From: Methanocaldococcus sp. 16A | GTDB lineage: Archaea > AGJL01 > Methanococci > Methanococcales > Methanocaldococcaceae | Assembly: GCA_049860595.1 (NCBI GenBank) | Contig: CP187551.1 | Length of the DNA: 64,000 bases | Reading direction: 5' to 3' (one strand) | Part shown: piece after piece, positions 1-64,000 of the stretch | How the letters are laid out: each line of letters begins with the position of its first letter | Position numbering within the stretch: the first letter of the stretch is position 1 | Made by a program: the position numbers and the translations under genes | Notes under the pieces: model-generated | What the model saw: only the letters and a program-made list of their open reading frames with translations | Databases searched by the model: none | What the model was told of the DNA's origin: nothing

Positions 1-1254
1 GCTACTATGAGAGGTTTAATGTTTAACTTCGACCCATATCTACAAACAAAGGCAAGGATTGAGCAGTTAGAAAAGGTGGGACATCCAACAAATAAAATAG
101 AGCTTATTATAATGGGAGGGACATTTCCAGCGAGAGAGATAGATTATCAAGATTGGTTTATTAAGAGATGCTTAGATGCTATGAACGGTATTGAGGCTAG
201 TAGCTTAGAGGAAGCTCAAAAGATAAATGAAACTGCAGAACATAGATGTGTAGCTCTCTGCATAGAAACAAGACCTGATTATTGTGGAGAAAAAGAGATA
301 AACCAGATGTTAAAATTAGGGGCTACAAGAGTAGAATTAGGAGTTCAAACAATTTATAATGAGATTTTAGAATTCTGCAAGAGAGGACATAGTGTTGAAG
401 ACACTATAAAGGCTACTCAATTATTAAAAGATAGTGGTTTAAAAGTATCTTATCACTTAATGCCAGGAATGCCTGGTTCTGATATGGAGATGGATAAAAA
501 GATGTTTAGAGAGATATTTAGCAATCCAGATTTTATGCCAGACATGGTTAAAATCTATCCATGCTTAGTTATTGAAGGAACTGAACTATATGAAATGTGG
601 AAGAAAGGGAAGTTTAAACCATACAGAGAAGAGGAGGCAATAGAGATAATTAGCTATGCAAAATCAATAATGCCAAAATGGGTTAGGACTTCAAGAATTC
701 AGAGAGATATTCCAGCGACTGTAATAGTTGATGGAGTTAAGAAAAGCAACTTGGGAGAGTTAGTTTATAAGTATATGGAAAAGCATGGAATTAAATGTAA
801 GTGTATAAGATGTAGAGAAGTTGGGCATGTGATGTATAAAAAAGGAATAATGCCTTCAGTAGAAAATATAAAGCTGTGTAGGGAGGAGTATGAAGCCAGT
901 GGTGGAACTGAGATATTCCTATCCTATGAAGATGTAAAAAATGATATATTAATTGCTTTCTTAAGATTGAGAGAGCCATATAAACCATTTAGAAAAGAGA
1001 TTGATGATAATACTATGTTAGTTAGGCAGTTGCATGTCTGCGGACAAGAAAAACCTTTAACAAAAGATTTGAAAGAAATTACTTGGCAACATAAAGGTTA
1101 TGGAAAAAAACTTTTAGAAGAAGCTGAAAGGATAGCTAAAGAAGAGTTTGGTAAGAAGAAAATTTTAGTAACAAGTGGTATTGGTGTTAGAGAATACTAC
1201 AGAAAGTTAGGATATGAGAGAGTTGGGGTTTATATGGGTAAATATTTAGAATAA
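1..1254 (+). CDS. elp3: Elp3 radical SAM/acetyltransferase tRNA U34 modification enzyme (5' partial)
   Basis: MGGTF, ETRPD, RVELGVQ, KIYPCLV, RIQRDIP, CIRCRE and WQHKGYG motifs; the frame is open to the window edge. Confidence 0.95.
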   Translation, partial: ATMRGLMFNFDPYLQTKARIEQLEKVGHPTNKIELIIMGGTFPAREIDYQDWFIKRCLDAMNGIEASSLEEAQKINETAEHRCVALCIETRPDYCGEKEINQMLKLGATRVELGVQTIYNEILEFCKRGHSVEDTIKATQLLKDSGLKVSYHLMPGMPGSDMEMDKKMFREIFSNPDFMPDMVKIYPCLVIEGTELYEMWKKGKFKPYREEEAIEIISYAKSIMPKWVRTSRIQRDIPATVIVDGVKKSNLGELVYKYMEKHGIKCKCIRCREVGHVMYKKGIMPSVENIKLCREEYEASGGTEIFLSYEDVKNDILIAFLRLREPYKPFRKEIDDNTMLVRQLHVCGQEKPLTKDLKEITWQHKGYGKKLLEEAERIAKEEFGKKKILVTSGIGVREYYRKLGYERVGVYMGKYLE

Positions 1255-1780
1255 ATGACACAATGAAGGGGAGATATAAGTTATCATCTATTTTTATTTT
1301 TTTACTTATAAATTCAGAAAATGATGCTATTAGTGAAACTAAAATTCCATAAATTCCATAAAATGGATATAAAATTAATGAAGCAGAGATAAAAAATGAC
1401 AAAAATCCTTCAATTGTTTTTCCAAAGTATTTTACCTTTATTTTTCCCCTAATGCCTATGAAGGTAGCTAAAGCATCTCCAATGGCAAATACCAATATAC
1501 CAAAAAATATGGCGTTTATATCATCAATTAACAATAATGAGACTAACATACCAAAGGCAAAGTATATAGCTCCTTTCCCATCTTCTTTTTCTCTTTTACA
1601 AATATTTAATAAATCTGAAATTATTGGAACATAATGCCTTTTACATAAAAAATATAGATAGATTCCAACAACTATACTAATAATTAATGGAATTATTAGC
1701 TGTTTTTTAAATATCAACACTGAAAAAGCTATTAAAATCCCAGCAACTAAGTGAATTGTTTGTCTACAAAATTCTTTCAA
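1187..1780 (-). CDS. Dolichol kinase/phytol kinase-like (CTP-transferase family) membrane protein
   Basis: RQTIH, GDALA..IG, KTIEG and DDNL motifs; hydrophobic; 3' end overlaps elp3 by 68 bp. Confidence 0.75.
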   Translation of the reverse strand: MKEFCRQTIHLVAGILIAFSVLIFKKQLIIPLIISIVVGIYLYFLCKRHYVPIISDLLNICKREKEDGKGAIYFAFGMLVSLLLIDDINAIFFGILVFAIGDALATFIGIRGKIKVKYFGKTIEGFLSFFISASLILYPFYGIYGILVSLIASFSEFISKKIKIDDNLYLPFIVSFILNIYPYKPQLSHILTFCSIL

Positions 1781-1875
1781 ACTTTCGACCTTTTTAATTT
1801 GTTAATACTTAATGATTATTGTAGATAGAAACTTATTAATATCTTTTTGGTTAAAATAAACTAATAGGTGATAAT

Positions 1876-2409
1876 ATGAAAGATATCAAAAAACTTCTTC
1901 TCTTAGTTTTTGCAGTTGCTATAACAGTTAGCTTTTCAGGATGTGTAGAGCAGCCAAAAATTGAAGTTATTGGGCAGAAAATCCAAAAACTGAATGCAGA
2001 TAACACAAAGATAGAGATTCAAGTGTTGGTTGATAATCCAAATCCTATTGGGATAACCATTGACAAAATTTCATTTGATATTTATGCTTTGGTTGGTGGG
2101 GATAGAATATATTTGGGACATGGAGAGCAGAGAAATATTAAAATAACCTCTGGAAATAACACTTTCACTCTACCAATAACCATATCCAACAAAAAACTTA
2201 TTGAAGTTGCTGTAAATGGTAAAAGCACAAAAATACCTGTAGAAATTAAGGGAGATATTGCAGTTAATTTAATTATAACAACTGTAAATATTCCAATAGA
2301 TATTCAACAAGAAATAGATGTCTCTGCGATAGTAAAAGAAGAGATGTTAAATCAATTAAGTAATCTAAATAACTTAAATGCTAACCAAATACAATCAGTA
2401 ACTCAGTAA
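1876..2409 (+). CDS. LEA_2/WHy-domain lipoprotein
   Basis: Signal peptide with lipobox FSGC, NPN motif, GGTGA RBS. Confidence 0.75.
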   Translation: MKDIKKLLLLVFAVAITVSFSGCVEQPKIEVIGQKIQKLNADNTKIEIQVLVDNPNPIGITIDKISFDIYALVGGDRIYLGHGEQRNIKITSGNNTFTLPITISNKKLIEVAVNGKSTKIPVEIKGDIAVNLIITTVNIPIDIQQEIDVSAIVKEEMLNQLSNLNNLNANQIQSVTQ

Positions 2410-2411
2410 TT

Positions 2412-2507
2412 TAATAGGACTTTTGCAGGAATAAATATTTTTTATTGAATATAGACACCTAAAGGTGTCAAAGTTCCAAATTTATATAAACTGCAAAAGT
2501 CCTATTA
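2412..2507. repeat. Palindromic MITE-like intergenic element (complete copy)
   Basis: Perfect 17-bp terminal inverted repeat TAATAGGACTTTTGCAG (2412-2428) / CTGCAAAAGTCCTATTA (2491-2507); internal hairpin GACACCT-AA-AGGTGTC at 2454-2469. Confidence 0.85.
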
Positions 2508-3206
2508 TTCTTCTTTTTCTTCTTTTATAATTTCCACTCCATACCTAACAACATTGTCTCTCATCAAATAATCCCTAAACTCACATATTTTGTAAGTCAT
2601 TTCCATAATCTTTTTTGCATACAACGGCTCAACTAACGTGTTTAAAAAAGCTCTCAAGTCGTAGGGATTTTTTATCTGATATTTATTTTCAGCATCAGTA
2701 CATATAACAACAGGCACATCAAACTTTTTTGCCAATTTTAAGTTATTTCTAAAAAATATCAATGTTCTTGCCCTCTCATATCCATCTTTGTTTATTAGAT
2801 TTTTGAGATTTATTTCAATAGCAACTCTATGATTTGATGCTAATCTTGCCAATACATGGTCTATGCCACTATCTTTTCTTCCAAGTTCAGGGGTTGATAA
2901 AATATCAACATCATGCATCTCTACAGCAGCTCTATTTATTTTTAAAATGCCTCCTTCAACCAATATTATATGACATTTATTTCTAAACTTTTTTACCTTG
3001 TTTCTTAATTCTTTAGAACTTTTTGCCTTTATTTTAACTCCAGAATATACTTTTAATTTGTAATTTTCACCAATAGCTTTAACTTCTTCATATTTTTCTT
3101 TGCAAAATTCATCATCGTATTGATAAAAAACAAATCCATTCCATTTTAATTCTTTGAGTAATTTAATTTCCTCTTCATTTTCTATCCTGTTTATATCAAT
3201 CCTCAT
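2505..3206 (-). CDS. rnp3: Ribonuclease P protein component 3 (Rpp30)
   Basis: PHP-like fold; NRAAVE..DVDILS, DHVLARLA and VAIEINL segments. Confidence 0.9.
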   Translation of the reverse strand: MRIDINRIENEEEIKLLKELKWNGFVFYQYDDEFCKEKYEEVKAIGENYKLKVYSGVKIKAKSSKELRNKVKKFRNKCHIILVEGGILKINRAAVEMHDVDILSTPELGRKDSGIDHVLARLASNHRVAIEINLKNLINKDGYERARTLIFFRNNLKLAKKFDVPVVICTDAENKYQIKNPYDLRAFLNTLVEPLYAKKIMEMTYKICEFRDYLMRDNVVRYGVEIIKEEKEE

Positions 3207-3219
3207 GATATCCCATTAA

Positions 3220-3894
3220 TTATTTAAATCTAATAACCTTACTTTCTTCTTTATTATAAATACCAACTGCATCTATACTATTTTCCAATAACGCAAACAT
3301 CACATCTCTCTCATAACCAAGATTTTTTAGATTTTCTGCAGATGAAGAATTTAAAATCAAAGACATCCAATCGTGTTTAGTTAATTCTACGGCAGCTTTA
3401 ATGAATTCATCAAACTCTCTGTTAAGGTATTTAGCTATAATACCACATCCAATAAAATCATCTATTGCAAAGTTATTCTCTCTGTGGCAAGGAACTAAGC
3501 TTATATCTTCAAACTCTTTAACAGCTTCAGCAACATACTTTGCATTAACTATAGCCCCTATAAAGATATGCTCTGCATCTAAGTTTTTTAAAACTCTTGT
3601 TCCATTTGTCGTTGTTAAAATAACCTTCTCTCCATTCTCATACCTTTCCTTTATGATATCTTTATTCGCTAAAATCTCAGTTGGGGAATTTCCAAAGTCA
3701 AAGTTCTCTATTTTTTTACCTTTTCTCTCTCCAATATATATGGCATTTTCTTCTCTACATGTTGAGGTGGTTATATATACTTCATCAATAAATGATAAGA
3801 GTGTTGTTATTGTTGTAGAAGCTCTCAAAACATCAACTACTATAGCTACATCATTACATTTATACTCAGCAAATTTATTACATAAAGTTATCAT
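3220..3894 (-). CDS. comB: 2-phosphosulfolactate phosphatase (coenzyme M biosynthesis)
   Basis: VDVLRASTT, GER, FGNSP and TTTNGT motifs. Confidence 0.93.
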   Translation of the reverse strand: MITLCNKFAEYKCNDVAIVVDVLRASTTITTLLSFIDEVYITTSTCREENAIYIGERKGKKIENFDFGNSPTEILANKDIIKERYENGEKVILTTTNGTRVLKNLDAEHIFIGAIVNAKYVAEAVKEFEDISLVPCHRENNFAIDDFIGCGIIAKYLNREFDEFIKAAVELTKHDWMSLILNSSSAENLKNLGYERDVMFALLENSIDAVGIYNKEESKVIRFK

Positions 3895-3922
3895 GCTATC
3901 AACCTTTAGAAATTTTTAATTT

Positions 3923-3948
3923 TAGAACTTTTGTAGGAATAAATTTTT
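3923..3948. repeat. Degenerate half copy of the palindromic element
   Basis: TAGAACTTTTGTAGGAATAAATTTTT resembles the left end of the 2412 copy (TAGGACTTTTGCAGGAATAAATATTT). Confidence 0.55.
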
Positions 3949-4603
3949 GAAAACTTTAGGAGGGAAGATATTGAGTGTAGAAGGATTTTTACAAATTATA
4001 GGAATAATAACAATAACAATATTTGCATTAGCATTTATATCCTTCATCTTAATTTTAATTATCGGCTATGTATTATTAAAAAAGAATAAATTAATATTCC
4101 CAAATTTGGCTTTATTTTTAATGGACAATTTTTACTCAATACTATTAAAGATATTCCTACTAATAGGAACAGAGGATACATTTTATAGAGTAGGGATAGA
4201 ATTTTACAACAAATATTATAAAGATAAGTTTAAAAAAAATAAGAAGAGAGTTTTAATATTACCTCATTGTCTTAGAGATACGAAATGTCCAGCTAAGCTA
4301 ACACCAAAGGGTGTTGAGTGCATATTTTGTAATAGATGTAAAATTGGGGATATTATAAAAGTTGCTGAAGAAAATGGTTATAAAGTTTATATAGTTCCTG
4401 GCTCTACATTTTTAAAGAGAATTTTAAAGGAAGAGAGACCAGAGGCGGTTTTTGGAGTAGCATGTAATAGAGATTTATTTTATGGAATGAACTCATTATC
4501 AAGAAAAGGTATTCCTTCACAAGGACAACCTTTATTAAGGGATGGATGCATAAATACTCTGGTCGATGTTGATGAATTAATAACAAGATTAAAATCATTA
4601 TAA
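3947..4603 (+). CDS. DUF116 family membrane-anchored Cys-rich protein (start probably TTG ~3971)
   Basis: LPHCLR..CPA, CxxCxxC, VPGS and GVAC motifs; N-terminal TM helix. Confidence 0.8.
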   Translation: MKTLGGKILSVEGFLQIIGIITITIFALAFISFILILIIGYVLLKKNKLIFPNLALFLMDNFYSILLKIFLLIGTEDTFYRVGIEFYNKYYKDKFKKNKKRVLILPHCLRDTKCPAKLTPKGVECIFCNRCKIGDIIKVAEENGYKVYIVPGSTFLKRILKEERPEAVFGVACNRDLFYGMNSLSRKGIPSQGQPLLRDGCINTLVDVDELITRLKSL

Positions 4604-4621
4604 TAATTAAGGTGAGATTGA

Positions 4622-6611
<1,990 letters not shown>

Positions 6612-6661
6612 TACTAATCACACAAAAGGTTTTTATCTAAGTTAATGGTAAAATAATATAT

Positions 6662-6916
6662 ATGAGGTGGATATTTATGGGTTTGGAACATCTAATTTTA
6701 TTGATATTAATAGTTGTAGTAGGACTTTTATTCTTTAAGCTAACTTATAAAATATTAAGATATTTAGCGGTGAATACAATAATTGGTTTGATATTGGTAG
6801 GAATTTTAAATTTCCTCGGAATTGTGCATATAAAGCTAACTTTAATAAACTTATTAATAATATCAATTGGGGGGATAATTGGAGTCTTTATCTTAATTTT
6901 GCTTTCAATTTTATAA
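6662..6916 (+). CDS. Small membrane protein, BofA-like
   Basis: Three hydrophobic segments, N..IG and GGIIG pattern; likely start at the second Met after GAGGTGG. Confidence 0.6.
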   Translation: MRWIFMGLEHLILLILIVVVGLLFFKLTYKILRYLAVNTIIGLILVGILNFLGIVHIKLTLINLLIISIGGIIGVFILILLSIL

Positions 6917-6933
6917 AAAATAAAAAAAAGATA

Positions 6934-7131
6934 TTAAGCTTTCATTGAATACTCATAAGCTTGGCAAGCCCAATAATCTAAAACATCTTTTATTGATTTT
7001 AAGTTTTTTTCCTTTCTTTTTTTAATTCTGGCCATGTTTCTTAATATTTTTAATGTTCTCTCAATTTCGTCCTCACTCATTAAGGTGGCATCTATTAATA
7101 AGCTTATTGCCTTCTTATCTATGTCATCCAT
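6934..7131 (-). CDS. Small hypothetical protein
   Basis: 65-aa ORF with GGTGG RBS and native composition. Confidence 0.55.
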
Positions 7132-7337
7132 AATACCACCTTTTAATACTACAATTTAGATTAGTATTATGATATATAAGATTTTCGGTTGGTAGTATGA
7201 AGCCTTTATTTTATTTTTTTCAATCAAGTAAAAGTTATTTTATAATTATTAAAATTTTTTGTATTATTATAAGTATAAATATTTAAAATAACAAATTAAC
7301 ATTATAAAAATAAAAAGAAAAAGAGATATTTAGAATC

Positions 7338-8369
7338 TTACTGAATTCCCATTGCTTTATTTGTTTTTTCAATTGATTTAAAGTTGTCATCTTCCATTTG
7401 GAGCATAGCCCTTATACAGTCAATATTTTCAGGAACTACGATACTCTCTTGATGTACAGCTTGCATTAAGAATATCTCATTTTCTAAAACATTAACGCTC
7501 TCTTCCCAAACAACAAGCTCATTTAAATCATATCTCAATCTTCCTAAGTCTCTTCCATATTCTATTATCTTAGCTGTTGAAGTAAATCCGTCTTCTGCTT
7601 TAACAGTCATAACTCTTGGAGTTTTTTGAATTGCATCTAAAACATCGTCTCTACTAACATCTCCATCAACTTCAACCATTAATGTGTGTTGGTGCATTAA
7701 TGTTGTTGGAACTATAACTGCTGAAGTTAATATCTTTCCTTCAAACTCTGGAATAACTGAAACTACATCAGGACCGTGATGGGAAGGAACTGTAACTGGG
7801 TTTGGTGTTATAGCATTTACTGGACCTGTTTTGTCATCATTTGGGTCTGCTGCCCTTCTTACTAAAACAACTCTTGCTTTCTTAACATCTGCAACTGAAT
7901 TTATTGCATATAATATTCTACACAAACCAGTAGTGTTGCATGAAACAACTCTTACATAATCTTTTCCATAACATCTGTTATAACTCCATAAAGCGTTGAA
8001 GTTGTCTTCAACATCTTTTGCTTTTTCTCCTCCTTGTAATATAGCTTTAACTTTGTGAGGCTTGTAAATATTTTCTAAGTTTTGCTTTCCAATCTTCTTA
8101 GGAGCTCCATCAACAACAATATCTGCCTCTTCAATAATATCTAAAATAGTTCCTTCTATTGGAATTCCTGCATCTTCAAATAATTTAACTCTCTCTTTAT
8201 CTGGAATTGCTACAAATAACTTGTATCCTTTCTCAACAGCTAATCTTGCTTCAAAATCAGGTTTTGTCTTTGTAACTCCTATAACTTCCATATCATCTTG
8301 CATTGAAACTGCATCAGCTACTCTCTTACCAATTGAACCATATCCATTTATTAATACTTTTGCTGACAT
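7338..8369 (-). CDS. gap: Archaeal phosphorylating glyceraldehyde-3-phosphate dehydrogenase
   Basis: [28 protein letters not shown] and VHQESIV motifs. Confidence 0.96.
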
Positions 8370-8557
8370 CAAAGCTCACCATTGGAATTTGTTGTAGGAA
8401 TATAATAATTATTGTTGGCAATATATATTTTTATAATTTGTTTATTTTAATAATAAAATATGGAATTATTTTAAAAATTAAGGAAAATAAATATCATAAA
8501 GAATTTTTCCAATTAAAAAGAATAGTTTAGGCAATCTCTATATAGCAATTGGATAAA

Positions 8558-8884
8558 TTAATCATATTCTCTCCATGTATGACCACATTTCTTACACTTG
8601 TAGAATCTTGTTTCTGGTTCATCAGCACATCTTGTCTGTTGTAGCCACCAATAAGCTTCATTATGCCCACACTTTGGACATTCAACTCTTGTTGTTGGCA
8701 ATGTTTCTAAGCCCTCACTTTCAATAACAGTAATTTTTTCCTTCTTATTCTCTAAGTGTTCCTTGTATTCATACTCCTTACTTCCTTCAGCTGTTGTTTC
8801 TTCTTCATAACCACAGACTACACATCTTAACTTTCCGTCCTTTGGTAGCATTAAGTTGTTGCATTTTGGGCAAAACTTAACCAT
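8558..8884 (-). CDS. tfs: Transcription factor S (TFS)
   Basis: Two Zn ribbons; QTR.ADEP.TRFY.C motif. Confidence 0.95.
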   Translation of the reverse strand: MVKFCPKCNNLMLPKDGKLRCVVCGYEEETTAEGSKEYEYKEHLENKKEKITVIESEGLETLPTTRVECPKCGHNEAYWWLQQTRCADEPETRFYKCKKCGHTWREYD

Positions 8885-8941
8885 TTTTCCACCTCATATA
8901 TAGTTGTGTGCAAAATAAAATAAACTTTAAAAAGGAAATTT

Positions 8942-8969
8942 TGAATGCCTTTCAAAAGAAAGGCATTCA
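8942..8969. repeat. Perfect 12-bp hairpin, possibly the core of a decayed palindromic element or a terminator
   Basis: TGAATGCCTTTC-AAAA-GAAAGGCATTCA between the Nudix gene stop and the tfs start. Confidence 0.6.
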
Positions 8970-8984
8970 TTAATTCATTATTCA

Positions 8985-9497
8985 CTATATATACTTTTGC
9001 ACACAACTATAATCTTCAATTATTTTTTTATGGTCAAAAGCTAATTTTGGTAGATTATTTAAATCAAAAAACTCTGCCTCTTTTGCATCATCTCCTGCTT
9101 TTAATTCTCCTCCTATAACATCTAATATAAAGACGATTGAGATAACATGCCCTCTCGGGTCTCTATCTGGTGAAGAATAAACACCTAATAAACTTTTTAC
9201 CTTTGTTATTAAACCAGTTTCTTCTCTAATTTCTCTAACAACTGCTTCTTCAACAGTTTCTCCACACTCGACGAATCCTCCTGGAAGGGCATAACAGCCT
9301 TTAAACGGATTGTTCTTTCTTTTTATTAATAGAATTTTATTATCTTTCACTATAATTCCATCAACAGCAATTGCTGGATGAAGATATAGCTTATATTTTT
9401 TTAAGTCTCTCTTTTTTATGATTTTTTTAGAATATCTTTTTCCAAACAAATTTAAGGCAAATATTTTCCCACTTATGCAAAAACATTTTTTAGCCAT
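8985..9497 (-). CDS. nudF: Nudix hydrolase, ADP-ribose pyrophosphatase-like
   Basis: Nudix box GGFVECGETVEEAVVREIREETG; RDPRGH. Confidence 0.85.
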   Translation of the reverse strand: MAKKCFCISGKIFALNLFGKRYSKKIIKKRDLKKYKLYLHPAIAVDGIIVKDNKILLIKRKNNPFKGCYALPGGFVECGETVEEAVVREIREETGLITKVKSLLGVYSSPDRDPRGHVISIVFILDVIGGELKAGDDAKEAEFFDLNNLPKLAFDHKKIIEDYSCVQKYI

Positions 9498-9582
9498 ACT
9501 CTCACAATAACAAAAAAATATTAATAAAATTTAATGAAATTATGACTTTATAAATGAATATAATGAGATATATTTAAAATTT

Positions 9583-10137
9583 GTGGTGTCTATGAAGGAT
9601 GAAATAGAGGTTATAGGTTTTGATGATGCGCCTTTTAATAGAACAGATAAGGAGTGTATTTTGATAGGCACATATATGAGAGGTAATAAAATTATAGATG
9701 GTGTCTATTTTAGAAAATTTAAGAAAGATGGAATGGATGTTACAGAGAAGATAATAGATATTATTAAAGAAAAGCATTATAAAAAAATAAAAGTAATTTT
9801 TTTATCTGGAATAACATTTGGAGGGTTTAATATAGCCAATTTATGGAAAATAAATGAAGAGACAAAAAAACCAGTTGTTGTAGTTATAGATAAATATCCA
9901 AATAAAAAGAAGATATTCTCAGCTCTTAAAAAATACTTTAATGATGCAGATGAGAGAATAGAGCTTATAAACAGCTTCCCAGAGCCAGAAAGAATTGACA
10001 ATATTTATGTGCAATATATAGGAGCTGATATAGATTTTGTTAAAAATGTTATTAAAAAAACACGACTTAAAAGTAAATTTCCAGAATGTTTAAGGATATC
10101 TCATTTAATAGGAAGAGGATTTTTAGGATTGAAGTAA
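9583..10137 (+). CDS. DUF99 (endonuclease V-like fold) protein
   Basis: IGFDD, DG.DVT, GITFGGFN and PE.LR.SHLI motifs. Confidence 0.85.
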   Translation: MVSMKDEIEVIGFDDAPFNRTDKECILIGTYMRGNKIIDGVYFRKFKKDGMDVTEKIIDIIKEKHYKKIKVIFLSGITFGGFNIANLWKINEETKKPVVVVIDKYPNKKKIFSALKKYFNDADERIELINSFPEPERIDNIYVQYIGADIDFVKNVIKKTRLKSKFPECLRISHLIGRGFLGLK

Positions 10138-10159
10138 AAATAATTCAAATTTATAAAAT

Positions 10160-11093
10160 TTATTCAAAGAGTCCAAAAGCTCTCTTATAACATTCTAAAG
10201 CATCCTCAATTTTTCCTAATTTTTCAAGAGCTACCGCTTTACCATGCCAAGCATATACATTAGTAGGACTAATTTCTAATACTTTATCAAACCACTCTAC
10301 TGCTTTTTTATATTTTCCTAATTTGTTTAGGACTATTCCATAATAAACATAAAGTAATAAGCTTTGGGGGTTTAATTTCAATGCTTTTTCGATGTATTCT
10401 TTAGCCTCAGTTATTTTCCCGAGGAAAACTAAAATTTGTATAATATGTACTAATGCACGGATATCTTTCCCATTTTTCTGAAGTATCTTTTCAAAGCATT
10501 CTAAAGCTTCATTATACTTTCCTAGCTCAAATAGTATTTCTCCTCTATATAGCAAAGAAAAATAATCTTTGGGATTCACTTTTAAAGCCTTTTCAAAACA
10601 TTCTAACGCTTCTTTTAATTTTCCTTCGCTATATAGTATCTCTCCTTTCTCTGCCCAAGCAATGGCTGAATTTGGATAGTCTTTAAACATAGTTTCAAGG
10701 ATTTTCAATGCTTCATCAAATTCTCCAAGTCTCATTAATATAGTAGCAGTTATACATTTAGCACCTATATTGGATTCTTGCTTATCTAACTCTAATAATT
10801 TTAAAAAAACTTCTTTTGATTCTTTTAATCTACCTAAATTCATTAATAAGACTCCTTTTAAAAAGTATGCTCTACTATAATCTGGTTTTAATTTTAATGC
10901 TTTATCTAAACATTCTAAAGCTTCATCATACTTTCCTAATGATTTTAATAATCTTGCTTTTCTTACATATAAATCTGGAGTTTTTTTAATATCCAAAAGT
11001 TCATCAAGTATTGAAAGGGCTTTTTCATAATCTTTTTTTTTCAACAGCTTCTAAATATTTATTCCATAAATTATTTCTATAGTTGGTTTCCAT
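10160..11093 (-). pseudogene. TPR-repeat protein, frameshifted at an A9 tract (or sequencing error)
   Basis: ATG at 11093 with GAGGGA RBS reads METNYRNNLWNKYLEAVEKKRL*; the TPR body (KKDYEKAL..., about 8 TPRs) is in another frame; removing one A from 11033-11041 fuses them. Confidence 0.7.
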
Positions 11094-11434
11094 AAAAATC
11101 CCTCATTAATGAGATATATCATAATGATAATATATTATTTTTATTACTTAATTATTATTACATTGAGGGTATATTATATTATTAATTAAATAACATTCGC
11201 AAGAATAAAATTTTTAGTTAAGAAAAATTAGCTGTCTGAATGTACTTTAAATTTATATTAAAGAATTTATATTAGGGATTTTGCGATTTATATAATAGTT
11301 TGTTATTATATTATTATATTAACTTATATTAGCCCTTTAACAGCTTTTTTATTCTTAAAAATATTCAATAACCTTAATGTAAAAGCAAGACTTTTAATAT
11401 ATATTATATTAATAGTTTTACCATTAGAGATTTG

Positions 11435-12787
11435 TCATAAAATTACATTATTTAGGCTATAAATGTATTTTCTCCTATTAAATTTCTCTTTTATCAAACC
11501 ACAGAATATTAGTTTATGTAATTCATTGTAAAACTCTTTTGGTGACATACCTTTTTCTTTTGCAAGCTCTAAAAATCTTCCTTTACCTTTAATTGACCCA
11601 TATTCTTTTAAAATATCTATTAACTTACTCTCAACTTTCATATCAAATTCTTTTAAAATTTTATTTATTCTATCCTTTATATTGTCTTCTTTAAGCTCTT
11701 TAATTTTTTCTTTTGGTGCATAAATGGAGATATTCCATAATCTCATTTCAGAAGGTTTTAAGCTCTGAGCTAATGGAGAAACTTCATCTAATCTCTTAAC
11801 TCCTTCATCCAAAATTATATAGACATTATGCTCTTCCATTTTAGGAATTGGATAGATGTCAATAAATATATCGCATCCAAATTCCTCATAGAACCTACTT
11901 TCCAATGATAATATTTGTTTTTCATCTAAATTAACAAAAATCCATTTTTCTATTGGATTTAAATCAAAATATCCATAGGTTATGAGATTTTTATAAAGAT
12001 TTCTTTTATCTATCCTTTCCATCAAATAGTTGTTAGAGTTTCTTAAAAATGCCACTAAAGCAATATCATCCATATTAGCTAAATCTTTTATATTTAAATT
12101 TTTTTCTCGTATTTCTTTTATAACTGCCCTTTTCATCATTGTATCAGCTATTCTAACTGTTGGATGCATATAGACAGCTGAGTACATTTGATGCCTCGCT
12201 ACTAATAACGATTCAATTGCCTGAATACCTTTCTTTAAAATTCCTAATTTAATCTTTCCAAAATGTTCAAAGGTTGTTATTGCTCTCAAAATTCTTGGTA
12301 AATCTATCATTCCATAAGCTGTTCCAGTGTGATAACTATCTCTTAACAAATAATCCATTCTATCTGCATCAACATCTCCTGAAATTATTTTTCCTTCTAA
12401 ATTTTTCCTACTTAGAGTTTTTATAATTTCATTTTTTGAAAAATTTTCCAAATCCATGTGTTTAATTTTCTTTCTACCAAAATTTTCATGGTTGTAGCCA
12501 CAAATTTCCAATGTATGAGAAAATGGAGGATGCCCAATATCGTGTAATAATGCTGAAACTCTTGTAAGTTCAACATCAGCATTAATTTTCTCTGCTATCT
12601 TTGATGCAATAAACATAGTTCCTAAAGAATGCTCAAATCTTGTATGATTTGCTGACGGATAAACTAAGTGTGTTAAACCTGTTTGTTTTATGTTTCTCAA
12701 TCTCTGAAATTCCTCACTATCAACAATCTTTAATTCATTTTCATCTAAATATATGTCTTTATGAATAGAATCTCTAATAACTTTCAT
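11435..12787 (-). CDS. HD-domain phosphohydrolase (SAMHD1/dNTPase-like) with C-terminal extension
   Basis: FQRLR.IKQ, HTRFEHSLG, LHDIGH and DADRMDYL.RD motifs. Confidence 0.88.
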   Translation of the reverse strand: MKVIRDSIHKDIYLDENELKIVDSEEFQRLRNIKQTGLTHLVYPSANHTRFEHSLGTMFIASKIAEKINADVELTRVSALLHDIGHPPFSHTLEICGYNHENFGRKKIKHMDLENFSKNEIIKTLSRKNLEGKIISGDVDADRMDYLLRDSYHTGTAYGMIDLPRILRAITTFEHFGKIKLGILKKGIQAIESLLVARHQMYSAVYMHPTVRIADTMMKRAVIKEIREKNLNIKDLANMDDIALVAFLRNSNNYLMERIDKRNLYKNLITYGYFDLNPIEKWIFVNLDEKQILSLESRFYEEFGCDIFIDIYPIPKMEEHNVYIILDEGVKRLDEVSPLAQSLKPSEMRLWNISIYAPKEKIKELKEDNIKDRINKILKEFDMKVESKLIDILKEYGSIKGKGRFLELAKEKGMSPKEFYNELHKLIFCGLIKEKFNRRKYIYSLNNVIL

Positions 12788-12824
12788 CTTCTCCCAGATT
12801 TTTATTTACTGTTATTGTTTTTAA

Positions 12825-14636
12825 TTATTCATTTTTATTCTTTTTATTTTTATCTTTTTTCTGATTTTTTCTCTTTTCCATTTGCTCTATAATCCATTTA
12901 TAAATAATTCCTTTATATCCAACCATTTTAAATCCTTCTAATGCCTTTTTCCAATTTTCCTCCTCTCTATATAAGCAGATGGCTTTTTGAATCTTTTTCT
13001 CTTTATAAGTGTATGGAACATAAACTTTCTCGTTAGTTATTGGATTTATGCCAGTGTGATACATTGTAGTTGATAATGTCATAGGAGTTGGAGTGAAAAC
13101 TTGCACTTGCCTTGAATAGCAGTTATTTTTATGGATGAATTCTGCTAACTCAATCATCTCTTTAATAGAGCAGTTTGGATGGGCAATAAGCCAATATGGC
13201 AAAACTTCTTTTATTCCATTAACTTTTTCAGCTATTATTCTATATTTCTCTAAAAATTTTTTAAATAACATTCCGTCAGGTTTTTGTATAGCTTTACAAA
13301 CTTTTTTAGAGATATGTTCAGGAGCCACCTTCAATCTTCCAGAGACATGATATTTAGAGAGCTCTTTTACGTATTCCTCTCCATATTCCTCATCATACAG
13401 TATTAAATCATATCTAACTCCACTTCTGACATAAACTTTAGTATCTTCTCCAACAATATCCCTAATTTTTCTATAGAGTTTAATTAGTGGTTTGTGATTA
13501 ATAATTAAATTTTCACATGGCTCAGGATAGAGGCAATTTTTTGGACATTTATGGGCTATTTCCTTTTTACATCCCATTCTATACATATTTGCAGTTGGAG
13601 CTCCAATATCTTGAATAACTCCTTTAAAATCTTCATGATTTAACAGCTTTCTAATTTCCTTTAAGATGCTTTTTTCACTTCTATTTTGAATAACCTTACC
13701 TTGATGATGTAATATTGAGCAAAAAGAGCAACCTCCAAAACATCCTCTATGTGTTACAACTGAAAACTGAACTGGAACTAAGCCAGGAACATAAGAATAA
13801 GAGGGATAAGCTCTTCTCTCAAACGGCATCTCATATATTTCATCCATTTCCTTTTCAGTTAAGTAAATAGGTGGAAATTGGATTAAATATTGATTTCCAA
13901 CTTTTTGATAAATAACTTTATCCATTGTCATTAATTTTCTATGCATTTCAGCGTATTTTTCTTTACTATTTGCAACTTCTTCATGAGAAGGGAGTTCTTT
14001 AACTTCATATTTTTCCTTTATCTCATCTAACTTTTTTTTATTAGCTCTAATTACAGTTCCATTTATTTCTAAATCTTTTATGTTCTCTCCATTTTCTAAT
14101 GCTTTAGTTATTGATAAAATACTCTTCTCTCCCATTCCATACATCAAAATATCTGCTTTAGCATCAATTAAAACACTCTTTCTAACTTTATTATCCCAAT
14201 AGTCATAGTGAGAAAATCGTCTTAAAGAAGCTTCAATCCCACCTAAAGCTATTGGAACTCCTTTGAAAGCCCTTTTTATTAAATTGGTATAAACAATTGT
14301 AGCCCTATCTGGCCTCTTTCTTATACCTTCATTAGACATTGAGTCAAAATCCCTCAACCTTTTTTGAGGAGTGTAATGGGCAAGCATACTATCCAAATTT
14401 CCAGCAGTTACTGCAAAAAAGTAATTTGGTTTTCCTAATCTCTTTATATCATCTAAATTTTTCCATTCTGGTTGAGATATTATTCCAACTCTATAACCAT
14501 GCTCTACCAAATATCTCCCAACAACAGAAGCTCCAAATAGATAATGGTCTACATAGGCATCTCCAGTAACAATAATAACATCTAATTCTTCCCATCCCCA
14601 TTCATCCATCTCTTCTTTAGTAGTAGGCAAAAACAT
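12825..14636 (-). CDS. YgiQ/UPF0313 radical SAM protein
   Basis: GDAYVDH, GGIEASLRR, RGCFGGCSFC, LKVAPEH and FTPTP motifs. Confidence 0.92.
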   Translation of the reverse strand: MFLPTTKEEMDEWGWEELDVIIVTGDAYVDHYLFGASVVGRYLVEHGYRVGIISQPEWKNLDDIKRLGKPNYFFAVTAGNLDSMLAHYTPQKRLRDFDSMSNEGIRKRPDRATIVYTNLIKRAFKGVPIALGGIEASLRRFSHYDYWDNKVRKSVLIDAKADILMYGMGEKSILSITKALENGENIKDLEINGTVIRANKKKLDEIKEKYEVKELPSHEEVANSKEKYAEMHRKLMTMDKVIYQKVGNQYLIQFPPIYLTEKEMDEIYEMPFERRAYPSYSYVPGLVPVQFSVVTHRGCFGGCSFCSILHHQGKVIQNRSEKSILKEIRKLLNHEDFKGVIQDIGAPTANMYRMGCKKEIAHKCPKNCLYPEPCENLIINHKPLIKLYRKIRDIVGEDTKVYVRSGVRYDLILYDEEYGEEYVKELSKYHVSGRLKVAPEHISKKVCKAIQKPDGMLFKKFLEKYRIIAEKVNGIKEVLPYWLIAHPNCSIKEMIELAEFIHKNNCYSRQVQVFTPTPMTLSTTMYHTGINPITNEKVYVPYTYKEKKIQKAICLYREEENWKKALEGFKMVGYKGIIYKWIIEQMEKRKNQKKDKNKKNKNE

Positions 14637-14862
14637 AAAATATCACGTTTTTTTGGCTATATTTTTATTAAATAGAAATATAAAACAAAATTTTATTTTT
14701 AATATTTATTAAGATTTATTTAACTTATAAAAATTAAACTATGGTAGTAAAATTACGATAAAAATTAAAATTAATAATATAATTCATCATCTCGTAGCTT
14801 CTAAACCATTTAATATTATTTTATTCCAATAATATCCCTGAAGTGCCATAATTGGTGTAATA

Positions 14863-16545
14863 ATGGCAGAGAAAAAAATTATAACAAATGAGGAATTTAT
14901 TGATAAATTTATAAAATGTTTAGAAAATGGGGAGGATTTTGGATTATCTAATGCAATTGTTGAAGGAGATGTTTCAATTAAAGATATTTATGAAAAGATT
15001 AAAGATAGGGAACTAAAAGGCTGTAAAATTGATATAAAAAATGATGAAGATACTAAAACAATAATAATATCTATTAATGTAAATATTCACATAGATAATG
15101 TTGAATTTTATGGAAAATTTGAAATGCTCTATGGAGGGGTTGAAGTCAATAGAAAGTTTGAAAAGCTCTATATTAGGGGCATATTAATAAAAGTAATATT
15201 TAATAAAGATATAACATTTCGAGCTATATTTAAAAGAAGTGCAAATTTTAGGGGAGCTAAATTTGAAGGGAGGTCAGATTTTGGAGGTACTAACTTTAAA
15301 GGATTAGCAAATTTTGGAGATGCTGAATTTAAAGGAGATGCATATTTTTTAGGGGCTGAATTTGAAAATGAAGTAATTTTTGGGAGAGCAGAATTTGAAA
15401 AAGCAGTAAGTTTTACAAATACTATATTTGAAGGAGAAGCAAAGTTTTGGGAAGCTGAATTTAAAGGAGAAGCATATTTTATGAAAGCTATATTTAAAAA
15501 AAAGGCAAATTTTATAGGGGCTACATTTGAAGGAACAGTAAATTTTTTGGATGTTAAATTTAAAGGAACAGTTAGTTTTATAGAAGCTATATTTATATAT
15601 GGGATATTTGAATATACCACATTTGAAAAAGATGCCAATTTTAATAATACAAAAAATTTAAAATTAAAATTTAATAAATCAACATTTAATAACATCGCAG
15701 ATTTTAGGGATATTTGTTTTGGCTTATTATCTTTTGTTGATTGCACTTTTAAAGAGGCTGGAATGTTTAAGAGAAATAATAATATAGAAAAAAAGAAGAT
15801 AGATAATAAAATAAAAAAAGTAAATGAACTATTGGAAAAAATAAAAAATCATATAAAAAAATATGGAAGTTTTGCAATATTTTTAAATGTTCAATTTTTA
15901 AATAATCATACAAAAATAGAGAATTTTCCATTATCAAAAACATCATTTTTAAAAACTGATGTTAGAGAAGTTATGTTATTATGTGAAATAACTGATGAAA
16001 AAATACTAAGCCATTATCTTTATGAAAAATACAAAAATAATACTAATGAAAATAAAGATAATGATATTTATTATGAAATATATAAAAGACTTAAGAATCA
16101 TTTAAATGAGTTTTCAATTATTGCTGAATATAGAAATATAAGATTATCTATTGAAAACAACAGAAGCTATGAAGAAGCGTCAAAGATATATATAAATGAA
16201 ATGAAATTTCGTGAAAAATTTACAAAGAATAAGCTTGAAAGATACGCAATAGAGTTTTATGGTCTTATATCTGATTACGGAGAATCTATTGAGAAAATAG
16301 CATATAATATTTTTAGAACTTTAATTGCTTTTACATGTATAGTATTTATCATTAAATATGATGGAAACCTATATAGAACATTTGAAATTGCCTATATTTC
16401 ATTTATTGAAGTTTTAAGAGTTTATTTACAATTAAAAACAGAAGATGAGCGTTTATATATATTAGAGCCTTTTATAAGAGTTACAGCATTGGTTTTGTTT
16501 GGTGTTTTGTTCATAGCTATTAGAAGAAAATTAAGTAGAAAATAA
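14863..16545 (+). CDS. Pentapeptide-repeat (11-aa period) protein with C-terminal TM helices
   Basis: About 11 tandem A.F..A.F.G. units; C-terminal YGES followed by hydrophobic helices and a basic tail. Confidence 0.8.
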   Translation: MAEKKIITNEEFIDKFIKCLENGEDFGLSNAIVEGDVSIKDIYEKIKDRELKGCKIDIKNDEDTKTIIISINVNIHIDNVEFYGKFEMLYGGVEVNRKFEKLYIRGILIKVIFNKDITFRAIFKRSANFRGAKFEGRSDFGGTNFKGLANFGDAEFKGDAYFLGAEFENEVIFGRAEFEKAVSFTNTIFEGEAKFWEAEFKGEAYFMKAIFKKKANFIGATFEGTVNFLDVKFKGTVSFIEAIFIYGIFEYTTFEKDANFNNTKNLKLKFNKSTFNNIADFRDICFGLLSFVDCTFKEAGMFKRNNNIEKKKIDNKIKKVNELLEKIKNHIKKYGSFAIFLNVQFLNNHTKIENFPLSKTSFLKTDVREVMLLCEITDEKILSHYLYEKYKNNTNENKDNDIYYEIYKRLKNHLNEFSIIAEYRNIRLSIENNRSYEEASKIYINEMKFREKFTKNKLERYAIEFYGLISDYGESIEKIAYNIFRTLIAFTCIVFIIKYDGNLYRTFEIAYISFIEVLRVYLQLKTEDERLYILEPFIRVTALVLFGVLFIAIRRKLSRK

Positions 16546-16592
16546 ATCAAATCATAAAATATTAAAAAATAAAAAAATGAAAGATTAGGGAT

Positions 16593-19340
<2,748 letters not shown>

Positions 19341-19421
19341 TTAAAATAATATACCGTTGAAGTTCTATATAAATTTTTCGATTTTGTTCATATTTATTGC
19401 ACAACCATACTCAATCATAAG

Positions 19422-19775
19422 CTATTCAGGGATATCCAATATATGGAACTGATAAACCCTTGTAAATCCGCAATTTCTACATCTTACAATCATCTTAGTC
19501 TCTGTTATTGCTATATCTTGTATGGCTTCTTTTTTACAGTTAAAGCAAACCGCTAATTTCTCTAAAAACCATGGTTCATATTTATGTTTTTTCTTTTTTT
19601 CTTCTTCTATTATGCTTTCATCCTCAATCCCCACTCTTCTTAAAATATAATATCTTGTAGCTCCGCAGTTAGAACACTTAACAAACGCCTGATTTGCATA
19701 AATTTCTATTATTTGGTCTACTTCTTTCTTACAGTTGAAGCATACTGCTAATTTTTTTAACTCCCATTTTTCCAT
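19422..19775 (-). CDS. Tandem zinc-ribbon protein
   Basis: Two repeats KLAVCFNCKKE...CxNCGxTR; ATG at 19775 follows a GGTGA RBS. Confidence 0.75.
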   Translation of the reverse strand: MEKWELKKLAVCFNCKKEVDQIIEIYANQAFVKCSNCGATRYYILRRVGIEDESIIEEEKKKKHKYEPWFLEKLAVCFNCKKEAIQDIAITETKMIVRCRNCGFTRVYQFHILDIPE

Positions 19776-19934
19776 AAAATCACCAACTTCTACACAGTTA
19801 CCAAACACATTGAAAAACTATTCTATTCTATATAAAAATTATAAAGCTAAATTATATATACTATTTTTGATTTGATTTAATAATTCTAAATTTATATAGT
19901 TATATATTTTATATAACTAATTGTGAGGGAAATT

Positions 19935-20855
19935 ATGATATGTAGTTGTGGAAATGAAGCATTTTACTATCAAAAATATTCAAACAAGTATTTATGCAAA
20001 GAATGCTTTAAAAAAGATATTGAAAGAAGAGCTAAAAAAGTTTTGGGAAGAGATATTATAAGAAATAATGTTAAAATAGGTATTGGAATTAGTGGTGGAA
20101 AGGATAGCTTAGTTATGGCATTAATTTTAAAAAAGCTTTTTAAATATATTCCAAACGCTAAGCTAATTTGTTTTTTTATTGATGAGGGAATAGAGGGTTT
20201 TAGGGAAAAAGCTAAAGAATACATTAAAGAGTTTTGTGAAGAGCAGGGATTAGAGTTGAAGATTATAAAATTTAAAGATGAAATTGGTTATACGTTAGAT
20301 GAAATTGTAAAAAATGATTATTTAAGTGAATTAAATATTGGAAAGCCATGTTCCTTTTGTGGAGTTGTTAGGAGGTATTTATTAAATAAATATGCATTAA
20401 AAGAAGGATGTGATTATTTGGCAATAGGTCACAACTTAGATGATTTCTGCCAAACAATTTTAATGAACTATGTTGAAGGAAATGTAAAAAATATTATTCA
20501 GTTTGGTAAGGAGTTTGAAGGAGAGGGGTTTGTTAAAAGGATTAAACCACTAAAATTAATCCCTGAAGATGAGGTTAGGTTGTATGCTGATATAAACAAT
20601 ATAAAGTATCAAAAAGAGCCATGCCCTTACTCATCTTTATCTTATAGGCATAGAATGAAGAAGGTAATTAAAATTTTAGAAGAAGAAAAACCAGGAGTTA
20701 AGTTTAGTATATTAAGAGGGTATGAAAAGCTCTTGAAATATATAGATGTTAAAGAAGATGTTAAAAGATGCGAGATTTGTGGATTTCCGTGTAGTGGAAA
20801 TATTTGTAAGGTATGTTCGTGGCTCATAAAATTGAAAGAGATTAATAGAGACTAA
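19935..20855 (+). CDS. TtuA/Ncs6-family tRNA thiolation protein (PP-loop)
   Basis: SGGKDS, CSFCG, GHNLDD, CPY and terminal Zn fingers. Confidence 0.88.
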   Translation: MICSCGNEAFYYQKYSNKYLCKECFKKDIERRAKKVLGRDIIRNNVKIGIGISGGKDSLVMALILKKLFKYIPNAKLICFFIDEGIEGFREKAKEYIKEFCEEQGLELKIIKFKDEIGYTLDEIVKNDYLSELNIGKPCSFCGVVRRYLLNKYALKEGCDYLAIGHNLDDFCQTILMNYVEGNVKNIIQFGKEFEGEGFVKRIKPLKLIPEDEVRLYADINNIKYQKEPCPYSSLSYRHRMKKVIKILEEEKPGVKFSILRGYEKLLKYIDVKEDVKRCEICGFPCSGNICKVCSWLIKLKEINRD

Positions 20856-20922
20856 TATAATAAAAAAATTATTACATTATTTTATTTACTTACGTTAATG
20901 GATAACTTTTTGGTGGTAACTT

Positions 20923-22860
20923 ATGATAGGAGATTATGAAAAATTTAAAAAACTTAAAAAGAAGGTAGCTGAATCATTAAACATTAGTGAGGAAGAATTG
21001 GATGAAATGATTAAAGAAAAAATTAAAGAATTTGGAGGAATTTTGCTAAAAGATGCCGCTTTAATGATGATTGCAAAAGAACATGGCATTGATATTGATA
21101 AAAAAGAAGTAGAGGAGTTTTTAATTAAAGATATTGAAGAAGGACAGATAAATGTTGAAATTACTGGGGTTGTTACAGATGTTTCTGATGTAAAAACATT
21201 TACAAGGAAAGATGGAAGTGAAGGAAGATATAGAAGAATAATTATTGCTGACAAGTCAGGAACGATTAGAATGACTTTATGGGATGAATTGGCTGATATG
21301 GATATTAAAGTTGGAGATATTTTAAAAATAAAGAGGGCAAGGGCAAGGAAATGGAACAACAGGATGGAGCTTAGTTCAACATCAGAAACAAAGATTGAAA
21401 AGTTAGAGAACTATGAAGGAGAAATTCCAGAGATTAAAGATATATATGATATAGGAGAGCTAAGCCCAGGAATGACAGCAACATTTGAAGGAGAAGTTAT
21501 TTCAGCACTACCAATAAAAGAATTTAAAAAGGCAGACGGTAGTTTAGGAAAATTAAAATCATTTATTGTTAAAGATGAGACAGGAAGTATAAGAGTTACA
21601 TTATGGGATGAGCTAACAGATATTGATGTTGGTAGAGGAGATTATGTTAGAGTTAGAGGATATGTAAGAAATGGTTACTATGGAGGATTGGAATGCACAG
21701 CAAGTAATGTAGAGATATTGAAAAAAGGAGAGAAAATAGAGAGTGAAGAAGCAAATGTTGATGATTTATCAAAATATGAAGATGGGGAGTTGGTTACAGT
21801 TAAAGGTAGAGTTGTTGCTATAAGCAGTAAAAGAATGGTTGACTTAAATGGAGATACTGCTAAAGTTCAGGAGCTTTTATTAGACAATGGTACTGGTAGA
21901 GTTAGAGTATCATTTTGGAATATAAGAACTGCTTTATTAGAAAATATAAAAGAAGGGGATTTAGTGAGGATAACAAACTGTAGAATAAAAACATATTATG
22001 ATAGAGATGGGAATAAAAGGGCTGATTTAGTGGCAACTGCTGATACTGAAGTTGTTAAAGATGATAGCATTGAAGCTCCAGAGTATGAGATAAAATACTG
22101 CAAAATAGAGGATATTTATAATAAAGATGTTGATTGGAACGATATAAATTTAATAGCCCAAGTTGTTGAAGATTATGGAATTAATGAAGTTATGGTTGAA
22201 GATAAAATAAGAAAAGTAAGAAATTTAATTTTAGAGGATGGAACTGGAAGAATAAGGTTGAGATTATGGGATGATTTAGCTGAAATGGACATTAAAGAGG
22301 GAGATATAATAGAGATTTTACATGCTTATGCTAAAGAGAGAGGAGATTACATAGATTTAAACCTCGGAAGATATGGAAGAATAATTATAAATCCCGATGG
22401 AATTGAAATTAAACGTAATAGGAAATTTATAGCAGATATCGAAGACAATGAAAGTGTCGAAATTAGAGGAGCTATTGTTAAAATATTGAGCGACAATCTT
22501 TTCCTTTACCTATGCCCAAATTGTAAAAAGAAGGTTGTAGAGATTGATGGCATCTATAACTGCCCAATTTGTGGAGATGTAGAGCCAGAAGAGATTTTGA
22601 GATTAAATTTTGTTGTAGATGATGGCACAGGAACTTTGCTGTGTAGAGCTTATGATAGAAGAGTTGAGAAGTTGTTAAAGATGAATAAAGAGGATTTAAA
22701 GAACTTAACTATAGAAATGGTAGAAGATGAAATCTTAGGAGAAGAATTTATTCTATATGGAAATGTTAAAAAAGAGGATGACAGATTAGTTATGATTGTG
22801 AGAAGAGTTAATGATGTGGATGTTGACAAAGAAATAAGAATATTGAAGGAGATGGAATGA
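20923..22860 (+). CDS. rpa: Replication protein A (multi-OB-fold ssDNA-binding protein)
   Basis: Repeated D.TG.IR.TLW OB folds; C-terminal CPNC...CPIC. Confidence 0.93.
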
Positions 22861-22930
22861 CAAAAAATAAATAATTTTCCAAATATTATTTTCTAATACT
22901 CTAATACAATAGACTGTTATGGTGATAACA

Positions 22931-24232
22931 ATGATAGTTGAAAAAGTAGAGGAATATTTGGATAGAATAGAAAAAATTAATAAAGATATTAACGCATTAA
23001 TAGAAATAAATCCAGATAGAGTTTTGGAGGAAGCAAAAAAATTAGAAAAAGATGAAAAAGCTAAGAAAAAGCCATTATATGGAAAGATTATTGTAGTTAA
23101 AGCAAACATAAACGTTGAGGGCTATACAATATCCTGTGCATCAAAAACTTTAGAAAATTACATAGCCCCTTATGATGCTACTGTTATAGAGAAGATTAAA
23201 GAAAACGGTGGGTTGATAATTGGAATTGCAAATATGGATGAATTTGCCTGTGGTAGTAGTGGGGAAACTTCATATTATGGACCAACAAAAAATCCTAAGG
23301 CGAAGGATAGAATTCCTGGAGGAAGTTCTTCAGGAAGTGCTGCAGCTGTTGCAGCTGATTTATGTGATATGGCTTTAGGTAGTGATACAGGGGGAAGTAT
23401 AAGAAATCCAGCCTCTCACTGTGGAGTTGTTGGATTTAAGCCAAGTTATGGAGTTGTTAGCAGATATGGTTTATGTGACTTAGCTATGAGTTTTGACCAA
23501 ATAGGGCCTTTAACAAAAACAGCTGAAGATGCATTATTATTAACAAATATCATTAAAGGAAAAGATTTGAGAGATACAACAACAGTAGAAACTAAACCTT
23601 TCGAAAGGAGAGATATTAAAGGATTTAAAGTTGGAGTAGTTAAGGAATTTATGGAAGTTACTGATGAGAAGATAAGAGATAAGATAGAGAAAGGTATTGA
23701 GGTCTTTAAAGATTTAGGCTGCGAGATTGTTGAATTAAGCTATAAATATGTTGATTTAGCTCTACCAACATACTATTTAATTAACTATGTTGAGTTCTTC
23801 TCATCTACAAGAAGGTATGATGGAAGAAGATATGGATATAAAATAGAGGAGGTTTGTGGAGAGGAGGTTTTAAGAAGAATTATGATAGGTTCAATGATTA
23901 GTCAAAAAGAATATAGTGGTAAATATTACAAAAACGCTTTAAGAGCAAGAAATTTAATGAAAAATGAGATGATCAAGATTATGAAGGATGTTGATATTAT
24001 TATAGGGCCAACAGTTCCTAAGCTACCACACAAATTGGGAGAGAAGTTAACACCAATGGAAATGTATAGCTATGATGTTTTAACAGTTCCAGCTAACATT
24101 TGTGGTTTATGTGCAGGAGTTGTTCCTTGCGGAGAAATAAATGGAATTCCAGTAGGTTTACAAATCCAAGGAAAACCATTTGAAGATGAAAAAGTTTTAA
24201 GTGCAATGATTGCATTTGAGAAAGCATTATAA
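22931..24232 (+). CDS. gatA: Glu-tRNA(Gln)/Asp-tRNA(Asn) amidotransferase subunit A
   Basis: Amidase signature GGSSSGS, GSDTGGSIR.PA; RYDG. Confidence 0.95.
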   Translation: MIVEKVEEYLDRIEKINKDINALIEINPDRVLEEAKKLEKDEKAKKKPLYGKIIVVKANINVEGYTISCASKTLENYIAPYDATVIEKIKENGGLIIGIANMDEFACGSSGETSYYGPTKNPKAKDRIPGGSSSGSAAAVAADLCDMALGSDTGGSIRNPASHCGVVGFKPSYGVVSRYGLCDLAMSFDQIGPLTKTAEDALLLTNIIKGKDLRDTTTVETKPFERRDIKGFKVGVVKEFMEVTDEKIRDKIEKGIEVFKDLGCEIVELSYKYVDLALPTYYLINYVEFFSSTRRYDGRRYGYKIEEVCGEEVLRRIMIGSMISQKEYSGKYYKNALRARNLMKNEMIKIMKDVDIIIGPTVPKLPHKLGEKLTPMEMYSYDVLTVPANICGLCAGVVPCGEINGIPVGLQIQGKPFEDEKVLSAMIAFEKAL

Positions 24233-24311
24233 TAACATAATAATTACTCCATATATCTAATAAGAAGTAAATGATGCCAAAAACCTCAAAAATTCCTTAC
24301 AATATTTAATT

Positions 24312-24327
24312 CTGCAAAAGTCTTATT
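24312..24327. repeat. Half copy (right end) of the palindromic element
   Basis: CTGCAAAAGTCTTATT, one mismatch to the TIR, abutting a convergent stop codon. Confidence 0.55.
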
Positions 24328-24982
24328 AAATCCCCTTAAAATCCTCTAAAACAACCATATTCTTTTTTGTATCATAAACAAAATAACTCTTTGGAGAAGG
24401 ATTTACAACTATTGTTTTTCCAATTTTGTCTATACATCTACTTTCATGTATATGCCCACAGGCACAGAATATTATATTTTCATTAAAATCTTCAATTATC
24501 TTTCTTATAGATTTGCTTCCAACATGAATATCATTATCTAAATCAACAATATCAGCCATTGTATTATATGGAGGAGTATGGCTAACCAAAAATATATTTC
24601 TTAAATTTTTAACCACATTTATAAGCTTATTATGTATCTCTTCTTCTGTATATTCATTAGGAGTGTTAAAAGGGGTTTTATTACTTCCCCCTATTCCAAC
24701 AAAATTTATATTGCCTATTTTTTTCACTTTTCCATCTATGTTTAAATTATAGTTATTTAACTCATCTATAACCTCTTTAGTATCACAATTTCCTGGAACA
24801 CAAAGAACTTCCATATAATCTGACAATTCAGCCAACTTTTCTATAACCTCAATTCCTTTACCAAAGTGGGTTATATCCCCACAAACAACCAAAATATCTG
24901 CAAAATCCTTAAATTCTTTAACCACTGGAGGAAGTTTTCCATGTAAATCGGTAATTCCTACAATTTTCACAATTTTCACCAT
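24326..24982 (-). CDS. Calcineurin-like metallophosphoesterase
   Basis: DLHG, GD, GNCD, SH.PP and GHIHE motifs. Confidence 0.88.
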   Translation of the reverse strand: MVKIVKIVGITDLHGKLPPVVKEFKDFADILVVCGDITHFGKGIEVIEKLAELSDYMEVLCVPGNCDTKEVIDELNNYNLNIDGKVKKIGNINFVGIGGSNKTPFNTPNEYTEEEIHNKLINVVKNLRNIFLVSHTPPYNTMADIVDLDNDIHVGSKSIRKIIEDFNENIIFCACGHIHESRCIDKIGKTIVVNPSPKSYFVYDTKKNMVVLEDFKGI

Positions 24983-25103
24983 TTTTATCTTTTTTAAATA
25001 TTTTAAAAGTTTTAAAAATTTTTATTTTAAATTTTAGTATCATATTAAAACACAATAAAATTTTAATAGCTTAACATTAAAATTATTATGTGGAGGTGAT
25101 AGG

Positions 25104-25757
25104 ATGATAACATGGTATGGTCATGCATGCTTTAAAGTAGATAACGTTTTAATAGACCCTTTTGTTCCTAATCCTTTGTGTAATTTGCCTTTTGATGAAA
25201 TAATGGAAGGTGTTGATGTAATAGCAGTAACTCATGGACATGCAGACCATTTAGGTAATGCTGAAGAGTTAGCTAAAACCTACAATGTTCCAGTGGTTAC
25301 AAACCATGAGATTAGTGTTTATTTATCAGAGAGAGGAGTTAATGCAGAAGGAATGAATATTGGAGGGACTATAGAGATAAATGGAGCAAAATTAACAATG
25401 GTTATAGCTGAGCATTCATCAGACATATCTCCAACTATAAGTGGAGGAGTGGCAGCTGGATTTATTATAAATGATAGAGTTTATCATGCAGGAGATACTG
25501 GTTTATTTGGAGATATGGAGTTGATTGGAGAAATATATGCTCCACAGATAGCTTTATTACCAATTGGTGGAAGATACACAATGGGAATTGATGAGGCGTT
25601 AGTGGCTATTGAGCTAATATATCCAGAAATAGTTATTCCAATGCACTATAACACATTCCCATTGATTGAAGTTGATGTAAATGAGTTTGTGAAAAAAGCA
25701 GAGGCATTGGGAGTTGAGGTAGTAGTTCCAAAGATTGGTGAGCCAATAGATTTATAA
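25104..25757 (+). CDS. Metallo-beta-lactamase-fold hydrolase (UPF0173)
   Basis: THGHADH, HAGDT and PMHYNTF motifs. Confidence 0.9.
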   Translation: MITWYGHACFKVDNVLIDPFVPNPLCNLPFDEIMEGVDVIAVTHGHADHLGNAEELAKTYNVPVVTNHEISVYLSERGVNAEGMNIGGTIEINGAKLTMVIAEHSSDISPTISGGVAAGFIINDRVYHAGDTGLFGDMELIGEIYAPQIALLPIGGRYTMGIDEALVAIELIYPEIVIPMHYNTFPLIEVDVNEFVKKAEALGVEVVVPKIGEPIDL

Positions 25758-25773
25758 AAAAGCTTTTATTACT

Positions 25774-26730
25774 TTATATATTTTTTAACATTGATTTTAT
25801 GTGTTCAATTAACTCAAGAGCATCATCCATCTTTTTTAGCTCTTCAATACTAACAACTGGTAGGTTTTTATATTCTTTCTCTTTCTCTTCTAATATTAAT
25901 AATGAATATCCATCTAACAACCTTGATAATTCTCTAACGAATAACGCCTTTCTTTTTACCTCTTCATTACTCTTTTCTTCAATATTTGTTAATAGAATAT
26001 TCAAATTGTTATCCATATCTTTTTCAGCTACAGCATCAAATGGAGCTTTTTCAACAACAAATGATTTAAATCCTAACTCGTTTAGAAAATTTATAGCTTC
26101 TTTCTTAAAATCTTCTAAATTCTCTAATTTATTGTCAATATCTTCATCATTAACAGGTTCAAATAAATCAATACCTTTAACCAAAGGCACATCTAAGTAT
26201 TCCTCAATCTTTATAGCTACATCTACTGAAGGATTAGCCATCTGAGTCTCATATTTATATATTGCCTTTCTTGAAACTCCAGCTATTTCAGCCAATTTTC
26301 CAACAGATATTCCCATAGCTTCTCTAACTTCTTTTAAAACCTTTCCATCTATCTTTACAAAGAATCCCCCTCTATTTGCATAAACTACTGGAGGACTTCC
26401 TTCTAAATAATCCCTAAACGTTTCAAAGGTTACTGCTTTTATATTGTATCTATCATAAACAACCCCAGGCTCCATAGGGGCATTTCTTGTTCTAATTCCA
26501 ATTATTAGGGGAGTACCATGTAGTATTTTACTAATCTTTTTCAACTCTTTTGACTGCTCTCTACTCAAACTATCGATATTTTTTAAAATCTTTAAAATTA
26601 ATCTAACATCATCCCTACTTGCAACCATGTCAAAGCAACTTCTACCTAATGGTTTTGAAACTGTAAATTTGTGAGCTCTCAATAATTCTATACATTCAGA
26701 TATTAAAATCTCTCTCATAATCATCACCAT
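25774..26730 (-). CDS. Archaeal HTH (XRE) transcriptional regulator-like protein
   Basis: Central HTH REAMGISVGKLAEIAGVSRKAIYKYE flanked by FD.VA nuclease-like domains. Confidence 0.8.
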   Translation of the reverse strand: MVMIMREILISECIELLRAHKFTVSKPLGRSCFDMVASRDDVRLILKILKNIDSLSREQSKELKKISKILHGTPLIIGIRTRNAPMEPGVVYDRYNIKAVTFETFRDYLEGSPPVVYANRGGFFVKIDGKVLKEVREAMGISVGKLAEIAGVSRKAIYKYETQMANPSVDVAIKIEEYLDVPLVKGIDLFEPVNDEDIDNKLENLEDFKKEAINFLNELGFKSFVVEKAPFDAVAEKDMDNNLNILLTNIEEKSNEEVKRKALFVRELSRLLDGYSLLILEEKEKEYKNLPVVSIEELKKMDDALELIEHIKSMLKNI

Positions 26731-26969
26731 GAAACTTTCTAATCTAAATCCTCATGATATTTATTTTTTGCGGTTTGGTATTTTTTATATTATTAACTTT
26801 ACCAATATAAAGTTTTTCTACCAAAAATAGAACTTATATTCCTTTATGGTGAACTATTAATTAACAATGTGAGCATAGCACACAGTATTATAAAAGATTT
26901 TCTACTTAAACTTCATACATAGTATTTATAAATGAAATTATCTAACTAAAAGTATGTCCATGTGGGAGA

Positions 26970-27416
26970 ATGCCAGAGCATATTCTATCAGGAATAAAGG
27001 CAATAGTGGCAATGAAATTAAGGAGAAAGGGTCTTATTCAGAAAGAAATAGCAAAAATTATTAAGAGTGATAGGTCAATCGTCTCTCATTATCTCTCTGG
27101 AAGATATCCAAAGAAGAAAATTTTAAAAATAGCAAAAACTATTGAAGAGCTTCCTTCAGAATATGGAGCAAAAATAATTCATTCTTTAACTGATGACAAA
27201 GAACTTGCAAAGAGCTTAATAAAAGAATTATATGGAATAAAACTTTTATGGGATGAAAATTCATGCATAGCTTGTGGCTCTTGCTTGGTGTGTGTGGCAC
27301 TCACACTTGATGATTTCACCATCAATATAGATAACGATTCCTGCTGTCTATGTGCATCTTGTATATTCAGATGTCCTACGAACTCATTAAAATTTGTGAG
27401 GGAGAGTTATGATTGA
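26970..27416 (+). CDS. fwdH: FwdH: HTH plus ferredoxin-like domain
   Basis: First gene of the fwd operon; N-terminal HTH and two CxxCxxC motifs. Confidence 0.75.
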   Translation: MPEHILSGIKAIVAMKLRRKGLIQKEIAKIIKSDRSIVSHYLSGRYPKKKILKIAKTIEELPSEYGAKIIHSLTDDKELAKSLIKELYGIKLLWDENSCIACGSCLVCVALTLDDFTINIDNDSCCLCASCIFRCPTNSLKFVRESYD

Positions 27417-28476
27417 GCAAGTAAAAGAAGTTTATGAAAATGGATTTACCATATATAGAGATGGAGAAGTAGAAAAAAGAGAGCTGTTTTGGAATGATGA
27501 CTCCTGTGTAGGTTGTGGAATCTGTGCTGATATCTGTCCAGTAAGTGCTATAGCTATGGGTCCGTTAGGAGCTATAGCTAAGGGAGATATAATAGCACCA
27601 AAATTGGATATTGATAAAGATGTCTGCGTTTTATGTGGAATGTGTGCTTCAGCATGTCCATTTGATGCAATGGATTTAAAAATCAATGGAAAATCAATAA
27701 AAGAGGATGAAAGATATCCAAAAATTAAGAGGGATATTAAAGTTTACCAAGATAAGTGTGTTTTATGTGAGCAGTGTGAAATGGTTTGTCCTCAATCAGC
27801 AATAGAAGTTGAAAGAACATTAGCTGAGAGGAAGAAGTTTGTTATTGGTGAGATAAATATAAACAAAGAGAAGTGTGTTTTATGTGGAGTTTGTGCTGAA
27901 TACTGTCCAGCAGATGCTATTGATTTAAAATACAACTATCCATCTCCAACAAATCCAAAACCAATAACTGACATTGAAGTTGATAGAGATAAGTGTGTTT
28001 ACTGTAAAGTTTGTGAATTTGTTTGTCCACATGATGCCATTGAAGTTATTTGTTACAAGTGTCCAATGATGAAGAGAATTCCACAAGCAAAATTATATGA
28101 AGATATAAATGGAAAAACAGTTGTTGATAAAGATGCCTGTGTAACCTGTGGATGGTGCGCTTTCATCTGTCCTGCAGAGGCTATTGAAGTTGAGAAACCA
28201 TTCAAAGGAGAGGTTATAATTGATGTTGATGCATGTAACGCTTGTGGAGCTTGTGTTGCTATATGTCCATGTAGTGCTTTAGAATTCCCTAAACCAAAAG
28301 ATAAAGCTGAAAAAGTTCCAAGATTGGTTGTTAATCAAAACTTATGTGTTTTATGTGGAGCTTGTGCTAAATCATGTCCAGTTAATGCAATAAAAGTTAA
28401 AAGAACAGAAATTAACTTTGAAAGAGAACCAAAAGCAATAGCTTGGAAGAAAGCATTTGAAAAGTTAATGGGATAA
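27409..28476 (+). CDS. fwdF: Formylmethanofuran dehydrogenase polyferredoxin subunit F
   Basis: Eight CxxCxxCxxxCP motifs; operon context. Confidence 0.92.
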   Translation: MIEQVKEVYENGFTIYRDGEVEKRELFWNDDSCVGCGICADICPVSAIAMGPLGAIAKGDIIAPKLDIDKDVCVLCGMCASACPFDAMDLKINGKSIKEDERYPKIKRDIKVYQDKCVLCEQCEMVCPQSAIEVERTLAERKKFVIGEININKEKCVLCGVCAEYCPADAIDLKYNYPSPTNPKPITDIEVDRDKCVYCKVCEFVCPHDAIEVICYKCPMMKRIPQAKLYEDINGKTVVDKDACVTCGWCAFICPAEAIEVEKPFKGEVIIDVDACNACGACVAICPCSALEFPKPKDKAEKVPRLVVNQNLCVLCGACAKSCPVNAIKVKRTEINFEREPKAIAWKKAFEKLMG

Positions 28477-28513
28477 ATAAAAAATAATATAAAAATCATC
28501 GAAAGGTGAGGAA

Positions 28514-28762
28514 ATGAAAGCTTATGAGTTGGTTGTATATCCAGAAAGATGTCATGGTTGTGGAAACTGTGTTGTTTCTTGCCCAGTAAATGCAAAACAT
28601 CCAGAGACATGGGGAGGTAAAGGTCCTTACAGTGATGAAGTAGTTATTAGAGTTGAGAATGGAGTTGTTACTGTAGTAAATCAAGATTTATGTGGTGGAT
28701 GTGGAGCTTGTATAGAAGCATGTCCAGTAAATGCCATAGAGTTAGTTTTTAAAAGAAAATAA
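28514..28762 (+). CDS. fwdG: Formylmethanofuran dehydrogenase subunit G
   Basis: 2x[4Fe-4S] motifs and GGKGP. Confidence 0.9.
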   Translation: MKAYELVVYPERCHGCGNCVVSCPVNAKHPETWGGKGPYSDEVVIRVENGVVTVVNQDLCGGCGACIEACPVNAIELVFKRK

Positions 28763-28774
28763 TTTGGTGAGATA

Positions 28775-29176
28775 ATGAAATTTGTCTTAAACACTGGAAG
28801 AACTATCTGGCAAGGGGAGGCAATAGAAGCAGGAAAAAACCTTGATTTGTATGTTAGGGCTGCTGGAGTTATATATATTAATGAAGAAGATATGGAAAAA
28901 TTAGGGGTTAAGGAAGGAGATAATGTTAAAGTTAAGTCAGAGTATGGTGAAGTTGTAGTTAAGGTAAAAAAAGCTACTCAAAGAATGCCAGAAGGTATGG
29001 TTTTCATACCAATGGGCCCATGGGCTAATTGTGTAGTTAAGCCAGAAACTGAAAGCACAGGAATGCCAAGTTTTAAAGGATATCCTGGATTTTATGTAGA
29101 TGTTGAGAAAACAGATGAAGAAGTCTTAGATATGAGGACTTTAATGAGAAAGAAATACATAGAATCAGTAGAATAA
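28775..29176 (+). CDS. fwdD: Formylmethanofuran dehydrogenase subunit D
   Basis: LNTGRTIWQG, FIPMGPWAN and TGMPSFKG motifs. Confidence 0.93.
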   Translation: MKFVLNTGRTIWQGEAIEAGKNLDLYVRAAGVIYINEEDMEKLGVKEGDNVKVKSEYGEVVVKVKKATQRMPEGMVFIPMGPWANCVVKPETESTGMPSFKGYPGFYVDVEKTDEEVLDMRTLMRKKYIESVE

Positions 29177-29193
29177 ATCAGATTGGTGATAAA

Positions 29194-30897
29194 ATGGAAT
29201 ATATAATAAAAAATGGAATTGTTTATGACCCATTAAATGGAGTTAACGGAGAAAAAATGGATATTTGTGTTAAAGACGGTAAGATAGTTGAAAGTGTCTC
29301 TGATGATGCTAAAGTTATTGATGCTTCTGGATGCGTAGTTATGCCTGGTGGAATTGATTCCCACACCCACGTTGCTGGAGGTAAAGTTAACCTTGGTAGA
29401 ATGTTTAGACCAGAGGACAGTAAAAAAGAAATCTTTGCTAAGAAAGGATTGAGAAGTGGTACGGGTTTCTCAGTTCCATCAACATACAAAACAGGTTATC
29501 AATACTCAGAGATGGGATACACAACAGTTTTTGAAGCAGCAATGCCACCATTATTAGCAAGACACACACATGAAGAGTTTATGACAACTCCTCAAGTAGA
29601 TAAAGCAGTTTTAACCTTAATGGGTAACAACTGGTTTGTTTTTGAGTATATAAAAGAAGGAGACCTTAAAAAATGTGCTGCTTATGTGGCATGGCTTTTA
29701 AGAGCCACAAGAGGTTTTGCTATAAAGATTGTTAACCCAGGAGGAACAGAGGCTTGGGGTTGGGGTAAAAACGTCCATAGTATAGATGACCCAGTTCCTT
29801 ATTTCGATATAACTCCAAGAGAAATTGTTAGAGGGCTTTGTGAAGTTAATGAAATGCTTGGACTTCCTCACTCAATTCACGTTCACCCAAACAACTTAGG
29901 GCATCCAGGAAACTGGGAAACTACACTTGCAACAATGGAATGTGTTAAAGGTATAAAAGCAAAACCAAGATATGGAGAAAGAGAAACAGTATATTACAAC
30001 ACACATGTTCAGTTCCACTCATATGGAGGAACTTCATGGAAAGATTTTGAAAGTAAAGGAGTAGAGATTGCAGAATATGTAAATAAAAACGACCATGTAA
30101 TAATTGATGTTGGGCAGATTACATTAGATGAAACAACAACCATGACCGCTGATGGACCAATGGAGTATGACTTACACATGACTAATGGATTGAAATGGGC
30201 AAACTGTGATGTTGAGCTTGAAACAGGTTCAGGAGTAGTTCCATTCATCTACTCACCAAAAGGTCCTGTTTATGCTGTCCAGTGGGCTATTGGTTTAGAA
30301 CTCTTCCTATACACAAATACAGATAAAGTATTATTAACAACAGACCATCCAAACGCAGGACCATTTACAAGATACCCAAGAGTTATTGCATGGTTAATGA
30401 GCAAAAAATACAGAGATGAATGGTTATACAACAAGGTTCATAAGTGGGCTCAGCAGAGAAGCCAGGTAGCTGATAGTGATAAAGAATACGACTTGTTTGA
30501 GATAGCAAAAGTAACAAGAGCTAACCAAGCTAAGGTTTTAGGATTAAGTAAGGAGAGAGGACACTTAGGAGTTGGAGCTGATGCTGATATAGCAATTTAT
30601 GAAATAGACCCAGAAGAAAAAGATGGTAAGAAAATAGAGAAGGCATTTAGATATGCTAAGTATGTATTGAAAAGAGGAGAAGTAGTTGTAAAAAATGGAA
30701 ATGTAGTTAAAGAAGTCTTTGGAGATACAATATATGTTGATGTTAAGGTAGATGAGTCATTAGAACAAGAAATTATGAAAGACTTGAGAGAGAAATTCAC
30801 AAAATACTACTCAATTAACTTAGAAAGCTACCCAGTTTCAGATGAATATGCAAACAGTTGGAAAGTTATAAAGATAGATGCAACAGATATTAGTTAA
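29194..30897 (+). CDS. fwdA: Formylmethanofuran dehydrogenase subunit A
   Basis: Amidohydrolase DSHTH, KIVNPGG and TTDHPN motifs. Confidence 0.96.
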   Translation: MEYIIKNGIVYDPLNGVNGEKMDICVKDGKIVESVSDDAKVIDASGCVVMPGGIDSHTHVAGGKVNLGRMFRPEDSKKEIFAKKGLRSGTGFSVPSTYKTGYQYSEMGYTTVFEAAMPPLLARHTHEEFMTTPQVDKAVLTLMGNNWFVFEYIKEGDLKKCAAYVAWLLRATRGFAIKIVNPGGTEAWGWGKNVHSIDDPVPYFDITPREIVRGLCEVNEMLGLPHSIHVHPNNLGHPGNWETTLATMECVKGIKAKPRYGERETVYYNTHVQFHSYGGTSWKDFESKGVEIAEYVNKNDHVIIDVGQITLDETTTMTADGPMEYDLHMTNGLKWANCDVELETGSGVVPFIYSPKGPVYAVQWAIGLELFLYTNTDKVLLTTDHPNAGPFTRYPRVIAWLMSKKYRDEWLYNKVHKWAQQRSQVADSDKEYDLFEIAKVTRANQAKVLGLSKERGHLGVGADADIAIYEIDPEEKDGKKIEKAFRYAKYVLKRGEVVVKNGNVVKEVFGDTIYVDVKVDESLEQEIMKDLREKFTKYYSINLESYPVSDEYANSWKVIKIDATDIS

Positions 30898-30936
30898 GTT
30901 TTTTACTTTAAATTTAATTTTTTATACGTGATTTTG

Positions 30937-31206
30937 ATGATAACTTCTACAACTGACAACTTAGAAGGTTTTAAAATTATCAAGTATTTAGGCGTTGTAA
31001 TTGGTTATGGAGACGACCCAGATGATGCCTTAGAAGATTTAATAGATGTAGCTAAAGATATGGGAGCTAATGCAGTTATTGGTATAAGGATTTCTAATGA
31101 ATTAACAACTGAAATTATATCTGATGAAAATTATGCAGTTCCAGAATTAACTTACTATGCTTATGGAACAGCTGTTATAGTTGAGAAAATTGATGATAAA
31201 AAATAA
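30937..31206 (+). CDS. Compact YbjQ/UPF0145-like protein
   Basis: TTDNLEG..I..YLGVV.G, GANAVIG and AYGTAV motifs. Confidence 0.8.
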   Translation: MITSTTDNLEGFKIIKYLGVVIGYGDDPDDALEDLIDVAKDMGANAVIGIRISNELTTEIISDENYAVPELTYYAYGTAVIVEKIDDKK

Positions 31207-31222
31207 TAAAGCCGGTGATGGT

Positions 31223-32044
31223 ATGAAAGAGTTGATATTAACATTACAAAAAGAGATAATAGTTCCAGTAGAGATGGATAAAGTCTTGCCAGAAGTTATT
31301 GAGAACATGAGCTTAGAGGAAATAAAAAACATTGAGTTGGTTCAAGGAAGAAAGAGAATTAAAGTTGCTGACATTTTTGATGTTGAATTAAACGATATCG
31401 AAGGAGAGCCAAGAATTGTAATTAAAAACTCAAGTCCAAAATTAAAATATGTTGGTTCAAAGATGACAAAAGGAGAAATTATTGTTGAAGGAGATGTAGG
31501 AATGTATGTTGGGGCTGAAATGAAAGGAGGAAAGATAATTGTTAATGGAAATGCTGACAGCTGGGCTGGGCAGAATATGAAAGGAGGAGAGTTGTTAATT
31601 AAAGGAGATGCAGGGGACTATGTTGGTTCTTCTTATAGAGGGGATTGGAGAGGTATGAGTGGAGGAACAATCATTGTTGAAGGAAACGCTGGAAACGAGA
31701 TTGGAGAGTTTATGAGTAAAGGACTCATACATATAAAAGGAAACGCTGGAATGTTAGCTGGAATTCACCAAAACGGAGGAATAATCATTATTGATGGAGA
31801 TGTTGATGTAAGAGTTGGAGGGGAAATGAAGGCAGGAGCTATAGTTGTTTATGGAAAGGTTGAAGAGATTTTACCATCATTTAAGTTCGAAGGAATTGTT
31901 GAAAATCCAGTTATAAAATTAAGTAAAAAAGATGAAGGATTCCCAATAGAAGGAACATTCTATAAATTCACAGGAGATTATGTTTATAATAAACCAAAAG
32001 GGCAATTATATATATCAGTTGATAGTAACCCAGATTTAATTTAA
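31223..32044 (+). CDS. fwdC: Formylmethanofuran dehydrogenase subunit C
   Basis: GXGXG beta-helix repeats (GxxMxGGxIxVxG); YRGDWRGM; GGTGA RBS before ATG 31223. Confidence 0.95.
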   Translation: MKELILTLQKEIIVPVEMDKVLPEVIENMSLEEIKNIELVQGRKRIKVADIFDVELNDIEGEPRIVIKNSSPKLKYVGSKMTKGEIIVEGDVGMYVGAEMKGGKIIVNGNADSWAGQNMKGGELLIKGDAGDYVGSSYRGDWRGMSGGTIIVEGNAGNEIGEFMSKGLIHIKGNAGMLAGIHQNGGIIIIDGDVDVRVGGEMKAGAIVVYGKVEEILPSFKFEGIVENPVIKLSKKDEGFPIEGTFYKFTGDYVYNKPKGQLYISVDSNPDLI

Positions 32045-32110
32045 ATTTTTTAAAATTTTTCTCTTTTTTTTGTCAATAATAAATTAAAAAAGAGGATTAA
32101 TTATTCCATT

Positions 32111-33739
<1,629 letters not shown>

Positions 33740-33752
33740 CTAATTTAATGCT

Positions 33753-34877
33753 TTATAAACTACATGGATGAATAAAACCTCCTTTAATCATTAAATCAGC
33801 TAATGTTGTAGCAACCATCGCCTCAGCTACTGGAATAATTCTTGGAACTATAATTGGGTCATGCCTTCCAGAAATCTCAATTTCAGTGTTCTCTAAGGTT
33901 TTTAAATTTATAGTTTTTTGCATTTTACCAATTGAAGGTGTTGGTTTTATAGCTATTCTCAAAACTATTGGAGTTCCACAACTAATTCCTCCTAATATAC
34001 CTCCACAATTATTTGTCTTAAATCTTATATTTTTCTCATCGTCAAAATACATCTCATCGTTCATCTCACTTCCATACATCTCTGCAGATTCAAAACCCCT
34101 ACCAATTTCAACTCCTTTAACAGCATTTATACTCATTAATGCTCTTGCCAATTCACCATTTAACTTATTAAATATTGGATTTCCAACACCAACAGGAACA
34201 TTTAATGCAACAATTTCAACAACTCCTCCAACGCTATCTTTCTCTTTCATAGCTTTTAAAACATACTCTTCCATATCTCTTTCATTCATAGATGGACATC
34301 TTAGTGGATTACTTTCAATAAGCTCTATTAATCTCTCTAAGGATTTTTCATTCTCAAAAATGTTTGGATTTTTGTAATAGTTGAAATCTCCTTCAATCTT
34401 TCCAATTTTTATAGTGTAGCCAACAATTTTTATGTTGTAAGTGTATGATAGAAGTTTTTTAGCAACAGCCCCTCCAATAACATGTCCTATAGTTACTCTT
34501 CCACTAGCCCTCCCTCCTCCTCTATAATCATAATTTTTATATTTCAATCTATAGGTTAAATCTGCATGTCCTGGTCTTGGGGTATCTTTTATTGCTGAAT
34601 AATCTTTAGGTCTCATATTTTTATTATACACTATAGAGCAAATAGGAGCTCCAGTAGTTTTTCCTTCAAAAATTCCTGATAAGATTTCTACTTTATCTTC
34701 TTCTTTTCTTGGTGTTGAAAATATACTCTGCCCAGGTCTTCTTCTATCAAGTTCTTTTTGGATATCCTCTTCAGACAAAGGTAGATTTGCTGGACAACCA
34801 TCAACAACTGCTCCAACAGCTTTTCCATGACTTTCTCCAAAAACTGTAACTCTAAACATATCCCCATAGGTGTTCAT
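33753..34877 (-). CDS. aroC: Chorismate synthase
   Basis: FGESHG, RPGHAD, KPTPSI and GRHDP motifs. Confidence 0.96.
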   Translation of the reverse strand: MNTYGDMFRVTVFGESHGKAVGAVVDGCPANLPLSEEDIQKELDRRRPGQSIFSTPRKEEDKVEILSGIFEGKTTGAPICSIVYNKNMRPKDYSAIKDTPRPGHADLTYRLKYKNYDYRGGGRASGRVTIGHVIGGAVAKKLLSYTYNIKIVGYTIKIGKIEGDFNYYKNPNIFENEKSLERLIELIESNPLRCPSMNERDMEEYVLKAMKEKDSVGGVVEIVALNVPVGVGNPIFNKLNGELARALMSINAVKGVEIGRGFESAEMYGSEMNDEMYFDDEKNIRFKTNNCGGILGGISCGTPIVLRIAIKPTPSIGKMQKTINLKTLENTEIEISGRHDPIIVPRIIPVAEAMVATTLADLMIKGGFIHPCSL

Positions 34878-34968
34878 TAATGTCACCAAAAAATCAATTT
34901 TATGAAAAGAAAAGTTAGAATGGTTATTAAAATAAAAAAATAAAAATTAAATAAAGTTTTTGGACATT

Positions 34969-36261
34969 TTATCTATAAAGAACTTCTAAATGAGCTGGTT
35001 CTTCAACTTTAACTCTCTTTTTCTCCATAATCTTCTCAACAGCTTTTTTGAAATCTTCCATTGTTACGTAATCTCTAAGCTCTCTAATTGCATTCATCCC
35101 TGCCTCTGTGCAGATTGCCTTTAATTCAGCCCCTACACATCCCTCTGTCATCTTAGCTATTTCCTCTAAATTAACGTCCTCTGCTAAGTTCATCTTTCTT
35201 GTGTGAATTTTCAATATCTCCAATCTACCTTTTTCATCTGGAGCTGGGACTTCAATAATTCTGTCAAATCTTCCAGGTCTTAATATTGCAGGGTCTAATA
35301 TATCAGGCCTATTTGTAGCTCCAATAACTTTAACATCTCCTCTTGCATCAAATCCATCCATTTCAGCTAATAATTGCATTAATGTTCTCTGAACTTCTCT
35401 ATCTCCACCAGTTAAAGCCTCTGTTCTTTTTGCTGCAATTGCATCAATCTCATCTATAAATATAATTGATGGTGCTTTTTCTTTAGCTAATTTGAATATA
35501 TCCTTAACTAATGAAGCTCCTTCCCCAATAAACTTCTTAACTAATTCAGAACCAACAACTCTTATGAATGTTGCATTAGTTTCTGTAGCAACTGCTTTAG
35601 CTAACAAAGTTTTACCTGTCCCTGGAGGACCATAAAGCAATATTCCCTTTGGTGGTTCAATTCCTACTTTTTCAAATAATTCTGGATGCTTCAATGGAAG
35701 CTCAACGACTTCTCTAATCTCTTGTATCTGCTTATCTAATCCACCAATATCTTCATATCTAACATTTGGTCTCTCGTCAACTTCCATTGCTTTAGCCCTG
35801 TAATCTTTATTTTCTGGCAATACATCAACTACTGTCAATGTTTGCTGATTTAAACAGACTCTCTTTCCAGGGGATAAATCATCTGGATTTACAAAGTGAG
35901 AGACATTAACTAAGAAACTTGGACCTGTTGAGCTTTTAACAACAACCTTTCTCTCTCCTACTTTATCAACTACAGTCCCAACTATTAATGGCGGAACTCT
36001 CATTCTATCTAATTCTCTTCTTAAAATTTCATTTTCTTTCATTAGCTGTAAATTCTCTCTTTCAAGCTCTTTTTTCTCCAATTCTAATTTTAAAATTCTA
36101 CTCTCTAATTCCGCAATTCTTGCCTTTTCTTGAAGTTCTTCTTTGAGTAAATCATTATTACTCAAATTATCTTCATTAGCTTCTTTTTCTTCTTTAAATT
36201 CTTCAGTAAATGACTTCTTTTCTTTTTTTAATTCAGATGAAATAAATTCTTCAAAAACCAT
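34969..36261 (-). CDS. pan: Proteasome-activating nucleotidase
   Basis: N-terminal coiled coil, OB, AAA module and C-terminal HbYX (LYR). Confidence 0.96.
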
Positions 36262-36377
36262 AATTATCACCGAGTAAATTTAAGTTGAGTGAATGGATTA
36301 TTATAATCATTTTATTTATTATGGATTATCATTTATATACCATATGGAATTATAATAAAAATTCTTATATTTAAATC

Positions 36378-37430
36378 TTATGTTTGATTGTATAATATTT
36401 CATATATTTCTCTAACACTCTCCGCACATTTTTTCCAAGAAAACTTTTTTGAAAATTCTTCCCCATTTTTTCCCAGGGTTTTTCTTAAATCTTCATTATT
36501 TATTAACTCTAAAATTTTTTCTTTTAATGATTTTGGATTATTTTTTTCAACTAATAATCCATTGTATCCATCAATAACCATCTCTTTTAATCCTCCAACT
36601 TTTGTAGCAATTACAGGTTTAGAGCAAGCCATAGCTTCAACAGCTACCATTCCAAAGCCTTCACTTCTTGAAGGAACTACTAAAAAGCTACATTTTCTCA
36701 TAAATGAGGCAGTATCATTAAAGCTTTTTTTTCCTAAGAGTTCAATATGATTTAGGTTATTTTTTATGACAAAGTTTTCTATTTTTTTATATAATATTCC
36801 ATCTCCTATAAGTTTAAAATTAAAATCAATATCTTTTATAGCTTCTATTAAAATATCAACTCCTTTTTGTGGAACAAAAGCTCCAACAAACAATCCAAAG
36901 TTGTAATCACCTTCATCATACAAAAGCTCTCTATCTATTCCATTGTATATAACAACCGCTTTATTTTTCAAATTTTCATATAGTTGATTTTTTATATATT
37001 TACTTACACAAATTATTTTATCAGAGTTTTTTACTGCGTATTTGAAAAAATATCTTCCTTTTGAAGAATTTTTTAATATTAAAGCATCACTACCATGCAA
37101 AGTTAAAATATGTGGAATATGAAATTTATTTTTTAATAAAGCTCCAACACATCCTTGTGGAAAGGCATAATGAGAATGGATTAAATCAATATCTTCTTTT
37201 TTAATAATATCTTTCCCTATTTTGTAGGCATTTATTAGATAACTAATCCCTCTAAATTTTTTTAAATGGGGAACATTATGAATAATTACATTTTTATATT
37301 CGTTTTCTTCATAATTATCATAAGTTAGTATATGAAACTCAACATCTTTTAAATGTCTAACTAAATTTTCTACATGTATTGTAATTCCTCCAACATGAGG
37401 ATAATATATAGTTGGCATTAAAACTTTCAT
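36378..37430 (-). CDS. GT4-family glycosyltransferase
   Basis: HSH, HGSD, KG and EGFGMVAVEAMA motifs. Confidence 0.9.
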   Translation of the reverse strand: MKVLMPTIYYPHVGGITIHVENLVRHLKDVEFHILTYDNYEENEYKNVIIHNVPHLKKFRGISYLINAYKIGKDIIKKEDIDLIHSHYAFPQGCVGALLKNKFHIPHILTLHGSDALILKNSSKGRYFFKYAVKNSDKIICVSKYIKNQLYENLKNKAVVIYNGIDRELLYDEGDYNFGLFVGAFVPQKGVDILIEAIKDIDFNFKLIGDGILYKKIENFVIKNNLNHIELLGKKSFNDTASFMRKCSFLVVPSRSEGFGMVAVEAMACSKPVIATKVGGLKEMVIDGYNGLLVEKNNPKSLKEKILELINNEDLRKTLGKNGEEFSKKFSWKKCAESVREIYEILYNQT

Positions 37431-37447
37431 TGTTATCACGTGGTAGT

Positions 37448-38449
37448 ATGAGATTTAATGAGTTTAGATTATTTAGGAAAGGAATTATTATTGGATTGTT
37501 AATAATGTTGTTATATATAATTTGGCCATTTATTGATGTTTTAGCTTATTCTATAGCATTTGCATATATGGCTTTGCCAATATACAGGTTATTAAGAAAA
37601 AAATTTAATAAAACTATTTCAGCAGGTTTGGCAATTAGCATATATATTCTCCCAATTATGATAATAACTACCTATGCTTTAATCGCACTTATGGAAATTG
37701 TATTCTCATTTAATACTAAATCCTTAGGGCAATATACAGAAGTAATTCTTACGCTATATAATACTTCTATCTTGAAGGGAGTAATTAATGAGCAAATTCT
37801 TACAAAATATATTGATGAATTCGTAAAATATTTAATTAATCAATTTTCTGGGAAGATCGTCGATGTGGGATATCTGATAATTAAAGTTATTATGATATTA
37901 TTCATAACATTCTACTTTTTAAAGGATGGTGATAAAGTTAAAAATCTAATAATATCATTTTCCCCTAATGAATATAAAGAAAAAATGGAAGTTTATTTGG
38001 GATATCTTCACGACTCATATAAAAATTTATTTATCAGCTGTGTTTCACTTTCTGTAATTATAGCAATTTTATCTTATATTGGGTATCTTATAGTTAGAGT
38101 CCCATACGCGGAGTTATTTGCACTCATAACTGGAATATTTGCTTTATTGCCTATATTAGGAGGATGGATGGTATATATCCCAATAGCCATATATTATTTC
38201 TTAACTCATGATTATACAAAAGCAATTTTCATATTTATTTATGGAGAAATTTTTTTATCCATAGCTCCAGATTTCGTAATAAGACCTTATTTAGTTAAAA
38301 AAGATGTGGATATTCATCCTGTTCTTGTTGTTATTGCATTCTTAATGGCTCCTCTCTCATTAGGATTTAGTGGGTTTGCTATAGGTCCATTAGTTGTTGG
38401 AGCATTAAATGCTTTTTATTTGGCAAAATATAGAGATGGGAAGATTTAG
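37448..38449 (+). CDS. AI-2E/PerM-family membrane transporter
   Basis: Multi-TM; FYFLKDG, LP.LG, IRP, IHP and GP motifs. Confidence 0.85.
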   Translation: MRFNEFRLFRKGIIIGLLIMLLYIIWPFIDVLAYSIAFAYMALPIYRLLRKKFNKTISAGLAISIYILPIMIITTYALIALMEIVFSFNTKSLGQYTEVILTLYNTSILKGVINEQILTKYIDEFVKYLINQFSGKIVDVGYLIIKVIMILFITFYFLKDGDKVKNLIISFSPNEYKEKMEVYLGYLHDSYKNLFISCVSLSVIIAILSYIGYLIVRVPYAELFALITGIFALLPILGGWMVYIPIAIYYFLTHDYTKAIFIFIYGEIFLSIAPDFVIRPYLVKKDVDIHPVLVVIAFLMAPLSLGFSGFAIGPLVVGALNAFYLAKYRDGKI

Positions 38450-38460
38450 AGTGGTAGAGT

Positions 38461-38916
38461 ATGGAAAAGAAAAAAAGAGTGGTTACTGCAGGAACATTTG
38501 ATATATTGCATCCAGGACATTATGAGACATTAAAATTTGCTAAGAGTTTAGGAGATGAGCTTATAGTTATTGTTGCAAGGGATGAAACAGTTAAAAAAAT
38601 AAAAGGTAGAAAACCAATAATTCCAGAAGAACAGAGGAGAGAAATGGTTGAAGCATTAAAACCTGTTGATAAAGCAGTATTGGGAAGTTTAAAAAATAAA
38701 TTAGAACCAATATTGAAATTAAAACCAGATGTTATTGTTCTTGGCCCTGACCAAACAACTTTTGATGAAGAAACTCTAAAAAAAGAACTTGCTAAATATA
38801 ATTTATATCCAGAGATTGTTAGATTTGAAGGCTATAAAAAGTGTCCATTTCACAGCTCTTTTGATATAGTGAAAGAAATAATTAGGAGATTTTGCAATAA
38901 AGAGATTAAACTCTAA
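38461..38916 (+). CDS. ribL: Archaeal FAD synthase (cytidylyltransferase family)
   Basis: [14 protein letters not shown] and conserved C-terminal cysteines. Confidence 0.88.
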
Positions 38917-39087
38917 TGCCCTTTTTTAATCTTTTATAATTAATTTCTTATCCTATCAGTGTTTTCTTATAAGGTAAATTATCTACAAAAAAATAAAAAA
39001 TTTTATATATTACTCATTCAAAATTTTCTCATGTTCATATAGTCAATCATAAAAATAAAAATTACTACATTAATTTAAGGTGATATT

Positions 39088-40227
39088 ATGAAAAAGATAT
39101 ATGCAGTGATGGCTTTATTAATTTCATCCATAGTTCTATTTGCTGGATGTGTCCAAAACCAGCAAACATCAGAAGTTCCTACATTGACAGTAGCTTATTT
39201 ACCATCAGACCACCATGCAGCGTTATTTGTAGCCTGTGACAACCCAGATTTGTTTAAAAACAATTATGGTATTTATTTAAAAGCAGTTAAAGATAAAGAA
39301 GAGTATGAATTATACAAAGGAGATAATAAAATTGCTAATGTAAAAATAGTTAAAGTTACTGAGGGAGGAGCAAGTATAATGAACCTAATGACTCAGGGAC
39401 AGGTTGATGTTGCTTTAGTAGGAAACCCACCAGTAATTTTCTACATTGATAAAGGAACAAATGCTAAGATTATAATGAACTTACATACAGAAGGTTCAGC
39501 AGTAGTTGTTAGAAAAGACATTCCAGTAAATAACTGGGAGGACTTTGTAAATTGGATAAAAGAGCAACATAAAAAAGGATATCAAGTAAAAATAGGGCAT
39601 CCACTTCCTACATCAATCCAATATGTTATGATTAAAGATGCTTTAAAAGCTGAAGGAATTACTTACACTGAAGACCCTAATAATAAAAGTGCAATGGTTT
39701 TATTAATGAACTGTAAAGGACAAAAAACAATGCCTCAAATGTTAGCTCAAAAGCAGTTGGATGCAGTTATAGCATGGGAACCTACACCAGAGATTATAAA
39801 AAGCAAAGGCATTGGAAAAGTTATTGCTTATAGTGAAGATTTACCAAGTACTTCAGGTGGAAAATGGACAGACCATCCATGCTGTTGCTTAGCTGCATCA
39901 GAAGATGCTTTAAATAATAAAAGAGAAGCAGTAATTACATTTGCAAAACTTCTTAAATATTCAACAGATGAAATTAACAAAGATAAAGATTTAGCTGTTA
40001 AAGCATCAGTTAGATGGCTTGGAACAGATGAAGCTGTTGAAAAGGATTCAATTGCACATATAAAGTTTGATTATAGATTAGAGCCAATAATCCCACAAGT
40101 AATAAAATTCGTTGAAGCTATGAAACTTCAAGGATTAATAAGTGGTAAGTTGAAAGATGTTTCATCAGAAGATGCTAAGAACTTGATATTTGACTTACAA
40201 ACATATAATGAAATAATAAGAAATTAA
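39088..40227 (+). CDS. ABC transporter substrate-binding lipoprotein (SsuA/TauA/NMT1-like)
   Basis: Lipobox FAGC; [15 protein letters not shown] and HPCC motifs. Confidence 0.8.
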
Positions 40228-40506
40228 ACTTGATAATGTTCTATTTTAACTCTTTTTGATTAATTTTTAAAAAAATTTTAATTTTATTTAATTAGTTACC
40301 CTGTTTTTGTATGAATGTTGTTATAATAAAAACTAAACTATATTCAACAACTACAAACTATAAATATTTTCATAGAAATTTATAAATATATCTATTTATG
40401 TTATAAAAATAATAGTTTTGATTTTTTTATTTTTTAATGTAATGTAGTATTTTTCCATAGATTATTATAACAAAATTATTAAATATTTATGTATGGTGGT
40501 GTTATT

Positions 40507-41601
40507 ATGCAAGTAGGTATTATTGGAGCGGGATTGGCAGGGTCTGTATTGTATAGATTACTTTCAGAACATGGTTTTTATATAAATATATATGACCATC
40601 TATTAGTTAGGGGATGTAAAAGTACGAATTTTATATTTTCTAACAAAAATGAAATTTTAGCAATAAAAAAAGTATTTAAAATTGTAAATTTAGATATTAG
40701 GGATTATATTATTAATGAGATAGATGAGATAAATATTGAAGGAGACAACTATCATCCTAACAAAAAAATATATGTTATAAATAAATCTAAATTAATAGAA
40801 GATTTAGTGCCAAGAACAATTGTTATACACAGGGAATTTAATCCCGCTATTAGAAGATATAGGACAAAAGTTAGTGATACAGGAAATATAGAAAGAGAAT
40901 TCAATACTGAAGCTGAAACTAAATTTTATGATTTAATTGTTGATGCTTCCGGTAATACCAAAGTATTTCAATTAGGTAATATCCATACCAAATATAAGAA
41001 TGATATTAGAACATGCCAATTTCTAATAGCTTATGAAAATAATTCAAAAAAATTTGATAAATTTTTTATCGATGAAATAAAAATACATAAAGGAAAGCCA
41101 CTTATTGGTTATACTTGGATAACTCCTATAGGTAATGGATTATACCATGTAGGATGCTCTTACTACAAAAATGACCATAAATTATGGGAATTATTAAAAA
41201 GATATGTTAAAAAAATGTTTGGTAATGGATATACTAAGGTTTGTGGATGTTCTTCAAGAATAAACGGAAATTTAATCTCTGAAAGCTTTATAGGAGGAGT
41301 GTATGAGAGAAGATGTGTAGCAAGTATTGGAGAAAGTATGGGATTAACAACACCTTTAGGACATGGAAATGTTTATGCTATAATTTCTGCCTATATTTTG
41401 TCAAAGTTTATAAGCAAATATGAATTAGATGAAGCTGTGTTGAAGTACAAATATTATATGTTAAAAAAATTTGAAAAATTGGATAATGATAAAAAAGCTT
41501 TAAAAAGTTTTAATTTAGTAAGGATTACAAGAGTACTTAAAGAATATTATAATATACCAATTCATGAATCCATGAAGATTATACTCAAATCCCTATATTA
41601 A
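40507..41601 (+). CDS. FAD-dependent oxidoreductase, geranylgeranyl-reductase-like
   Basis: GAGLAG, VDASG, GYTWI.P and IGE..G...PL.GHG motifs. Confidence 0.7.
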   Translation: MQVGIIGAGLAGSVLYRLLSEHGFYINIYDHLLVRGCKSTNFIFSNKNEILAIKKVFKIVNLDIRDYIINEIDEINIEGDNYHPNKKIYVINKSKLIEDLVPRTIVIHREFNPAIRRYRTKVSDTGNIEREFNTEAETKFYDLIVDASGNTKVFQLGNIHTKYKNDIRTCQFLIAYENNSKKFDKFFIDEIKIHKGKPLIGYTWITPIGNGLYHVGCSYYKNDHKLWELLKRYVKKMFGNGYTKVCGCSSRINGNLISESFIGGVYERRCVASIGESMGLTTPLGHGNVYAIISAYILSKFISKYELDEAVLKYKYYMLKKFEKLDNDKKALKSFNLVRITRVLKEYYNIPIHESMKIILKSLY

Positions 41602-42089
41602 TGGTGATATTCTTGACATTGTTAAAATTGTTAAAAGAAGAAAATGGACTTACTCCAATGTTAAGAGAATTTAAAAATTTTATAGAGAATAACAATATAG
41701 AAAGTGTTGCATTTGTAGGCTCTATTGGAGTTTGTCAGCCTTTTGCAGAATTGTTTGGATATGCAATAAGAAATAAAGAGAGTTATTTCATTCCAAATGG
41801 GGATTTAAACAATGTTAAAAAACTTGTTATTAAAGATGTAGGTATGCAAATGGAAAACTTTGAAAGCTTAGATAAAGTAGATGCAGTTGTTTTATTTGGA
41901 GGTTTAGCAATGCCAAAGTATAATGTAGAGATAGATAAAATTAAAGAATTAATAAAAAGACTTTCTCCTAAAAAAGTTATTGGTATATGTTTTATGAGTA
42001 TCTTTAAAAAGGCAGGATGGGATAAAGAAATAAATTTTGACTACTTAATTGATGGACATATAAAAATCTCCATATATGGTAAGGAATAA
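41601..42089 (+). CDS. DUF2124 methanogen protein
   Basis: G..GVCQPFAELF, GGLAMP and G.CFMS.F...GW motifs. Confidence 0.8.
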   Translation: MVIFLTLLKLLKEENGLTPMLREFKNFIENNNIESVAFVGSIGVCQPFAELFGYAIRNKESYFIPNGDLNNVKKLVIKDVGMQMENFESLDKVDAVVLFGGLAMPKYNVEIDKIKELIKRLSPKKVIGICFMSIFKKAGWDKEINFDYLIDGHIKISIYGKE

Positions 42090-42095
42090 AAATAA

Positions 42096-42584
<489 letters not shown>

Positions 42585-42588
42585 AATT

Positions 42589-42670
42589 AATAGGACTTTC
42601 GCAGAACTAAATTTTTATAAGACGTCTAAATACATAATTAAATATAAAGAGAAAGTGCGAAAGTCCTATT
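42589..42670. repeat. Palindromic MITE-like intergenic element (complete copy)
   Basis: Perfect 15-bp TIR AATAGGACTTTCGCA / TGCGAAAGTCCTATT between convergent ribC and gor. Confidence 0.85.
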
Positions 42671-44538
42671 TAATTGATTCTCCAATCAATATCTAAGAGT
42701 TCAGAATATCTGTCTAAAACTCTTTTTATATAGTTATCTACATTTTCTCTATTTTCAAATTTTTTAGTCCATTCTTCATTGCCAAACTCTTTTGCTAATG
42801 CTATAATTAAATCTCTAACTCTTTCACTTTCAATTTTTGCAGGATATCCAATCTTTTTGTTGTAGTTGCAGATTTCTTTATAGAGCTTTATTGAATCTTC
42901 TACAATATTTTCTATACCTAAAAGTTCTTTAGCTAAATCATTTAATACTGGTTTAAGCCATTTTCTATGGAATCTGCAAACTCCAAGGTTTTCTATTGGT
43001 AGTTCTAATTTTATATTTTCTACAACTAATTCAGCTAATTTTTCTGGTTCATTAAACTCTGGTTTGTAATAGGTTAGATATCTTCCTTGAATAACAAATG
43101 GTATAAAGAATCCAGGAGTCCAGTATAAATTTGATGCAATTTCTCCCCAATCGCCAAATGGAACATAAACAGCAAAATCATTAAACTTTTTACCAAATTC
43201 TTTAACTCTACTTTTAAATCTCTCATTTAATATCTTAGATGCTTTTCTCTTTCCTAATGATAGGATTTTGTAGATTTCATTTGAGTTCTCTGCTAAATTA
43301 TATAATAACTTTATTGCTTGCTCGGCATTGTGCTTAGAAATCTCTTTAATCTCTTCATCACTTCCATCTATAATCTTTTTATGGTCAAATATCGGCTTTT
43401 TTATATTTAGCTCATCTTCTTTCAACAAACCAACATCTAAGAGTTCAAAAACCCATGCAATTAAATTTCCAATTTCTATTGAATCAAATCCTAATGCATC
43501 AACTGTTTTAACAACTCTATCCGCTTCATATAAATCAAAAATTCCTAATAAAGTTCCATTAGCTGCATAAGGCTCATAATCAATTTTGTTTTTATTTCTA
43601 TACTTTTTACATACAACAGGACATGGCTCCCCACAGTTAGTCCAATTCTTTGTTTCTATAGTTTCTTTATTGAATGTTTCAAGATAAAGTTTTAATATTT
43701 TATCTAAAATTTTTTTTCTATCCTCTTTATCTATATAGGGCATTCTCCAATTAAATATCGGAACTTTCTCTTTATACAAAAGCCAGTTGTTCCCAAAAGT
43801 CCCTCCAGTCTTTGTTTCTTCATCATACCTATATTTTTTTGTGTGCTCTAAAACAACTTTACTCATAGGTTTTTTATAATAATCTTCAATAATTTTTTTA
43901 GCCTTTTCTTTTTCCTCTTTATTTTCTTTTTCATCTCCAAAGAAAACAATTCCCACTATGTTATGGGCTCTATAAAGTACAGAACCTCCTCCCCCTCTTG
44001 CTGCCCAATCTTCTGAGCCCTCAACAAATCTACCATTTCTAACTGTTTGAGAAAATAAAGCCCCCATATTTGTTCTTTTGGAAGCTTCACCCACAACAAC
44101 ACTTCTCATATTTTTGTCTTTGTAGAGCTCGAGGATATATTTGCTAACCTCATAAACTGTTTTTAAATCTTCTTTAACCTCAATAAAATCAATTTTTAAC
44201 TGACCTTCGTTTTCTATAACCAATATTGATGGCTTCTCACACCTTCCAACAATTGCTACATTATTTAATCCTGTGCTTTTGAACTGATATCCTGCTCCTC
44301 CCATTGATGAAAAATAGAAACCATCCCAAAGTGGAGACCTAAAGGAAAATATTAATCTATGCCCTCCTATAATTGGCAAAACTCCACTACCAAAACAAAA
44401 GACATTTCTTTCATCATAAACATCATACTTCCATGTCTCAAATTTATTATGCCAATATAGTCCCCAAGTTATTGGTAATATATTTTTTTCAATGATTTCA
44501 AAATTTTTTGTTGTTGCATTTATTAAAGCATTTTTCAT
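42670..44538 (-). CDS. gor: Glyceraldehyde-3-phosphate:ferredoxin oxidoreductase (AOR family, W/Mo-pterin)
   Basis: SMGGAG, AARGGGG, CGEPCPVVC, DYEPY and GFDSIE motifs. Confidence 0.9.
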   Translation of the reverse strand: MKNALINATTKNFEIIEKNILPITWGLYWHNKFETWKYDVYDERNVFCFGSGVLPIIGGHRLIFSFRSPLWDGFYFSSMGGAGYQFKSTGLNNVAIVGRCEKPSILVIENEGQLKIDFIEVKEDLKTVYEVSKYILELYKDKNMRSVVVGEASKRTNMGALFSQTVRNGRFVEGSEDWAARGGGGSVLYRAHNIVGIVFFGDEKENKEEKEKAKKIIEDYYKKPMSKVVLEHTKKYRYDEETKTGGTFGNNWLLYKEKVPIFNWRMPYIDKEDRKKILDKILKLYLETFNKETIETKNWTNCGEPCPVVCKKYRNKNKIDYEPYAANGTLLGIFDLYEADRVVKTVDALGFDSIEIGNLIAWVFELLDVGLLKEDELNIKKPIFDHKKIIDGSDEEIKEISKHNAEQAIKLLYNLAENSNEIYKILSLGKRKASKILNERFKSRVKEFGKKFNDFAVYVPFGDWGEIASNLYWTPGFFIPFVIQGRYLTYYKPEFNEPEKLAELVVENIKLELPIENLGVCRFHRKWLKPVLNDLAKELLGIENIVEDSIKLYKEICNYNKKIGYPAKIESERVRDLIIALAKEFGNEEWTKKFENRENVDNYIKRVLDRYSELLDIDWRIN

Positions 44539-44684
44539 AGTCTCAAACCTTTAATTTTTATTGTCTAATTTTTATTTTTGAATTTTTAATGTTTTATAAG
44601 TTTTGTTAATTAAAAGTGATGAACATAATATTTAAATATGAAATCAAAATACTTTTACTTTTGGAAGCCTATTAAAAAAGGTGA

Positions 44685-46558
<1,874 letters not shown>

Positions 46559-46660
46559 AAACTTCACCAATATCTATGTTTATTAAATTTTCTTATTTAT
46601 TATTTCAGTATTTGGAATCTTTACCAAAAGATTTGGACTAAAGGATAGAGAATCCCAATA

Positions 46661-47566
46661 TCAACTTTTTATCTGTCGCGTGGCTCCTATTTTAATCCCT
46701 GCCTTTGATGCTTTAGCAATGAGGTAATTGATAAAAGCAGAACACGAGACTAACATAAATTTTGCATCTTCAAAACTAAGATTAGGTTCATCAAGTAAAG
46801 CATGACGTATGCCATCAGCATCACTTGTATATCCATATAAATTACTGAATGCTTTTTTTAAAGCAGGATGTAAGCCAATTTTGTCTTCTATTTTTTTTAA
46901 GGCTTGACCTAATGTCGCTTTTTCATCTCCCGTTATTAGCTTACAAATAGCCTCTACCGCACTTATAGACTCTTTAATCGAATTCCTATAATCTGGAGAT
47001 TTTCTGTCCGCTAATAATTCTAAAGCTCTTTTTAAATGAATATTAACAGCTTTCAAATCATTTGTTTTTTCTAAAGCCCCTTCTATCTCTGAAATTTCGT
47101 ATTCTGAAGTTATCGGTGTAATTTTACCTCCAACAAAACGATATGCTGATAATTCTTGTTCTAAAACAGAATTGCAATATATCATAAATTGTAAATTAAC
47201 TTTTTCATCAGGATAATTGTTAGCGACAAATTCTATAAAATCATAAACCTCATACCATTCACAACTAAAAAAATAATTTTTTATTATATCTATCATAGTT
47301 GTAGTATCAGGCAAAGTATCAATCGGTTCCTTAAAATATGAGTCCCATAATCTTTTAAAGAAGTTTTCCATAGGTATTTCCATATGTATTTTGGATAAAA
47401 TATCAATATTTCTATTTATAGAAATAAACGAACCTTTTGTCTCTTTTATTTTATCCCAATAGTAAATCTTCAAAGCATTCCATAGCCTATTTCTTAATCC
47501 ATCGTCTATAGAATTAATTTGTATATTTTTAATGTTAAATCCCATTCTTTGAGAAAATAACTTCAT
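46661..47566 (-). CDS. AbiJ-NTD4 plus HEPN-like domain protein (putative abortive-infection/defence)
   Basis: N-terminal FSQRMG..IQINSIDDGLRNRLWN and WYEVYDFIE; C-terminal NSIKESISAVEA..LGQAL..LYGYTSD.DGIRH. Confidence 0.75.
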   Translation of the reverse strand: MKLFSQRMGFNIKNIQINSIDDGLRNRLWNALKIYYWDKIKETKGSFISINRNIDILSKIHMEIPMENFFKRLWDSYFKEPIDTLPDTTTMIDIIKNYFFSCEWYEVYDFIEFVANNYPDEKVNLQFMIYCNSVLEQELSAYRFVGGKITPITSEYEISEIEGALEKTNDLKAVNIHLKRALELLADRKSPDYRNSIKESISAVEAICKLITGDEKATLGQALKKIEDKIGLHPALKKAFSNLYGYTSDADGIRHALLDEPNLSFEDAKFMLVSCSAFINYLIAKASKAGIKIGATRQIKS

Positions 47567-47676
47567 AACACCACCATAATAATGTAATTTTGAACATCAT
47601 CTATTAAAACTGTGCGTATCTTATGCATATTTGTAGATATTGAACTATATAATATTTTATAGTTTATGGTGAAACA

Positions 47677-48582
47677 ATGGATAAGATGAAAGATAAGGTA
47701 TTTGGATGTGTTTTTGGGGCAGTTATTGGTGATGCTTTAGGAATGCCTACAGAGGGCTTAAAAAAAGATGAAATAAAAAATATTTATGGATTTGTTGATG
47801 ATTATGTTGAGCCAAAAAATTATTTGGCAGGAAAAGTTAAAAAAGGAGAATGGACTGATGATACAGAACAAGCAATTTTTATTATAAAATCTTTAGATAA
47901 AAACGGCATAGATATAGAAAAATTTGCATCTTATTTAATAAAATGGGGAGAAAAAAAGCCCCCACATATTGGCTTAACATCATTAAAAGCTATTGAAAAA
48001 TTGAAAAATCATGATTTTTCTGGAGTAGATAGTCCAACATGTGGGGCTGCTATGCGAATATATCCAATAGCTATTTTATTTTATGACAATATAAATAAAT
48101 TAAAAGATGAAGTTATAAAATCTTCAAAAATAACCCACAACCATCCTGAAGCTATTGCTGGAGCTTTAGCAATTGCATTTTTTGTAAGTAATGCTTTAAA
48201 AGAAAGAAAAGATTTTAGATTATTGGATGAATGCTATAATTATATAAAAGAGGTAGATGAGAATTTTGCTAACCTTATACTGAAAATCAAAGAATTTGAT
48301 GATATAGATTCTGCTTATGATTATTTTGGGACTGGAGTTTTAGCTAAAGAAGTAGTTCCTTCAGCTATAGCAACCTATCTACTGACAGATAATTTTAAAG
48401 ATGGGATGATTAAGTGCATAAATGCTGGAGGAGATACTGATAGCTTAGCATCTATGTATGGGGCTATGGCTGGAGCTTATTTTGGATTTAAAAAAATTCC
48501 AAAAAATTGGATTGATGGTCTAAAAAATAAAGATTATGTTTTTAATTTGGCTGAGTATTTATATAAACTTAAATTTGGTTAA
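47677..48582 (+). CDS. ADP-ribosylglycohydrolase (DraG/ARH family)
   Basis: GDALG, WTDDT, GAAMR, THNH and GGDTDS motifs. Confidence 0.92.
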
Positions 48583-48591
48583 GATTTATTT

Positions 48592-49443
48592 TTATTCTAA
48601 TTTGCTCTCCTCGATTTTGTCTTTGTAATATAAGGCGATAGCTCTTTTTGAAAAAACTGATAGGAAAAACCCAACAAATCCAGAAACTGTTGCTGAAATT
48701 AATTGAATAATAGCTGACGTTGGCGAAATTGTATTTGCATAGTATGAATATGCATGAGGGGAAAACAATACATCCATTAATATAAATGGAGCAGATATTA
48801 CGCTCTCAATTATTAATATTATAATTCCAATAACAATAACTAATACAATATACTTTAATGACATCATTTTAATTATTTTTTTAAACTCAAAAAATCCTAA
48901 AAATCCATTAATGGAAAAATTAACTTCTGCTAGTGGAAGATAAAACGCTAATAATATAATAGATATAACAAATATTACAAATGATATCATTAAAGAAACT
49001 AATCCTATGATTCCATCTTGTGTAATTAGTAATACACTAATACCGAATAATATAATTGGAATTATTAAAAATACAAATGCTAAAATTAAAATCCCAATAA
49101 AGTATAAAAACCCTCTCATAAGTAAATCAACGAGATTGTCCCATTCAGGTAAATTATCAAAACCTTCAACCGTAGTTTTCATAATCCTTACATAATAACC
49201 ATCGATTACAAATTCAATTACTAGACTAATTAAAAATCCAACGGCTATTGCTATTAACATCCCTGTTAATATTTTAACAATATTATATGGATTTGAATCA
49301 ACTCCTGTAGTAAATATGAGTATTGATAGTAAAACACTAAAAACTCCAGAAATTGCTAACAATAAACCCCCAATTATTCCTTTTTTAATATCTGAAAATG
49401 CATATTTAAAGGCTTCAGTAATATAATCTTCGAATTTTCTCAT
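48592..49443 (-). CDS. DUF4013-like membrane protein
   Basis: EAFKY, GYYVRI and LPEW motifs; multi-TM; ATG 49443 preceded by GGGGGAGGG. Confidence 0.78.
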   Translation of the reverse strand: MRKFEDYITEAFKYAFSDIKKGIIGGLLLAISGVFSVLLSILIFTTGVDSNPYNIVKILTGMLIAIAVGFLISLVIEFVIDGYYVRIMKTTVEGFDNLPEWDNLVDLLMRGFLYFIGILILAFVFLIIPIILFGISVLLITQDGIIGLVSLMISFVIFVISIILLAFYLPLAEVNFSINGFLGFFEFKKIIKMMSLKYIVLVIVIGIIILIIESVISAPFILMDVLFSPHAYSYYANTISPTSAIIQLISATVSGFVGFFLSVFSKRAIALYYKDKIEESKLE

Positions 49444-49557
49444 ATTTTCCCTCCCCCTTAGATTTAATTTTAATATTTTGAGTTGTGCTTTTTTAAATAT
49501 ATAATTTCTCATAAAAATTATTTTAAATATTTAAATAAATGAATAAAAACAGCGAAT

Positions 49558-49679
49558 AAAAAATATATGTGGGGGAGGGGTATTAAACTGTAAATTTTGA
49601 TAATCCAACCGGAGCCGGCTCCTACGGCGCGGGTTATCAGCAGTGAGGTGGGGGGGCTCACCACTGTCCCACCCGCGCC
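49558..49679 (-). ncRNA. Putative GC-rich structured small RNA or leader (~120 nt)
   Basis: 9-bp stem GGCGCGGGU/ACCCGCGCC, inner CAGUG/CACUG, GGAGCCGGCUCC palindrome; BRE-TATA at -38..-24; U6 run at the 3' end. Confidence 0.7.
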
Positions 49680-49702
49680 AACTTGTTATAATATACTTTA
49701 CC

Positions 49703-49717
49703 TATATAAACTTTTCG
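49703..49717 (-). promoter_or_regulatory. Archaeal BRE-TATA promoter of the GC-rich RNA
   Basis: Minus strand CGAAAAG-TTTATATA, ending 24 nt before the first G of the stem (49679). Confidence 0.7.
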
Positions 49718-49869
49718 ATACAGAAAAGTTTAATTAAACTAAAATTTTTTTAATTTGAATTGAATTATTAGATTACCTAATAGCTTCCATTAGTTAGTTT
49801 AAGAATATATATTTTTATAGGTAACTTCCTAATTAATTGATTGTGATTTCTATTCTTGGAGGTGAATCT

Positions 49870-51843
49870 ATGTCCCCAAGAATTGGGGTATTTGTCTGTT
49901 ACTGTGGAGCAAACATTAATGGTGTTGTAGATTGTGAAGCAGTAAGAGATTTTGCTGAAAAATTAGATGGAGTCGTTGTGGCTAAGACCTATCCTTTTAT
50001 GTGTGCTGACCCAGGGCAAAACTTGATTAAAGAGGCAATAAAAGAATACAACCTCGACAGAGTCGTTGTTGCTGCATGCACACCAAAAATTCACGAACCT
50101 ACTTTTAGAAACTGTATAAAAGAAGCAGGATTATCTCCATATTATTTGGAGTTTATTAACATTAGAGAACACTGTTCGTTCGTTCACATGAATGAAAGAG
50201 AAAAGGCTACTAAAAAAGCAATGGAGTTAGTTGCTGGTGGAGTTGAGAGAGCTAAGAGATTGGAAGATGTTCCACAAAAAATTGTAGATGTTGATAAATC
50301 CTGTTTAATTATTGGAGGAGGTATTGCTGGAATTCAGGCGGCTCTTGACTTAGGAGACCAAGGTTATAAGGTATATTTAGTAGAAAAAGAGCCATCAATT
50401 GGAGGAAGGATGGCTCAACTTGCTAAGACATTCCCAACTGATGACTGTGCGCTGTGAATTTTGGCCCCAAAGATGGTTAGCGTTGCAAACCACCCCAATG
50501 TTGAGCTCATAACCTACGCCGAAGTTAAAAATGTTGAAGGATACATTGGAAACTTTGAAGTTACAATTGAGAAGAAACCAAGATATGTTGATGAAAATGT
50601 CTGTACTGGATGTGGGGCTTGTGCAGCTGTTTGTCCAATTGAAGTACCAAACGAGTTTGATTTAGGTTTAGGTACAAGAAAAGCTATATATGTCCCATTC
50701 GCACAGGCAGTTCCATTAGTTTATACAATTGATATGGACCACTGTATAAGATGTGGTTTGTGTGAAAAAGCTTGTGGTCCTGGAGCTATAAGATACGACC
50801 AAAAACCTGAAGAAATCAAATTGAAGGTTGGAACAATTATCTGTGCAGTAGGTTATGATGAATTTGACTGCACACTAAAAGAAGAGTATGGTTATGGTGT
50901 CTATGACAACGTCATAACTACATTAGAATTAGAGAGAATGATTAACCCAGCAGGACCAACAGGAGGGCATGAAATAAGACCAAGTGACGGAAAGCATCCA
51001 CACAGAGTTGTATTTATCCAGTGTGTTGGTTCAAGAGATGCTAAAGTTGGAAAGCATTACTGTTCAAGAATCTGCTGTATGTTCGCATTAAAGAATGCCC
51101 AATTACTTAAGCAGCATGACCCAAGCACTGAAGTTTATATCTGCTACATGGATATTAGGGCATTTGGTAAAGGATATGAAGAGTATTACAGAAGAGCTCA
51201 AGAGCAGTTTGGAGTTAAGTTTATTAGAGGAAGACCAGCTTGTATAATGGAAGACCCAGAGACAAAGAACTTAATCGTTAGAGTAGAAGATACATTATTA
51301 GGAGAAATTGTAGAGATTGAGGCAGATTTAGTTGTATTGTCAGCTGGTTTATCTCCAAGACCTGACAATCCAAAATTAGCTAAGATGCTTGGTTTAGAAT
51401 TAAGTCCTGATGGGTTCTTCAAAGAACTGCATCCAAAGTTAGCTCCTGTTAATACAAAAGTTGATGGTATAGCAATTGCTGGAGTAGCTCAGGGACCTAA
51501 AGATATTCCAGATACAGTAGCTCAAGCTAAAGGGGCAGCGAGTGCTGTTTCAATACCAATGGCTCAGGGGCAGTTTAAGATAGAGATGATTAGAGCTGTT
51601 GTTGATGAAGAGGTCTGTGGAGGCTGTAAGGTCTGTGCTAAGATGTGTCCATATAACGCTATAACATATGTGGAAAAAGATGGACACTTAGTAGCTCAAG
51701 TCAATGACGTTGCATGTAAGGGATGCGGTTCATGTGCAGGAGCATGTCCAAGTGGAGCAATGCAGTTGAGATACTATAGAGATGAGCAAATAATTTCATT
51801 CATTGATGGAGTGTTAGAAGCTCACCAAAAGTTAGAAGGATAA
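49870..51843 (+). CDS. hdrA: Heterodisulfide reductase subunit A, selenoprotein (657 aa, Sec196)
   Basis: The two track ORFs join in frame across TGA 50455-50457 ([14 protein letters not shown]); GGAGGTGA RBS; 3' SECIS. Confidence 0.96.
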
Positions 51844-51968
51844 AAACTTTAAGATAATGCACAAGCCCCACATCCAAATATTGAAAAGTTCTTGGAAACA
51901 TTATCTAACATTTACTAATATATGGCGTAGGTTATGAGCTCAACATTGGAAAAAGATAAACCAGATGA

Positions 51969-52002
51969 GGCACCGCCCGAAGGCATTTGCCAGGGTGGTG
52001 CT
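51969..52002 (+). promoter_or_regulatory. Archaeal SECIS element (hdrA)
   Basis: GGCACCGCCC-GAA-GGC-AUUU-GCC-A-GGGUGGUGCU: GAA/A internal loop plus 3-bp GC apical stem. Confidence 0.92.
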
Positions 52003-52097
52003 GATGGGGGGTAAGTACCCTTAACTTATTATAAATTTGATTCTCATATACTCATCAAATTGTTTAAATCAAAATTAATAACTTTGAGGGGTTAGTT

Positions 52098-52502
52098 ATG
52101 GAGCCTGTAATAATTGCTTTCTGTTGCTATCAATGAGGTTATGGGGCTGCTGACTTAGCAGGGACAAGTAGAATGCAATACCCTGCAACCGTAAGAATCG
52201 TCAGGCTCCCTTGCACCGGTAAATTTGACGTTACCTATGCTTTAAGAGCTTTCCAAAAGGGAGCCGACGGAGTTATGGTTGTAGGGTGAAAGAAAGGAGA
52301 GTGTGCTTACGAAACAGGTAACACAAGAGCTGAGGAGAGGGTTAGGTTCGTTAAAGAATTATTGGATGAATTAGGAATCGGCGGAGACAGAATTGAAATG
52401 TACTTCATGACAGCTGCTGAGGCTGACAAATTTGTCTCCGCCGTTAACGAAATGACTGAAAAACTCCAAAAACTCGGACCTAACCCTCTCAAAGCTCAAT
52501 AA
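52098..52502 (+). CDS. vhuD: F420-non-reducing hydrogenase subunit D, selenoprotein (134 aa, Sec13 and Sec64); missed by the ORF track
   Basis: MEPVIIAFCCYQ-U-GYGAADLAG...RLPCTGK...VMVVG-U-KKGECAY; TGA at 52134 and 52287; TAA at 52500. Confidence 0.95.
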
Positions 52503-52523
52503 AGCCGGAGATTAAAGGGATGA

Positions 52524-52557
52524 GTTCTCTCGGGAACCCGTCAGGGACCGAGAGAAC
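52524..52557 (+). promoter_or_regulatory. Archaeal SECIS element (vhuD)
   Basis: GUUCUCUCGG-GAA-CCC-GUCA-GGG-A-CCGAGAGAAC. Confidence 0.93.
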
Positions 52558-52626
52558 AACCGCCCCTATGTGAGGGGTTCTCCGGCTTTTGTAAAATTTA
52601 ATTTAAACTTTCTTAGGGTGATTACC

Positions 52627-53484
52627 TTGGCAGTAAAGGTGGGGATGATTCAATTATGCGGATGTTCAGGCTGTCATATTTCTTTATTAGATTTACACGA
52701 TAAGTTGTTAGAAGTTTTACCAAATTTAGAGATTGTATATGCTCCAATAGTTGCAGACCCTAAGGAGATTCCAGAGGGCATAGATGTGTTTTTAGTTGAG
52801 GGAGGAATTAGGAATGAGCACGATGAGCATTTAATTGAAGAAATTAGAGAGAAATCAAAGATTGTTATTGCATGGGGAACCTGTGCTGCTTATGGAGGAA
52901 TTCCAGGTTTAGCTAACTTATATACAAAAGAAGAACTGTTAAATACAGTATATACAACTGATTCAACTGATAATAAAGGAGAAATTCCTTCAGAAGGAAT
53001 TCCTGCTTTAGAAGAATATGTTAAGCCAATAAGCGATTTTGTAAAAGTTGATTACATAATTCCTGGATGCCCACCAACACCAAAAATGATTGCCGATGCA
53101 ATTGTTGCATTGTTAAATGGAGAAGAGCCAAAATTACCAACAAAAATTGTCTGTGATGAATGTCCAAGAAAGAAAGAAAATGTATTCCCAGAGAAGTTTA
53201 AGAGAACCTATGAAGGAAAACCAGACTCAGAAAGATGTTTATTTGAGCAAGGTTACACATGTTTAGGATTTGCTACAAGAGCTGGATGTGGAGCAAAGTG
53301 TCCTAATGCAGGGGTTCCATGTAGAGGATGCTATGGTAAGACAGATAAGTCATTAGACTTAGGAGCTAACGCAGCTAACGTATTAGCTAATGCTGGAGAA
53401 GCAGCTTTAGCAATTCCAGACAAAGTAGCTTTATTAAACAGATTCACATTGCCAGATGCTTTAATTAATAGAAAGGTAAAGTAA
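52627..53484 (+). CDS. vhuG: F420-non-reducing hydrogenase small subunit G
   Basis: CSGC, EGG, GTCA and GCPP motifs; TTG start after GGGTGA. Confidence 0.93.
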   Translation: MAVKVGMIQLCGCSGCHISLLDLHDKLLEVLPNLEIVYAPIVADPKEIPEGIDVFLVEGGIRNEHDEHLIEEIREKSKIVIAWGTCAAYGGIPGLANLYTKEELLNTVYTTDSTDNKGEIPSEGIPALEEYVKPISDFVKVDYIIPGCPPTPKMIADAIVALLNGEEPKLPTKIVCDECPRKKENVFPEKFKRTYEGKPDSERCLFEQGYTCLGFATRAGCGAKCPNAGVPCRGCYGKTDKSLDLGANAANVLANAGEAALAIPDKVALLNRFTLPDALINRKVK

Positions 53485-53525
53485 TTATAAAAAATTAAAT
53501 ATAATAATAAAATAAGGGTGAATTT

Positions 53526-54782
53526 ATGGGGAAGATAGTAATTGAGCCCCTATCAAGATTGGAAGGGCATGGTAAGGTAACTATTACCTTAGATGAAAAT
53601 GGAAAGCCTAAAGATGTTAAATTGCATATAACAGCATTAAGAGGATTTGAGCAGTTTGTTGTTGGAAGACCAGCTGAGGAAGTTCCAAGAATAGTTCCAA
53701 GAATTTGTGGTATTTGCCAGACAGCACACCACTTAGCGAGTGTTAAAGCAGTTGATGCTGCTTGGGGTGTAGAGATTCCAGAGCCAGCAAAAAAATTGAG
53801 AGAATTAATGCATATAGGAAACATGATTCACAGTCATGCGTTGCACTTCTACTTCTTAGCAGCTCCTGACTTTGTTCTTGGAGTTGATGCAAATCCTGCA
53901 ATAAGAAATGTTGTAGGAGTTATAGACAAAGCTCCTGAAGCTGCTAAGCAGGCAATTGCATTAAGAAAGTTTGGACAAAAAATTGTTGAGGCTATTGGTG
54001 GAAAGGCAATCCACCCAGTTACTGGAATTCCAGGAGGACAAGCAAAGAGATTAACTGAAGAAGAGAGAGATGAATTGTTGAAGGATGCTGACCAAATGAT
54101 AGAATACGCTAAAAATGGAATTGAGTTAATAAAACAAATAAATGAACAGTATATGGAACAAATAAAGACATTGGGTGTTATTGATACATGGTATTTAGGT
54201 TTAGTTAAAGATGGAAAACACAACTTCTACGATGGAACTTTAAGATTCCTCTCACCAGATGGAAAAGAGAAAGTTGATTTCAAACCAGCTGAATATTTAG
54301 ATTACATAGGAGAGCATGTAGTTCCTCACAGCTATGTTAAATATCCATACTACAAGAAAGCTGGCTATCCTGATGGAATTTACAGAGTAGGGCCTTTACC
54401 AATGTTAAATGTATGTGAAGCTATGGAAACTCCATTAGCAGAAGAATATAGAAAAGAATTCTTTGATATCTTTGGGTTTCCAGCAAATCAATCATTAGCT
54501 TATCATCATGCAAGATTAATAGAATTAGTTGAGGCTTGTGAAAAAGCAAAGATGTTATTAGAAGATAACGATATTACATCAGATGATATTAAGGCAGAAG
54601 TTGAGCCAAAAGCTGGAAATGGTGTTGGAGTAGTTTATGCTCCAAGAGGAGTTTTAATCCACAACTACGAAACTGATGAAAATGGAATTGTTGTTAAAGC
54701 AAATATGATTGTTGCTACAACTCACAACGTTCCAACAATGGAAAAAGCTATTCAACAGGCAGCTCAAGAAATCTTTAAATAA
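53526..54782 (+). CDS. vhuA: F420-non-reducing [NiFeSe] hydrogenase large subunit A (lacks the C-terminal DPxxxC segment)
   Basis: RLEGH and RICGIC motifs; ends before the L2 motif, which VhuU supplies. Confidence 0.95.
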   Translation: MGKIVIEPLSRLEGHGKVTITLDENGKPKDVKLHITALRGFEQFVVGRPAEEVPRIVPRICGICQTAHHLASVKAVDAAWGVEIPEPAKKLRELMHIGNMIHSHALHFYFLAAPDFVLGVDANPAIRNVVGVIDKAPEAAKQAIALRKFGQKIVEAIGGKAIHPVTGIPGGQAKRLTEEERDELLKDADQMIEYAKNGIELIKQINEQYMEQIKTLGVIDTWYLGLVKDGKHNFYDGTLRFLSPDGKEKVDFKPAEYLDYIGEHVVPHSYVKYPYYKKAGYPDGIYRVGPLPMLNVCEAMETPLAEEYRKEFFDIFGFPANQSLAYHHARLIELVEACEKAKMLLEDNDITSDDIKAEVEPKAGNGVGVVYAPRGVLIHNYETDENGIVVKANMIVATTHNVPTMEKAIQQAAQEIFK

Positions 54783-54873
54783 AAATATTTTTAGATGTGA
54801 ATAAGTATTATTAGCCATTTCTTTCACTTTCCATATTACGATTATCCAATCACTAACTATTATGGTGATGAGT

Positions 54874-55026
54874 ATGGCTGAAAAAAGCACAGTCAAAGTT
54901 GATGAGGTAAAGTTAAATTTAATTGAGGTAGTTTTGAGGGCTTACGACCCTTGATACTCATGTGCTGCCCATATAATAGTTAAAGATGAGAAAGGAAATA
55001 AAATTATAGAGATTATTAAAGAATAA
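54874..55026 (+). CDS. vhuU: VhuU selenopeptide (50 aa, Sec27); missed by the ORF track
   Basis: [37 protein letters not shown]...; TGA at 54952; GGTGA RBS. Confidence 0.95.
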
Positions 55027-55061
55027 GCTCACAACCGAACCCATTTGGGAGGTTGTGAGCT
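55026..55061 (+). promoter_or_regulatory. Archaeal SECIS element (vhuU)
   Basis: AGCUCACAACC-GAA-CCC-AUUU-GGG-A-GGUUGUGAGCU. Confidence 0.93.
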
Positions 55062-55138
55062 CTTTCCCCTTACGCAAGGGGAATTCGCTAAAATCCTTTT
55101 ATGGATTTTAGCGCAAAATTTTTAGGAGGATGGGATTG

Positions 55139-56308
55139 ATGAGCATAACAATCCAGAGAGAAGCGTGTTTAGTGTGCTATGCATGTCAGGCAGAATGTCC
55201 GACAAAAGCGATAGATATAGACAGTTTTAATGTGTGTACATTATGCATGCAGTGTGTCAATGTATGCCCGACAGGGGCGTTAGTAGAGGAAGAGATAGAG
55301 ATTGAAGGAAAAACTGTGAAGAGAGTTAATTACTTAGCTCATAAGTGTGAGAAGTGTGGAGCCTGTGCGGAGGTATGTCCTGTAGGGATTAAGAAGGTTG
55401 ATGATGATTTCCCTTACTCAAAAGGACATTGCGTTTTATGTCAAAAATGTATAGAAGTTTGTCCAATTGAAATTATCTCTTTACCAGGGATTATAGACAA
55501 ACCTAAAAAAGAAGTTAAAGCTCCAAAAGAACCTATAGCGGTTACAGACGCTTGTGTAGGCTGCGGAATCTGTGTTCCAGAATGTCCTGTAGATGCAATA
55601 ACCTTAGAAGATAACAAGGCAGTTATTGATAAAAGCAAGTGTATTTACTGCAGTATTTGTGCCCAAACGTGTCCATGGAATGCCATCTTTGTAGCAGGTA
55701 AGATACCTAAGAAGAGGAGAAAAGAAGTTAAGAAATTTGATGTTGATGCAGAAAAATGTATTTACTGTCTAAAGTGTGTTGAAATCTGTCCAGGAGATAT
55801 GATTAAGGTCGATGAGGAAAATATGATTGTTGTTCCACCAAAATCATGTCCTGCTTGTAAGCTATGTGTAAATATCTGTCCAGTCGATGCTTTAGAATTG
55901 GATGTTAAATTAGCCTCTCCACATCCGATAACTGATGAAGGTTTAGTTATTGTAGAAGAGGATTTCGATGTATTGAAGAAATGTGCTTCTGTCTGTCCAA
56001 CTGAAGCGATTGTTGTAGATGATAAGAAAAAAGAAGTTAGAATGTGTATTGTCTGTGGAGCATGTACTGTAGCTTGCCCAACTGGTGCTTTAAAGTTGGG
56101 TAAGATAGAGCATAATGGTAAGGAATACAACAGAATTGAATTTAGCCCATACTTGTGTGATAAATGCGGAAAATGTGTCGAAGTCTGCCCAATGAAAACC
56201 TTAAGATTATCAAGAGGCAAATTGCCTCTAAAAGGTTATTGCGTAATGTGCCTCCTCTGTCTCTCCTGCGCTGAAGCCGAAAAAAAGAAAGTTTTAGAAT
56301 TAAGATAA
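55139..56308 (+). CDS. vhuB: Polyferredoxin VhuB
   Basis: Many CxxCxxCxxxCP motifs; GGAGG RBS; operon position. Confidence 0.9.
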
Positions 56309-56329
56309 CTAAAAAGGGGTGAATCCCTT

Positions 56330-57637
56330 ATGGTAAAGGTTATTAAAAACGTTGTTTGTCCTTTCTGTGGGACATTATGTGATGACTTAGAGATTTTAGT
56401 TGAAGACAACCACATAGTTGGAACAAGACATGCTTGTAGAATTGGAAATGCTAAGTTCATGCACTTTGAAGGGGCTGTAAGATATACAGAACCATTAATG
56501 AGAGAAAATAAAAAAGACGATTTCAAAAAGGTTGATTATGAAACTGCAATTGAAGAAACTGCAAGATTGTTAACTGAAGCGGCTCTACCATTAATCTACG
56601 GATGGAGTGCTACTGAATGTCACGCACACATGTATGGAGTAGAGTTAGCTGAGTTAGTTGGAGCAGTTGTTGATAACACTGCAAGTGTTTGACACGGACC
56701 TTCACTCTTAGCTGTGCAGGATGTAGGATACCCCGTTTGTACATTAGGAGAGGTAAAAAATAGAGCTGATGTAATTATCTTCTGGGGTTCAAACCCAATG
56801 CACGCCCACCCAAGACATATGAGTAGATATTCAGTATTTGCAAGAGGATTTTTCAGAGAAAGAGGAAGAGAAGATAGAACAGTTATCGTTGTAGATCCAA
56901 GAGAAACAGATACAGCTAAGTTAGCAGATATACACTTACAGGTTGAGCAGCATAAGGATTATGAATTAGTTAGTGCAATGAGAGCAGTGTTAAAAGGATT
57001 TGAATTGCAAGTTGATAGAGTCGCTGGAGTTCCAGCTGATTTAATCTATGAAGCTATGGAAATTTGTAAAAATGCTCAGTTCGGAGAATTGTTCTTCGCA
57101 ATGGGAGTAACAATGACAAAAGGTAAGCATAGAAACATTGATAACGCTATACAATTAATTATTGATTTAAACGCTTACACAAAATTTGGACTAATGCCAA
57201 TGAGAGGTCACTACAACGTAAATGGTTTCAACCAAGTCTTAACTTGGGTTACAGGTTATCCATTTGGAGTTGATTTCTCAAGAGGTTATCCAAGATACAA
57301 CCCTGGAGAGACTACAGCTAATGATTTATTACAAAGAGGAGAAACTGACATGATGTTAAATATTGCTTCAGACCCAGGGGCTCACTTCCCACAAAAAGCA
57401 GTACAACACATGGCAAAGATACCATTAGTTTGTATTGACCCACACGAAACTCCAACAACTCAATTAGCAAATATTATAATTCCTCCAGCAATTGCTGGAG
57501 TTGAGGTTGAAGGTACTGCTTATAGAATGGATGGAGTTCCAATTCAGTTGAAGAAGGTTATAGACCCTCCAGAAGGAGTTTTACCAGATAGAGAGATATT
57601 GAAGATGCTTATTAAGAAAGTTAAAGAGATGCTTTAA
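56330..57637 (+). CDS. fwdB: Tungsten formylmethanofuran dehydrogenase subunit B, selenoprotein (435 aa, Sec121)
   Basis: [10 protein letters not shown]; DNTASV-U-HGPS across TGA 56690-56692; HPRH and RGHYNV motifs. Confidence 0.96.
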
Positions 57638-57749
57638 AAAATTTAATAAGAAAAATATAAATATTGGATTTATACTTAATGGAATATCGGGGTGGGCGTG
57701 CAACGCTAACCATCTTTGGGGGTATCCTACATCCTGCGTTACACGTCGT

Positions 57750-57785
57750 ATGTTGGAGGGGAACCCGTAAGGGACCCTCCAACAT
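57750..57785 (+). promoter_or_regulatory. Archaeal SECIS element (fwdB)
   Basis: AUGUUGGAGGG-GAA-CCC-GUAA-GGG-A-CCCUCCAACAU. Confidence 0.93.
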
Positions 57786-57871
57786 TTTATTATTTTAGAC
57801 TCTTAAATTTATTAATTTAAATTTATAAATTGAATTTTATAAAATAAAAAATCAATTAAAAAGTAAAGGAA

Positions 57872-59428
57872 CTATTTTTCTCTTTTTACCAAGATTTTGT
57901 TGATTCCATCTATAACTGCTTCAACTGAAGCTCTAACTATGTCTTCACTTGCTGCTTTTGTAGTAATTTCTTTTCCATATCCTTCTAATGTTACAATAAC
58001 CTCTGCCAATGCATCAGTACCTCCAGTTATGGCGTTTATATGATACTCTTTAAGTTTAATTTTTTCTCCTATAGCTTTTTGTATTGCCTTAACAGCAGCA
58101 TCCACTGGCCCTACACCAATAGCTGAACTTTTCTTAATCTCTTCCTCAATCTTTAAAGCAACTGAAGCCGTTGGAATAACTCTATTTCCAGTCATAACTG
58201 CTATTTGCTCTAATTCAACAACTCTATCTTCTTTAGCTAACTTACCAACAACATCTTCAACTATTGCTTCAACATCTCTATCAGTAACTCTCTTTCCTTT
58301 GTCTCCAAGTGCCTTAATTCTCTTAACTATCTCATCAAATTGCTCTTTATTTATATCTTTACCAATCTCAATGCCAAGCTCTTTTAACTTTGCCTCAATT
58401 GCATGAGTTCCTGTATGCTTACCTAATATTATTTTCCTCTTCTGTCCAACTAATTCTGGTGGAATTGGCTCATAGGTTAATGCATGAGCTAAAACTCCAT
58501 GGGCATGTATTCCGCTTTCATGAGCAAATGCATTTTCCCCAACAATTGCCTTATTTGGTTGAACTTTAATTTCTGTGTATTTTGATACAAGTTGAGAAAT
58601 TTCATAAAGTTTTTCAGTTTTAATTTCAGTTTCTATACCATAAATTGACATTAAGCTCATAACAACCTCTTCTAATGCTGCATTCCCTCCTCTTTCTCCT
58701 AAACCATTTATTGTACAATGCACTTGCTCTGCTCCAGCCTCAACTGCAGCTAATGAATTAGCTACTGCTAATCCAAAATCATTATGGCAATGAACTGATA
58801 TTGGAACTTTTATTTCTTTTTTTAGCTCATTTATTAAGTAATACATTGCCCTTGGAATCATAACACCAACTGTATCTGGGACATTAATAATATCTGCTCC
58901 AGCATCAATTGCCTTTTTATAAACCTCTATTAAATAATCAAGCTCTGTTCTTGTGGCATCTTCTGCTGAAAACTCTACTCTAATTCCATGTTCTTTTATA
59001 TACTCTATTGCCTCAACTGCTATGTCAATAATCTCTTCCTTAGATTTCTTTAATTTGTATTTTCTATGCAATGGAGAAGTTGCTATAAATGTGTGGATTC
59101 TATCTACACCACAATCAATAGCTACATCAATATCTTTTTTAACAGCTCTTGCTAATCCACAAATCTCAGCATTTAAATTTAATGAGCAGATTTTTTTAAT
59201 AGCCTCTTGCTCACCTAAGGAAGAAACAGGGAAACCAGCTTCAATAACATCAACACCTAAATCATCTAATTTTATAGCAATTTCTATCTTTTCTTCTGGA
59301 GTTAATGAAACTCCTGGAGTTTGCTCACCATCTCTAAGTGTTGTATCGAAAATATAAACTCTATTTGGAATATTTATGTTTTCAAGAGCCTTTTTGATAA
59401 TTTCATTCTCTTCTTTATAAATTATCAT
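57872..59428 (-). CDS. leuA: 2-isopropylmalate synthase
   Basis: [14 protein letters not shown] and GERGGN motifs; C-terminal allosteric domain GVGPVDA (paralogue CimA not excluded). Confidence 0.82.
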
Positions 59429-59490
59429 AATCCCACCAAAAACTTTAATTTATCACATTATACCTATTCAATGAGATATTATAAAAATTT

Positions 59491-60600
59491 TTATAGAAAA
59501 ATTTTTTCTATGAAGTTATAAACTCTAAACGATATTAGCATCCCAGATATTAATAGAGAAAGTAATGAGATGATTTTTATTTTTCCTGAAGATTCTTTGA
59601 ACACTGCCAAATAAAGTAAAAAATAAGCTATTAATGTAAAAAACATGCTCATATCTACCAATGTTTTTGCATCAAAAATTAATAGAGTTATAACCAATAG
59701 AGTATTTAAGATAACTCCATAATGTGGAATTTCTTTTCTCAATTTTGTAAATATTTGAGGAAATATCCTGTCCTTTCCCATTCCATAAGGCATATAAGAT
59801 AATGTAAATAAGACGCTAAACGCACAGCTTGATATAATTATCAATACCCCAACCAATAAAAATAAGTTATCTCCAATTAATATCTTTAATATCTCATTCA
59901 AGTTGTTTGTTTTTACATTTAAAGATATTACAGTTAAAGAAAACAATAAATAAAGAATTCCAATAATAAAAGTTCCTATTAAAAGCCCATAAGCTATAGC
60001 TTTTTGATTTTTAAATGCTGATAATGGCATTGTTATGCCTTCCCAGCCAGTGGCTGTCCATAATCCAAAATAAATTGTTAGAATAGCATTTTTTAAATTG
60101 AACTCTCCAATGCTACCAATTTTTATGCCGTTTGAAAATACTATATACAAAATAATCGTTATCGTTAAAATTCCAAAGATTCTAACAAAGTTTCCTACAA
60201 TTTTTAAACCACACAATATTAAAGCTGTTAATATAACAATTAAACACAATCCAACATAAGGAACATTAAACACAGTATTAAAAATTATCTCAAAGAATGA
60301 TACTACTCCAGATAAGGCAAAAACTCCAGAGAGCCACAATATATAAGCTGAAAAAACACCAATCTCTCTCCCTAAAATTTTCATTACAAACTTATAAACA
60401 CCTCCACTCTCACTAATCTTTGTTGAAGCATAAGCAAAAGGAGATGCCATAATTAAAGATACAAATATTAGTAAAATCCAACCCCATACTATAGATTTCC
60501 CAAACAGCAAGTAGGTTAATGGAGATAAAACAAAAATCCCACCGCCAACAATAGAAGTTATTGTTAAAAATACAGCATCTTTAAGAGTTAAATGCCCCAT
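59491..60600 (-). CDS. APC-family amino acid permease
   Basis: IVGGGIF, SGGVY and GWE motifs; multi-TM. Confidence 0.85.
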   Translation of the reverse strand: MGHLTLKDAVFLTITSIVGGGIFVLSPLTYLLFGKSIVWGWILLIFVSLIMASPFAYASTKISESGGVYKFVMKILGREIGVFSAYILWLSGVFALSGVVSFFEIIFNTVFNVPYVGLCLIVILTALILCGLKIVGNFVRIFGILTITIILYIVFSNGIKIGSIGEFNLKNAILTIYFGLWTATGWEGITMPLSAFKNQKAIAYGLLIGTFIIGILYLLFSLTVISLNVKTNNLNEILKILIGDNLFLLVGVLIIISSCAFSVLFTLSYMPYGMGKDRIFPQIFTKLRKEIPHYGVILNTLLVITLLIFDAKTLVDMSMFFTLIAYFLLYLAVFKESSGKIKIISLLSLLISGMLISFRVYNFIEKIFL

Positions 60601-60708
60601 AACTAACACCAATTATTGTTAATAAATATTTAATGTATAGCTTAAAGCAAAAATATTTAATACATTCTTTTATAATTATCTTTATTCAAAAGTTGATTGA
60701 GGGATAAG

Positions 60709-62571
60709 ATGAAGATGCTATTAATCCACTCTGATTATTTAGAGTTTGAGGCAAAACAAAAAACTAAAATTGCAGAAGAAACTGAGAATTTAAAAGGTAA
60801 ATTAGATGAGTGTTTAGCTTGCTTTATTGCAGTGGAGAGAGATGATGAAAATAACCCAAAAGGAACTGCTATAGGGGCAGTAGAAGAGATTGAGAAAGTT
60901 GCTAATCAGTTAAAAGTTAATAATATTGTTGTTTATCCTTATGCCCATTTATCAAGTGATTTATCTTCACCTGAAACAGCTATAAAGGTTTTGAAAGATA
61001 TTGAGAGTATTTTGAAAGAAAAGGGCTATAATGTGTTAAGGGCACCATTTGGATGGTATAAAGCATTTAAAATTAGTTGTAAAGGACATCCATTAAGTGA
61101 GTTATCAAGAAAGATTGTAGCTAAGGAAGAGAAGAAAGAGAAAGGAGAAGAATCTAAGTTTTATTTATTAAATCCAGAAACAGAAGAAGCTGTTGAGCTA
61201 AGTGAAGAAAATATTAATATAATCAAAGATGAAGAGCTTTTGGCATTAGCTAAACATGAATTGGGAATTAAAGAAAATAAAGAGCATGATGAACCACCAC
61301 ATGTAAAGTTTATCAAAGAAAAGGATATTTGCAGTTATGAAGAGGCATCAGACCCTGGACACTTTAGATGGTATCCAAAAGGTAAGTTGATTAGAGATTT
61401 ATTAGCAGATTATGTCTATAACATGGTAGTTAGATTAGGAGCTATGCCAGTAGAAACACCAATTATGTATGATTTAGGAAATCCTGCTATTAGAGAACAC
61501 GCTGATAAATTTGGTGAGAGGCAGTATAGGTTTAGACAAGGAAATAGGGAGTTAATGTTAAGATTTGCGGCATGTTTTGGGCAGTTTATGATGAAAAAAG
61601 ACATGTATTTGTTGCCAAGATATTTGCCTTTAAAACTTTATGAGCTATCAACATACAGCTTTAGATATGAGCAAAGAGGGGAGTTGGTAGGTTTAAAGAG
61701 GTTGAGAGCATTTACAATGCCAGATATGCATACTGTCTGCTTAGATTTAAAACAAGCAATGGAAGAGTTTGAAAAACAATTTTGGGAGTGTTTAAAGACA
61801 GGAGATGATTTAAATCTAAGTTATTCAGTAATCTTTAGATTCACAAAAGATTTCTTTGATGAGCATAGAGATTGGTTCTTTAAGATAGCTAAAGAATACA
61901 AAAATAAATATGGGAAAGATGTTATCTTAGAAATTCTCCCTAAAAGAAAACACTATTGGGTTGGTAAGGTAGATATTGCTGTAATAGATAGCTTAGGAAG
62001 ACCTATTGAAAATCCAACTGTCCAAATAGATGTTGAAAGTGCTAAAAGGTTTGACATAAAAGTGCATACAAATGAAGGAGAAGTTTATCCAATAATATTG
62101 CACTGCTCTCCTACTGGCTCAATTGAGAGAGTTTTATGTGGTTTGTTAGAAAAAGCAGCTATAGAAGCTAAAGAAGGAAAAGCTCCAATGCTTCCTGTTT
62201 GGCTCTCCCCTATACAAGTTAGAGTTATTCCAGTAGCTGATAGACATTATGACTATGCTTTAAAAGTTGCTGAAAAGCTGAGAGAAAATAATATTAGAGC
62301 AGATTTTGATGATAGAGAAGATAGAGTAAGCAAAAAGATTAGAAATGCAGGAAGTGAGTGGATTCCTTACGTTGTTGTTATTGGAGATGAAGAAATGGAG
62401 TCTGGAAAATTAACAGTAACAATTAGAGAAAAATCAACTTTAAAAAAGCCTTATAAAGAGAAGATGACATTAGATGAGTTGATTGAGAGAATCAAAAAAG
62501 AAACTGCTGGATATCCATATAGACCTTTACCATTACCAATAAGATGTTCATTACAGCCAAAGTTCCATTAA
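60709..62571 (+). CDS. thrS: Threonyl-tRNA synthetase (archaeal type)
   Basis: Archaeal editing domain YPYAHLS, PFGWYK, GHPLSELS; LRFAAC; HCSPTGSIER. Confidence 0.96.
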   Translation: MKMLLIHSDYLEFEAKQKTKIAEETENLKGKLDECLACFIAVERDDENNPKGTAIGAVEEIEKVANQLKVNNIVVYPYAHLSSDLSSPETAIKVLKDIESILKEKGYNVLRAPFGWYKAFKISCKGHPLSELSRKIVAKEEKKEKGEESKFYLLNPETEEAVELSEENINIIKDEELLALAKHELGIKENKEHDEPPHVKFIKEKDICSYEEASDPGHFRWYPKGKLIRDLLADYVYNMVVRLGAMPVETPIMYDLGNPAIREHADKFGERQYRFRQGNRELMLRFAACFGQFMMKKDMYLLPRYLPLKLYELSTYSFRYEQRGELVGLKRLRAFTMPDMHTVCLDLKQAMEEFEKQFWECLKTGDDLNLSYSVIFRFTKDFFDEHRDWFFKIAKEYKNKYGKDVILEILPKRKHYWVGKVDIAVIDSLGRPIENPTVQIDVESAKRFDIKVHTNEGEVYPIILHCSPTGSIERVLCGLLEKAAIEAKEGKAPMLPVWLSPIQVRVIPVADRHYDYALKVAEKLRENNIRADFDDREDRVSKKIRNAGSEWIPYVVVIGDEEMESGKLTVTIREKSTLKKPYKEKMTLDELIERIKKETAGYPYRPLPLPIRCSLQPKFH

Positions 62572-62701
62572 AAATTTCATAACAACAATATATATCTTTT
62601 TCATGCATGTATGAAAAAATATATAAATAGCAATCCATATTTTTAAATAATTATTTGCTGCTATTTTTTATGTAATCTCATTAATGCCTTTTAATATATT
62701 A

Positions 62702-62715
62702 CTGTGAAAGTCCTA
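62702..62715. repeat. Half copy (right end) of the palindromic element
   Basis: CTGTGAAAGTCCTA resembles the right TIR. Confidence 0.5.
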
Positions 62716-62777
62716 TATTATATAAACTAATAAATTTAAAGTCATTAAGCTTTTTTATAATTATTTTGGGGGAGAAT

Positions 62778-64000
62778 ATGATAGTAAAATGTCCAATTTG
62801 TGATGGTACTGGAAAAAAGGTAGTTAAATATAAAACATGCCCTGTATGTGAAGGAACTGGATTTATAGATGAATTTTCACCAAAGCAACATATGAAAAGA
62901 GTTTCTAAGAGAGCAAACTATGACTTAGATTATGGAGAAATAGAATGTCCAAAGTGTAAAGGAACAGGAAAAGTTCCAATATATGCAAAATGTGATTTTT
63001 GTGGTGGTAGTGGAAAAGTAGTTAAATGTGATAGATGTGGAGCTGTAATTGGTAAATATCCTGACTTTAAAGATAGAACATTGTGTGATAAATGTTTAAA
63101 AGAAGAGGAAGAGAGGAAGAAAGGATTAAGAAACGTATATGTGTTTGATGAATTAGCTACATTTTACGATGTTGAGCCTGGTAAATTCTATAAAGGAGTT
63201 GTTACAAGAATTGAAAAATATGGAGCTTTCATTAACTTAAATGAGCAAGTTAGAGGGCTTTTAAGACCAAGAGATATGATAAGCTTAAGATTAGAAAATT
63301 TAAGTGTTGGAGATGAAATAATAGTTCAGGCAATAGATGTAAGACCTGAAAAAAGAGAGATAGACTTTAAATACATTCCATTAACAACCTATGATTTAGT
63401 TAAATATGAAAAAGACGTTCCTCTCTCTAATATAAAGGATATATCTCAAAACTTAGTCGAGATGAGAGACCAGGTTGTGCATATAAGAGGAGAGGTTGTT
63501 CAAATAGTTCAAACTCCTGGACCAACAGTATTTACAATAACCGATGGAACTGACTTTGCTTGGGTAGCTGCTTTAGAAATAGCTGGTTTGAGAGCTCATC
63601 CTGATGTTAAAGTTGGAGATATAGTTGATGTTATTGGAAGAGTTACAATAAGGGATGGAAGATTACAGATTGAGAGGATAAAACTCAATAAGTTAGTAGG
63701 AGAAGAGGCAGAAGAAATTAAGAAAAAGATAGAGGAAGAAATTGATAGAAGGGCAGAGCCAGCTAAGGATATACCATTCTTAGTTAAGAGTGAAGTTTTA
63801 GAGAGATTGAGACCAAAAATGGCTGATGTTGCTAAGAGAATTAGGAAGGCGGTTTTGGATGGAAGACCAATAATAATAAGGCATCACGCAGATACAGATG
63901 GTTACTGTGGAGGAATTGCCTTAGAAAAAGCCATATTGCCAATAATTGATAAATTTGCCATAGATGTTGATGCAATATGGCACTTCTTTAAGAGAAGACC
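62778..64000 (+). CDS. Archaeal RecJ-like DHH protein with DnaJ-type Zn finger, S1 and OB domains (3' partial; absent from the ORF track)
   Basis: MIVKCPICDGTGK...CPVCEGTG...CPKCKGTG...CDFCGGSG; S1 YGAF motif; RHHADTDG; open to the window end. Confidence 0.88.
   Translation, partial: MIVKCPICDGTGKKVVKYKTCPVCEGTGFIDEFSPKQHMKRVSKRANYDLDYGEIECPKCKGTGKVPIYAKCDFCGGSGKVVKCDRCGAVIGKYPDFKDRTLCDKCLKEEEERKKGLRNVYVFDELATFYDVEPGKFYKGVVTRIEKYGAFINLNEQVRGLLRPRDMISLRLENLSVGDEIIVQAIDVRPEKREIDFKYIPLTTYDLVKYEKDVPLSNIKDISQNLVEMRDQVVHIRGEVVQIVQTPGPTVFTITDGTDFAWVAALEIAGLRAHPDVKVGDIVDVIGRVTIRDGRLQIERIKLNKLVGEEAEEIKKKIEEEIDRRAEPAKDIPFLVKSEVLERLRPKMADVAKRIRKAVLDGRPIIIRHHADTDGYCGGIALEKAILPIIDKFAIDVDAIWHFFKRR

Follow-up and report, generated by a model that had tools for sequence, protein, structure and literature searches.

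The minus strand of positions 49558-49717 in the window, by which we mean the whole stretch of 64,000 nucleotides of Methanocaldococcus sp. 16A that was analysed, carries what is, judging by its sequence, an independent gene for a small structured non-coding RNA, with its own promoter and located beside hdrA. The RNA would start at G 49679, end in the T run (49563-49558) and be about 115-122 nt long. Its family is uncatalogued (newness was judged against Rfam 15), and most Methanococcales have a single copy of it. Our analysis demonstrates the gene-like anatomy and the secondary structure of this RNA, its conservation and its linkage to hdrA; from these we infer that the RNA acts in trans, its C-rich motifs covering G-rich ribosome binding sites (RBS). 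To this complete reading, an independent sRNA acting on RBS in this way, we would give a probability of about 0.5.

Every element that a preliminary description of the DNA had claimed at 49558-49717 on the minus strand was found at its given position, and the region is, as described, a GC island in an AT-rich spacer: 49610-49669 has 70% G+C, and the flanks have 5-33%. A BRE-like element CGAAAAG (49711..49717, minus strand), whose GAAAA is invariant in 12 of the 12 genomes of the same genus, is followed by the TATA box TTTATATA (49703..49710, minus strand), invariant in the same 12 genomes. The last A of this box lies 24 nt before G 49679, the first G of the hairpin, at which we infer the start of transcription. 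The 14-mer GAAAANTTTATATA composed of BRE and TATA box is found two times in the window, where 0.02 occurrences would be expected, a 100-fold excess, and in other genera similar elements precede the RNA by about 25-38 nt. These elements read as a strong promoter, divergent from hdrA, which would drive the RNA. Oligo-T runs terminate transcription in archaea, and the T6 run at the other end (49558..49563, minus strand), kept with 5-7 T in 12/12 genomes, is probably the terminator. A hint of a strong upstream transcript comes from M. maripaludis: according to PMC10450193 and PMC7515710, depletion of the termination factor aCPSF1 raises MMP1698, which is divergent from hdrA, 9.6-9.8-fold. In M. 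maripaludis the transcription start sites of hdrA (1639005) and of MMP1698 (1639632) are separated by a gap of 627 bp. All the elements are conserved among the 12 genomes, compensatory changes included (the homologue of one genome, G005, is at G005:C1:1129071-1129195). The RNA does not code for a protein, since its C run is 5, 6 or 7 nucleotides long depending on the genome, which shifts the frame. Its strand is the minus strand, because, if the other strand were read, 23 G.U cells would turn into A.C mismatches. On the reverse strand, hits of the model score 23-34 bits, against 113-151 bits. Two candidates were rejected at this stage: a reading of the opposite strand as a leader of hdrA is ruled out by the G.U pairs, by the orientation of the promoter and of the T run and by the model scores, and a repeat or mobile element is ruled out by the single copy of the RNA in its own genome. 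Unstranded contigs from RNA libraries of a relative (4 runs, 2 studies) are 100% identical to G005 across the RNA, and in one run a boundary of these unstranded contigs (L037:1475-1503) matches the 3' end of the RNA.

On the minus strand, the 5' part of the RNA forms a hairpin (49626..49679) made of a helix P1 (49679-49671 with 49634-49626), an internal loop with GGGA (49670-49667) opposite AUA (49637-49635), a helix P2 of 10 bp (49666-49657 with 49647-49638) and a C-rich apical loop CCCCCCCAC (49656-49648). RNAalifold predicts P1 and P2 independently, and its structure agrees with our own. Further on, a mini-hairpin P3, GGAG-CCGG-CUCC, corresponds to the 12-nt palindrome GGAGCCGGCUCC (49611..49622, minus strand) and is present in 9 of the 12 genomes of the genus. 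In two of these nine an A-U pair of P3 has become G.U, which is tolerated in the pairing of an RNA but breaks the palindrome of the DNA; in other genera, GGAG..CUCC or GAGGC..GCCUC hairpins are found at the position of P3. The remainder of the RNA contains a conserved single-stranded stretch AAUUUACAG (49588..49596, minus strand), unpaired in RNAalifold; AAUUUAC is invariant in 12/12 genomes of the genus and also occurs in the RNAs of other genera. Then comes the C-rich 3' tract CCCCUCCCCCAC (49569..49580, minus strand), our proposed seed, which is unpaired in the consensus fold. It is identical in 10 of the 12 genomes and reads UCCCUCCCCCAC in G011 and CCCCUCCCAC in G010, while 10 of the 14 RNAs of other genera retain ACCCCUCCCC with a U run after it.

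The fold has a z-score of -2.66, only 1 of 200 shuffles being equally good. Within the genus, 99.6% of the cells pair and seven pairs change on both sides. Over the whole order (27 sequences), 96.5% are paired and 12 of the 19 pairs have changed on both sides, a level reached by 0/500 shuffles; the slid controls give 26-59% paired. GGGA is retained in 26/27 sequences and AUA in 25/27. The internal loop and its five flanking pairs are nearly invariant over five genera, and the remaining pairs of the stems covary. The C-rich motifs, CCCCCCAC in the apical loop and CCCCUCCCCCAC in the tail, which make at least two, are of another kind: conserved in sequence, free of covariation and unpaired. CCCCCAC, said beforehand to occur twice, does so, and both copies are conserved.

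We searched 40 genomes of Methanococcales with the covariance model R2, which matched exactly once in 28 of them, including 7/7 genomes of genus g2. No diverged RNA could be found beside hdrA in G003, G004, G009 and G015 with the filters off, the best score being 9.7 bits. An exact-motif scan over GTDB returned 26 loci, of which 9 belong to Methanococcales (8 of those score 51-72 bits with R2) and the bacterial ones never exceed 22.5 bits with the same model; the matching loci include Methanocaldococcus and Methanothermococcus. hdrA is nearly always the neighbour of the RNA: it is adjacent and divergent at 24 of the 26 loci examined, in five genera. The linkage to hdrA proposed earlier is in this way stronger than a single sequence could reveal. 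In the window, hdrA, identified with Pfam, starts on the plus strand with the SD sequence GGAGGUGA and an ATG at 49870 (49858..49872).

The RNA matches no Rfam 15 family, whether the limit is set by the gathering score or at E<=10. The search at E<=10, which covered 49400-49850, gave four matches at chance level, the highest of which (S774) has 27.2 bits against a threshold of 48, and nothing relevant was found by Rfam on loci from four other genera. The sole match of the window at gathering score is flpD, at 51961-52007. The description of the region as a promoter-driven structured RNA, diverging from the hdrA-vhu selenoprotein operon and lacking a catalogued match, is one that the sequence supports. 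It was also right that the RNA is not a tRNA (ARAGORN finds 0 tRNA or tmRNA genes in the window) and not a C/D or H/ACA RNA, as no such family is matched in Rfam and the required features are missing. Box C/D RNAs have a K-turn made of a C stem, a 3-nt bulge and tandem sheared G.A pairs, with C (RUGAUGA) and D (CUGA) boxes near their ends; the present RNA has neither a 3-nt bulge nor C/D boxes at its ends. In H/ACA RNAs there is a pseudouridylation pocket, the upper stem contains a K-turn or K-loop, and the lower stem is directly followed on its 3' side by an ACA box. Here the only internal loop is of 4 x 3 nt, no pseudouridylation pocket and no ACA box are seen, and the bases following P1 are GUA, GUG, AUA, AUU or UUU, but never ACA.

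With moderate confidence, we propose that this gene encodes a trans-acting sRNA, the C-rich motifs of which would mask G-rich RBS. The unpaired CCCCCCAC of the apical loop and CCCCUCCCCCAC of the 3' tract would pair with RBS of the type (GU)GGGGGAGGG(G), and the pairing would hide the RBS from the ribosome. Sites with G5 would fit the RNA better than they fit the CCUCC of 16S rRNA. The 5' hairpin, in which the GGGA/AUA loop is invariant, might be a module for stability, for protein docking or for self-masking, the last being conceivable since GUGGGA complements UCCCAC. An RBS-targeting sRNA had been suggested from the start and is still the best reading; the seeds that we propose are the C runs of the apical loop and of the 3' tract, and not CACCUC, which had been taken for a mimic of the anti-SD sequence. 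CACCUC lies within P2, a stem that covaries, and is variable (CACCCC in 3 of the 12 genomes), so it is not a conserved mimic. Finally, the control region of the RNA is shared with hdrA-vhu, which suggests co-regulation with the hydrogen and electron-bifurcation status.

The predicted targets, which are candidates, are the ADP-forming acetyl-CoA synthetase, a CitMHS transporter, membrane proteases of the rhomboid, M50 and M48 types, a cluster with a peroxiredoxin and the DUF4013 gene next to the RNA. The RBS of the other neighbour, hdrA, is not a predicted target. Pairing with the tail reaches -14 kcal/mol or lower in 8 of 1735 start regions and in 0 of 1735 internal control windows, a scan which is weakly specific because any C-rich RNA scores well against SD sequences. 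The complement GUGGGGGAGG is enriched in the RNA-carrying genomes of this genus and stays at background level in the RNA-less ones. The complement GTGGGGGAGG is present in 3-17 copies in 12 RNA-carrying genomes of the genus (0-3 for the reversed control) and in 0-1 copies in 4 genomes which have hdrA but not the RNA. For GGGGGAGGGG the counts within the genus are 1-18 in RNA-carrying against 1-3 in RNA-less genomes, and for the canonical AGGAGGTGAT the two groups are alike. G014 carries the RNA, yet GGGGGAGGGG occurs there only within the RNA gene itself. As for position, 29 of the 67 GTGGGGGAGG sites examined are followed, after 2-10 nt, by the start codon of an ORF with 60 codons or more. 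The site of the acetyl-CoA synthetase recurs in 5 genomes; its start region (G000:C1:1149860, minus strand) has the G run in all 8 genomes with the RNA that were checked in this genus, and the run is missing in 4/4 RNA-less ones.

A single lineage may account for the correlation between motif and RNA in this genus. HdrA, too, is most divergent in the RNA-less genomes (82-92% identity). Extended complementarity with the targets fades beyond close relatives, and only GGGGG or GAGGGG is retained in g2 and g5. Genus g3 did not reproduce the correlation: there GGGGAGGGG has 12-52 occurrences in RNA-less genomes against 3-25 in RNA-carrying ones, a count without valid control since GGGGAGGGG reads identically backwards. 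The counts of g3 are raw, the composition of its RNA-less genomes being uncorrected.

Base pairing in trans leaves the invariant GGGA/AUA loop unexplained, and it is on this loop that an alternative can be built, to which we give perhaps one chance in a handful: the RNA would bind a protein, as a component of an RNP or as a sponge, GGGA/AUA being the protein site and the C tracts titrating a protein which binds poly(C) or anti-SD-like sequences. A loop and five flanking pairs which hardly vary across five genera, amid pairs which covary, form the typical pattern of a recognition site. Outside this genus, each RNA has two to four C-rich blocks, including the invariant AUCCCAUUCCCACCCCUCAUA, which has no long trans target in 40 genomes with up to 2 mismatches; under the same conditions, the block UCCCAUUCCCACCCCUC, also invariant, had no long antisense target, the matches being only the RNA genes and chance ones in coding regions. 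Yet no candidate protein emerged. Hfq as an obligate partner was rejected: Hfq-like proteins are present in 17/17 genomes of g1 and 2/2 of g5 but in 0/21 of g2-g4, a distribution that does not follow that of the RNA, and LSM proteins show the opposite pattern, equally independent of the RNA. Nor is the loop a K-turn, and no rRNA site of this genome shares its motif, which occurs nowhere else in the genome in a GC-rich context, so that mimicry of an rRNA protein site finds no counterpart there. Moreover, a sponge usually copies the sequence of the natural ligand, whereas the enrichment of the genome in the complement of the C tract fits base pairing.

The complementarity of GUGGGA and UCCCAC, mentioned above as possible self-masking, may also be taken further, with the RNA as a self-contained folded sensor or catalyst in which a pseudoknot between the two, or a self-masking switch, hides the seed. 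Every RNA examined has UCCCAC or its close variant UCCCCCAC, and the natural variant UCCUAC of G029 retains the pairing by G.U. We consider this quite improbable, as no compensatory change on both sides was seen, as the variants GGAA (G017) and GCGGGA (G023, G025) are uncompensated, as the partner has two extra C in 11 of the 12 genomes of the genus, and as there is neither a conserved downstream gene nor a context related to a ligand.

The neighbourhood decides against a further alternative, that of a cis-acting 5' leader or riboswitch of the DUF4013 gene (Pfam; 48592-49443, minus strand), in which the C tract would sequester the RBS GGGGGAGGG (49457-49449) upstream of the ATG at 49443-49441. 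That RBS lies outside the RNA and is itself a candidate target: it is exactly complementary to CCCUCCCCC, 110 nt upstream, and its pairing with the tail ranks 11th among the 1735 start regions. In three runs, contigs of the relative extend from the RNA into the beginning of DUF4013, and into hdrA as well; being unstranded, devoid of transcript ends and open to DNA carry-over, these contigs are neutral as to the limits of the transcript. The downstream gene depends on the genus: DUF4013 in this genus only, elsewhere a membrane protein of about 180 aa or a protein of 302 aa, at 300-450 nt from the RNA in other genera. A cis leader is hence unlikely, for what varies is the downstream gene and what is constant is hdrA, which is transcribed in the opposite direction. 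The constant association with a controlled downstream gene which marks a riboswitch was not found across genera, and the conserved T run probably ends the RNA, after which come about 110 nt at 5-23% G+C. For the same reasons a ligand-sensing leader, suggested in the preliminary description, received no support, and we regard the leader of DUF4013 as very improbable.

Hardly credible, lastly, is an L7Ae-binding K-turn RNA acting on the RBS of hdrA through CACCUC, for although the GA dinucleotides would be opposed if CUG were unpaired, and although the SD sequence of hdrA is GGAGGUGA, the covariation contradicts the register of the "K-turn-like GGGA/CUGAUA loop with a 2-nt bulge" first described (CUG is Watson-Crick paired within the 10-bp P2 in all 27 sequences, covariation is seen further up the helix, the true loop is GGGA/AUA, and the shifted P2 which the K-turn needs would have A.C and C.A mismatches in G008, G016 and the g2 sequences, while the Watson-Crick register pairs 95-100% of the cells), CACCUC lies in a stem and varies, the predicted pairing with the RBS of hdrA is weak (rank 568/1735), and Rfam gives no C/D or H/ACA match. 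What the RNA shares with K-turn RNAs (box C/D, H/ACA, L7Ae sites) is a hairpin with a purine-rich internal loop and GA on both strands; the register, the 3-nt bulge, the C/D and ACA boxes and the pseudouridylation pocket set it apart.

To our knowledge, very few archaeal regulatory RNAs have a known mechanism, and in the full-text literature searched we found none described for Methanococcales. PMC3814884 mentions "novel transcripts" which co-cluster with hdrA-vhu. HgcC, which we take to be the only hgc family in Rfam derived from M. jannaschii, gave no match to this RNA in the Rfam search. In RsaE/RoxS, 6C and IsrR, C-rich motifs of loops or linkers are complementary to the G-rich RBS of many mRNAs. 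These bacterial SD-masking sRNAs, treated in PMC6486639, PMC9410917 and PMC2790875, resemble our RNA, as far as its sequence goes, in being short, in having their own promoter and terminator and in their unpaired C-rich motifs. They belong to another domain of life and have no sequence or model similarity to it, and its hairpin with the GGGA/AUA loop and its fixed position at the side of hdrA have no counterpart in them. A precedent for the proposed masking is found among archaea: according to the review PMC5867862, sRNA154 and sRNA41 of Methanosarcina mazei are intergenic sRNAs whose anti-RBS sequences mask the RBS and repress translation. These come from an unrelated order and another genomic context, no homology to them was detected (no Rfam match), and their regulons concern nitrogen and ACDS. 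The GC-rich orphan ncRNAs of M. jannaschii (Klein et al. 2002; Li et al. 2008) are alike in forming GC islands in an AT-rich hyperthermophile, with strong promoters of the TBP/TFB type; ten presumptive ncRNA genes of this kind are given by Li et al. 2008 (PMC2602779).

At the least, this RNA merits a family entry and annotation: in sequence it has clear boundaries, and it shows strong covariation and a fixed place beside the operon of the central energy-conserving complex of these methanogens. If g2 is Methanococcus, the family extends to genetically tractable species. We may also put forward, tentatively and with much less assurance than the trans-acting sRNA itself, a wider role as a riboregulator of hydrogenotrophic methanogens across the whole order, which would be co-controlled with the Hdr-Vhu operon through the shared divergent promoter region and would govern, by way of its C-rich seeds, a regulon with the unusual G5AG3-4 RBS comprising the ADP-forming acetyl-CoA synthetase, membrane proteases, a transporter and peroxiredoxin, the GGGA/AUA loop acting as a switch or as a protein handle which would gate the access to the seed. 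Should this be true, the hydrogen and redox status of these methanogens would be coupled to carbon and energy spill-over and to the quality control of the envelope.

By reading the sequence, we located on the minus strand a BRE-like CGAAAAG (49717-49711), a TATA element TTTATATA (49710-49703), a 5' hairpin GGCGCGGGUGGGACAGUGGUGAGCCCCCCCACCUCACUGCUGAUAACCCGCGCC (49679-49626) which opens at the G of 49679, 23 nt beyond the TATA element, a perfect 12-nt palindrome GGAGCCGGCUCC (49622-49611, the small GGAG..CUCC hairpin P3), a single-stranded AAUUUACAG (49596-49588), a C tract CCCCUCCCCCAC (49580-49569) and a T6 run (49563-49558); every sequence element which the preliminary description had named at 49558-49717 (-) is present as it stated. 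The G+C content is 70% at 49610-49669 versus 5-33% in both flanks, and the own genome holds just one copy of the RNA stretch. The BRE/TATA 14-mer GAAAANTTTATATA is found in 2 copies in the 64 kb, versus 0.02 expected; the second copy (19366-19379, -) stands some 60 nt ahead of a CDC48-like gene whose ribosome-binding site is GGGGGG. ARAGORN finds no tRNA, and Rfam 15, the check proposed at the outset, gives no match at the RNA locus, either at the gathering score or at E<=10, nor does it hold any family for the versions of the other genera. Taken with the covariation described below, these searches agree with the original view that the RNA is not a tRNA, SECIS, C/D or H/ACA RNA.

The folding energy of the 125-nt stretch is -42.4 kcal/mol (z = -2.66), a value equalled by 1 of 200 shuffles. 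By BLASTN, 11 of the 16 other genomes of the genus hold the complete unit (70-93% identity), and the resulting 12-way alignment shows little or no variation in the BRE/TATA, the internal loop, the C run of the loop, AAUUUAC, the C tract and the T run. Without any supplied structure, RNAalifold predicts two helices on the minus strand, P1 (9 bp, 49679-49671 with 49634-49626) and P2 (10 bp, 49666-49657 with 49647-49638), and leaves the 3' half unpaired. When the 4 bp of P3 are added to this structure, 99.6% of the cells are paired and 7 pairs show two-sided changes, a result reached by 0 of 500 shuffles, while slid controls are 35-58% paired. The strand follows from twenty-three G.U cells on the minus-strand structure, from the orientation of the promoter and the T run, and from the reverse-strand model scores (23-34 bits versus 113-151 bits forward). 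The C run counts 5, 6 or 7 C among the genomes of the genus, so that no reading frame can be conserved. We consider it very likely (probability about 0.9) that this is a genuine structured non-coding RNA gene.

Two details of the first interpretation had to be abandoned. The CUG of its "CUGAUA" is paired in the P2 register, which leaves GGGA opposite AUA as the internal loop, and the shifted register required by a K-turn is rejected because it creates A.C and C.A mismatches in two genomes (G008 and G016). The CACCUC taken for an anti-SD mimic belongs to the stem, and reads CACCCC in three genomes of the genus. P3 is wholly missing from three genomes of the genus (G006, G010, G011), which keep the rest of the RNA; its palindrome could be a site of dimerisation between two RNA molecules.

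The covariance model built from the alignment of the source genus (g1) has weaker full-length matches in each of the order's four remaining genera (g2-g5). At 14 of 14 of these loci the N-terminal part of HdrA adjoins the RNA at a distance of 150-1050 nt, on the other strand, and this independent evidence establishes the matches as homologues. The same neighbor is found at 10 of the 12 loci of g1, the exceptions being G010 (contig edge) and G014, where the RNA is not beside hdrA: there (locus L045), the RNA, its promoter and the DUF4013 gene lie together elsewhere, and what precedes the BRE is unrelated; it includes TCACCTCC, which in reverse complement reads as an SD sequence and may be part of another divergent gene. 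The hairpin alignment of 27 sequences has 96.5% of its cells paired and two-sided changes in 12 of 19 pairs, values as high being found in 0 of 500 shuffles (slid controls, 26-59% paired). The GGGA side of its loop is kept in 26 and the AUA side in 25 of the 27 sequences, and the flanking pairs G-C, U-A, Y-G, A-U and G-C are nearly constant.

The homology search across Methanococcales which the preliminary description had suggested was then carried by an order-wide model; it gives exactly one match in each of 28 genomes out of 40, the phylum-level search set being the same 40: g1, its own genome plus 11 of 16; g2, 7/7; g3, 6/13; g4, 1/1; g5, 2/2. We found no copy, beside hdrA or elsewhere, in four genomes of g1 which carry hdrA (G003, G004, G009, G015), and neither the RNA nor hdrA in G012, whose assembly is 89% complete. 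A GTDB-wide scan for the exact loop plus C run, a rough check only since some known members are absent from its list, returned 26 loci, nine of them from Methanococcales (Methanocaldococcus, Methanothermococcus, Methanococci); the order-wide model gives 51-72 bits to eight of these nine and at most 22.5 bits to all bacterial loci. Outside g1, the apical loop is longer (e.g. ACCCCCCUCAUACCCCCAC), P3 is GGAG..CUCC or GAGGC..GCCUC, an almost invariant block AUCCCAUUCCCACCCCUCAUA follows P3 in 14 of 14 sequences, and a second module, AAUUUAC...AACCCCUCCCC(G/A)UUCUAUUUU, comes further on in 10 of the 14. From the comparison of both architectures, the common plan consists of a 5' hairpin whose asymmetric loop is fixed and whose tip is C-rich, then a small GGAG/CUCC hairpin, at least one conserved single-stranded C-rich block and a U run.

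Being unpaired and constrained in sequence, the C tracts resemble seeds, and would pair with G-rich ribosome-binding sites and mask them. We give this mode of action close to an even chance, perhaps slightly less. We scanned the 3' tail against the start regions (-30 to +15, 70 C) of crude gene calls of the own genome (1736 ORFs): 8 start regions versus 0 internal control windows reach -14 kcal/mol or lower, and 19 versus 6 reach -12 kcal/mol or lower, with the reservation that good SD scores are expected of any C-rich RNA. In the genes with the best scores, (GU)GGGGGAGGG(G) stands immediately upstream of the start codon; by Pfam, the candidates comprise an ADP-forming acetyl-CoA synthetase (15 consecutive complementary bases), a rhomboid protease, an M50-CBS protease, a CitMHS transporter, an M48 peptidase, an EarA-like regulator, a TPR protein, a peroxiredoxin and a CMD protein from one cluster, and, at rank 11, the neighboring DUF4013 gene. 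A small RNA aimed at ribosome-binding sites, as first suggested, is still the favored reading; hdrA ranks 568 of 1735 and is not a predicted target. Several consecutive genes at G000:C1:812982-818097 of the own genome, among them CMD-family and peroxiredoxin genes, have GGGGGAGGG(G) or GGGGAGGGG ahead of their start codons, and may be a co-regulated antioxidant cluster.

The 10-mer GTGGGGGAGG, complement of CCUCCCCCAC, occurs 8, 11, 7, 17, 6, 13, 3, 3, 6, 6, 6 and 10 times in the 12 RNA-carrying genomes of g1 (including, except in G010, the antisense copy of the RNA gene itself), its reversed pattern 0-3 times per genome; the four genomes with hdrA and without the RNA have 1, 0, 1 and 0 copies. 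Likewise, GGGGGAGGGG is found 15, 13, 7, 9, 5, 18, 6, 6, 3, 4, 1 and 12 times with the RNA, G014 having none apart from the RNA gene itself, and 1, 3, 1 and 1 times without it, a contrast not seen for the canonical AGGAGGTGAT (0-7 versus 6, 1, 1, 2). In eight genomes, 29 of 67 non-self GTGGGGGAGG sites (60 of 63 listed, and 7 more in the own genome) stop 2-10 nt short of the start codon of an ORF of 60 codons or longer; acetyl-CoA synthetase recurs in 5 genomes, with CitMHS in 4 and a small CBS protein likewise in 4, the crude ORF call having overlooked the synthetase of G005, an open frame of 705 aa. The start region of the synthetase keeps GUGGGGGA in 7 of 8 checked RNA-carrying genomes of g1 (GGGGGA in the eighth) and is without G run in 4 of 4 RNA-less ones. 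The start in RNA-less G015 (locus L205, …CUGUGAUAAUAUG) resembles that of RNA-carrying G010 (locus L204, …CUGUGGGGGAUAAUGUAUG) minus the G run.

This correlation may reflect one lineage effect, since within the genus it is the RNA-less genomes that diverge most (82-92% HdrA identity). It is not replicated in g3, where GGGGAGGGG, a pattern identical when read backwards and counted therefore without control, is commoner without the RNA (13, 45, 52, 25, 19, 12, 40) than with it (8, 4, 5, 3, 25, 7). Beyond close relatives, candidate sites retain only GGGGG or GAGGGG.

Base pairing in trans leaves the invariant GGGA/AUA loop unexplained. The loop may be a protein site; or it may be that GUGGGA pairs with UCCCAC, conserved further downstream, as a pseudoknot or to mask the seed itself, a pairing which has one compatible natural change but no compensatory one. 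A leader acting in cis, the other function initially considered, is rejected because the downstream gene on the same strand varies between genera: DUF4013 in g1, and in g2-g5, 300-450 nt away, a membrane protein of about 180 aa, or a 302-aa protein in two g2 genomes. Dependence on Hfq was rejected, as the two Sm-fold proteins, Hfq-like (PF17209; only in g1, 17/17, and g5, 2/2) and LSM (PF01423; only in g2, 7/7, g3, 11/13, and g4, 1/1), complement each other in their distribution and do so independently of the RNA, each complete genome, with or without the RNA, having one of the two; mimicry of an rRNA site was rejected as well.

On the other side of the promoter, hdrA consists of two ORFs (49837-50457 and 50461-51843) separated by a single in-frame TGA (50455-50457, +), which would fit a selenocysteine codon; relatives have the same break, with open frames of about 200 aa. 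An flpD RNA (Rfam, 56.5 bits) lies at 51961-52007 (+), 118 nt past the hdrA stop, and folds into GC stems that enclose a GAA / A loop, which we take to resemble an archaeal SECIS element. Published data place an internal termination site at its M. maripaludis equivalent (…CCCGAAGGCUAAGGCCAGGG…), between hdrA and vhuD (PMC10450193 supplement).

Concerning expression, the RNA-library data consist of assembled contigs only, in which neither ends nor strand are visible. In M. maripaludis, the start sites of the hdrA operon (1639005, -) and of the divergent MMP1698 (1639632, +; PMC10450193 supplement) leave a gap of 627 bp. MMP1698 (549 nt) rises 9.6-9.8-fold on depletion of the termination factor aCPSF1 (supplements), a hint of read-through from a strongly expressed putative upstream RNA, although MMP1698 could be induced in its own right.

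Finally we must note that full-text searches of the literature library yielded nothing that describes the family, its structure, its distribution across the order, its hdrA linkage or its seeds. One report counts 10 presumptive ncRNA genes in M. jannaschii (PMC2602779), and the locus may have been listed before as an anonymous GC island of that species. The closest classes by mode of action are the bacterial C-rich SD-masking RNAs RsaE/RoxS, 6C and IsrR and the archaeal anti-RBS RNAs sRNA154 and sRNA41 (PMC5867862); homology to any of these was not detected. It is well supported that the RNA represents a real new family of a known kind, that of regulatory small RNAs, for which masking is proposed as a plausible mechanism.

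Follow-up and report, generated by a model that had tools for sequence, protein, structure and literature searches.

A kink turn at the base of the hdrA selenocysteine insertion element of Methanococci is conserved as a separable module

We analyzed a window of 64,000 nucleotides from Methanocaldococcus sp. 16A (contig CP187551.1), the whole stretch to which all positions below refer. A short structured element in this window occupies the spacer between two selenoprotein genes, hdrA and vhuD, and the locus is framed by the following features.

49870–51843 (+): hdrA, 658 codons counted from ATG, encoding the A subunit (a selenoprotein) of heterodisulfide reductase
50455–50457 (+): in-frame TGA (Sec) of hdrA, with a TGA or stop at the same position in all covering related loci
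51961–52007 (+): element of the hdrA-vhuD spacer, a kink turn (K-turn) plus a GAA/A-type SECIS hairpin, supported by an RF01737 match, fold, and covariation
52098–52502 (+): vhuD (flpD/mvhD-type), with Sec codons at 52134–52136 and 52287–52289; most orthologs have two TGA
52517–52561 (+): vhuD 3' SECIS with a K-turn-like GA/AA base and a 2-bp C helix, found by scan (VhuD motif in PMC4989117)

The hdrA gene forms a single open frame when its TGA is read as U, ending at a stop codon at positions 51841–51843, and a paralog in the same genome, 63% identical, carries Cys at the position aligned to Sec. The element lies 118 nt 3' of the hdrA stop and 90 nt 5' of the vhuD start. Because vhuD has its own SECIS 21 nt past its stop, we infer that the element is the 3' UTR SECIS of hdrA and not a vhuD leader. 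The distance from the hdrA TGA is 1,504 nt to the start of the element at 51961, in agreement with the roughly 1.5 kb given in the initial annotation of this DNA, and 1,514 nt to the basal helix at 51969. A TATA-like box between the element and vhuD is conserved in the window's genus and counts against a single hdrA-vhuD transcript. The RNA data consist of contigs of relatives (14 Logan runs found, 4 compared), in which DNA carry-over is possible and transcript ends are invisible; one RNA-library contig (X6 record 17, 269 nt) aligns on positions 51924–52202 at 80% likeness, and another (X6 record 15, 2,711 nt) spans hdrA and vhuD over a diverged spacer. No public run contained at least half of the words sampled from positions 49800–53500.

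The element is built from the following parts, with a second small hairpin at its 3' side.

51961–51963 (+): 5' strand of the C helix, CCA, from alignment pair counts in 24 distinct rows
51964–51966 (+): K-turn loop L1–L3, GAU, with the L3 U invariant in 25/25 rows
51967–51968 (+): tandem sheared pairs, G1b and A2b, invariant in 25/25 rows and also in 6/6 K-turn-only hairpins
51969–51978 (+): 5' strand of the NC helix, which is the SECIS basal helix, 10 bp, from helix 2 covariation
51979–51981 (+): GAA of the SECIS GAA/A loop, with the opposite A at 51992, from sequence and alignment
51982–51991 (+): apical stem GGC/GCC with loop AUUU (helix 3, 98.6% of alignment cells paired)
51993–52002 (+): 3' strand of the NC/basal helix, from the alignment
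52003–52004 (+): tandem sheared pairs, G2n and A1n, inside CUGA, with UGAU at 52002–52005 invariant in 25/25 rows
52005–52007 (+): 3' strand of the C helix, UGG, from the alignment
52008–52021 (+): second small hairpin, abutting the C helix, from the fold and RNAalifold

In the lower part of the element, a 3-nt bulge is followed by GA facing A and G, with G51967 opposite A52004 and A51968 opposite G52003. The C helix lies 5' of the bulge, and the NC helix runs past the G·A pairs, beginning with G51969–U52002 as pair 3b·3n of the K-turn. A GC-rich helix follows, in which positions 51970–51978 pair with 51993–52001 and CCC/GGG sits directly below the GAA/A loop. Every base named in the initial annotation (CCA/UGG, GAU, the tandem G·A pairs, the G-U, and the GC-rich stem) is found in the sequence, and the standard K-turn with U at L3 that it described agrees with both the sequence definition and the invariance of that U. 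The 5' strand GAUGA and the 3' strand CUGA form a box C/box D pattern, and the base of the hdrA hairpin is, as read from its sequence, a box C/D-type K-turn located at the exact end of the 10-bp basal helix. The minimum-free-energy fold recovers all three helices and places a 5+2 internal loop at the K-turn site (z = −4.1), and none of 200 shuffles is as stable.

The upper part has the structure of a methanogen-type SECIS, defined as a GAA/A loop clamped by G-C above a basal helix of ~10 bp, with an apical part of 2–3 G-C pairs and a loop of 4–8 nt (PMC9622424), and the UTR in which it is located belongs to a gene whose in-frame UGA falls at a Cys/Sec position. The annotation's remark that the archaeal GAA/A consensus has no K-turn is right only in part, as that loop has itself been called kink-turn-like in a paper that also describes the SECIS-binding factor of archaea as unknown (PMC11881835). 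The second hairpin at 52008–52021 is predicted by RNAalifold in both family-level alignments, with double changes, and is absent in genus g2; a small hairpin thus lies 3' of both the hdrA and the vhuD modules. Within the window's genus, RNAalifold alternatively pairs the 5' strand of the K-turn with a conserved upstream box, a pairing in which no double changes occur.

Several other identities for the region were considered and rejected. A box C/D sRNA has C/D and C'/D' boxes around unpaired guides of 10–12 nt; the hdrA element contains GAUGA and CUGA but encloses a closed hairpin between them and has no second box pair, and the window has no Rfam C/D match. A eukaryotic/Lokiarchaeal-type SECIS shares the core, but here the GAA/A loop breaks the helix, the apical loop is AUUU, and there is no SBP2-like protein. 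A small ORF starting from the AUG within GAUGA was set aside, its frame and length shifting with loop length when inspected by eye. Lastly, a helix enclosing the hdrA module was rejected as a conserved feature: no more than 5 of 25 loci had a best helix superior to 90% of shuffles, and two further rows (L009 and L019) were mis-anchored.

Positions 51961–52007 coincide with a match to the Rfam family RF01737 (flpD RNA) that scores 56.5 bits (E = 4e-11, gathering score 40 bits) and covers model positions 1–47 of 47; it is the sole Rfam match within the window. The family shares with the hdrA element its coordinates, its full length, and its site before a flpD/mvhD/vhuD-type gene. Rfam types RF01737 as cis-regulatory, and in its consensus the loop G is joined to the 3' A, a different register; unlike our reading of the element, the model therefore marks no K-turn and no SECIS. 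The flpD motif is given in a table of Weinberg et al. 2010 (PMC2864571). We conclude that this motif, named after the downstream gene, is the hdrA SECIS with a K-turn base.

The bases of the K-turn are also in print as a motif. An AUGA_GA motif of the hdrA and frhD (vhuD) SECIS appears in PMC4989117 and PMC11227280, the latter giving it as [A/G]UGA_[G/A]A in the hdrA and frhD SECIS of Methanococcales and Methanopyrus. For the VhuD SECIS of Methanococcales and Methanopyrus, PMC4989117 describes an AUGA that does not vary, GAC/AAC, and an additional stem. Members of this SECIS class have a GAA/A loop and a 10-bp basal helix in common with the hdrA and vhuD elements of the window, which also have AUGA 5' and GA 3' of the helix and a short extra stem (PMC4989117, PMC11227280). 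The feature thus already has its Rfam entry, and the motif has been published (2016, 2024), contrary to the possibility, left open in the initial annotation, that it had gone unreported: RF01737 covers the exact coordinates, and PMC11227280 states the motif for hdrA and frhD. What we add is the equation of flpD with the SECIS, a census of four states of the spacer, and evidence for the K-turn as an independently selected module. A proposal of L7Ae for the hdrA element was not found in the literature searched, and hdrA has no occurrence in the main texts of the reporter papers PMC9622424 and PMC11881835.

We searched RF01737 in 40 Methanococci genomes, a set identical to the phylum-level set. 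A full-length match is present in 25 of them, 19 above the gathering score, and all 25 sit between hdrA and vhuD. The 25-row alignment is invariant at the L3 U, the 5' GA, and the 3' UGAU, and the loop of the K-turn occurs as GAU, AAU, UAU, UGU, or GGU. In the SECIS core, AA and the opposite A are invariant, and G is present in 24/25 rows, with U in G014. Across the whole K-turn structure, 88% of the alignment cells are paired versus 77% in shuffles, with none of 500 shuffles reaching any of the measures, and double changes occur at 12 of 17 pairs; slid registers of the same alignment yield 29–44% paired. Helix 2 (NC/basal) is paired in 92% of cells, with double changes at 7 of 10 pairs.

The C helix spans only 3 bp, a fourth pair being missing in 22 of 24 distinct rows, and in 7 of the 25 loci it has at most 2 bp. 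Among the 24 distinct rows, pair −1 is A-U in 23 and G-U in 1; pair −2 is C-G in 19, A-U in 3, G-U in 1, and unpaired in 1; and pair −3 is C-G in 8, A-U in 4, U-A in 4, U-G in 2, and unpaired in 6. Pairs −2 and −3 covary. The conservation and covariation that the initial annotation had proposed to look for are therefore present, with the motif in 25 of 36 Methanococci spacers. For random flanks of the genome's composition, any one hairpin has a chance of 3.4e-4 of showing a K-turn signature at its base, which amounts to about 0.002 expected chance K-turns among seven SECIS. The K-turn is real and beyond chance, and it is conserved and covarying in 25 of 36 Methanococci hdrA-vhuD spacers, with the motif retained in both families of the class. 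A consensus-pattern scan of wider genome contigs used a pattern that was too loose, the 120 matches listed being unrelated bacterial records; for Methanopyrus, the motif rests on PMC11227280.

A strict scan of the window's genome located seven SECIS hairpins. A K-turn-type GAUGA precedes two of them, at hdrA (GA/GA) and at vhuD (GA/AA, with a 2-bp C helix); the flanks of the other five are fully paired or unrelated. The distances from UGA to SECIS compare as follows.

hdrA, with K-turn: 1,514 nt
FwdB-type gene 1, without K-turn: 1,025 nt
FwdB-type gene 2, without K-turn: 1,060 nt
SelD, without K-turn: 1,050 nt

Three K-turn-less SECIS therefore act over 1,025–1,060 nt, so an argument from distance is not specific to hdrA. 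The vhuD 3' SECIS is followed by a small hairpin and surrounded by an enclosing helix that pairs 52504–52510 with 52580–52586. It has RAU-GA 5' and GA or AA 3' of the helix in all 36 loci, the script counting 21 GA and 14 AA and one unparsed and one mis-registered row being read by eye. PMC4989117 denies the motif in other SECIS of the same genomes, a statement that the hdrA element contradicts.

At the Cys-type paralog vhcD, no GC-rich K-turn hairpin was found within 500 nt upstream in any of 13 loci. Two AT-rich pattern matches upstream of vhcD loci and one downstream look spurious. In the window's genome, 30 nt separate the Cys-hdrA from the gene behind it. The presence of the K-turn hairpin at Sec-type loci and its absence at Cys paralogs support a link to the Sec operon, in a comparison where gene order differs between the Cys and Sec operons and which is not a clean control.

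A census of the 36 assembled hdrA-vhuD spacers, in which vhuD was located where the RF01737 match was missing, revealed four natural states; the remaining 4 of the 40 genomes are incomplete (54–89%), with the locus absent or cut.

K-turn and SECIS: 25/36 genomes, including G014, which has a UAA/A core and a weak apical stem
SECIS without K-turn: 2/36 genomes (G028, G035)
K-turn hairpin without GAA/A core: 6/36 genomes (G003, G004, G008, G009, G015, G016), all in the window's genus
Neither element, AT-rich spacer: 3/36 genomes (G021–G023)

In all four states, every covering locus has a TGA or stop at the Sec position of hdrA. On a maximum-likelihood tree of HdrA and VhuD (36 rows, none dropped), the K-turn-only state requires three changes, of which well-supported branches force at least two to be independent, and the 'neither' and 'SECIS only' states require one change each. 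The five genomes that lost the K-turn kept the UGA codons of both hdrA and vhuD, and the function of the K-turn therefore appears dispensable. These figures differ from the description in PMC11227280, where the motif is stated for all detected hdrA/frhD SECIS: here it is absent from 2 of 27 hdrA SECIS, and 9 of 36 genomes lack the hdrA SECIS core, 6 of those having the K-turn alone.

The six K-turn-only hairpins retain an invariant AGAUGA and GAU on stems that diverge yet stay complementary. Their spacers measure only 69–161 nt, and they fall 22–110 nt 5' of the vhuD ribosome-binding site; in most genomes the K-turn element is 90–400 nt from the vhuD start. In the G016/G008 pair, the lower stem is the same as in relatives with K-turn and SECIS, and an older group (G003, G004, G009, and G015) has diverged stems with compensating changes. 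The G016/G008 deletion appears recent, and time for decay may have been too short. One genome, G031, has a second K-turn hairpin with no SECIS in the same hdrA-vhuD spacer. The K-turn-only hairpins have 13–17 nt between the GA dinucleotides (five measured), below the 22–65 nt that the search pattern of PMC11227280 needs; they are not mentioned in the literature searched, whose gene-specific supplementary SECIS alignments may already give the hdrA motif by species or the genomes that lack an hdrA SECIS. Identification of these hairpins as Loki/eukaryote-like SECIS was rejected, their stems being 5–7 bp and a conserved A-rich loop being absent.

The retention of AGAUGA and GAU after loss of the SECIS core argues that the K-turn is a separately selected module, evidently held under purifying selection after the core was deleted. 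The K-turn and SECIS modules can, by the same sequence comparison, be lost independently, and hdrA's own SECIS is evidently dispensable. In the four K-turn-only loci that span 6–6.5 kb, a relaxed scan detected the vhuD 3' SECIS as the sole SECIS between the hdrA UGA and vhuG, and this SECIS probably replaces the lost one of hdrA. That the six hairpins are instead decaying, functionless relics, with the K-turn beneath the SECIS merely tolerated, is highly improbable: the unchanged lower stem of G016/G008 is consistent with a recent deletion, but the older stems diverged with compensation around an invariant AGAUGA and GAU, and both families of the class retain the motif.

Archaeal cells contain abundant L7Ae, which is reported to bind standard K-turns tightly. 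The genome encodes only two PF01248 genes, with no third, SBP2-like PF01248 paralog. The candidate l7ae, which has the best PF01248 score, is preceded 52 nt upstream of its start by a hairpin with a 4-bp C helix, GAU, and GA/GA, followed by a terminator-like hairpin. Leader K-turns of l7ae genes are described as a GAU bulge with G:A/A:G, and that of A. fulgidus is bound by L7Ae and folds only with it (PMC6298567); through such leaders, L7Ae regulates mRNAs (PMC6298567, PMC5539422). Because the hdrA K-turn shares the GAU and GA/AG signature with l7ae leaders, binding by L7Ae is plausible, and the hdrA K-turn resembles what the organism's own L7Ae most likely recognizes.

With box C/D K-turns and l7ae leaders the element shares the GAU loop, the tandem G·A/A·G pairs, the GAUGA/CUGA strands, and a short terminal C helix (PMC6298567, PMC5539422). 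It differs from them in having no C'/D' boxes or free guide, its interior being a closed SECIS hairpin, and in not overlapping a ribosome-binding site. With the eukaryotic/Lokiarchaeal SECIS of PMC4989117 it has in common the AUGA...GA quartet where the main helix begins, a 3' UTR site, and a kilobase distance, whereas higher up a GAA/A internal loop and an apical loop of 4 nt replace the A-rich apical loop on a helix of ≥9 bp. PMC4989117 tied the VhuD motif to the Loki and eukaryotic SECIS core, reported no SBP2 in any archaeon, and suggested as binder either some unknown protein or a part of the ribosome, for instance L30. The premise of the initial annotation that no archaeal SBP2 equivalent is established agrees with that paper and with PMC11881835.

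We favor, with about even confidence, a model in which the element consists of two stacked, separable modules and the L7Ae-bound K-turn would be an accessory of the hdrA-vhuD selenoprotein operon, not a SECIS recognition determinant. The upper module is the methanogen-type GAA/A SECIS proper, and the lower module is a K-turn that would present an L7Ae-type docking site at the end of the basal helix. L7Ae in the cell would occupy the K-turn, folding and kinking the base of the hairpin, and the K-turn may boost or organize expression or recoding of the hdrA-vhuD mRNA. In genomes without the hdrA SECIS core, the vhuD SECIS would serve the hdrA UGA on a shared transcript; one SECIS serving both genes was proposed for Lokiarchaeota (PMC4989117). 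A Sec-related role is favored by the tie of the K-turn to SECIS-bearing spacers, here and in distant lineages. That the K-turn survives loss of the SECIS core and has itself been lost repeatedly speaks against its being either sufficient or necessary.

The accessory model has a possible, if doubtful, competitor in a K-turn that works post-transcriptionally and independently of Sec. Bound by L7Ae, it would be a roadblock or a mark for processing that sets how stable, or how well translated, the hdrA and vhuD segments are relative to each other, and its stacking on the SECIS would be an incidental re-use of one hairpin. The persistence of the K-turn in six genomes after SECIS loss, 22–110 nt 5' of the vhuD ribosome-binding site, fits such a role, as do the extra SECIS-less hairpin of G031 and the control of mRNAs by L7Ae through leader K-turns (PMC6298567, PMC5539422). 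However, the motif was not found at Cys-type paralog loci, it mostly lies 90–400 nt from the vhuD start, too distant to occlude the ribosome-binding site, and its recurrence under the vhuD SECIS in 36/36 loci and under SECIS of distant lineages suggests a Sec link.

The initial annotation's idea of L7Ae as a SECIS partner finds only partial support. In its strict form, L7Ae on the K-turn would be to archaea what SBP2 is to eukaryotes, and reading of the UGA 1.5 kb upstream as Sec would depend on it to bend the SECIS or bring it to the ribosome; this we consider improbable. The K-turn is canonical and conserved, K-turn cores recur at vhuD, Asgard, and eukaryotic SECIS (PMC4989117, PMC11227280), the K-turn is missing at Cys paralog loci, and an archaeal SECIS-binding protein is not known (PMC11881835). 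The distribution of the motif nevertheless speaks against the proposal: with the K-turn in only two of seven SECIS, five do without it, three of them over 1.0–1.06 kb; Sec-hdrA has a K-turn-less SECIS in 2 of 36 genomes and neither element in 3; and the K-turn outlives the SECIS core in six. In addition, the K-turn-less fruA and sps SECIS recode in vivo in an M. maripaludis reporter (PMC11881835).

Pure RNA architecture, in which the K-turn acts with no protein and bends the arm of the SECIS towards the small hairpin beside it to give a compact fold, is likewise an unlikely account. In its favor, a covarying second hairpin lies directly next to the C helix, and at vhuD an arm and a hairpin are arranged in the same way within an enclosing helix; at hdrA, however, such a helix is unsupported, fewer than 10% of shuffles matching it in only 5 of 25 loci, and genus g2 does without the second hairpin. 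The abundance of L7Ae and its tight K-turn binding make an unoccupied site unlikely. The l7ae leader K-turns, with the same GAU and GA/AG signature, need protein to fold (PMC6298567). Equally speculative, with little probability in our estimate, is that a bipartite archaeal SECIS has in the K-turn its ancestral, eukaryote-type half, read by L7Ae/L30e as a forerunner of SBP2. In the six genomes without the GAA/A core, the bare K-turn hairpin would then still aid hdrA recoding, by itself or jointly with the vhuD SECIS of one shared mRNA; if this were true, living archaeal-to-eukaryotic SECIS intermediates would exist within one cultivable methanogen genus.

The RF01737 flpD entry is better read as a SECIS with a K-turn base. 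The K-turn under two SECIS offers a direct handle on how an archaeal SECIS in a 3' UTR connects to the ribosome. The K-turn cannot be a general determinant of SECIS recognition, yet it appears to be selected on its own, and the four natural states of the spacer provide a ready-made mutant series. From this four-state census it follows that one SECIS may serve hdrA and vhuD together in Methanococcales, an arrangement previously proposed only for Lokiarchaeota (PMC4989117).

Three conserved features flank the K-turn and SECIS of the hdrA 3′ UTR (window 51961-52007):

window about 51943-51953, conserved box 5′ of the element, at the same place in relatives
window 52008-52021, small hairpin directly adjoining the K-turn C helix, at the same place in relatives
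window 52028-52038, TATA-like box UUAUAAAUUU with AUUCUCA after it, 3′ of the element and 5′ of vhuD

The box upstream of the element is kept across both families, including two genomes that lack the K-turn. It is CAACAUUAGGGUGGUU-like in relatives, and the window retains only CAACAUUGG of it; the box resembles both the 3′ strand of the SECIS and a Shine-Dalgarno sequence. Within the window's genus, RNAalifold pairs part of the box with the 5′ K-turn strand, without covariation. The stem of the small hairpin covaries among relatives (GGGC/GCCC, GAGC/GCUC, GGAC/GUCC), and most genomes have a UAUGUR-like loop at its tip; the hairpin is missing from genus g2. The TATA-like box is clearly retained in three spacers of the window's genus that carry both K-turn and SECIS (the window, G005, and G001) and is missing from the short K-turn-only spacers. 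A promoter internal to the locus, for vhuD, is a possible role for this box.

Individual hdrA-vhuD spacers depart from this arrangement in several ways. The nearest relative of the window's genome, G014 (locus L023), retains the K-turn, with a SECIS core that reads UAA/A and an apical stem that has lost its G-C pairs; TGA is still present in its hdrA, and the SECIS may be in decay. G035 (L027) has AGAUGA just 3′ of a K-turn-less SECIS, on the 3′ side of the stem, which is not the strand that carries it in a usual K-turn; no convincing K-turn could be drawn there. In G031, the spacer holds an additional hairpin, whose C helix is 4 bp and whose stem is 9 bp long; its K-turn loop is UAU, with GA/GA, and it has no GAA/A loop:

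L022:1604-1653, second K-turn hairpin of G031, ~60 nt 3′ of that spacer's SECIS

Elsewhere in the window's genome, we found SECIS hairpins with no K-turn at their base, a Cys-type locus, a further K-turn hairpin, and a candidate one:

window 55026-55061, canonical GAA/A SECIS hairpin, K-turn absent at its base, downstream of vhuA
window 57750-57785, canonical GAA/A SECIS hairpin, K-turn absent at its base, behind a FwdB-type selenoprotein gene
G000:C1:234754-240713 (−), Cys-type locus with vhcD, Cys-hdrA, and a FwdB-like gene
G000:C1:1347782-1347820 (−), K-turn hairpin 5′ of l7ae, 3.8 kb past the window's end
G000:C2:7244-7279 (+), GC-rich hairpin whose base carries GAUGA/CUGA, on a 27-kb contig

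The SECIS downstream of vhuA presumably belongs behind vhuU. The Cys-type locus mirrors the Sec-type locus, with vhcD followed ~3.6 kb on by Cys-hdrA and then immediately by the FwdB-like gene, and contains no SECIS or K-turn hairpins. The hairpin 5′ of l7ae, which encodes the K-turn-binding protein proposed as the partner of the element, consists of CCAC/GUGG, a GAU loop, and GA/GA. It precedes the start codon by 52 nt and is followed by a strong hairpin and a run of six U. The arrangement has the appearance of an autoregulatory leader for L7Ae, which may include an attenuator. The hairpin on the 27-kb contig is a candidate that may represent another K-turn RNA, and the contig itself may be an extrachromosomal element. 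In the stretch surrounding this hairpin, each of the three frames on the hairpin's strand contains stops, and an 8-bp outer helix can form as an alternative.

A second composite structure follows vhuD, a gene in which three genomes, G010 (L014), G029 (L018), and G015 (L040), have TGT (Cys) in place of the second Sec codon, at position 64, with the first still TGA:

window 52504-52586, second composite, vhuD 3′ UTR

The C helix of this composite has 2 bp, its K-turn-like loop is GAU, and GA stands opposite AA; a 10-bp helix and GAA/A complete the arm, and a small hairpin with the loop UAUGUGA comes after the GAA/A-bearing arm. A 7-bp helix (52504-10 with 52580-86) encloses the whole structure, small hairpin included. 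Because its layout parallels that of the hdrA module, the comparison suggests that the two modules are paralogous.
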